Shown: positions 1 through 64,000 of the stretch, one piece after another
Layout of the letters: the number at the start of each line of letters is the position of its first letter
Numbering within the stretch: position 1 is the stretch's first letter
Sequence record: NZ_CP023526.1
Length of the DNA stretch: 64,000 nt
Reading direction: 5' to 3' (one strand)
DNA from: a plasmid
The notes under the pieces: generated by a model
Database searches by the model: none
The model's input: only the letters and a program-made list of their open reading frames with translations
Told to the model about the DNA's origin: nothing
Position numbers and translations under genes: made by a program

Positions 1-1470
1 GCTGGGGCAACGATTTTCCTCTATGCACAAACTGCTCATTGGGTAAGAAGTCAGCAGAATGACAACATGGACCGCGCACAGCATCAGCTTGATTCTCTTT
101 TAACGCATGTCGATCAGTCGGCGCAATCCATGCGGGCGTTGGTTGGTGCGGCCTGCACATCGCAAACGATAACTGAGCTGCGTCGTTACCTGGCTATCAC
201 ACCTAATGTGGGGAACATTGAGCTGGCGAAGTCGGGGGCAGTCTATTGTTCCTCTTTGCTCGGCGCGGTACCTCCCGACACAGAAAAGCGGGAAGAGAAG
301 CGTCTCTACCTGAGTGACACGACCATGACCTTGCCGGGGCACCCCTTTGTCGTGTTTCATGTACATGAGGGCGCGGAGGGTCTTTATACCAGCACGGATG
401 GTTATTATATTCGCAATATTCTGGAGTCGGCCTCTGAGCTTTCACCTGTGGTGTTGTTGACCGAACAGGGGTGGATGGCACAGGACGGGATCATTCATTC
501 TTCATTGTTTCCCCGTCAGCAAAACATACAGCTCCACTCTGCGGCTTACGGCTATCGGCTTTATTCAAACATCAGTACCACGGATATCATTGCGGTCTCT
601 CTGAGGAACAGCCGGATTACAATGATGATCCTTGCCGGGTTGTGTGTGGCCATTGCTATCGCCAGCTATGTCTGGTCTGGCCGGCCACGGACGCCTGAAA
701 AATTATTGGCCATTGCGATGAAGAATCATGAACTGCACCCTTATTATCAGCCCATTGTAAAGGGCGAGCCGCCGGTGCCTGTCGGATGTGAAGTGCTGGT
801 TCGCTGGCTGCACAAAAGCAATCTCATTCCTCCGGATCAGTTCATTCCACTGGCCGAAGAAACCGGGCTCATCATTCCGCTTACGCGACAGCTCATCAAA
901 GATATCACTAACGAATTTGTAATGTCATATGAGCCGGTTGACCCGTTTTATATCAGCGTTAACATGAGCGCACGTCATCTGCAGTCTGAGGAGCTGGAAG
1001 CGGATCTGGAGTATTTCCTTATGCGGGCTGGCAGCAATATCCGTCTGGTTCTGGAGATAACCGAGCGTGAAATTATCACCGGTGATGACCGGGTCAGGAT
1101 CCGAATCGAACAACTGAAAGCCAGAGGTGTCAAGTTTGCTCTGGATGATTTTGGTACTGGATATTCGACGCTGGAGACTCTGCGCCACACCCCCGTTGAA
1201 TTGATTAAGATTGATCGGCTCTTCACGTCTGGCATAGGGCGCAATGATTTATGCGAGGCCATCATAGGTAATGTTGTGGATCTGGCGAAGCGGATCGGTA
1301 CCGGCCTTATTGCTGAGGGGGTGGAAACGGAGGAGCAAATCACATTTCTCAGGCAGCAGGGAGATATGGCATACCAGGGCTATCTTTTTTCAAAACCTCT
1401 TCCTGGAGAGAGTTTCAAAAAATGGCTGGCTCAGATGTCTGTCCGGGAGAATGACACTGGGGAACGCTGA
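1..1470 (+). CDS. CSS-motif EAL-domain cyclic-di-GMP phosphodiesterase (5' partial; frame is open back to base 1, so the N-terminus lies upstream of the window)
   Basis: EAL signatures in the translation (EVLVRWLH, LVLEITEREII, KFALDDFGTGYSTLETLR, ELIKIDRLF). A membrane helix (ITMMILAGLCVAIAIASYVW) precedes the EAL domain, and a periplasmic Cys-containing region matches the CSS-sensor PDE class (PdeC/PdeB-like). No stop codon in frame between nt 1 and the ATG at 67. Confidence 0.85.
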   Translation, partial: AGATIFLYAQTAHWVRSQQNDNMDRAQHQLDSLLTHVDQSAQSMRALVGAACTSQTITELRRYLAITPNVGNIELAKSGAVYCSSLLGAVPPDTEKREEKRLYLSDTTMTLPGHPFVVFHVHEGAEGLYTSTDGYYIRNILESASELSPVVLLTEQGWMAQDGIIHSSLFPRQQNIQLHSAAYGYRLYSNISTTDIIAVSLRNSRITMMILAGLCVAIAIASYVWSGRPRTPEKLLAIAMKNHELHPYYQPIVKGEPPVPVGCEVLVRWLHKSNLIPPDQFIPLAEETGLIIPLTRQLIKDITNEFVMSYEPVDPFYISVNMSARHLQSEELEADLEYFLMRAGSNIRLVLEITEREIITGDDRVRIRIEQLKARGVKFALDDFGTGYSTLETLRHTPVELIKIDRLFTSGIGRNDLCEAIIGNVVDLAKRIGTGLIAEGVETEEQITFLRQQGDMAYQGYLFSKPLPGESFKKWLAQMSVRENDTGER

Positions 1471-1884
1471 CATCGCTTGTGTCATCCCCGTTATTTCTGT
1501 GTTGGTTCAAGTGACAGATAATTTAGATGTTCGGTGGCAGGGGCAGAGACTGTGTTCAGCCGGAGGAAGTGAGATATTCCCGGGTATCTCTGAGATAAGA
1601 CGTTTTGTTGATCAGACTACACATCACGGGAACTACAAGCAGCGGACCGTGCGGGACCGCCAGTAGGTGCGGTGTCGGGGGCATTTTTTGTTTTCGCACG
1701 GGCCAGTGCCAGGCCGGGCTGGTGTTCGCGGAAATTTCAATGAACCGAGAGTATTTTCCATTTGCCTGGTGGATTGTTCGGGGTAATACTTTTCCCAAAT
1801 TGGGCGGCAACGTACATTGTTTTGTCGTTGTAACGTATTGTTAGCGCAGATGGACAGAGCGTTGCCCTTGACGAAATCTTTTAC

Positions 1885-1960
<76 letters not shown>

Positions 1961-1964
1961 GAAT

Positions 1965-2039
<75 letters not shown>

Positions 2040-2508
2040 GCACAGCGTTTTACATGTGGGAAACCGGTCCAGCCGGCAGTATATGTCCGCCTGCCAGTGA
2101 TTTTTCGCGTACATCGCTATTACGAAGCCTGAACATTTCTATGATAGTTTACTCGCAGCCATGAGTATGTCTTCCGGTTTTCTATTTTTCGTGCGGGTTT
2201 ATGATTCAGAAGGCCCATACCTCAATCTGTTGTCTGTTGAATATATCGCGCTGGCTTTTTTAGCTTAAGAGCTTAAGAGGCCATATGCTGGATTCATTAG
2301 CTGTGAATGATGGGAAGAAAACGAATATGTCATCGACTCGTATCGTCATTCGTTGACATAAAAAATCATTATGCCGATGATGTTAACTGTAATAAATTGC
2401 TCGCGCATGAAAGAAAGTTCTTAATTTTATGAAGGTTGTGCGATTAGCAATAGCCTGAAAAAAGCGGCAACCATAAACTTTTCTTTTTAAGTCACAGAGA
2501 GAACTTTT

Positions 2509-3033
2509 ATGGCAGGGAATCGTTATTTCCCCTCAATGCGAAAAAGTGCCGGGTCACTTAGCCGATATATCTTCAGTCTTCAATCGGCTGTTGCAACATT
2601 TATTGCTGACTATCTTGATTATGTAGCCTGTTCGTTTCTTTGTGAGGATCGATATCCTGAACAGGATATCGATGATGAGTCTATTCATATTGGCCAGATG
2701 TCAGCCGGACGTATTAAATGGGACGTATGCTACCTTAGTCTCCGGATCAATGACGCGACGAAAATGGATTTTTTCATTCGGGCAGACTACTCCGTTAGTA
2801 CGAAAAAGGCGTTGCCGAAACTTCACCAACAGATATTCTGGTGCACTATCTGGGCAGCAGGAGACCACCTGGCATTTGAACTGGCAGAGCTCGATGGTTC
2901 TCTGATCCAGTGTTTCTGGTTAGACAGAAAGGTTGGTCAGGGCACTTTTCGGCCTGTTGTTGATGAAATTCGAAGATATATTCATGCTGGACAAAGAAGG
3001 GCCGAGTTACAAAAGGCAGAGGTACACCCGTGA
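2509..3033 (+). CDS. hypothetical protein, family A copy 1 (174 aa)
   Basis: Shares conserved blocks with the ORF at 3861..4397 (LQSAVATFIADYLDY vs LQSAAAMLVSDYTMD; FWCTIWAAGDHLAFELAELDGSLIQCFWLDRKVGQGTFRPVVDEIRRYI vs FRCSIWVSVDILRVRLADQNGDLLKNFWFDEEITQGVFQPVVKEIKKCL). AT-rich upstream region. No recognisable domain. Confidence 0.5.
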   Translation: MAGNRYFPSMRKSAGSLSRYIFSLQSAVATFIADYLDYVACSFLCEDRYPEQDIDDESIHIGQMSAGRIKWDVCYLSLRINDATKMDFFIRADYSVSTKKALPKLHQQIFWCTIWAAGDHLAFELAELDGSLIQCFWLDRKVGQGTFRPVVDEIRRYIHAGQRRAELQKAEVHP

Positions 3034-3860
3034 AGCGTTTGAAAGGCCGACGGTTTTGTACGCGGCGAGGCAATGAATGGAATCGTTCACCGGAGAGTAA
3101 ACCGGCGAAAAGGGTAAATGAAGAAAAATTTGGACGTGATGCTGAAGTCTTTAAGACGCCTGGCCGAATAGTCTGAGCGCCTGAGGCGTCACGGCATTCT
3201 GTTCTCAGGGAGAACATCTCGTTGATTTACGTACTGACACAGATCGGAACGATGATTCTCATTGGGCCAAAAATTACACAGTGGCCAGAAAAGTGAGGGA
3301 CAGCATAATGGAGGCCCTGTCCCGGCAGGGCCGGGTAGCGATCAGGTTATAAATTTTTATAATTTAGTAGACTGTATTGATAGTATTTTAAAGGAAATTC
3401 CCAATGACTTCTCTTCCTGCGCAAGGGGAAGGTGTGTGGAGCATTTTTTACGTTCAATGGATTGTCATTTTTTATAATAAAGGATCTATAGTGTTTGATG
3501 TTTTTTAACAATTTTGGTAAGTATGCATTATGCAGTAGTATTGATCAGCCTTCTGTTGAAGGCCTCGCAATATTATTTTTTGATTTACATCGTGCAGAAT
3601 ATGGTGTGTTTATTCTTTAGATATTTCATGCGCTGGTTCGCGCTGTCTCTATTTCCTCATTCACATATATATTTAAGATGCGTGTATTCTCTGGCTAATA
3701 TTCTTTTTTGAGAGCGGTGGTATGCGGGTGACAATGCTTAGAATAAACTTAATATAGAAAGTTCCGATTTTTTTAATTATTCGGCTTTTACTTCGATATA
3801 TCTGGGGCTTCAGTTTTTTGTCAACCAAGGTATCAACACTCTGGTCTTTTAAAAAAGGAG

Positions 3861-4397
3861 GTGACTGTGGGCGAGTCTTTTCATGTAAACCGGGACAGGA
3901 AAAAAAGAAGCCAGTCCCGTGAATATAAACTTTTACTTCAGTCTGCGGCTGCAATGCTGGTTTCTGATTATACCATGGACGAATTTTTGCCGGGAAGACC
4001 ATCTACCCGCCGGCGTGGCAGGCCGGAATATACGAGCGAGTTCTCTACTATTCAGATAGGCGAGGAAGTTAAACAGGATATTATCTGGGGAATAGGATAT
4101 ATCGGTCTAAAGATGGACAATGAAATGAAGCTCAATTTTTGTATCAATGCAAAAATGCTGGTTGATCATGCATGTCATTCAACTGAAAACTTTTCTAAAG
4201 TATTCAGGTGTTCTATTTGGGTATCTGTGGATATATTACGTGTGAGGCTCGCCGACCAGAACGGAGATTTGCTCAAGAACTTTTGGTTTGATGAGGAGAT
4301 TACTCAGGGTGTTTTTCAACCGGTGGTGAAGGAAATTAAGAAGTGTCTTCAACATCAAGGGCACAGAATGAGGACGTCCACCAGCCAAAGGCCTTAA
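3861..4397 (+). CDS. hypothetical protein, family A copy 2 (178 aa)
   Basis: Paralog of 2509..3033 (see above). RBS-like AAGGAGGTGA sits just upstream of the start. Confidence 0.5.
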   Translation: MTVGESFHVNRDRKKRSQSREYKLLLQSAAAMLVSDYTMDEFLPGRPSTRRRGRPEYTSEFSTIQIGEEVKQDIIWGIGYIGLKMDNEMKLNFCINAKMLVDHACHSTENFSKVFRCSIWVSVDILRVRLADQNGDLLKNFWFDEEITQGVFQPVVKEIKKCLQHQGHRMRTSTSQRP

Positions 4398-6334
4398 GAA
4401 ACGTTGATATCCTCCCCGTCCCTGCGGGCGGGGATTTCTGCGGTGTGCAACCAAAGCCTGGCTATGAGGTTCCTCACGGCATGTCCTGCAGCTAAAATGC
4501 TACCTGCACCGTTAATACCGACATTCCCGGTATCTCTGCCTGTCTGGTATCCCCGGTTTACTTTGCGCCAGGTGCTTTTCTTTCGCTTTACGATCGCAGT
4601 AGACGTATATCTGGTCTGTACTCGAGATTATGGCGTATGTCATACCCGTACAGCCCCAGTATTGCATGGTCAGTATAGTGCTGACATTTCACCCGGTTGC
4701 TTGCCGTGTTTATCGTCGATATTGGCATGTTGCTTACCTTTAAGCTCCCCAAAGACAATCATGGTGTAGTTTCTGCAGATTTCACTGGCAACATTATGCG
4801 GATAATCGCGTCGGATACTGGCAATGAGGGAGCGCTACCGCTGAATTTTATGTTTTTGTCAGCCGGCACCGGCTTAATGTCGCGCATTGCCCGCGTGTGC
4901 CGGGCTGTTGACGATATGATATTCCGTGCTATCAGACAGCATTGTACATTTCGTGAAACCTGCATCCAGACAGACAATTGTCGCTGCAGGGGGAGGCGCA
5001 TTTTATGACCTTTTTACGTTTCCGTGCAGAGGGCATATCGTTTTGAATTATCGTTGATAAAGCATGAAATTATTACGTTTGATTGCGATCGACCGCAAGG
5101 TGATACTCTTCGTGGGCAAGCAGGTGCCAACCACTTTATTTTCATACGACAAGTGAAGAGATGAAAACGTTCATTAAATCAATACCCTGGGCACCTATCC
5201 GGTTGATAATGAGTGTTTTGTACCTGCCGGCCCGCCCAGTGATTATTTATGTACTGCTTGTGTGTGGAAACAGCACGTTGTTTTTCTTAGTAAGAGCGGT
5301 GTCGGAATAGTGCACCAGGCAAGTGTAAATCTGCTTTCGTCAGGGACAGATCTACTGGCGATAGTTCGACGCGAAGGACTGAAAAGACACGCTGCCAGCG
5401 GAGAGCCAGACCTGTGCCTTTATGACCATGTATAATGATGATTATCGCAGATTCCATCCGTTAGATGGCACTGATGATGCAGGTTGAATACCTGCTGGCT
5501 ATTTAATGAAGGTTTTTCATTTCATCCATAAGGGCGCGTAGCTGGAAAGCGTACTTTGGCCTCAAAACATTTTGTGTGGACAGCTTAAAACGTGAGGTTA
5601 GTGTTTAGCCAAATACGTGATGCAAATTATAATTCATTGATATGGTCACGGGCAATTATCGAAATGATATTCATCATTTGATGTGTTCTGTACGATTTTT
5701 CGCCAGGCCAGCGCGCGCTCGTTCTATGTACAACTTATGCCTGCGATCGGAACCCGGAGTTTTTCTTGATAGTGAACACGAATTATCTCGCGGTATTGTC
5801 GTCTTTTCTTCGTGAGGTGTAGGGTTATTTTGTCGGAGTGAATCGCCCTGTGTGGCGGAGCGAAATGGTTGTTTTTCGTATCAGAACATGCGAAACATGG
5901 TTGACCAGGGAGGCCCCCGGCACTGCAGTGACCTTACGAAATGACTGGTCTGTCAAAATCCAAAAATTTACTTCGGTGAGCTTTATGTTTTGGTTATTCC
6001 GTTGATGCAGTGGGCAAGAGTATTCTTCCTATGACGGTTATGTGCAGACAAACCATGGCGCCAGCAGAGCTGGTTATCAACGTAGTCGCAGTTGGCAGGA
6101 AAAACAGCACGTCTTTCGGGTTGACGTCTGGCGGAGAGCCGGACCTGCCAGCAGCCGTTCAAGCTGGCAGGTGTGTTTTCAGAACGTGGCTTGCAGTACG
6201 CCCGATGACTTAGAAGACGGGTCCTTCATCGTGTCGAAGAATTCTTATCTGGAACGATGCACGGGTGTTGATAGGGTATGAGCTGAGCACTTACCAGCAA
6301 ATACCCGATTCAGGCTACAAGCCCAGAGGTTGTC

Positions 6335-6601
6335 TCAGGCACTTTGTTTCATACAAAATTCTGCCCGTTGTTTACTCCACTGCTGATTGAGTTTATGGCA
6401 TGATACACGGTAAGCGTTTTCCCAGGCCCTGTTCGCCTGAAGATAATCCCCCGCCTGTTCGAGGCGAATCGCTTTTCGTGCTTCGGGATAATAAGCCAGA
6501 CTGTCACGAAGCTGATGTTGGGTCTGTGTTTCACCAGAGACTGTTGCGGGCGGCCAGAGTTCAGACACGACAATTTCCTCTTCTTTGTATGTAATGTGCA
6601 T
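6335..6601 (-). CDS. small hypothetical protein, family B copy 1
   Basis: C-terminal ~45 aa are conserved with the ORF at 9763..10011 (LEQAGDYLQANRAWENAYRVSCHKLNQQWSKQRAEFCMKQ vs LEQAAEYTMAAKVWANAQSVSCNALNQYWSEKRAEFCLKQ). Confidence 0.35.
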   Translation of the reverse strand: MHITYKEEEIVVSELWPPATVSGETQTQHQLRDSLAYYPEARKAIRLEQAGDYLQANRAWENAYRVSCHKLNQQWSKQRAEFCMKQSA

Positions 6602-7689
6602 TAATAAGATGAATCCTATAGGGCTTGCTCTCCTTTGATGTATGATATATTGCCATTTTTCTTATTCATGATAAGAAAAATAGATTCATCATATGATGAA
6701 TTTCTGGGTCGCCACGGATATTCATAGACACTTATGAGCCGTTGATAATATTGATTTTCATATTCCGTCGGTGGCATCTGATCGCTCGAAGCATGCCGAC
6801 GCTTACTGTATAAAACATTTCGATGTAATCAAAAACATCGCTGCGGGCTTGTTTCCGCGTACTGTAGATTTTTTCTTTGTTCGTGCGCGCTTCATTAGCT
6901 GCCAGACCCGATTAATCCCGCATTGTTGCCCGCTATCTCACAGGCCGAGATAGATCTTGCTATAGCCATAAACGCAACCGGACTCCAACCAGAACTGTTT
7001 GATTTGTCCTGTCAGCCTGAGATCCGCCTGATGTTTGGGTGAATACGGCTGTTGAAGCCAGGTGTAAAACCCACCCGGATGAACATTCAGCGCCCGGCAG
7101 AGTAGACGAGCAGGTCAACAACAGGAGTTGTCACGGATAAAGGCGTACCTCAGTCGCACAGCTTTGCGAAGTACGCCACGGATTTTTGATATGTCCCGCT
7201 CGTCAGTAACCCGCTTTATCTCCTTCTGGAATCGGCAGATCCCGGCCTGAGCATCAGACTACGCATGCGTACCTTTTAAATGACTCTGGGATGTCTGTTA
7301 AACGCGTGGCGATTCAGTTGTTTCAACGGGGACTGGTGAGTAGTTGAAAAAAGTCGAGCGCAGCGTGAACGTTTCCTGGCAACTGAGGTTGAGACGATGC
7401 AATGGGAGAGTGGATATCAGTGGTTGTCACTTATGATATCTGCTGATGCTCGACATCTACAGCACTGATGCACATCATAATCTGATGGCATTAAAAATGC
7501 GGGAGAGCAACAACTGAGCTGGCCGTATAAGGACTTAAATATCGTGATTTTTGTTCTGGAGGATCTCACGTCAGGGTTTTCAGAACCACTCAGGGGTGAG
7601 CAGATAAATCGTTTTCCCCCTTAACTCTTTTCAGAGGGACAGGGGTAAGCTCACTGAAAACCAGGCTGAAGCCATGAGCACTGTGGAAC

Positions 7690-8013
7690 TTACGGTTTCG
7701 CCTGCTTTTGCGCTGTGGTCGAATCAGGTATACATGATCTGATGGTGATATTATCCGACTGCATCTTCAAAATTTCTCCAGAAGGGAAGGTTAAAGAAAG
7801 TTTTGAATCCCCTTTGAAAAGCACGAGCGTGTTGTCCGCATTGACGCTCTGTTCATCTCCGGATACTTCTATTCCCACTGTAGTGGGAACTTCAACCTGA
7901 GCGATGGTTTTTCCGTGGCTGATCGCAGAGATGATTTTAGGACAATTTTGTGCGGATACCCCCCCGCTTAAGAAAAGCAAACTTATTGCGATTAATTGAG
8001 AAAGACTCATCAT
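7690..8013 (-). CDS. exported hypothetical protein (signal peptide)
   Basis: N-terminal MMSLSQLIAISLLFLSGGVSAQ is a Sec signal-like segment. No homology recognised. Confidence 0.35.
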   Translation of the reverse strand: MMSLSQLIAISLLFLSGGVSAQNCPKIISAISHGKTIAQVEVPTTVGIEVSGDEQSVNADNTLVLFKGDSKLSLTFPSGEILKMQSDNITIRSCIPDSTTAQKQAKP

Positions 8014-8714
8014 AGACCCTCTTTGTTTCTGGTTTGAACTACTGAAATCATGCTGTCCATACTTTAAACACCATCACTAAATTTCTACCATTTTGAAGGA
8101 GTGGTTCATGTATATTCCTGCCGGAATCCGATATTTTTGGGATAATTCTTTTCAGTTGCTGTCGTGGGCGGAAAATAAATCAGATGACCCGTGGCCTCAT
8201 CGCAAGCTCCCCGTAGATTGAAATCAGACCTGTCATGATACGAAATGTATCGGTTGATCTCTGCAGATGGCTTACCTGCTCCGAAATTTTCATCAGAATG
8301 CCTCCGGGAATTCCCGTTCTTCAGGACAGGGGGCCGTCAATTGTATCGCAATGGCCAACCAGCGCGCCCTCTGTACTGGCAGCGGCAAAGCGGTGCTGGG
8401 GAAGATTTTTGAAAGGAAATGGAGAGTGTATGCCAACAATCGTTGAAGGCGCAGCGCTGTCAGAAATCATAGACGGGAGAGACTCAGAACAGAACCTGAT
8501 ACCACATTGACATTGTGGTTTTAGGCTGTGATGATGGGCTCTGAACGAAAAGAGGCGCGGCCATAAACATATCACCACCTCTCAACTGCCCGCCGATTTT
8601 TCAATGCTGATCAATTTATCTTTTGTGCTAGTGGAGCCGGGATCAGATCAAGAAAACGTGATATTTAATCCTCTCCTTTCATTGCGTGGAGGTTTAGAAA
8701 AAGGGAGGATCTAA

Positions 8715-9233
8715 ATGAAAAATGCAGTTATCAGATTGTTGAATAGCCTTTTTATCATGTTTTTTATGGCAGTCATACCATTAGACGCAAGGGCGACAGA
8801 TACCTCTTGTCAGATAAAATTTGAAAACTGGATTGTTAAGCGGGAACCAGCAGGGTATGCAATCAATCCGGCTACGTTGACAGTATCTGCGCCGGATAAG
8901 TGTATTGTTCGAAAAAGTAATACAGGAGATGACACTGTCATCTTGGTCAAAAACGTCTCAATTAGCATCGATGATAAAATTACAGGGAAACGAGCGCAGG
9001 ATAAAACTTCGATATCCATTACACTGGATAAACACTATTACGCTAGTGTTTATATCGATTATTTTGCACTGAATGTAGATTACTCATCTGAAGGAATAAC
9101 GACCATGCGACGGGAAGGAAACGACCTTTCTCTTGCCAACACCCGGGCGATAACCGCGCCAGATGTAGCCCCGCAGCATTATGTTCTCGCCCCAGGAGGA
9201 AAAATTATACTGTTTAACTGGTTCAGTCAGTAA
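8715..9233 (+). CDS. exported hypothetical protein (signal peptide), possible fimbrial/adhesin-like beta protein
   Basis: N-terminal hydrophobic signal (LLNSLFIMFFMAVIPLDARA). GGAGG RBS lies upstream. AT-rich. Confidence 0.45.
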   Translation: MKNAVIRLLNSLFIMFFMAVIPLDARATDTSCQIKFENWIVKREPAGYAINPATLTVSAPDKCIVRKSNTGDDTVILVKNVSISIDDKITGKRAQDKTSISITLDKHYYASVYIDYFALNVDYSSEGITTMRREGNDLSLANTRAITAPDVAPQHYVLAPGGKIILFNWFSQ

Positions 9234-9762
9234 GCGCGAACCAGACCTGGCAGGATGCGAACTTTATGCCTGGTCTCTGGACTGAGTCAATGGCTCAATT
9301 CCGTGGCAACAGGCAGAACCACAGAATGTTTGCCTTCAGAAAGGCCCGGCGCTGCTGAGGATAACGAGCGCATGACTAAGATACCGGCATGCGGGTTAGT
9401 CAGAAGGCTAATTATGAGTTATTTTATCGCTTTGCTATGAGAGAAACTCTACCGGTGTCAATATTTTTCTCAGCTTGTCGTGGCCTGTGTAATTAAGAAA
9501 ATTCTAAAAACAAGATGAGTGGTTATCAAGTCGAATTTATGAAAGAATTTAATGGAAGTGTGTTTTATGGTTTTTCCAAAAAAATAAACATCAGTTTATT
9601 TTCAGTGTAAAATATATCTTCTTCAGGAAGATATGATCGCGCACCAAAACCCCTTTTGCACACTGCAAGAAATTTAATATATTTGTCTTAACGTTTAGAC
9701 AAGTCTTAAAGCATAGATTATTTTTAATCCAAAAGCTATGAATAATGGGAATATAATTTCAC

Positions 9763-10011
9763 GTGAATACATCAAGTTCAGCTGCATTTCAGATCTCTTC
9801 GGAATCTGTTCGAACACATGAATGTCAGGCGTATTATCAAATCGCAAATCGGGCATTACAGCTGGAGCAAGCGGCAGAATATACGATGGCTGCAAAAGTT
9901 TGGGCAAACGCACAGAGTGTATCGTGCAACGCACTTAATCAATACTGGAGTGAAAAACGAGCCGAATTTTGCCTGAAACAAAAAGAAAGAAGCAAAATTC
10001 TCTGCCAATAG
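9763..10011 (+). CDS. small hypothetical protein, family B copy 2
   Basis: Paralog of 6335..6601 with conserved RAEFC(L/M)KQ C-terminus. Confidence 0.4.
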   Translation: MNTSSSAAFQISSESVRTHECQAYYQIANRALQLEQAAEYTMAAKVWANAQSVSCNALNQYWSEKRAEFCLKQKERSKILCQ

Positions 10012-10474
10012 TTGCCTGGTTTTTAGTGTTTTAAAAGAAGGCCGAACCACGATACCTTATAATGCGACGACACCGAAAGTATGCGTGTAGTATCAATACA
10101 TCCTGGGCGCGGTATGCATATCCTGTGGCGAGTCCCACACACTATGTTTCCGCAGCGTTGCTTCGGTTTTAGTTGCGCCTGTAAACCAGACTGTGCTTGC
10201 ATTTTGTGGCAGCGTGTCTCTTTTTCTGCTGATGAGCGCGCTGCCCAGGATTGCATATTCCCGTGCGAATACCCACCAGGATCCAGAATGCCGCTGGATC
10301 ATGACATCCTGGTCGACATTGTGGATATGACATGCATATGGTCTGCCCGTTGTCTTGCTGGCTGGGATGTTTTCGCTGCCGGATGTACAAGGAACGGGGA
10401 CGTCCTGCGTGGCGTTGATTCTGATCCGGTGCAGGAGGATAAATGATATTCTCTGAGTCAGATTAGGTCCGCCT

Positions 10475-11374
10475 TTAGTGGATACAAATTTCCTTCAGGA
10501 CCTCCACCCACCATTTTACGTGACGGGATTTATTATCTTCAGTCCAGCCGGTCCAAATCATTTCATAGCCTATTTCATTTTCAATGTTTGCAAGCTTTAG
10601 TTCATTATTGTTTAACAGTTCTCTGATGGAAAATAGGGGGACGATACCAAACCCGCATCCACTTTTGATTAAATCAATCTGTGTTGCCATATCGTCAACA
10701 ATGACCCTGTTGTTCATTCTGAGGCAAGGAATACTATATTTTACGATGCTGTCAAAATTTGAATTGCTAATGACGATACAATTTTCTTGTTCATGGCCTG
10801 TTTTTTTACTTTTTTCCCGGTAGGCTTTCAGGTATTCAGGTGTGGCGCAACAAACTAACTTATTGGTGCCCATTGGCATGGTTTTGACATTCATGTTTGA
10901 CGGACAAGGATTTCCAGAAATCACAATGTCTATGTTGTGGCTCATCAGCTGTTGCCATTCATCCCCGTTTTTAATTTTTTGGATGATTAATTTTGCATCC
11001 GGGTAATGATTCAAAAAATCACAGAGATATTGACTAAATTTTTTTACGGCGAATGATTCACTGACACCAATTTTAATCAGTGGGGCGGCTTTATTTTGAA
11101 TGTTCAGACTGTTTTCAAGGTTGTCGACCGCTTTTAGAATCCACTCCCCCTCTGATGCGATGGTCTCACCGGTTCTGGTTAATTCAACGATGGGCCCGTT
11201 TCGTTTAAAGAGTTTAATGCCAAGTTGCTTTTCAACACTGGATACCCGGTATGAAATTGCCGACGGTGTCCTGTGTAATCTCTCTGCGGTTGTAGAAAAA
11301 GAGCCGGTTTCTTTGATTAGGTTAAGCAGCTGCATGACATCTAATGATAGTTTAGACATACTCAAGTTCCCCAT
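10475..11374 (-). CDS. LysR-family transcriptional regulator
   Basis: N-terminal HTH (LNLIKETGSFSTTAERLHRTPSAISYRVSSVEKQLGIKLFKR) followed by a LysR substrate-binding domain. 299 aa. Confidence 0.85.
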   Translation of the reverse strand: MGNLSMSKLSLDVMQLLNLIKETGSFSTTAERLHRTPSAISYRVSSVEKQLGIKLFKRNGPIVELTRTGETIASEGEWILKAVDNLENSLNIQNKAAPLIKIGVSESFAVKKFSQYLCDFLNHYPDAKLIIQKIKNGDEWQQLMSHNIDIVISGNPCPSNMNVKTMPMGTNKLVCCATPEYLKAYREKSKKTGHEQENCIVISNSNFDSIVKYSIPCLRMNNRVIVDDMATQIDLIKSGCGFGIVPLFSIRELLNNNELKLANIENEIGYEMIWTGWTEDNKSRHVKWWVEVLKEICIH

Positions 11375-11871
11375 TAACTGGATGTGTAAAGTATCAACGA
11401 CTCACGAGCATTGGCAGGATAACCGTTCCGTAAAACACGATTAAAGTCGAAGATTTAATATCGGGGCAAGCTTATCCGATGTGAATACGCAAAAAGAATA
11501 AAAACCTTTAACTTATATGATGTTTAGTTTTAAATATCCCTTAGTGATTGCTTTAAAGATGTAAATGTATATTTTGCTTTATAATTTAGTTTTATGTGAT
11601 GGCTTTACTCTTCCGAAGAACCACGGCTTAGCGGTTCATGATTTGTTTTTCTACATAGTAAGTTATTTGGTTGTTGATATGTACATTCACTTGTTTTTTT
11701 CTGAGAAAATATAACTCTGCTGCTATGCATTCGTAACATCAATACATTAAATACAACGCTGTAATTTGTTTTTTAATGGTGAGTTTATTTTTTTCTTATA
11801 AAATATTTGTTAATTAGTTTTGATAGACTTGGGTCGAAAATAGTCGGTGGTGATAAAACTATCATTCCCTT

Positions 11872-12250
11872 TTGCTTGAGCAGGATATAAACCTATTCAA
11901 AGGTCAGCATTTTCAGCGTGACATCCCTTTGTGGGTGGTACGCTGGTACTGCAAATACGGCATCAGCTACCGTGAGCTGCAGGAGATGCTGACCGATCGA
12001 GGAGTAAACGTCGATCACTCCGCGGTTGGCCGCTGGGTTCAGCATTATGCACCTGAAATAGACAGCGGCTGTGTTGGTACTGGCGGAACCCTTCCGATCT
12101 TTGCCCGTTGCACATGGATGAAACCTACGTGAAGGTCAATAGCCGCTGGGCGTATTTGTACCGGGCCTTCGACATCAGGGGCCGTACTGACGATTTTTAT
12201 GTCTAACGGTAAAGCCGCGTACTGGTTTTGGCCCCTGGGAACGCCTGATG
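11872..12250 (+). pseudogene. IS6-family (IS26/IS15-like) transposase remnant, frameshifted
   Basis: FKGQHFQRDIPLWVVRWYCKYGISYRELQEMLTDRGVNVDHS matches the IS26 Tnp N-terminus. The downstream HMDETYVKVNSRWAYLYRAFDIRGRT continues in another frame and then hits stops. Confidence 0.6.
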
Positions 12251-22831: not shown

Positions 22832-24798
22832 AATAAGATACCACTGCTTTGCGTTAGCCAGGTACAAATAAAGATTCAAAAAATACAGTCAATTACACTA
22901 AACCACGATGTGAGAGAGGGCACGCTTTCTCAGTAATGCAGATACCATTGCAATGTCAATGATGTGGCTTGTAGGGTTTTAGTTATCTCATCCTGTTGTA
23001 TCAGAGCTCACTGACTGTAGCAGTTTGTTGCTGTCTGCCACAGGTTCGGCTCGTTGAGCTATACAGCAATGACCGATGACATTACGAGTTCTTTCAACGA
23101 TGCAGCCACTTACCTGCAGTGCGGAGTCGATCAGCGTAGCGGCGCTGAAAGTATTCTTTTCACTATATCCAGCAAACAGCGACTTTTGTGGAAGCCTTTT
23201 AATTTACTGTACGTGTCATCGATGCGGCTGATAACGGGATTGTGGGGATTCGGTTAGAGATATTAAGCAACAATGATCCTCATCAACTTGTTTGACTGAC
23301 TGATTACAAGGAAAGAACTTAACGCACTGTTGAAAACTAATCCTGAAACATGGGCAGTGACTGCTACTCAATCAGACAATTTATTGCTATGGGCACATGA
23401 TGTCAGCGGTGGACAGTGTGGTGACGCTGACGGCGCAGGTAGAAGACCGTTATGCGCACCCGGTGAGAGATGGGGCAGTAGGAGTGATGTTCCTGACGCT
23501 GGCGGACGACATTGCGCTGCGGTGAGTACGGTGGTGACGTACACTACGGGCGTTGAAGCTACTGAAGCAGGCAGGGGAGTTTGTGATGCAAGCGTCATCG
23601 GCGCTGACCGTCCGGGGCTGTTGCTGGTGCAGGGTTGGTTTCCATCACACTCCACGCTCAGTAATGCTGTGTGGGTGAGTTGATCCGCCGGTTATCTAAA
23701 CGGACCCTTCCTCAGAACCGGACCTGCGGAAATACAGCATCCGGCTTCCAACAGATCAGTGTCCCCACATCTATCCAGCGAGCATCGTACATTGACTGAG
23801 TTCTCCATGATGACGGATATCCCAGTATTTTCATGATCAGATCTCACTTTTCTCATGTTATTAAGTGCTGCCACCTCTGCGGTTGGACCACCTGTAGTGA
23901 TATTTTCAGCGACTACTGGCACTCCCATACCTCAAAGCGGCATCTGTCACCTTATGGGCACTGTGAATAATTTTCACTCCTTTCAGGTCACCCACTGTGT
24001 GAGTTTTATCTGCTATAGGACAACAAGGGTGACAAGCATGGCATACCGCCTCGCAGATTTTAACGGACAGCGTCCTGCCCCGATCAACGGGTATTATCAT
24101 TTGGATAACGACTACCGGAGCTACAGCCTGCTCCTGGGCGCTTTATGGCTCAGGATGGATTAATCTTTATCTCTACTGTGCCGAAGACCCGTTCGGGCAT
24201 TTCGGCCCAGGCAGGATACTAACATGGCTCTGGGCTTTGTTTTGTGGTGGGGATGGAGGGGACGACCGTACCGCTGGCGTTGATAGCCGCAGTGGCTGGC
24301 GATGCCGCTGTCGGGTGGGCGCAGAACTCCCGGCAGAGGCCAATGACGGGCCGCGGGTTAACTGGAAGCTGGTTGGCATGGTGGCCGGCTTGGGTGCTGT
24401 GGCCTCTCTTAACGGTTCCGGGACTCGTCGCTCAGCTCCCTGAGTTCATGCCGGAATTTCAACATCCACGTCTGCTGGGGGTCACCCCAAATGGATTTCT
24501 TCTCACACTACCTGTTGGATGAAGCATTATTTTAGGGGGGAATGCACGTCGGAGCCAGGTCAATGCGCTTTATCCTGGAAATGATTTTAAAATGTTCCAC
24601 CTGCTTATTGATGGAGCAGGTAACGGCTGACGTGAGTTTGCGCACGACTGAACATCAAACTTCTTGTTTAAGGAGAGAAAAATCCTGGTTTTTATTGTAA
24701 GCTCTCATAGAAACCAGTCATATCAGTTACACTCAGTTCCCGTAAACAATCCTGTCCGTCTGTAGAGTTTGTATTTTGCAATTGTGTTGCAGTTATTC

Positions 24799-24828
24799 AG
24801 CCCTGCTCTGGCAGGGCTTTTTTATTTT
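24799..24828 (+). terminator. strong Rho-independent terminator with no annotated upstream gene
   Basis: AGCCCTGC-TCTG-GCAGGGCT followed by TTTTTATTTT. Confidence 0.55.
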
Positions 24829-25806
24829 ATATACACCCACGCCACCAGCAGTGGGTCCCGTTATCAGCAACCACTGGAGTATCGGGGTAACACCGATCCA
24901 GAAGGCATGTTGTCTTTAATTTCATCGTACAACACGCTCTGAAAAACGCTTTGTCTTAGCGGAACCTTGTTAAAGAAAAATACGGTTAAAGCTAATGTAC
25001 ATGCCTGTAAGGGCTTCTGACGCCCGCATAACGCAGCGACACCCCGACTGCAGCAAACCCTTGCCAGGCCCACCGCGATAGCATAGACAACTTTCTGTTT
25101 TGCTTTCAGTTGTTTTGATTCTTCCGGACTAAGGGTTAGTGGAATCTCTCAAACCAGTAGCCGGCTTTGCCGGGTCTCAGAGCCATACACCTGCATTAAC
25201 ACCCAGTATAATTACTGTTGGCCAATCATTAATTATTTCTTAAAGCCACTTGAGAACCGCTCTGTTGAAATTCAGTATCACGATTTCTTCCGGAAAATAA
25301 GGCATTGAATCTTCTGATAACAAGACACAACAGGGCAGGGTCGTTTGTGGTAAAGTAGGATACATAAGAAAAAGGTAATGACTATAATCTTTTTAGCTGT
25401 AAATATTCTGATTTATAGGGTGTTCTACTGTTTGAGATCGATTAAGTTTCGTGAAAAACTATTGAGACATTTATCGGGTGCATATATTTCACCAGGCAGT
25501 TCAGAAGAGCAGTTTACAAAAACAGTACGGTCATAAATCAGTCCGAAGGTCTGTGCCGGGATATGCCGTGGGCGCCAATAGTGAGAGGTGCGTGTAATAT
25601 TTTAGCGATCGGGCATGTGCATACTGCAAGAGATACTCTTAGGCTGCTCAATGAAGCCTGGACTTGTCAGGGCGGCCCAGGGATTTGATGCGTAATAAAT
25701 CATTATCTGTCAATTGGTTATAAAAATCACAAGCAAACAGTATCCACCGGGCTACACATTAAACAATGTGCGTGGATGATATTCTCCGGCTTCCGGTCTG
25801 GCACAT

Positions 25807-26115
25807 TCACTGAACGGGCAGTTTGCATTCGTCCCTGACTGATTCCTGGAAAAGCTCCACGGAATATTCGATATTGTCTGGTAAAAATCCCCACCGTTTG
25901 ACGGTTATATTCCAGTAGCCCGTTGCGGAAATTTGGATGAGTGCAGGAAAGTGATTAAAAAAACCACCGTAGAAATTTGCACCTCCCTCTTTGAGATAGA
26001 TCTCATGGTTGTGGTCATCTCTGATCATAATGATCAACGGCATATTGCTATTAACTATAATGTAATTACCTGCTTTAGCGTATAGGCGCTTGTATGTCAT
26101 TACTTCTACCTTCAT
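25807..26115 (-). CDS. hypothetical protein (102 aa)
   Basis: Sole long ORF in an AT-rich stretch, with a very AT-rich putative promoter region upstream (26116..26480). No homology recognised. Confidence 0.3.
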   Translation of the reverse strand: MKVEVMTYKRLYAKAGNYIIVNSNMPLIIMIRDDHNHEIYLKEGGANFYGGFFNHFPALIQISATGYWNITVKRWGFLPDNIEYSVELFQESVRDECKLPVQ

Positions 26116-26723
26116 CTATTAATAATTCTCACATGTATTCTAAAGTATTCATAATGAAATAATATTAATTGATTTAAATCATAAATAATTACTTTTAATT
26201 CTTTTTTATTAGCGATGTGGAACTGTTGATATAGAAAGGTGTAATGTTTTAATTATATATTATGGGTAATATTTTTTATATTATATTTTTAATTCATCAC
26301 GAGCGAGTGAAAATATGTTATTTAATTTTGATATCTGTCTTAAGGTATGGCACCCACACATACATTTTTTGCCGGGAAAATGTGTTGAGTTTTATCACAT
26401 GGCAACAAAGATTAATTTATAATAAGTGACGCTGTCACTTAAAATCTTCATCAGTATCCTAATTGCCACGTTACCCGTGTGGCGGCAGAGGGACATCGCG
26501 GTAATGGCGATCTTTCACCAACATCCCCTCATGTATCATGTGCTGTGACGCTTCATGCTGCACCAGCGGAGCTGTGGCCAGCACGGCCGTTCAGGACTGA
26601 AATGGAGAATACCGGCACTGGATATCAGATGGCGAGGAATGGGAGCTGGTCTTCCCTTCAGGAGAGAGTCTGCCTCCTGAAGGGAAGACCAAATTTGCAT
26701 ATCCGGGGATAAAATTCGTCCTG

Positions 26724-27089
26724 CTATTTTGTTGTCTCCCCTTTATTATGCCGGAAGATGGTTCCGACATTATTACTCACTGTAGTCAGCAATTTAACTA
26801 CCACTGCCGAGGACACCAGCGCCCCAACGGGCTCTCGTGCAGTGACACTCTCCGGCGTGATACTGGAGACTACCTGTGCGGCAAAGGGGGCTGCCACCAC
26901 GCCAGCCAGCATCGATATTGCAAATAATATGACTGACTTTATTAATGGAACATCCGATAAATACAGTGCAAAAATAGCCGCCCCGACTAATGCGCCAACA
27001 AGGACGCCTGGGCTGTGTACGCTGTGTGTGAATGTTGCAATTTCAGTCTGTGCCAGTCGACTGACGTCGGTGACGCTTTGTATAATCAT
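26724..27089 (-). CDS. phage holin-like small membrane protein
   Basis: From the internal Met (MIIQSVTDV...): two to three hydrophobic helices (VLVGALVGAAIFALYL; ILFAISMLAGVVAAPFAAQVV) and a charged C-terminus. The upstream part of the listed ORF is probably not translated. Confidence 0.4.
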   Translation of the reverse strand: MIIQSVTDVSRLAQTEIATFTHSVHSPGVLVGALVGAAIFALYLSDVPLIKSVILFAISMLAGVVAAPFAAQVVSSITPESVTAREPVGALVSSAVVVKLLTTVSNNVGTIFRHNKGETTK

Positions 27090-27854
27090 GGTTGTTCTCC
27101 TCAAGCAAGATATATATCTCCGGATATCGGTTCTTTTCATCCCACTGTTTGAACCTGCTGGCGCATGCCGTGGCACAAAATCCTGGCGGATAAAATTGAC
27201 CTGACTGCACGGGATGGTATTGCCGAAATATATGGCGACCATGGCATACAGGGGATACGTAAAATATAAACGATGCATAAACATAAGCAGAGAGAATATT
27301 TTTTATATTATCGTGAATCTAAAGCGTGTGGCGTACATCTGATATTGCTATAAATTTATTGAATTGTAGTAACTAATACATAAGTACGTAATATTGTAAT
27401 AACAAATGGCTGACGCAAGAACATCATAATGTCCATGCCTTATGAACGGGAACGTTCATAAGGCATGGCATAAACCATCGCATTGCCTGGAATGTATGCT
27501 CACGGTACATCGCCTGACATTATTGTGAATTTTTTTTTCAGTATCTCTGAAAAGCACCATGTATTCTTCTGTTTTGTTTATCCCAGGGCATCGAAAAAAC
27601 CGTTATCGGCATGAAACCGATGCTATGCATGCAAAATCGTAGCGTAAGTCGACGTATTCACTGAATGATGTTTTCCTGTGTGGGTGAGGTTAACAAAGAA
27701 GGTGTGTATCAACTGGGGCTGCAATGTCACTCCGGAGGTGGGATTCTCTGCGCCAGGTGATAACAGCGGGAGCCACTTTGTGGTGACATTGCACGCCAGA
27801 ATAAAAGACAGAGAACGATCAGGTAAATAATGATGTCTCAATACATGCAGCATT

Positions 27855-29396
27855 ATGCTGCCCCAAAATTGCGCTATCTCAGGCCGGGCTGTGAACAAAT
27901 CTAAGGCGAAGCGTGAAATTACGCTGACCATCGGCATTTTTTTTGATGGCACGGGTAATAATGCACCCAACACGGAAAGAGCCCTCCGTAGCTGTGGTGC
28001 AGGCTATCATGATCTAAATTTTTCGGGCGCAGAGAGCATGCTGGCTAAATGCGTTCGTGATCACTTTGGCTTTTCTGGGGCGGAGGCAGTAAGTTATAAC
28101 ACCTATTTTACCAATATCTACTGGCTGAGCAGGCTTTACCAGCAGGGGTTGACCACTGAGGCTGATGAAGCCCAGAGTGTTGTCTATATTGAAGGTATCG
28201 GAACTGAAATTGATCAGCCTGATAACCTGGTGGGTCTGGGACTGGGTCTTGCAGAAACAGGGATAATTGCCAAGACAGATAAGGCAGTCTCTAAAATAGC
28301 GCGACATGTTCAGGACATGCTGCGCGTTTTTCAAAACCAACAACAAGATTGTGTATTTGTTGTCACAACTGTCAGATTTGATCTTTTCGGTTTCAGCCGT
28401 GGGGGAGCTGCGGCACGGCATTTTGCGAATCGTGTACATGCCAGGGACTCCGAGATCATCAAGGCTATCAACCAGGGCATGGCGCATTCGGCATGTGTGG
28501 GCACGCCAGTTGTTAAAAATCGTTTTATAGGTCTGTTTGATACGGTCGCCGCTGTGGGGATCCCCACCCATCACTTAAACCGACATGTTACAGACACCGG
28601 TGATGTAAACCTTTCGCTGGCCACTCGAGTAGCTGAGCGCGTTTTTCAAATCGCGGCGGCGCATGAGTGTCGCTTTAATTTTGCCCTCAACAGCGTTGGT
28701 CCGGATTGGCCGGAGCTGCTACTGCCAGGCGCACATTCTGATATCGGCGGGGGGTATTTGCCGGTAGTTACAGAAAATGTGTTTCTGTCACGTCCGGAGA
28801 CCGAAACTGTGCCCTTCGACAGGCCTGATGTGCAAACGCGGGTATACCAGAAGGCTTTTGCCCAGCTATCCATCCTGACAGCCTCCCCGGCGATGGCTGC
28901 GCTGGCTCGCGTCAACAACATTTCAGCTGAAACCTGGTATGACGGCAGAATGCCACTTGATCGTTATGGACAAATGCAGAAAAGGTGTTTCGCTGCACTG
29001 ACACTTCGAAACAGGGTAGTCAAAAATCGTTGGTCGACGGTAGCCTTGAGGGTGATGCGGGATGCTGCTCTGGAGGCCGGGGTAAGGTTTAATGCAATCG
29101 ATCCGACGCTGCCGGAGACGGCGTTGCCTGATGAGTTGGTGTCTCTGAGTGCTAAGGCTGTTGTTATGGGCAAAGCTGTTCGCCAGGGCCAGTCATCGCA
29201 AGCGTTTTCTTTGCAAGAAATGGATATGCTCGCCACAAAATATATTCATTGTTCGGCTCACTGGAATGCCATTGATACTGACGCTGACGGACGGATCCTT
29301 GGGGGGGCATTTCCCTCCGAACTCATTGGTTTTATCAGCCGCCCCGACGAGCAATGGCGGCGTACCGTTTATCATATGGATGCCCGGAGGAGATAA
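27855..29396 (+). CDS. DUF2235-domain alpha/beta hydrolase (T6SS phospholipase Tle1-like)
   Basis: Hallmark motifs TIGIFFDGTGNNAPN and FDLFGFSRGGAAARHFANRV (DGTxN and GFSRG of DUF2235/Tle1). 513 aa. No signal peptide. Confidence 0.7.
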   Translation: MLPQNCAISGRAVNKSKAKREITLTIGIFFDGTGNNAPNTERALRSCGAGYHDLNFSGAESMLAKCVRDHFGFSGAEAVSYNTYFTNIYWLSRLYQQGLTTEADEAQSVVYIEGIGTEIDQPDNLVGLGLGLAETGIIAKTDKAVSKIARHVQDMLRVFQNQQQDCVFVVTTVRFDLFGFSRGGAAARHFANRVHARDSEIIKAINQGMAHSACVGTPVVKNRFIGLFDTVAAVGIPTHHLNRHVTDTGDVNLSLATRVAERVFQIAAAHECRFNFALNSVGPDWPELLLPGAHSDIGGGYLPVVTENVFLSRPETETVPFDRPDVQTRVYQKAFAQLSILTASPAMAALARVNNISAETWYDGRMPLDRYGQMQKRCFAALTLRNRVVKNRWSTVALRVMRDAALEAGVRFNAIDPTLPETALPDELVSLSAKAVVMGKAVRQGQSSQAFSLQEMDMLATKYIHCSAHWNAIDTDADGRILGGAFPSELIGFISRPDEQWRRTVYHMDARRR

Positions 29397-30020
29397 ATCC
29401 GGCTATTTTTCCTGTCTGTTTCCCGGAGAACTGGGCATAAGCCTGTGGTATCAGTGCCAATATCCCTGTCAGCAGCATGGAAGATAATTATTTGCCATCA
29501 AAGGCAAGCCACAAAGACCTGCCTGATGACAGGAGAACGGGAATAGCCCCGGGCAACAAGCAGCAACTGATGATGCAGGCTATTTTTATCGCCAGTGGAA
29601 AACAGTTAATAACCTGAACGTCCATCATTACGCTATACCCATCTAATACTGGCCTGCCTGAAAGCGTTTCACTATCAGTCAATACTCTCATGTTACCGGG
29701 AACCCTTACGAGGTAGCATCCATTATTCGGTGTAAAAGATGTGTTTTCCCCGTCAGTCTTTGCCTCCTGAAAAGGCCGATTATTGGTGCCTTTCTGATTG
29801 CTGATTATCCCTAAATCCGATCTGGGATGCCGCGGCAGTCCAACCAACAGGACCTTGGCCTGGCTCAAGTGCATTCGTTAACAACCTGTCGCCTCTGCAA
29901 AGATTTTTGCGCCCACTTCGATCGCGGCGATTCCTGCTACGAAAGCACTCAGCGTCAGCAAAGCAGGCATTTCCACGATATCGCTGAGTGCTTTACCCAT
30001 TTCCAGACCCAGGCAGATGG

Positions 30021-30296
30021 GTAAGCGTTAAGTGAGCACCATATTGACGACTATTTATTGATGAGGTCTACGGACCATGGCAGAAGTTCTGCCACTTTAT
30101 TGGACGGCCACTCTGGCAGTACGCTCAGGATATGGCGAAGGTAAGCTTCCGGATCGATGCCATTCAGCCATTGGGTCTGCTCACCGGTCGAACGCGGAGG
30201 ATACTGGAGCACTGTTGTGGCCATTGTCGCCAAAAATGCAAGACTGTGCTGGACATTATTGCATTGCGGTGATGATTTCAGGCTGTACTCAGCCAA
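30021..30296 (-). mobile_element. IS66-family right end: terminal IR (GTAAGCG...) plus TnpC C-terminal fragment
   Basis: IR begins GTAAGCGTTAAGTGAGCACC at 30021. ORF 30051..30296 (minus) ends ...GIDPEAYLRHILSVLPEWPSNKVAELLPWSV, matching the conserved IS66 TnpC C-terminus. Confidence 0.6.
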
Positions 30297-30420
30297 CTGA
30301 AGTACAAAACTGTATGACCATATGACTTACAAATCTTTGATGATAAAGGTTTGATAACGTGAGGAATATCTGATTATTGTACAGGGCGAGTGTACCTGGC
30401 TAACGAACCAGAGCCTCAGG

Positions 30421-30447
30421 CGCGCCTTTCATCAGGGTCCGAATCGA
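30421..30447. repeat. 27-bp sequence CGCGCCTTTCATCAGGGTCCGAATCGA, repeated with 1 mismatch at 59100..59126
   Basis: Direct comparison of the two sites. Confidence 0.7.
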
Positions 30448-31179
30448 TGGCGATTCATCATGATCGTTTCCTGGGATCGTAGTCTCTCCCCTTTATTTTT
30501 TCTGTAGTGCAGACAGAAACCGTAAACACCGGCGTTGACATGCCGGGGAAGTCCTTATGGAACAATTTGTTTCGTTTCCCAAAGGCAGCCCTACCTGAAA
30601 AGTCGCCAGTCTCCATAAGTCCTCTGGAGCACTATGCCGGGCAGGATGAAATCATCCTGCGCTACCGGGAGCCACAGGGCGGGGCAGGGAGCGTGCCTGG
30701 TAGTGAGTGACGATGACTTTATGGCACGGTTTTTCTGGCAGGTCCCGGTCATAAGGTGCTCTGAACGCGGGAGAGGTTTTGTAAAACAGGGCATGAGATT
30801 TGATTTGTCTTAAGTGGTTAGCTGATGAAATATTACAAAACATGAAATACGTGTAGGGCGGGTTACGTTTATCCGCCATAACCCTGATGTTTGCCCTGAA
30901 GTCAAAGACGATTAAGGTCTAAACCGTGAGTAACACGGCGTAAATAGCGTCAAAATAATGCAAATACCACAGCAGATTCATGATTTTTTTACATATTATT
31001 GACCGTCCAGTCCATTTCCACTCTTTTTACGGTGTGAGATCTGGATATTGTTCCACAGAGACCTGTCTGCACCTTGTCATAAATACTCACAGTCAGGTGG
31101 GGGGAAAGCCACACAAACCGCAATAAGATAACTATAGTTACGGCAATTATCCTTTAGCTGTTTGGGCTACATCCTCTCT

Positions 31180-33045
31180 ATGCAAAAAAATAAAACTCCG
31201 CTGCCAGCGGTTACGCTGGCAGCAATTGGTGTCGTGTACGGGGATATTGGCACCAGTCCTCTTTATACCCTGCGTGAATGTCTTACCGGGGTTGAGGGAA
31301 TATCCATGACGCAGACATCGATATTTGGTTTCCTGTCGCTGATCTTCTGGCTCTTGATGCTGATTGTATCCCTGAAATATGTCTGCTTTGTGATGAAGGC
31401 AGACAATGACGGAGAGGGGGGGATACTGACGCTGATGTCTCTGGCCATCCGCAATATTAATTCTCGCCGGGCAGGGATGGTGATCCTGGCCGGTCTGGTC
31501 GGCGCCAGTTTCTTTTACGGTGACGGCGTCATCACCCCTGCTATTTCCGTGCTTTCAGCCATCGAAGGGCTGGAGCTTATTGCTCCCTCGCTGGCTGATT
31601 TCATTGTGCCGCTGGCCCTCGTTGTGTTGACTATACTGTTTGCTATCCAGAAATACGGTACCGGCAAGGTCGGTAAGCTTTTCGCCCCGGTTATGTGTCT
31701 CTGGTTTGTTATGCTTGCCGTGCTCGGCATTAGCGGGATTATGCGTCATCCCGGGATAGTACAGGCGCTGAACCCGTGGTGGGCCATACAGTTTTTCCAG
31801 CAGTACCGCAGTGCGTCGTTTGTTGCCTTGGGAATGGTGGTGTTATCCGTCACTGGGGCTGAAGCGTTATATGCAGATATGGGGCATTTCGGAAAAAAAC
31901 CAATTCGGATTGCCTGGGGAATGCTGGTTGCACCCGCGCTGGTCCTCAACTATTTTGGCCAGGGGGCACTGTTACTCAGCCAGCCTGAGGTGATTAAAAA
32001 CCCGTTCTTTCTTCTGGCGCCGGACTGGGCAATGATCCCGCTGCTCCTGGTTGCCACACTGGCGACCGTCATTGCTTCACAGGCAGTTATCTCCGGTGTT
32101 TTCTCTCTCACCCGGCAGGCCGTTCGTCAGGGGTATCTGCCTCCTATGCGTATCATTTATACCTCGGATGTAGAATCCGGACAGATTTATGTGCCGCTGG
32201 TAAACTGGTTGCTCTATGTGGCTGTGGTGATCGTCATCGTCAGCTTTAAAAGCTCAAGCAGTCTGGCCTCCGCATACGGCATCGTGGTTACCGGTACGAT
32301 GGTGCTGACAGCAGTTCTACTCAGCATTGTGCTGGTGAAAAACTGGGGCTGGAAGCGTCGCTGGGGGGGGATGATGCTCGTTGCCATGTTGGTGGTTGAT
32401 CTGCCACTGTTTGCTGCGAACCTTTCCAAGTTGTTCAGTGGGGGCTGGTTACCTGTGGTGCTCGGCCTGGCGATACTCCTTATCATGCTTACGTGGAATA
32501 CAGAACGCCAGCGCTTGCTTGGGCGTCTGCGCGATAATCCCGAAGCCCTGCAGGCCATGATTGGCTCCCTCGAACAGTCAGAGTCCCTGCGCGTCAGGGG
32601 GACCGCGGTCTATATGGAGCGATCACAGACAGCTCTGCCGCTTGCATTGATACATAATCTTAAACATAACAAGGTGCTGCATGAGCGGGTGATCCTGCTT
32701 AATGTGACCACGGCCGATGTGCCTTACTGGCACAATGTGCAACGTGTAACCATCACGCAATTGTCACCTACCTTCTGGCGTGTGGCGGCATGCTACGGCT
32801 GGCGAGAAACGCCAAATGTGACGGATATTCTCTATCGTTGTGGCATGGAGGGACTTCGTGTCACGATGGAAGAAGCCTCGTTCTTCCTATCCAGAGATAC
32901 GCTATTGCTGGGCGACCGACCTTGGTATTTGAAATGGCGAGGGTGGATGTTCCAGATCCTGCAACGCAATGCTCTACGTGCACCTGAACTCTTCCAGATC
33001 CCCGCTAATCGAGTGATTGAGTTGGGTTCCCAGGTTCGGTTCTGA
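31180..33045 (+). CDS. kup: low-affinity K+ uptake transporter Kup (second-copy-like context)
   Basis: Near full-length collinearity with enterobacterial Kup ([29 protein letters not shown]...[15 protein letters not shown]...[12 protein letters not shown]). Probable start at MQKNK. Confidence 0.9.
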
Positions 33046-33134
33046 TGGGCGTGAATGGAATGGACGCCCCCAATTAAGTGGCAGCTGTGTGTCAGAATGA
33101 AAGTGGGTCTTCCGCAACTTGGGTGGAGATTTTC

Positions 33135-33254
33135 ATGCCAGAGGACTCATCACCCGTCATGACTGGTGAACTAAAGGCGCTGAAATCGCATAATGAACAG
33201 TTGGCTGCGTTGCTGGCCGGAAAAACAGAACCAGTTAAGGGAGATAAAAAATGA
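33135..33254 (+). CDS. small ORF (39 aa) translationally coupled to the ParB-like gene
   Basis: MPEDSSPVMTGELKALKSHNEQLAALLAGKTEPVKGDKK. Its stop overlaps the next start (ATGA). Confidence 0.3.
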   Translation: MPEDSSPVMTGELKALKSHNEQLAALLAGKTEPVKGDKK

Positions 33255-33835
33255 CTAAAGAAGATGACCAGAAAAACTGCCCGGAGTGCGACGAAGAGGG
33301 GCGGAACATGATGCTCAGTCTTGAAGACATATTCGGCGACAGCATTAGAGAGATGCGGGAGCGAGATAAAGAGTTTTTACCGAAAACAGAATGGTTCTCC
33401 AGAATTGAGACTGACCTGGACACCTTTATGCAGACCTATATGACGAAGTATCCCTTTACGTCCTTTGAAGCGATCCCACGGGACGAGTCGGGACTGACGT
33501 TTCCGGCCTTTGAGGATTTGCAGTTTTATTTGCCACAACTGCTTCGTCATCAGCCAGTGAAGATTGTTGAGGTCGACGGACTGGCCTTTCTCAGCGTTCT
33601 TGGTGATGGTGCATTTTGCATCGATCCGCGCCGGTGGCACAGGATCAAAACCTACATTGCGAAAGGCACTGTTGAATACCCGCAGGTATCAGTCATGCAC
33701 TCTGGCGTATCGGACGGCCGCCATCGCACGTTGTTGCTCATGCAGCTGTACAACCGCAGAACAATCCCGGTTGTAGTCCCTGAAAGTCACTACGAGACGT
33801 TTATGGCTGAGGCGAAAAACAATGGTGCGGTTTAA
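33251..33835 (+). CDS. hypothetical protein with C-terminal ParB/sulfiredoxin-like motif
   Basis: ...YPQVSVMHSGVSDGRHRTLLLMQLYNRRTIPVVVP resembles the ParB-nuclease/Srx DGxHR core followed by the IPVVV strand. The N-terminal 150 aa are unassigned. Confidence 0.45.
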   Translation: MTKEDDQKNCPECDEEGRNMMLSLEDIFGDSIREMRERDKEFLPKTEWFSRIETDLDTFMQTYMTKYPFTSFEAIPRDESGLTFPAFEDLQFYLPQLLRHQPVKIVEVDGLAFLSVLGDGAFCIDPRRWHRIKTYIAKGTVEYPQVSVMHSGVSDGRHRTLLLMQLYNRRTIPVVVPESHYETFMAEAKNNGAV

Positions 33836-33836
33836 T

Positions 33837-33907
33837 TTTGGGGTCAGTTTGGATATAGAGAATTTTGTACGGTAAGCCTTTTTTGAACAGGCTTACCTAT
33901 TGCGATG
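33837..33907. repeat. ~70-bp repeat element copy A (TTTGGGGTCAGTTTGGATATAGAGAATT...hairpin GTAAGCCT/AGGCTTAC)
   Basis: About 85% identical to 34886..34956. Carries an internal hairpin. Confidence 0.65.
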
Positions 33908-33916
33908 TCCAGTCGA

Positions 33917-34549
33917 TTAACCAGCTGCACCCAACAAAGCCTGAATAGGCTTAAAATGATGAGTCGCAATGATATTCCTACTCTCCCAGCGGTCATGTGA
34001 AGCCTGCAGATTTATCCAAAAATCTTCGTCTGTCTGGAACAAAACGGCCAGCTGCGATGCTTCCGCTACACTCAGCCGGCGGCTGTTATTTACGATCTGC
34101 CCGATGACTTTACGGGACACGCCCATAACCAGCGCCAGTTCAGCCTGGGTGATATTCAGCGGCTTTAAAAACTCTTCAGAGAGCATTTCGCTTACAGTGG
34201 TAGGTTCTGCAACAGTCGTATCCATATCCCCCCCGTAACGGTATTTATGCGGATCGAGATAAATCTCGTAAGCGTGGCCGTCACGCCAGCGGAAAATCAA
34301 TCGCCACTGGAGACTAACCCGAATGCTTGACCAGCCTTCAAGGTTGCCACGCAAACGCTCATAGTTATTACTTGGCGGCGCAAACAGGGTTTTCTCACTG
34401 CTGGCCGCTTCAATAAGCGACAACTTACGACGAAGAGGCTTTTCAATCATGACCGGAATCCCTGCGCTTCTCTTCCCATTCAGATAGAACCGGGCAAGCT
34501 CACCATCCTGGCCGTCCTTAAAGCTACCAATCATCATTCGGCTCGTCAT
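33917..34549 (-). CDS. HigB-like toxin fused in-frame to HigA-like XRE antitoxin (single 210-aa ORF as sequenced)
   Basis: N-terminal half (...EGWSSIRVSLQWRLIFRWRDGHAYEIYLDPH) matches HigB/RelE-type 'killer protein'. C-terminal half (LSEEFLKPLNITQAELALVMGVSRKVIGQIVNNSRRLSVAEASQLAVLFQTDEDFWINLQ) matches the HigA HTH. The junction lies in a C7/G7 homopolymer at 34228..34234. Confidence 0.7.
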   Translation of the reverse strand: MTSRMMIGSFKDGQDGELARFYLNGKRSAGIPVMIEKPLRRKLSLIEAASSEKTLFAPPSNNYERLRGNLEGWSSIRVSLQWRLIFRWRDGHAYEIYLDPHKYRYGGDMDTTVAEPTTVSEMLSEEFLKPLNITQAELALVMGVSRKVIGQIVNNSRRLSVAEASQLAVLFQTDEDFWINLQASHDRWESRNIIATHHFKPIQALLGAAG

Positions 34550-34885
34550 GTTTGTGATGTGGTTATTATATCATCACCCAAGGCAATGCAACCAAAAAGG
34601 AACATGGTGTGCCAAAAAGGAACATAAAATAGATCCTATTGCGATCAAACGATCCTAAGAAGATCGCCCTGAAAGCCCTTCTTTCTGGCGTAAAACCTTC
34701 GTCCTTTCAGGCTACTCTGTTTTACGAAGTGGATTGGACACTTGCAGTCGATCATTTCTAACCTTCTCAGACGAGCTGTAAGCCATTTTGAGCACTTTTC
34801 TGCAGTAGTCGGTATCAAAACTTGCTTTGATAAGAGCGAAGCGGCTTAAGCTCGCGTAGCGAGTGAGAAATTATTTCCCTTTTCT

Positions 34886-34956
34886 TTGGGGTCAGTTTGG
34901 ATATAAAGAATTATTGTACGGTAGGCCTGTTTTTTGAACAGGTCAGGCCATCGCAG
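34886..34956. repeat. ~70-bp repeat element copy B
   Basis: TTTGGGGTCAGTTTGGATATAAAGAATTATTGTACGGTAGGCCTGTTTTTTGAACAGG... Direct repeat of copy A. Confidence 0.65.
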
Positions 34957-35130
34957 TAGGGTGTACTCCCGCGCTATATAGCGTCTGCTGTAGATTTTGT
35001 CTAATCGGACAACCTAAATGCGATACTGCAAGGACGATAACTTAATGGCAATAGCCACTGACGCCAAATCAATCCCTTACGTGTCATAGTTGGTTAAAAA
35101 ATACTCCTAACGTACAAAAATGTTCGATCT

Positions 35131-35143
35131 CCAAACTGACCCC
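35131..35143. repeat. inverted copy of the repeat core (CCAAACTGACCCC = reverse complement of GGGGTCAGTTTGG)
   Basis: Exact 13-mer match in inverse orientation. Confidence 0.5.
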
Positions 35144-35820
35144 TACCATAGCAAGTGGCAAAAATATGGCGGCTTGCCGCTTACAACCCCATGCACTGAG
35201 GAAACATGCTATCGGTCTTGTATCGACGCTGTCGTGGTTGCCGGATGACAGAGAATCAGTGCGAGCTTCCTTACCGATAGCCTTTTTGAGGCCGCCATTG
35301 GCGGGGGGCAGGCTTAGCTGCCAGGCTTTCTATGAAAGGTGTAAAGACATTCTGATGTCCTGGGCAATCCGGGGGGCACGTCACGACGCGGGTATGGGTC
35401 TTCTGGAAAACGGAGTGACAGCGCTTGTAGTTCTGGCTACCAGGGAAGGAACTGCCGCTGCCGTTGATGTCTTAAAAGTGCAGTTCCGGAAAATGTTGAC
35501 GGGCTGATGCCCCCACACCGTAAGTCCGTGGCCGTGTTGCAGCCCGCCTCGTCAGACGCATCAGTGAAGTCCGTCGCTACGCGGGTATCCCTTCATCTCG
35601 TATTGAACATGAGCTTGCACTGCTTGAACATAGTGCTGCACGTGTAATGATCCATGAGATGGCGGAAATCCTTGCGCCCGGGCAAATACAGCCGCAGTGA
35701 TCCGGAAGAGTAAACCAGGGGGGCCGGGCATGGCTGATACGAAGCCTGGCCCCGGAGGTCACTCTGGCTTCAACAAAGAAAATCATTGCCCTCGCTTTTC
35801 GGGGAAGGGCATATGTACGG

Positions 35821-37182
35821 TTACTTCACTTTTTCACCCATGATGTAGGTATGTTCTATGGTGCGATCGTCACCCATCATTTCAATTGCGAAGATTTTGC
35901 TTTCGACCGATTTGCTGTTCTCAGTTCTGATTTTCAACGCATTGTCACTCTGTGGATTGATAACGATGAAGTCGGCTTCTTTCCCTGGAGTGAAACTTCC
36001 AATTACGTGGTCAAGTGACAGGGCTCTTGCTCCTCCAAGGGTCGCCATATACCAGTTTTCCATCGGATCGAGAGGGTGGATATTTTCGGGTGTTTCTGTG
36101 AACGCTTTTCTTAACTGCGTCACGTTGTAGGCTCCCCCCATAACTTTAAGCATGGACAGACTGGTACCGCCCCCAACGTCAGTTCCCAGTCCTGTTTTAA
36201 CCTGATTTTTCTGGCTCTGTTCCAGATTGAATAACCCGCTCCCCAAAAACAGATTCGACAAGGGGCAGAACGCCACACTGCTGTGTAACGTTGCCAGTAT
36301 CTGAAAATCTGCATCAGAAACATGAACTGAATGGGCAAAAACAGACTTCGGCGTGACGAGACCATAATGTCTGTAAACATCCAGGTAACTTTTGCTCCAT
36401 GGGAACAAGGTTTTCACCCAGGAGACCTCCTGCCAGTTCTCTGCCAGATGGGTTTGCAACCAGACATCCGGGTATTCACGTAATAACCTGCCGGCTACCC
36501 GCAGTTCTGCCTCACTGGAAGTGGGCGCGAATCGTGGGGTAACGGCGTAACCCAGGCGTCCCTTATTTTTCCATTTCTCTATCAGCATTTTGCTCTGCTG
36601 GTAAGCCGTCTCTGGCGTGTCCAGTAGCGGGGCCGGCGCATTCCTGTCCATCAGCACTTTTCCGGAGATGAGACGCATATTTTTCCCAAGCGCTTTGCTG
36701 AACAGCGCATCCACAGAAACGGGATTGCTGGTGGCAAAGACCAGTGCTGTTGTAGTGCCATTGTTGATCAGTTCGTCGATAAATTTCCCGGCATAAATAG
36801 TGGCATGCTCCGGTGCACTGAATTTTATTTCGGTCGGGAAAACATAATCGTCCAGCCAGTCGAGGAGTTGTTTTCCATAAGAGGCTGTCATTTCGATTTG
36901 AGGAAAGTGTACGTGTGTGTCAACAAATCCGGGGGATATTATTTTCCCGCTATAATCAATAATCTGGTCAGGATGATATTTTGCCTGCATCGCAGTGGAT
37001 GAGCCGACATCAACAATATATCCGTCTTTTACCAGTAATAAGCCATTATGGATATAATGGCGGGACTGTATTTTCTCTTGAGGATCTCCCGTAAAGTGTA
37101 ATATATCGCCTTTATAACCCGTTAATGATGCATGGGTAATGAAAGGTGCAAGCAACAGGCTTGCAAAAAATGCGTGTTTCAT
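35821..37182 (-). CDS. guanine deaminase (GuaD) paralog, amidohydrolase superfamily, with N-terminal signal peptide
   Basis: Collinear with E. coli GuaD throughout (PGFVDTHVHFPQIEM..YG.QLLDWL; NGTTTALVF; KVLMDRNAP; RFAPTSS; GLGTDVGGG; PGKEADF). Carries an extra N-terminal MKHAFFASLLLAPFITHA signal-like segment. Confidence 0.8.
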   Translation of the reverse strand: MKHAFFASLLLAPFITHASLTGYKGDILHFTGDPQEKIQSRHYIHNGLLLVKDGYIVDVGSSTAMQAKYHPDQIIDYSGKIISPGFVDTHVHFPQIEMTASYGKQLLDWLDDYVFPTEIKFSAPEHATIYAGKFIDELINNGTTTALVFATSNPVSVDALFSKALGKNMRLISGKVLMDRNAPAPLLDTPETAYQQSKMLIEKWKNKGRLGYAVTPRFAPTSSEAELRVAGRLLREYPDVWLQTHLAENWQEVSWVKTLFPWSKSYLDVYRHYGLVTPKSVFAHSVHVSDADFQILATLHSSVAFCPLSNLFLGSGLFNLEQSQKNQVKTGLGTDVGGGTSLSMLKVMGGAYNVTQLRKAFTETPENIHPLDPMENWYMATLGGARALSLDHVIGSFTPGKEADFIVINPQSDNALKIRTENSKSVESKIFAIEMMGDDRTIEHTYIMGEKVK

Positions 37183-37259
37183 TTTAATCCTTAAGGTATG
37201 TAAATGGTCTGGTGAAACGAGCTTTGTGTTCGTCTGTCCAGACCATTTTTAAAAAGAGT

Positions 37260-38105
37260 TTATTGTCTGATCAAACGTGTTGTTGGCAGAATGCTTTCAA
37301 AATCACTTCGGAACGGGTTGATATCCAGCCCACCACGCCTTGTATAACGGGCAAAAACGCTAAGTTTTTGCGGGCGGCAATATTGTTTAATATCCATGAA
37401 AATCCGCTCAACACATTGCTCATGAAATTCATTGTGGTTACGGAATGAAATGATGTAGTGAAGAAGCCGCTTTGGATTGATTTTCTTTCCTTCGTATTTA
37501 ATGATAAGACTGCCCCAGTCAGGCTGGTTCGTGACAAGACAATTTGATTTAAGCAGGTTTGATGTGAGCATCTCTGAAACAGTAATGGCGTCATCAGTCA
37601 CAGCATTGTTCAGTATTTCAGGGCTGAACGAGTAATCCTTAACGTCAATATCTTCATGGTCGATATTGATTCCCGGTAAGGCCATGATGGTATGATTAAA
37701 CCCGATAAAATGGGGGTACAGCCTGACTTTTACTTCCCCTCCCGCAACCTGGCTAAGATCCTTTGTGAGTATGGCTGCAACAGCATCATGGCTTCTGATC
37801 TTTGTCTGGTTAAAACTGTTGAGATACAGCTTCAGCGATTTGGATTCTATCAATCCCGGCGTCGTGGCCGGGATTTCAAACTCTCCAATGGCAACAATAG
37901 GTTTACCTTTTTCATTGAGCCAGGAAATTTCATATGCTGTCCACAGATCAAAACCTGAAAAGGGGAGGTTGCCCTCACCGGTAATTCCAGCCTGTTTTCT
38001 GCCCAAAGAGCGTGGTAACGACTCCAGAATGGACGGCGAGTAAGTCTGTGGGGGCGCTATTTTTGAACCCAGCACACTTAGCGCATCTTCATCGTAATCA
38101 GGCAT
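37260..38105 (-). CDS. queF: NADPH-dependent 7-cyano-7-deazaguanine (preQ0) reductase, two-domain type
   Basis: Strong collinearity with E. coli QueF/YqcD (IESKSLKLYLNSFNQT; LLKSNCLVTNQPDWGS; ISFRNHNEFHEQCVERIF; VFARYTRRGGLDINPFRS). 281 aa. Confidence 0.85.
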   Translation of the reverse strand: MPDYDEDALSVLGSKIAPPQTYSPSILESLPRSLGRKQAGITGEGNLPFSGFDLWTAYEISWLNEKGKPIVAIGEFEIPATTPGLIESKSLKLYLNSFNQTKIRSHDAVAAILTKDLSQVAGGEVKVRLYPHFIGFNHTIMALPGINIDHEDIDVKDYSFSPEILNNAVTDDAITVSEMLTSNLLKSNCLVTNQPDWGSLIIKYEGKKINPKRLLHYIISFRNHNEFHEQCVERIFMDIKQYCRPQKLSVFARYTRRGGLDINPFRSDFESILPTTRLIRQ

Positions 38106-38114
38106 GTTAATTCC

Positions 38115-38798
38115 TTATTGATTTACTGTGTGAATAAATTTTCTGAATAACTTTCGTGTCCCATAGATAGGAAATACACCGGAGACAGCGTAGATAAGTT
38201 TAATAATAAATTGCGATACGATCATGGCTTTAATTGTTGGAAGGCTGAGTACACCATAAAAAGCAATGCTACAAAAAATGATACTATCGATGGCTGCCGC
38301 ACAAACTGAACTGATGATGACCCTGACAAAGAGATACCTGGAGTTGGTCAGGACTTTTATTTTGCACAGCAACCATGAGTTGATGTTTTCGGAAAGGAGA
38401 TAGGCCAGAGAGGATGCAAGCAGTACAGCAATAATATTGTGAATGAAGTACCGATAGGCCTGATCGTGAGGCCATTCTTTAAGGTCTGGTAAAAGTGTAG
38501 TCATCCACAACCCCCCCACGAAGAGGATGTTAGCAATAAATGATATGATAATAGTTCTTCGCGCCATCTTAAGCCCGTAAAACTCATTGAGTATATCCAC
38601 CAGGATGAATGTCAGTGGATAGAAAAAAATGGCCGGGGGAATAATAAGATTAAATGTGGACAGATGGACAGGCTTTACACCGCTGACAGTGGACAGAATG
38701 TAAATGACAGCCAGTGCTAAACTGATGGAGAAATATGCGTACCAGGAACGTTCATTTCGGTCGCTCATTTCATACTCAGTGGTTATGTTGTGGTGCAT
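38115..38798 (-). CDS. YhhQ/DUF165-family queuosine-precursor (preQ0/preQ1) transporter (ORF is open to 38984; probable start at MHHNI)
   Basis: Multi-TM protein with YhhQ-family motifs (ILVDILNEFYG ~ LATDLTVRIFG; VFPIYG ~ FLPMYG). 9-nt gap to queF. Confidence 0.7.
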   Translation of the reverse strand: MHHNITTEYEMSDRNERSWYAYFSISLALAVIYILSTVSGVKPVHLSTFNLIIPPAIFFYPLTFILVDILNEFYGLKMARRTIIISFIANILFVGGLWMTTLLPDLKEWPHDQAYRYFIHNIIAVLLASSLAYLLSENINSWLLCKIKVLTNSRYLFVRVIISSVCAAAIDSIIFCSIAFYGVLSLPTIKAMIVSQFIIKLIYAVSGVFPIYGTRKLFRKFIHTVNQ

Positions 38799-38974
38799 AT
38801 ACAGTTTTTTGTGTAGCGCTTTTATTTCATGAGGATTTAAATCATCTGAGATTTCTGAGTCGTCAAGCTCCTTCAGGGGCATGGCAATCACTTTCCCGGT
38901 CGACAGAACCAGCACTCTGGCAGTGATGATTTCGCCAAAGAGAAAGCCCAATAGTTTGTATTTAAGATTGTATT

Positions 38975-39589
38975 TCACTGACATATTTCCTCAATCAGGA
39001 CGCCTAACCAGACTTCCTGGTTGTCACAGTTGTTTTCTTCCGATGACGTTTCTCTGATTTTTAGCGTGTTGTTGTTATCCAGAAACAGCGAGGGCAGCAG
39101 GCTTCGTTTAAAGGGGGAACGATTCACGATGAGTAAGGTCCCCACATCAAAAGTCTCCCCCATCTCGGCATCAATCAGAAGCGCAATAAAATTTCCACCT
39201 GAACTGAAATACCAGGTAGTATCAAAAATCTGTATGAGCTGGCCTACAGTCTTTGAAAGTGTGTTGCGCAGGCAGGTCCCCGGAATAATCGGGAGCGCAA
39301 TCGGGTTCTTGTTCCCGTTGAATGCTAATGTCTCCTCCGTTTGTTTCATTTTACCCAGGTCAGTATTCTCGATGGTTTCGCAGGAGATGCCAAAAAAATC
39401 AGAAATCCGGGTGACCGTCGACTGTTGTACATGACTGACTTTGCCTTCCAGTATTTTATAAATTGTTGCGCGAGTCAGACCTGTTTTCTGGCTGAAGGAC
39501 GTTTTAGTTTCGCCATGCTCCTCTATCAGGAAATTTATATTTTTAGCAATATTGCTATTACGTTGCGCATTTGTGATCCTATTGCTCAT
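38975..39589 (-). CDS. XRE-family HTH regulator with C-terminal LexA/cI-like (peptidase S24-like) domain
   Basis: N-terminal HTH (TKTSFSQKTGLTRATIYKILEGK). C-terminal beta-rich region typical of cI-like repressors. First gene of the co-directional cluster. Confidence 0.55.
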   Translation of the reverse strand: MSNRITNAQRNSNIAKNINFLIEEHGETKTSFSQKTGLTRATIYKILEGKVSHVQQSTVTRISDFFGISCETIENTDLGKMKQTEETLAFNGNKNPIALPIIPGTCLRNTLSKTVGQLIQIFDTTWYFSSGGNFIALLIDAEMGETFDVGTLLIVNRSPFKRSLLPSLFLDNNNTLKIRETSSEENNCDNQEVWLGVLIEEICQ

Positions 39590-39892
39590 GTTTAACCTGT
39601 TCGCTAGCGAGATTTGAGAGAAGGACTGTTACGGAAGCTACGTTTCACAGCGTAGTGGACCAATAACGATTTTCTAATCGATTGTGTGTTTTTGTTGTTT
39701 ATTTCGGATGTTTCTCTTGTTGTCCTAATTTTAAATAAAACATCAGGTTGATGAGTTGCTTTTATGGAAGGATTCAAATTAATGATCACATGTTAATTAT
39801 TGTGTTGATTTTAATCCGAGGGTGCGCTATTCCTGCTTAAGTTGAGGTGCATCCATCTCTGAAAGGAATGAATTAAAAACAAGGCGGGAATA

Positions 39893-40501
39893 ATGATGTC
39901 AGCGCATCAATCGTTATCGGAAATAAAAAAGAAAATTCTTATTTTCATGTTGACAGTCGAGCGTCATTTTCCAGGTTCTTTCCCGATAAGATATATTCAT
40001 AAATCGCTTGGTATTGACAGTGTTTATTATTCCTGTGGGCTGCTGGAGTCCGCAGGTTTGGTTTGCCTGCAGCGAAAGCCCAATCGCAGGGTCTTTATCG
40101 AGCTGACCGATGCCGGGCGTGCGATGGCGGCTTCGCTGATGCCTGTGGAATATTGTCAACATCGGGAGGCCGGGAACCGGATCTTACCTTCCCGCGCTCA
40201 GAGAAGAGAGATGCGGGACATTGAAATCGACATCAGAGGGCGGCCTTACATTGTCAGCCGGGCGGCATTTGTTATCCATCCCGATGGCACGACAAGCCTT
40301 GCCTTGTGGAGTAAAAATAAAGGTCAGGCCTGGCTGAACGGTAATGCCCGCCAGGTCAGTGAGTGGTACCAGGCCTGCTATGACGCCGGGTTGCCTGTCA
40401 GTGTGCAGGTTGAAGATGATCGGTGGATGGCCAGCCTGGACGACAGATTGCCACACCTTTCACGAGGGGAAGCCGTCGTTATTTTTCCCTCACCATGCTG
40501 A
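39893..40501 (+). CDS. winged-helix (MarR/PadR-like) domain protein with unknown C-terminal domain, divergent from the queF cluster
   Basis: IKKKILIFMLTVERHFPGSFPIRYIHKSLGIDSVYYSCGLLESAGLVCLQRK is wHTH-like. Confidence 0.4.
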   Translation: MMSAHQSLSEIKKKILIFMLTVERHFPGSFPIRYIHKSLGIDSVYYSCGLLESAGLVCLQRKPNRRVFIELTDAGRAMAASLMPVEYCQHREAGNRILPSRAQRREMRDIEIDIRGRPYIVSRAAFVIHPDGTTSLALWSKNKGQAWLNGNARQVSEWYQACYDAGLPVSVQVEDDRWMASLDDRLPHLSRGEAVVIFPSPC

Positions 40502-40845
40502 GTTAGGCGTGACCGGGCAGGCAGACCGGAAACAAAATGCCATTTTATCTCTGCATTTGAGGACATCCGAGGCCTTACACTGATACGCCTGAACATACGG
40601 CCATTATTGACTGGAAAGGGGAGCGCCTGCCAACCCTGAAAGCCGGTTGCTGTACCCGGCCTATAACCGGACCGCCAGGGATGAGGCTGAGCAGACGTAC
40701 CCCTTCAGCGTGGAATGCAAAACCTCCCATCAACGGGCATAGCCGGGGTTCGGGCGTCCCACCTGATCAGCAATCTGCGTATCACCGATAATCTTCGGCT
40801 GCTCAACACCCACCACTGGCCTCTGGCGCGTAGCGCACTGGACAC

Positions 40846-41040
40846 GCTCAGCCATTTTCTCTGCAGCGGTTAAGTGAGCATCTCAAAGAGCTGGATAGTC
40901 AGTTCGTCGAACAGGAGAAAGAAATCCAGTACCAGCATCGTGAAAATGTGAACCGCCGGAGATTATCGGAGATACCCGGCTCTGGTCCGATAACGACAAG
41001 CGCTCTGATGGCGTGGAAAACCGATCCCGCATCTGCATAA
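40846..41040 (+). pseudogene. IS110-family transposase internal fragment
   Basis: LQRLSEHLKELDSQFVEQEKEIQYQHRENVNRRRLSEIPGSGPITTSALMA matches the IS110 coiled-coil plus IPGIGPITA motif region. Flanking frames carry stops. Confidence 0.45.
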
Positions 41041-41257
41041 GTGTCAATACGGTCTGTATATGACGCTTACGTTTCTCTGTGCCAACATGTTAAACGTATT
41101 CCGATTATTTGAAATAAGTGGCTATTTTACTGAATGGAAGGCTTTCCAATCTTCATCTTTGCAGCAGTGGCCTCTCAGTAGACCTCTTCCACTGGATGAC
41201 CAATAATGAGCCGTCATGTGTATTTAAAGACCAGACGCACTGAAACAGTGCGCAGAC

Positions 41258-42040
41258 CTAGTGAGCCGATTTTGCAACAGTGCAGCTGTGATCCTGTAGT
41301 TCTTCCGCCGTCGCGGGAGAACTTACGCTTCCCGGATTGACCAGAAGCAGAAATTCGTCCGACCGTGTGCGCGCAGGTACGACAGTCACTTCTGCGTACT
41401 TCATATTGCTCCGATATCGCTCATGTACCAGGTCGAAAATGTTCTCATTGAGAAAAGCCGTTGCACTGAGCTTCCTGATATCATAGAGAATGTCTCGATC
41501 ATTTTTATTTTTAAGCGGCTTGCTTTCCCATCCCCATCCCAGTTTTTCGATATCAAGGTCACTGAGGCTTTGTTGGGTTTTTGCCGCCAGGCAGGATATA
41601 TGAATATGCAAATGATTTTGTGTCCGGCTATTTACCGGATTGATGGTCAGGGCAATATCTTTCTCCGCCAGTTTTTTCCCTCGTTGTTTTAGTTGGTCAA
41701 AGACAAAACCACGTGATTGCCAGGCACTGTAAAACAAGCTACTCACCGGATGCGTGTAGGGACGACTAAGAACGCCTTTATCCTCAATACCTGTGACATT
41801 GTCCATCGGCAGCAGAAGAAACTGGTTATCACTGGCGGTTCTTGTTTTCAGAATGACATACCCGGCCTGATAGTCCATCAGGCTGCAGTCACCATAATTC
41901 CCCGCCTTTTTATACTGGTCCTCACAGCCCTGAAGTGCCTCATTCAGCTCATTGCCTGTGGCTGCCTGCAAGGCATGCGCGGACAAAATAGACGTACACA
42001 GCATACACATGAAAAATAGTCTTGATACAGAACCTGGCAT
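41258..42040 (-). CDS. cdh: CDP-diacylglycerol pyrophosphatase (Cdh) paralog
   Basis: Matches E. coli Cdh (NSRTQNHLHIHISC; AEELQDHSCT). N-terminal hydrophobic anchor. Confidence 0.8.
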   Translation of the reverse strand: MPGSVSRLFFMCMLCTSILSAHALQAATGNELNEALQGCEDQYKKAGNYGDCSLMDYQAGYVILKTRTASDNQFLLLPMDNVTGIEDKGVLSRPYTHPVSSLFYSAWQSRGFVFDQLKQRGKKLAEKDIALTINPVNSRTQNHLHIHISCLAAKTQQSLSDLDIEKLGWGWESKPLKNKNDRDILYDIRKLSATAFLNENIFDLVHERYRSNMKYAEVTVVPARTRSDEFLLLVNPGSVSSPATAEELQDHSCTVAKSAH

Positions 42041-42082
42041 ATCCTTTTCTCCTTGTTTTAATCCCGATAGTCTCTGTCGTTT

Positions 42083-51192: not shown

Positions 51193-52823
51193 TGATTATA
51201 CTCCTCAGTATAAATAGTATCTTCATTCAGTGAATGAATTTGGGTTGTATTCAGGTGGGCACTGTGCCCTTTATTTCGTTTTAAACGTGTCACAGGGTGA
51301 ATATCTCTCGCGGACCATCCTTCTGTTGCCGTTCTCTGCGGCTAAGAAAGAACTACCCTTCCTTATATACCGGCCTTAGGGGCAGCAACTGCAGGCGTAT
51401 ATTGCCGGAAACAGCGTTATGAAAAGATTTGCCGGATAACAATAAATGCCTTGAAGAGGCTTGGGCGAGTGTAGTGAAAGCTGCACACGCCATTCTTAAC
51501 AGAAAGCAGTCAGCCAACTGGCTGTGCTTATTCAACTAAACTGCGAGGCAATATCTACTGCAGATGGGGCCCGTACTCTGTCGCTACCGCCACCGACACT
51601 CTCCGGATCATTACCTCTGTGAACACCACCCAACCAGCTGCCACCAAATCCTGCCAGTGCGATAAACTAAAACAAGGGTTAAAGGATTAAATCGGTGTCT
51701 GTTGTCGAGAGGGAATAATATGTCATTATCTAAGTTATAAACTATTCTGAAATTTTGAAATATTTATCATTTCATGATGATAGCAATATTTAAAAGTCTG
51801 CCTTGGGGGCGATCAGGGCAAAGTGAAATATTGTTCAACAGACTTGGTAGTTAAAAAAACAAGCCTGTCGTTAAAAAAATGCTATACGCATTGACTCAGT
51901 ATTTTTGTTACCGAGAGCGAAACGGTTGCTTCACCAGAATTGTTACTTTGATTGCTTCATCAACAGGCTGTCGAAGGCAGGTATATGGGCTATGAAATGT
52001 TGCCAATGGATACCTGCCGGCGAAAGCCATGGACCATTTTCCGCTGCACCGCCAGCAGAAAATAAATGCCCTGGAGGGCAGTGGTACTGTCGGAGAGCAC
52101 GCTGGCGGGCTGGCTCGGACAAACTGCCGCCGTGCTGTTACCGCGGGCAAACGCCCTGAAACGTGGCCGGCCTTGCCAGCCGACGCTGTAGGGGCGGGGC
52201 ACACAGAAAGGAAAAGCGAAAAGGTATTGTGGGTCTACGTCAGTGCGGCAGGCAGTGAACGGGATATCGTGATGAACGATTGCTGCTCGGGCCGTGTCAG
52301 GGAATACGCCCGTGCAATGCTGAAAGGGGGGCGGGCACCCTGGTGGTGAACATGGTCGCCCGACGGTCTCAGGTTTTGATAGGCTTTTGCATCGTCTTCC
52401 CTTGTCATAAAAACCATGGCCACGCGCAGAAAACCGCGCAAGTGCAAACCCTCCTGACAATCTACGTTCTTCGGCAACCTGCGTTATGTGGTTTCCATGC
52501 CCGGTGGCCTCTCGGCCACGGGCATGACTGACAGTTGGCGTGGGCCAGCAATTGGGCGACAAAGGATACAGCAATACAAACGCAATGCTGGGCATCAAAT
52601 ACGGCTTCTGATACCCAGCACCTGGCATACAGGCAAAAGATGCTGCTGTGCAATTAGTGACACCGAGAAATAACTTTTTGCTGGAGCTTTTACCTGTAAA
52701 TGCTCCAGCACAGTGCAAAGCGGAAACTAACGCAACAGTATCCGGATACATACCCTGCCTCAAACACCAAGAGGCATAATTACCGCAGATACGTCACGCT
52801 ATACTGGTAACTGTTACCCAAAG

Positions 52824-54137
52824 CTATGCAAACACAAGCGTGCTCCAGTAGCCGACCTGCACCGCTTTTATTTTATCGCTGAAGGGAACATGCTGAGGTT
52901 GTCTGAGAAGTTTATCCTCTTCCCCCGTTCCCAGTCCGAGATTTCCGTACACACTATGCCCCCAGGCATAAAGCTTGCCGTCATCGGTAACAGCGGCGCT
53001 GTGATACAGCTCGGTTGCAATATCCAGACAAGGTTTATCCAGAACATTAATTTTGACTGGCTTATATATGTTATTAATATTCGGCTGAGCCAGGCAATAT
53101 CTTTCATTATATCCCCAGCCCCAGATATTTCCCTTATCATCAAGCGCCATGCCGTGGTGCCCCCCCAGTACAACTTTTCTGATAACGGGGGAGGGGCCAT
53201 TAAACTCAAGCTTATGCGGTGGACTGTACGTCTGGGTATTCTCTCCGTTACCTAAACATCCCAGCCAGGCGCACCCCCAGATATAAACCTCATTATTTTC
53301 ATTAACAGCTGCGCCCATATATTTATTCTGAGTAACAGAGAGCCATTTCTGTTCAGACAGGACCCCGTCAGCAACGACGGTCATATTATTAACAGCCGGG
53401 TATCCGTTTTCAGTAGAAAGGTGAACATTACAGTTACTGTCTGACCAACCACAACGGTAAAGCTTCCCATCCTCTTTCCCGATAGCAAAGAGCGTAAATC
53501 CCCGATAACCTTCCTGGTACACATTGCTGACGGAAATATATTTATATTTCCCGTTACCTATCCTTTTAAACTCAAAAGTGTTTCTGTCACCCAAATCATC
53601 CCCAAGACAATGATTAGCATGATTCCCGGCACCATAGATGTAGCCGTCTGAATCCAGCGCAGCAGAATAATAAAATGCCGTTGAGGCCTGGACAATATTT
53701 TGGGGATGTGAGTTACTCCCTTCAAAAACGCACAACTGAGGCGTAACTGTCGTCGAAGAGTTTCCAGTGCCCAGGGTTCCTGAATCATTAAAGCCAAATC
53801 CCCAGAGTTGACCGTTGTCGCTGATAGCAAGGTGTGAGCACCCCCCGCGTGAAACGGAGCGCCATTTAGCTGAATTGCTCAGTTTCAGTTGTGTAAGGTT
53901 GTAGAGATAGTTTCTGTTAGCTAACTGGTAGTGGTCATTCGCACCTGTAGTATAAATGCTATATGACTCCGCGTCTGCGCTGGTTTTTTCATTACTGGCA
54001 GGAACGGTGTCTGCCGTCGTGCTACGATCAGCATGCCCGCCCAGCGCTTCAGCACGTGGTTCGTTAAAACGGGTATTATTAATCATATCAATATCCATAA
54101 TAATTACATTAAAATAAATAGCTCTGATTTTATCCAC
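52824..54137 (-). CDS. RCC1-repeat (regulator of chromosome condensation-like) beta-propeller protein
   Basis: Multiple RCC1-type repeats (GGCSHLAISDNGQLWGFGFNDSGTLGTG; YIWGCAWLGCLGNG; GGHHGMALDDKGNIWGWGYN; YAWGHSVYGNLGLGTG). Polar and disordered N-terminus. No signal peptide. AT-rich flanks. Confidence 0.75.
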   Translation of the reverse strand: MDKIRAIYFNVIIMDIDMINNTRFNEPRAEALGGHADRSTTADTVPASNEKTSADAESYSIYTTGANDHYQLANRNYLYNLTQLKLSNSAKWRSVSRGGCSHLAISDNGQLWGFGFNDSGTLGTGNSSTTVTPQLCVFEGSNSHPQNIVQASTAFYYSAALDSDGYIYGAGNHANHCLGDDLGDRNTFEFKRIGNGKYKYISVSNVYQEGYRGFTLFAIGKEDGKLYRCGWSDSNCNVHLSTENGYPAVNNMTVVADGVLSEQKWLSVTQNKYMGAAVNENNEVYIWGCAWLGCLGNGENTQTYSPPHKLEFNGPSPVIRKVVLGGHHGMALDDKGNIWGWGYNERYCLAQPNINNIYKPVKINVLDKPCLDIATELYHSAAVTDDGKLYAWGHSVYGNLGLGTGEEDKLLRQPQHVPFSDKIKAVQVGYWSTLVFA

Positions 54138-54694
54138 ATAATCAGAAATAAACCAGCGTTATCTAAAAATAAGCCTAATGAGATAAAGTTGTCTGCGTGT
54201 ATCTTATATTTCACCATAAAAGCACATTCCGTAATGAAAATAATACTTAAAATATATTGAAAATAATGTAAAAAACAATCTGACAGGAAGATTGTTTTAG
54301 GGGTGGCCACACATATACACCAAAATAAGCAAGTACTGGATCCATCAAATAATGACGTGCTGCCCTAAAGCCAGCGGACCAGCGTTACCATAGTTAGGTT
54401 TGTCATATACATGCCATTGATAGTTGTACCCTTCACCGCGAAATAACCGCACGGTGGTCATGTACTCCCCTGCCGGTCACCTGAGACCGAACCAGGAGTC
54501 CGGTGTTCTGATCCCGTGTATCCAGTATCTGGCAGATAAACAGATATCATCTATCGGTAGCTCCCCGGCTGCGCTCTATAGATTACTCCCCCTCAGGTAT
54601 AATTATATATATTGTGAAAATTTCTCCTTATTATATTTCAGTTATAAATATTAATCTGTGTGTCAGTTTATCTAATATTTAAGGTCAGGATTAG

Positions 54695-56833
54695 ATGCAT
54701 TTTTTTTATAAACTTTCACCATCGCTGGTGACGTCAGGGATAGTTCTGGCTGGTAGTATGCTGGCGACTTCAGCTTACGCTGACGGCGCTGCTGTTGCGA
54801 CTAAACTGAATGACCAGTGGTTATCTTCTGCAGATAAATGCACTAACAGCAGTGGCGATCTGGTATCTGCATTGGCCTGCAGCGGAGTATTAGTGAAGCC
54901 GCTGCCGAATACCAATGCAGAAAACGCAATGGCGGCAGGCAGTGCATTGTATTTACGCAAAGATCTGAAGCATCCAGGTGATATTACAGGAATAATTCTG
55001 CCTGGAAATCACGCCCTGAATGCCGATGAAAAGGGGCTGTCAGCAGCCTGTGTTCGACCACTGTTGGTGGATAACCACGTTGTCCGGGATGCCTTCGGAT
55101 GCGGTAAGGAAACCACAACCCCGAAAAACAATGATGACACTGACGTGTCTACCTGCAATCAGCAAGGATACCCGGAAGCAATAGGGTGGAAATGGAACGG
55201 GGAATGCTCGCTCAGCGTTCTTATTTATCAGGAGTTCAGCAGAGCGATGAAGCTGAATCAGGATAACAGCATAAACAAGGCCAGCCTCCCCATGCAGGTC
55301 TGGTACCGTCACTGGCCAGACACTATGGCAAAAGCGATGCCTCAGGCACTGGTTTACACCGCAGGGAAAGAGGAAGAGCTTAAGGCCCGCCAGAGGGACA
55401 GAGCCCGACTGTACAGCGATGGCTCCGACGTACCGATTTTGAAATATACTCCCGAAAATGCCTCTCCATTCAGTTACAGTGTAACGGATGATGAGATTCC
55501 CACGGAAAAGTCGGTGCAGGAAAAACTGAACAAACTTTTTGAGGATAAACATAGCGTCAGGTTTACCGTCATTGCACCATCCTATACCGCAAACAATAAA
55601 GTCCTGTCGTTTCTTGCCACCGGGACGGATGGCACAATACCCAAAGGCCCCGTGTCTTATCCTTACTCATATGACTCTCTGGCTTTTGATAAAAATAATC
55701 ATGTGTTTACCAGCATGGGGATGGCGTTCCGCAATATGAGCAGTAATGCCCCAATGTACGGTTTTATTCTCGATACTGATGGAAAACCAGCAGCCAGCGT
55801 TTACGGGCCGAAAGACTCCGATTTTGCCCGACGATCTGCTATTGCCCTCGCACAGGCGTATAATACCCGGACTGACAGCATGCTTCCTGTCGCCGGAATG
55901 AATGCCCAGAACACAGGCAACTCCTCTTCACAGGTTATTCAGACAGGAGTATCACCTTTTGAAGTCATACGAGTAGGTGGCGAAGCTGACATTAAGAAAG
56001 ACCCGACCTCGCTGTATTCACAGGTGCAGGAGGTAACCAGCCGGTATAATGACACCCGAGCTTCCTGTAAGGATAATAGTCCTGCATGGCAATGCTCTGG
56101 GTTAATCGCCCGTGCTACAGGAGCAGGCCACCCATTTACCCAGACTGAGGATGTGGTTAAGAACCGGGGGGTTGCATCCTATTTCTTCCTGCGGGCGGAC
56201 ACACTAACCAACAACTCGTACGCTAACCAGCAGGGAATTATTCTGAAAGTGCCTGACAGTGCATCAATCGACTCATCTGCCGGCAAACAACTGCTCGCCG
56301 TTCTGAAAGACAGAGTAAAATGTATTTATCCCCACGATGCTCAGACCGATCACAATTTTGGCATTGTGAATGATTTTCAGTGCCATAAAAATAATACCAG
56401 ACCAGGTGATATAACTTCGGATTATAAAGACTACAGCGATTGCTCCTCTGAACTGGGGTTACTGGCAGATACTAAAGATATCGATCAGTGGACAGATAAA
56501 TGGCACGCGAAGAAATATACCTGGAGTTACAACCAGTGTGCTTTCAGCACTCAGCATGCGGTTCAGTTTTATGCTGCTATCTGGTTAACCGGTGAACATG
56601 TCGGGGATTATACCTGGAATGAGATGATCCTCGCCCCATCATCGCATGCTGATGATATTCCGGATCTCGATGCTGCATGGTACAGCTATGGCAACCCTGG
56701 TGCTCAGAAAGATGCGAAAACTATTGCCCAAAAATACCATGACGACCTGCACCGAAGCAAAATACCGACCATTGCCTGGGATTATCAGCACAGCGCTATC
56801 CTGTTTGATTTAAACGCACAAACTCAGCCATAG
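54695..56833 (+). CDS. secreted hypothetical protein, family C with two tandem Cys-domains (712 aa)
   Basis: Signal peptide VTSGIVLAGSMLATSAYA. Domain 1 (ACSGVLVKP...) and domain 2 (SPAWQCSGLIARA...CIYPHDAQT...) both resemble the 42083..43519 protein. Confidence 0.55.
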   Translation: MHFFYKLSPSLVTSGIVLAGSMLATSAYADGAAVATKLNDQWLSSADKCTNSSGDLVSALACSGVLVKPLPNTNAENAMAAGSALYLRKDLKHPGDITGIILPGNHALNADEKGLSAACVRPLLVDNHVVRDAFGCGKETTTPKNNDDTDVSTCNQQGYPEAIGWKWNGECSLSVLIYQEFSRAMKLNQDNSINKASLPMQVWYRHWPDTMAKAMPQALVYTAGKEEELKARQRDRARLYSDGSDVPILKYTPENASPFSYSVTDDEIPTEKSVQEKLNKLFEDKHSVRFTVIAPSYTANNKVLSFLATGTDGTIPKGPVSYPYSYDSLAFDKNNHVFTSMGMAFRNMSSNAPMYGFILDTDGKPAASVYGPKDSDFARRSAIALAQAYNTRTDSMLPVAGMNAQNTGNSSSQVIQTGVSPFEVIRVGGEADIKKDPTSLYSQVQEVTSRYNDTRASCKDNSPAWQCSGLIARATGAGHPFTQTEDVVKNRGVASYFFLRADTLTNNSYANQQGIILKVPDSASIDSSAGKQLLAVLKDRVKCIYPHDAQTDHNFGIVNDFQCHKNNTRPGDITSDYKDYSDCSSELGLLADTKDIDQWTDKWHAKKYTWSYNQCAFSTQHAVQFYAAIWLTGEHVGDYTWNEMILAPSSHADDIPDLDAAWYSYGNPGAQKDAKTIAQKYHDDLHRSKIPTIAWDYQHSAILFDLNAQTQP

Positions 56834-57692
56834 CTGCATCAGATATTCCGGAGGATTTCCCGGAATATCTTCCATTTGGCTGACATAAAATTTTATGTCA
56901 GCCAAATGCCAGTTAGCTTGAGAGAGTCGGCAGCGCGTTACGGACGAGGAGTCGTCCTGCTACCTGAATGTACTCTGGGGTCTTCATACGAGCAGGCGAA
57001 TATCAGTTTATGTGACACTGTCACTTAATTTTATCTCCCAGGGATGCAAATCACTGTACCCCACACAGTACGGGGTAGTAAGCGGGAACGGTCCAAAATT
57101 TTGTCACGCCTGTCATTTTCTGCCTTGCGATGAAAAATTTTAATATTCAACGATTTGCTCCCAGGTTTCTGTTTCTGCGAGCCGTTTTTCTACCGAATGA
57201 AAATCAGTATGGCTCAGAACAACCTCGTTCCACTCACAAGGCGATTCCAGTACATATCCGTAAGGTATCCGACGGGCTGATGAGTTAGCAGCCCGGGCTG
57301 GAGCCCATTTAAAAGTTTTGATGCATGCACCTTTTGGCAGCGTGGATAAAATAATTTTGCAGGGGGGAAGAGGTGATTAATGAAAACTTTCAGATAATTA
57401 CCGGCTTCGCTGGGTCACTGTGCCCTTTACCCGCCGCGTCCTGTTCAGTCCCGGCTGGCACCTCTATGCCTCAGGCGACATCTGTCACATTCTGGCTATT
57501 GTGAATATTTTTTATTTCGTCCAATCAGTGCGTTGTGCGAATTTTATCTGCCCCCCCGCAACAACAGTGAGAGATATAGAACACATGACTCACAGGTTTT
57601 AACGGAATGTGCCCGGACCCAGTCAGTGGATATTCTCTTCCTGGCAATGGTTGCCGGACGTATGACCCGCTGCATAGAGTATTGACGAACAG

Positions 57693-59024
57693 GTGCTGTA
57701 TCTGACCTTACATAGCGTTGCCGCGACGATGGATAACCACTGTCGCGCGATTAACACAGGACTAATAACCATGACCGTTACACCGCTTTTCATCCGTAAC
57801 CATCCCCTGTCCGGGACAGAACAGTTTCAGATAGACTCCAACCTGCTTTCTCAGTTATTGCCCGCATCCCCGGAAGGGGCGAAGACCCGTCTGTTTCATT
57901 TGCCTCTTCCGGACGGGGCGGTTATTTCATTGCACACAGAATATGCAGAAACCACAGTCGACGGCTATGCCTTGTATGGTGTCCAGCCTGATAACCGGGC
58001 GATTTATGCTTTCATAGGCGTAACAGGAGACAGCACGGTTGGTTTTCACCTTGCAGGCTCTGTATATCTGGAAGAACAGAACTACATTATTGAGCCCGCC
58101 GGTGCCGGTCAGGTGACAATAAGTCCTGCGCCACCACTGACTGAGCTGTTTCATCTCCACGCAGGGGAAATACGTACCCCTGTCGCCACTTCAACTGACG
58201 GGCTGCCGTTGCTCCAGCCAGTCGGGGAAGATAATACATCACCGGCAGAAATTGCCATTCTCGCCCTGTATCCTGCAGCCCTCGAAACAGCCATTGCAGG
58301 CGGCGTGGCTGGTATCACTGCTGTGGTCAATAAAATGCAGATAGCCCTCAACATCGCGTTCCGTAATACGGGTATTGCGGCACAGGGTAAAATCACGGTT
58401 GATAAACTGGACGTGCTGAAACAAACAGAAGTCACAGCGCTGCTGAAAGAGGTGGTGATTTTCGACTGGAGCAAAAATGCCTTCGTTCGGGGACCCGCCT
58501 GGCAGGCGGTATCTGAATTGCGTGACGCCCGAAAGGCTGATGTGGTTGCTTTACTTGCCCCCACCCTCGGGGACGATATGTTTTACGGGCTCACCAGCTG
58601 TATTCCGCAGCCGGCGAGTGCCAGCCACTCTGAGCTTGATTATGCCACGATGAGTGTGTGTGCAAAACTAGGAGGTGCTGATATGGTTTTTGCACATGAG
58701 TTCGGACACTTGCTGGGAGGGCTGCATTCACGTCACATGCAAAAAAAGGGGCTGGGTAATCCACAATATGATTTTGCGCGCGGGTATATATCAAAAGATG
58801 GCTCGTGGGGAACCCTGATGGCAAACGGAGAAACAGGCACAACAATACCCGCCTGGTCTGCAACTGACCGACAGTGGAAAGGAGAGACTACGGGTGTTCC
58901 TGCGGGGCAGCCTGATGCGGCCGACTGTGCCAGCCTGTTCCGTCTCAGCGTCCATCAGGTGTCCCGTTATCGCAGCCATACAGCTCCGGTTATTCCGGGC
59001 AACCGTAGCGGTGACACTGGCTGA
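57693..59024 (+). CDS. metzincin-type zinc metalloprotease (HExxHxxGxxH)
   Basis: VFAHEFGHLLGGLHS is the extended zinc-binding motif. No signal peptide. Likely real start at an internal Met (MTVTPLF). Confidence 0.65.
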   Translation: MLYLTLHSVAATMDNHCRAINTGLITMTVTPLFIRNHPLSGTEQFQIDSNLLSQLLPASPEGAKTRLFHLPLPDGAVISLHTEYAETTVDGYALYGVQPDNRAIYAFIGVTGDSTVGFHLAGSVYLEEQNYIIEPAGAGQVTISPAPPLTELFHLHAGEIRTPVATSTDGLPLLQPVGEDNTSPAEIAILALYPAALETAIAGGVAGITAVVNKMQIALNIAFRNTGIAAQGKITVDKLDVLKQTEVTALLKEVVIFDWSKNAFVRGPAWQAVSELRDARKADVVALLAPTLGDDMFYGLTSCIPQPASASHSELDYATMSVCAKLGGADMVFAHEFGHLLGGLHSRHMQKKGLGNPQYDFARGYISKDGSWGTLMANGETGTTIPAWSATDRQWKGETTGVPAGQPDAADCASLFRLSVHQVSRYRSHTAPVIPGNRSGDTG

Positions 59025-59064
59025 CATACCTTGCTGGGCTCTGTCGCATTAACCTCAGCAGGTT

Positions 59065-59091
59065 ACCCGAAAGCCGGGCGGGTGGTTTTTT
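59065..59091 (+). terminator. possible Rho-independent terminator downstream of the metalloprotease gene
   Basis: ACCCG-AAAGCCGGG-CGGGT followed by GGTTTTTT. Confidence 0.35.
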
Positions 59092-59099
59092 ACGCTACA

Positions 59100-59126
59100 C
59101 GCGTCTTTCATCAGGGTCCGAATCGA
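59100..59126. repeat. second copy of the 27-bp sequence (CGCGTCTTTCATCAGGGTCCGAATCGA)
   Basis: 26/27 identical to 30421..30447. Direct orientation. Confidence 0.7.
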
Positions 59127-60078
59127 GAAAGCCGCCGGCTGAATATCCCCCGTACAGTGTATTACTGGTACGGGGGCTTCGTGGCAAAGAGAATGGCCAC
59201 GATGCTGGGCTACTTCATCTGCCTGCTGAAGGGCGTCTGGCTTAACTGGCGAAAATAGCAGGGCCAGTGGGGAAGCCTGGATGTTGCACGGTTTTCGCAG
59301 TATCTGTCGATGGTGGTCCATTAGCAGGAGTCCCTCAGACCTTACCGGCAGCGTTGGTGCAGGGGCAGGTCTTCCTCGCCTGTTGCTTTCAGGCTGTAGA
59401 GCACATCGCTGAGCTAGAACATTCAACGGGGAGAGGCTGGAACTCAAGACAGACTGGCTGAGCGGTTTAGTTACATCATTCATTGGACAGGAAAGGGGAT
59501 ACACACCTCAGCTTTTGTGGCCATCTGGAGCAAAAGATACCTCCCGTCGCACGCGACGGGCCCCGGATCGGGGACAGCTGTCGCCGTGTCTTCCCCCTTA
59601 CCCCTGCTAAACCGCCGCGCCCCGGCCCTCCGGGCCGGAACAGCATCGCTTTTAATAATGGATGTTGTAACTAGAATTCTGTGTTGCTTTGCGCAGAGTC
59701 GCAGCTAATCCGAGTGACACACTCGTAAGCGGCCTACGGCTCGCTAACGCGGAGATACGCCACGACGGCGGCAAAGCCTTGTCGTGACCACTCCGATCGC
59801 GCACAAAGTACTCATCATCGCTTTAGGACCGTAATGTCTAACAGGGAAGGGGGCGGGTCTGCGTGATATGTAGCATCTGAGGCGGCTACGCCGCGCTACC
59901 GGCGCCGTTTGGCATCTGGGCCGCAGGTAACTCCACTTGGTGCCTGCATACACCTGATGACACTTTCATCACGGTGCTCGCTCTTTCAGAGCCCATTAAG
60001 ATAAGCCTGTACTTCGCAACATCAAACAGGCACTGCACAGGACGCTGAAAGAGATCACAATAATTTCATTTGGTATAA

Positions 60079-60248
60079 TATGTCGATAAAATGCATTTTC
60101 TTAAACATATAGTCAGGACATGTTTATAGCATCGACATGATTTGCCCATTTGTCGATAAAATACGTTTTTTTAAACTTATGGACTAGATATGTTTATGAC
60201 ATCGACATATTATGAGGATATGTCGATAAAATCTGATTTTGTAAACAT
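60079..60248 (+). promoter_or_regulatory. three direct repeats (70-bp period) of TGTCGATAAAATnnnTTTTnTnAAACnTAT, each followed by ATCGACAT (inverse of ATGTCGAT), immediately upstream of fic
   Basis: Repeat starts at 60081, 60151 and 60221. ATCGACAT at 60131 and 60201. The last repeat abuts the fic ATG at 60249. Confidence 0.55.
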
Positions 60249-61325
60249 ATGAGCTGGAATCCAGAAACCCCATACAACGAGCTGCCGACACTTCCACCTG
60301 GCCTGGAGCGAATTGAAACTCGCAGTGTACTCAAAGCGTGTATAACTGCTCGTACTGCGCTCGCTGAACTGAAAACAGCCGGGGAACTGATTCCTGATCA
60401 GGGCTTACTGATCAACATCTTGCCGATGCTGGAAGCAAAAGACTCTTCACGCATTGAGAACATAGTGACAACCAGTGATCAGCTTTTCCAGTTTGCCGAC
60501 CGCGCAGATGATGCAGATCCTGCCACCAAAGAAGCGCTTCGCTATCGTACCGCGCTATATGACGGTTTTACGCATCTGGAAACCTATCCTCTTTGCACAA
60601 ACACCGCTATAGCAATTTGCACGAAACTTCGCGCAGTGCAAACTGACATTAGGAAGACGCCGGGTACGGTGTTGCGTGATCAGAATCACAAAGTGGTATA
60701 TACCCCCCCGGTGGGTGAAGACGCTATTCGTAATTTACTGGCTAATTGGGAGCGTTTTCTGCACGAAGAGGACGATTTAGACCCACTTGTAAAGATGGCT
60801 ATTACGCACTATCAGTTTGAGTCCATCCATCCGTTTCCAGATGGAAATGGGCGCACAGGCCGCATTTTGAACATCCTATTCCTTCTCCAGAAAGAATTGC
60901 TGTCCCTACCGATACTGTACTTGTCTCGCTTCATCCTAGAACGACGTGGTGATTACTACACGCTACTGCGTAAGGTGACGGAAGAGGGTGACTGGGAATC
61001 ATGGATATTGTTTATGCTTGAAGCCATAGCTAACACGTCACGCTGGACAACAGACAAGATTGCTATAGTCCGGTCATTGATGGCTGAAACAGTGGAGTAT
61101 GTGCGCGAGAAGCTGCCGAAAATCTACACTTATGAACTTATCCAGGCGCTTTTTGCACAGCCATATTGCCGGATCGAGAACCTCGTTGAACGGGGCGTGG
61201 CCAAACGCCAGACAGCATCTATCTATCTAAAACAGCTGGTAGAAATTGGCGTACTGGAAGAAAAGAGTTCAGGGCGTGAAAAGCTGTACATAAACACCCG
61301 ACTGCTGAAAGAGCTGAATCAGTAA
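60249..61325 (+). CDS. Fic-family protein (AMPylation/DOC fold) with C-terminal winged-helix domain
   Basis: Canonical Fic motif HPFPDGNGRTGR. 358 aa. Confidence 0.85.
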   Translation: MSWNPETPYNELPTLPPGLERIETRSVLKACITARTALAELKTAGELIPDQGLLINILPMLEAKDSSRIENIVTTSDQLFQFADRADDADPATKEALRYRTALYDGFTHLETYPLCTNTAIAICTKLRAVQTDIRKTPGTVLRDQNHKVVYTPPVGEDAIRNLLANWERFLHEEDDLDPLVKMAITHYQFESIHPFPDGNGRTGRILNILFLLQKELLSLPILYLSRFILERRGDYYTLLRKVTEEGDWESWILFMLEAIANTSRWTTDKIAIVRSLMAETVEYVREKLPKIYTYELIQALFAQPYCRIENLVERGVAKRQTASIYLKQLVEIGVLEEKSSGREKLYINTRLLKELNQ

Positions 61326-61669
61326 CGTGGATTTAGGCTACCAGGAATTAACATGCACCCATTGTAATATTGCAGCTGATTCTTAGTAAATCGGATTTAT
61401 AATAGCCCTAAACTTCACCGGCAGGAGCTGGTCATTTCAAAACCACCCCTGGTTTATCGGAAACCAGCGCCTTCCGGCAATGGTCAGTCTAACGGTCAAA
61501 ATGAAAAACAAAGCCGGCAGCTATAGAGTTCACGAAAGCACCATGAAGCTGAAGAGCTGCTGCACGTCACACATAACGTGGCTGAAACGGAGTTGTGGTA
61601 ACTGAACAAGATATTCGGCCAATTATGTGTCATTGTTGACGGAACGGGTTCTCTGATTGAGGAAAGACA

Positions 61670-62350
61670 ATGGCGGCAGGACCACTAAAAGAGCCGATGA
61701 ATATCTGGGCGTTTTTGTCACAGGGATGGCCCTATATCGGGGCGCTCTCAGTGGTTTGCCTGACACATGTGCTGGCCAGACATCGTGAAAAATGGGCGAT
61801 TCAAGAAAAAATACATCTTGAGCAGAAGAAAACTGACAGGGAGCAGGCTGAAGAACTGTGTTTTATCGGGTCGCAGCTGATATTTATGCTTGAATCCTTT
61901 GCTGTCAGTTGCGCTGATGTAGCTATTGATAAAGGAAAAAAAGAAGAGAGCGATGATCGGAGAGCTCAGGTTGTGATTATTCCCGGAACCGAGATCCCTG
62001 AAATCAGTTTGACCAGAGTGGAGGGGAACTGGCGCGTACTACGGGCATGGGATATGTTCCGGATCATGGCGCTTCCCGGGATGCTTCTTGATGCCCGTAC
62101 CCATATAGTTAATCGCTCAGAACATCTTTCCTGGGGGGCTGACAGCGCTGAGCTGCTTCGCATCCGGGCGTATTATTCTACCCTGCTGGGCCTTCGGGCA
62201 TCTTCTCTGGCAAGGCAACTCCGAAAGCAGTGTGGTTTTCCGCCATCTTCTCTTTCAGAGGGGCGACATTCGGCAACTCTGGTGCTGCTCAAAGAGCGTA
62301 AACGCCAGGTAAAGCAGGGATTGTCTGAACGGACCGAACCCGCCATGTAA
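61670..62350 (+). CDS. hypothetical membrane-anchored protein (226 aa)
   Basis: N-terminal hydrophobic helix (WAFLSQGWPYIGALSVVCLTHVLA). No recognised domain. Confidence 0.35.
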   Translation: MAAGPLKEPMNIWAFLSQGWPYIGALSVVCLTHVLARHREKWAIQEKIHLEQKKTDREQAEELCFIGSQLIFMLESFAVSCADVAIDKGKKEESDDRRAQVVIIPGTEIPEISLTRVEGNWRVLRAWDMFRIMALPGMLLDARTHIVNRSEHLSWGADSAELLRIRAYYSTLLGLRASSLARQLRKQCGFPPSSLSEGRHSATLVLLKERKRQVKQGLSERTEPAM

Positions 62351-62623
62351 TACGGATTCATGTTTACGCCAGAAAAGGAAGGCACAATCCGGGACGCCGC
62401 GGAACCACGGCCACACCTTGACGGACCGATGCGAAAAATACAAAAACCGGAACCGGAGGCGTGCTGACGAACGCGGCGATGTGACGGGGATGCCGGAAGG
62501 CGCGGAGGAATGGGCGGGCGATATACCGTTCCGGGGTATGTCGCCGTATTATGTTCCGGGCGGGTCAGTGGCCTGCAGAGCAGGGGCGTTTTTGTGCGGC
62601 GCGGGTGGTCAGTGGAGGGGGAT

Positions 62624-63328
62624 TCATTTTCCCCGGGTATAGAAGGCCTGAATCGCTTTACCTGCCACGTTTTCCCGGTACTCTCCGTGGGCCAGGTTGA
62701 TCATGAATAGACCGATGTCATCGAAAGTGACCTCACCCAGCGGGAGGTTACTCACCGGTTCGATCCGGCCCTTGCTGGCCGCGTCAACGGGAGGCCCCAT
62801 ACGAATGAGGGTGAACCGCAGCCCGCAGTCCCGGCCGTTGCCGGTGGTCAGATATTCGGTCACGGCCTGATTATCGCGAAAGGCGGCCTGATAACCCGAC
62901 AACGGCATGACTGCCGCGCGCATCAGTCTGAAGTACCAGGGCAGGGGATCGCTGGCAGGTGCAAAGAACAAACCCGACAGATAGATAACAAAGCAGGCGC
63001 TCAGTCGATGGGTTTCCGTGAGTGCCGTGACGATCGCCCGGATGACAATCACGTTCAGGGGCCCGGGCCGGCTTTTACGTGGATGGTCAGAACAGACAAC
63101 AATCGCGTCCGGAGAGACATTTTTTACCGCGTCAGCAACCGCGGCCGGGTCGGTCAGATCGCCGACAATGACGTTCACTCTCGCTTTGATGTCTGCCGGT
63201 AATTTATCGGGGTTCCTGACGAATACATACACCTCATCGTGGGCATCGAGGGCGTGACGCACGGCATAACCTCCCGCCTTGCCGGTGGCGCCCAGAATAA
63301 GCAGCGTGGATGCTGAGGGGGCTGACAT
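62624..63328 (-). CDS. NmrA/atypical-SDR-like NAD(P)H-binding oxidoreductase
   Basis: Rossmann motif LLILGATGKAGGYAVRHAL with the typical downstream VVCSD segment. 234 aa. Confidence 0.6.
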   Translation of the reverse strand: MSAPSASTLLILGATGKAGGYAVRHALDAHDEVYVFVRNPDKLPADIKARVNVIVGDLTDPAAVADAVKNVSPDAIVVCSDHPRKSRPGPLNVIVIRAIVTALTETHRLSACFVIYLSGLFFAPASDPLPWYFRLMRAAVMPLSGYQAAFRDNQAVTEYLTTGNGRDCGLRFTLIRMGPPVDAASKGRIEPVSNLPLGEVTFDDIGLFMINLAHGEYRENVAGKAIQAFYTRGK

Positions 63329-63626
63329 AGGATCGTTCTCCTGTTCGGGATCCGGCGAGTCACCAGACGGGGTCGGTGATGTGGCAGGGCACAGGCTCGT
63401 CCCCGGCAGAACCGGGCGACGCCCTTACCGGAGAGGTCTACAGGGGCTGTCCGGAAAAGGAAAAAATCGTCCCCGGCGTCCGTCTTTCGCTGCCTTCAGG
63501 TGGGGGGGCGCCGCCATACGCCGCCCGCAGACGGGGTATGGCGGGCAAAGCGCGTCATCCGACACGACGCTGCCTGTCACGGCGATAATGACCGGCTCCT
63601 GATCAGGTCACCGGGGAGGATGTTTC

Positions 63627-63857
63627 TCAGTGATCCAGCGTGAAAACCGCCTTGCCGCGCATCTGACCGGCCTGTATCTGTTGTAATACGGCATCCGTTG
63701 TTGACCAGTCGGCCAACTGGATATCCACGCGCAGCCGACCGTCAGCAACCAGCCCGATCAGCTCCGCGAGATCATCCTTATCGTCAGCCTCCGACAATTC
63801 ATTGTACACAAAATGCCGCAGCGTCATGCCTTCATGCCCGCCGAGCTGGCTGAAGAA
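63627..63857 (-). pseudogene. C-terminal fragment of a zinc-ADH/quinone-oxidoreductase-family gene truncated by the Tn3-family insertion
   Basis: The frame is open from the transposon IR with no start codon. The tail ...GQMRGKAVFTLDH is typical of MDR/quinone oxidoreductase C-termini. Confidence 0.5.
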
Positions 63858-63895
63858 GGGGTCTGACGCTCAGTGGAACGAAAACTCACGTTAAG
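63858..63895 (+). mobile_element. Tn3/Tn2-family 38-bp terminal inverted repeat (IRL), transposon interior to the right
   Basis: Exact GGGGTCTGACGCTCAGTGGAACGAAAACTCACGTTAAG. Confidence 0.85.
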
Positions 63896-64000
63896 CAATG
63901 TTTTCTTCCTCTGACGCCTCTTTTAATGGCCGCAAATGTCCTTTTGTCACCAGTTCTGCCAGTGTGAAGGAATAATGGCCGAGCATATTGATATGCCCGT
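63886..64000 (-). CDS. tnpA: Tn3-family transposase TnpA C-terminus (partial; continues beyond the window), stop codon inside the IR
   Basis: The minus-strand frame is open from the window end and terminates at a TGA within the IR, as is characteristic of Tn3 tnpA. Confidence 0.55.
   Translation of the reverse strand, partial: RAYQYARPLFLHTGRTGDKRTFAAIKRGVRGRKHCLT

Follow-up and report, generated by a model that had tools for sequence, protein, structure and literature searches.

In the GraTA toxin–antitoxin system of Pseudomonas putida, the active site of the toxin is a cleft around the C-terminal His92, and GraT was rendered inactive when a TEV site and tag took the place of H92 (PMC6393540). 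Neutralization is steric, the antitoxin keeping the toxin off the ribosome, and the two proteins assemble as T-A2-T (PMC6393540). Toxin and antitoxin domains have also been described within one polypeptide. Synechocystis Slr1999 (HicA-HicB) has been read as a bicistronic operon fused in a strain-specific manner, fused homologues being absent elsewhere (PMC4963859), and Escherichia coli EzeT has a cis-acting antitoxin domain and a fused architecture with experimental support (PMC4803016).

The locus described here lies in a window of 64,000 nt (the whole stretch of DNA analysed, from sequence record NZ_CP023526.1), to which all coordinates refer. It was found to be a derivative of a plasmid-type higBA module and not a canonical two-component one. 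A HigB-like toxin of the RelE superfamily and a HigA-family HTH (XRE) antitoxin are present in toxin-first order, but they are not separate polypeptides, as no stop codon separates the domains. A preliminary description of this DNA had offered three scenarios for the fusion, each turning on the length of a homopolymer at the junction. The comparison with relatives presented below points instead to a single-base stop-loss substitution (A-to-C, TAA to TAC) as the cause, and this explanation as a whole is considered highly probable.

The fused gene and its setting

A single ORF on the minus strand spans 33917..34549 and encodes 210 aa from its first ATG, with a translation that includes ...HKYRYGGDMDTT.... 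The start used by all relatives is the MIGSF start at 34534, which gives a fused product of 205 aa. The N-terminal half matched Pfam HigB-like_toxin (PF05015) over aa 14–101, covering profile positions 4–91 of 91 (86.9 bits against a cut-off of 27 bits, E 1.3e-24). The C-terminal half matched Pfam HTH_3 over aa 126–177 and the NCBIfam HigA equivalog TIGR02607 over aa 115–191 (71.7 bits against a cut-off of 47.7 bits, E 3.4e-20), and was also matched to YbaQ (2EBY) among PDB entries at 1.3e-15. The matches for both domains are far above chance level. The parts of the gene are as follows, with pDS1 and Morganella p1 being the two closest relatives found.

33917..34549, minus strand: fused higB-higA ORF, from the ORF list with Pfam and NCBIfam matches; its 205-aa product corresponds to P0006
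34238..34534, minus strand: HigB-equivalent part, 99 codons, MIGSF...LDPHKYR, delimited by codon comparison, protein alignment and the end of PF05015 at His101
34235..34237, minus strand: TAC (Tyr) where the toxin stop codon sits in junction alignments, the relatives having TAA (pDS1, Morganella p1) or TAG (IncP-type plasmids)
34226..34234, minus strand: 9-nt spacer GGGGGGGAT, with G7 at 34228..34234, identical in pDS1 and Morganella p1
33917..34225, minus strand: HigA-equivalent part, 102 aa and stop, with its own ATG (34225..34223) and the upstream G-rich site intact, from exact-sequence look-up, TIGR02607 and YbaQ 2EBY

In Cedecea neteri the exact HigA half is annotated alone, under WP_061277068.1 and two GenBank accessions, and the 205-aa fused product is separately on record from NCBI and Logan sources (P0006). 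Exact look-ups in a contig index gave no contig for the 210-aa or 205-aa product; the HigA half led to one, from a second C. neteri assembly (L006). In the AlphaFold2 model of the fused chain both domains had pLDDT above 90 (mean 90.4), and disorder was confined to residues 103–111, a 9-residue linker. The pTM of 0.74 suggests a defined intramolecular arrangement of the domains in the model. Foldseek superposed the modelled toxin half on Proteus vulgaris HigB with a TM of 0.88–0.89 and the antitoxin half on the HigA-type proteins YbaQ, GraA and PaHigA with TM values of 0.75–0.87.

The closest relatives were plasmid pDS1 from an uncultured bacterium (KC170283.1; 90.3 % nucleotide identity over all 1101 nt queried) and plasmid p1 of Morganella morganii A19 (NZ_CP135145.1; 91.2 % nucleotide identity). 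Their HigB proteins are 99 and 96 % identical to that of the window and their HigA proteins 93–94 %, and all three loci have in common the promoter repeats, the G7 tract, the 9-nt in-frame spacer and the toxin-first order. More distant are modules on E. coli IncP-type (trfA) plasmids, about 79 % identical and annotated as two genes, in which a 99-aa HigB ending ...DPHKYR-TAG is followed by an 8- or 11-nt spacer and then HigA; in one example, pMCR_BE2-5, higBA stands next to trfA/ardR. Among distant relatives the G run ranges from G5 to G7 and the spacer is 8, 9 or 11 nt long. The toxin stop codon is kept in pDS1, Morganella p1 and the IncP-type modules (TAA or TAG), giving two proteins of 99 and 102–104 aa, whereas the window encodes one protein of 205 or 210 aa.

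On the minus strand, the junction in the window reads CGT TAC GGG GGG GAT ATG, and in both pDS1 and Morganella p1 it reads CGT TAA GGGGGGG AT ATG. The sole difference is TAC against TAA at 34237..34235. Given that G7 and the 9-nt spacer are identical in these relatives, the substitution of the stop codon accounts for the fusion. The spacer length in this branch is a multiple of three, so that higA was already in the frame of higB and one A-to-C change in the stop codon suffices. The spacer GGGGGGGAT, untranslated between higB and higA in the relatives, is translated here as Gly-Gly-Asp, and the predicted read-through product is HigB(1–99)-Tyr-Gly-Gly-Asp-HigA(1–102) as one polypeptide. The G7 tract itself is the unchanged ancestral G-rich spacer for ribosome binding at higA and not the lesion. 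In two metagenome relatives this tract is broken (GGGGGCGAT; GGGGGCG) with no change in layout.

Two other origins were considered and rejected. The IncP-type relatives suggested insertion of a single C into TA|GGGGGGG, but with TAA followed by G7 in pDS1 and Morganella p1 a plain A-to-C change is sufficient. A frameshift or change in homopolymer length is rejected on the ground of the identical G7 and 9-nt spacer in these plasmids.

The preliminary description thus stands in its observations and is revised as to the cause. The ORF list, Pfam and NCBIfam bear out its placing of the HigB and HigA halves in one 210-aa frame, the junction does fall on a 7-nt homopolymer (G7 at 34234..34228 on the minus strand), and the frame that would be read with six Gs does end at 34192 (ORF 34192..34284, ending ...GGIWIRLLQNLPL*). 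Its proposal that homopolymer length is the lesion does not survive the finding of the same G7 and spacer in pDS1 and Morganella p1, which encode two genes by virtue of TAA; the comparison of tract length in relatives that it called for gave G7 in both, and the length is therefore unchanged in the window. Nor was a six-G overlapping pair the ancestral state, since all 26 close relatives (HigB at least 60 % identical) end in ...HKY(R)-stop before the G-rich spacer, with no overlap. The tethered toxin–antitoxin that it envisaged from a neutralizing frameshift is retained as a product, but its cause is the TAC substitution and not a frameshift.

The substitution looks recent. Only one of 99 residues differs between the HigB parts of the window and pDS1 (A28V) and 7 of 102 between the HigA parts, with nucleotide changes mostly synonymous, so that both domains are still essentially plasmid-like.

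The window locus is chromosomal, whereas pDS1, Morganella p1 and the IncP-type relatives are plasmids. The features of this setting are as follows.

34565..34625, minus strand: putative higBA promoter/operator, conserved with pDS1 and Morganella p1, hexamers assigned by eye
33159..34887, no strand: pDS1-like plasmid DNA in the chromosome, comprising higBA, its promoter and a convergent 194-aa ORF, from blastn against pDS1 (L004)
33840..33877 (plus), 34888..34925 (plus) and 35106..35143 (minus): three 38-nt inverted repeats of Tn3-family type (IR-a, IR-b and IR-c) surrounding higBA

The pDS1-like stretch showed 89.8 % identity over 1747 nt in blastn and is flanked by the chromosomal gene kup (31162..33045) and by an amidohydrolase gene (35821..37182) of an amidohydrolase/queF cluster. 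This arrangement indicates a plasmid-type higBA that now sits in the chromosome of Cedecea neteri, with kup on one side and the amidohydrolase gene on the other.

The putative promoter consists of a −35-like TTGCAT at 34591..34586 and a −10 TATAAT at 34570..34565. Its spacer is 15 nt in the window against 16 nt in pDS1 and Morganella p1 (a G4 run reduced to G3), and for this reason it was missed by a consensus promoter scan that allowed spacers of 16–18 nt. The spacer shorter by one base may lower expression from this promoter, which was assigned from its conservation and by visual inspection. A pair of conserved direct repeats, ATGTTCCTTTTTGG, at 34625..34612 and 34605..34592 is a candidate for the HigA operator.

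Several other elements were observed nearby. The convergent 194-aa ORF (33251..33835, plus strand) has a conserved counterpart in pDS1, a hypothetical protein (L004 1741..2280), and carries a DGRHR motif near its C-terminus; it had no Pfam match. A 129-aa Logan protein (P0004), in which the C-terminal half of HigA runs past its own stop codon into sequence antisense to a homologue of this ORF, is a further decaying copy of the module, from a different organism. The 38-nt repeats share the consensus GGGGTCAGTTTGGATATA.AGAATT.TTGTACGGTA[A/G]G, and IR-a sits where pDS1 has a terminator-like hairpin. Between 34888 and 35143 lies a 256-nt miniature element with inverted repeats GGGGTCAGTTTGGA...GTACGGTAGG at 34888..34925 and 35143..35106 and a long-hairpin fold (z −4.1 and −5.8), which matched about 3,455 records of enterobacterial plasmids, mostly conjugative, and is usually unannotated in them. 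TIMEs have been described as elements of about 262 bp with Tn3-family inverted repeats of about 38 bp, no transposase and a 5- or 6-bp target-site duplication (PMC4133298), and the 256-nt element fits this description in its size, its repeats and its lack of a transposase. No target-site duplications were found at the Tn3-type repeats, the flanks being TCTTT/TACCA for IR-b/IR-c and ATTTT/TACCA for IR-a/IR-c.

Elsewhere in the window there is a tRNA-Ile with anticodon TAT (UAU) at 22755..22831 (plus strand); a UAU anticodon is unusual for tRNA-Ile in Enterobacterales. Near it are a phage-holin-like ORF (26724..27284), an ORF for a T6SS Tle1-like phospholipase (27855..29396) and an IS66 fragment, a neighbourhood that suggests an island or prophage remnant. 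An Rfam search over the window returned three tRNAs only and nothing near the higBA locus.

Occurrence of fused forms

To place the window fusion among related modules, a further 82 toxin-first pairs of adjacent genes were surveyed, drawn from genomes, plasmids and metagenomes. Toxin-first order was found in all 82 of these related pairs, and in 32 (39 %) the antitoxin is in the frame of the toxin, the usual spacer being 9 nt. An intervening stop codon is lacking in only two of the 82 (L026 and L043), and neither was retained as a comparable fusion: in L026 the toxin N-terminus is also frameshifted, L043 has a 1-nt deletion relative to its own relatives in a MAG assembly, and both appear damaged or mis-assembled. 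None of the 26 close relatives is fused.

The search for the TAC allele itself gave a similar result. A 41-nt probe spanning TAC, with TAC in every seed word (megablast), had no match in 72,556 plasmid and 20,395 E. coli records. A strict junction pattern had no match in metagenome or viral contigs, and a looser one recovered nine metagenome loci, all nine of which keep the stop codon. The fused architecture is thus not conserved among homologues, the TAC allele being known only from one C. neteri lineage.

At greater distance, a word-indexed protein search with the fused protein gave four matches, none of them full-length, while HMMER over 1.84 billion representatives found about 15–20 distant proteins (25–40 % identity) matching across both halves. 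Several of these have the same anatomy of toxin C-terminus, a few read-through residues and antitoxin Met, with junctions such as DYHWGIAM and DYHWRGANM that are as expected from loss of a stop codon by TGA-to-TGG change; others carry frameshift debris. Most fused clusters are singletons, but the P0156 cluster has 44 members, nearly all of 198 aa, and the P0129, P0061 and P0042 fusions each occur on several contigs. Recurrent lengths of single-chain HigB-HigA proteins, from metagenomes and some genomes, were 189 aa (P0129/P0174), 197 aa (P0061/P0172) and 209 aa (P0042/P0171). The C-terminal DYH motif of the toxin has degenerated in P0156 and P0129 (VRSH, LITKEK). Fusions of the P0156, P0129, P0061 and P0042 type may be domesticated repressors with a toxin domain. 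Together with the in-frame layout of many pairs, the distant junctions point to stop-loss fusion as a recurrent sporadic accident of the higBA layout, occasionally retained.

The same material bears on whether the window protein is instead a functional, selected single-chain HigBA, neutralized in cis until proteolysis, phage infection or another trigger releases or activates it, in the manner of EzeT or fused CapRel-type systems. Such a reading would be in keeping with the persistence of a few of the public fusions (P0156, P0129, P0061, P0042), with the two intact and confidently folded domains joined by a flexible linker, and with the documented existence of fused toxin–antitoxin proteins (PMC4803016, PMC4963859). 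However, the allele is present in one C. neteri lineage and in none of the 26 close relatives, and it shows no later divergence from which selection could be gauged. The loss of DYH in the persistent clusters inspected indicates toxin inactivation and not a regulated toxin, and the other fused loci examined have extra damage or are MAG assemblies. We therefore consider a selected single chain very unlikely for this locus, and prefer a recent, strain-specific stop loss.

Length of the G7 tract

The other explanation that had to be weighed is an error in tract length. Were the true tract G8 (or G6), the two domains would be unfused: HigB would have an out-of-frame tail of 16–20 aa, with higA as a separate, overlapping gene. 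Such errors classically occur in G/C homopolymers, and a contig of a second C. neteri assembly (L006; UAVU01000009.1 of GCA_900461005.1) has G8 where the window has G7; the G8 leads there to the calling of a 119-aa HigB overlapping higA.

The contig was compared with the window at 40224..27922 (12.3 kb), where it had no mismatches and eight single-base indels, seven of which are +1 insertions in the contig. The differences by type of run were as follows.

G/C runs of at least 7: five runs, three of which differ in the contig (all +1)
G/C runs of 5–6: 19 runs, none of which differs
A/T runs of at least 5: 58 runs, one of which differs

Two of the insertions split kup into pieces of 224 and 364 aa, whereas kup in the window is intact at 627 aa, and the 194-aa ORF and the Tle1-like ORF are also truncated in the contig. 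Gene calls in the contig are unreliable in genes with homopolymers. As it over-calls three of the five long G/C runs and breaks kup, its G8 is most likely a systematic long-run error. In contrast, the versions of kup, the Tle1-like gene and the 194-aa ORF in the window are intact or longer, G7 is present in both closest relatives, and the in-frame 205-aa product is on record from two sources. The G7 of the window is credible on this comparison of assemblies. The contig also carries TAC at the junction, so that the substitution does not hang on one assembly, although the window and the contig may come from the same strain and the allele is known from one C. neteri lineage. Moreover, even with G6 or G8 the toxin stop codon would be lost and the locus would still be abnormal. 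A tract-length error is accordingly given little credence. The sequencing error proposed in the preliminary description is matched by the G8 of the sister assembly, but it is that assembly, which over-calls long G/C runs, that appears to be at fault.

A slippage switch, the last of the early proposals, in which the length of G7 would vary in the population between a tethered (off) state and an untethered, tailed toxin (on), is highly improbable: the tract does lie inside the fused ORF, where a one-base change would part the domains, and tract and spacer do vary among more distant relatives, but no evidence for such a switch was found, the tract is ancestral, was non-coding until the stop was lost and so cannot have been selected for switching, some relatives of the same layout have it interrupted (GGGGGCG), its sole length difference within C. 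neteri is most likely explained by the systematic assembly error, and both slipped products would have unnatural C-terminal tails beside the catalytic His. In an enterobacterium with working mismatch repair, a contingency tract of seven bases would in addition be short.

A homopolymer where two genes meet is easily taken for a frameshift; here comparison with close relatives cleared the tract, and the same comparison exposed the systematic +1 errors in long G/C runs of the sister assembly. For annotation, the locus should be recorded as a higBA module with loss of the toxin stop codon, not as a frameshift and not as an isolated higA, as is now the case in C. neteri.

Predicted consequences and known systems

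The Pfam toxin profile ends at His101 of the window protein, and the tether starts three residues later. His101 is presumed to be the equivalent of the catalytic histidine on the basis of the profile alignment, the MAFFT alignment being one column off. PDB entries of HigB delta-H92 and Y91A variants agree with a role for the C-terminal histidine. Following the stop-loss substitution, free HigB would no longer be made, and every toxin would carry the antitoxin about 4–8 flexible residues past His101. As the antitoxin of such modules neutralizes by a steric block of ribosome binding, the tethered HigA should hold the toxin off the ribosome, and would do so permanently, by way of the usual interface, in cis or in trans, or as bulk beside the active-site cleft. 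With a HigA domain that can still dimerize, the chain could assemble into a counterpart of the T-A2-T repressor complex. The internal G-rich site and ATG, whose function is assumed from their conservation, may also still yield some free HigA. Proteolysis in the disordered linker could in principle free HigB with a short tail.

Turnover of the antitoxin would no longer separate it from the toxin, and the killing or addiction function would thereby be lost. On balance we favour this combined outcome, in which the fused toxin is kept off the ribosome, a repressor-type complex forms through the HigA dimer, some free HigA is made and killing or addiction is lost. The capacity for post-segregational killing and growth arrest has probably been lost, and the module would be disarmed or decaying. 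Taken alone, the locus is an ordinary case of a chromosomal toxin–antitoxin module being disarmed, minor and strain-specific.

The locus nevertheless offers an otherwise intact, natural HigB-linker-HigA chain that is one base from the canonical module. The TAC allele and a TAA revertant would form a matched pair for the effects of tethering on neutralization, antitoxin turnover and autoregulation. A broader proposal, which we regard as unlikely, is that a single-chain HigBA works one mutation after its birth, and that stop loss repeatedly makes tethered toxin–antitoxins of which some are retained (for example P0156). If true, retained fusions would evolve into cis-regulated toxins or into repressors containing a toxin domain, and stop loss would offer two-gene modules a general way to become fused systems of the EzeT or CapRel kind.

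The distant metagenome fusions (P0156, P0129, P0061, P0042, P0032 and P0047) have the same domain order and junction anatomy as the window, but they are only 25–36 % identical to it, which indicates independent events, and the persistent ones have lost DYH while the toxin domain of the window is intact. Among characterized two-gene systems, P. putida GraTA (6F8S) and Proteus vulgaris HigBA (4MCT/4MCX) have the same folds as the two halves of the window protein, and resemble what is presumed for it in their C-terminal catalytic His, folded HTH antitoxin and steric exclusion from the ribosome (PMC6393540). They differ in being two chains with about 25–40 % identity to the window, and the toxin subfamily of the window ends in LDPHKYR and not in DYH.

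Synechocystis Slr1999 and E. coli EzeT resemble the window in having toxin and antitoxin domains in one polypeptide, but belong to other toxin–antitoxin families (HicAB and zeta/epsilon respectively). The fused architecture of EzeT is conserved and that of the window is not. Slr1999 is strain-specific, like the window fusion (PMC4963859). In contrast to both proteins, the window fusion, known from its sequence, is one point mutation away from an ordinary two-gene pair.
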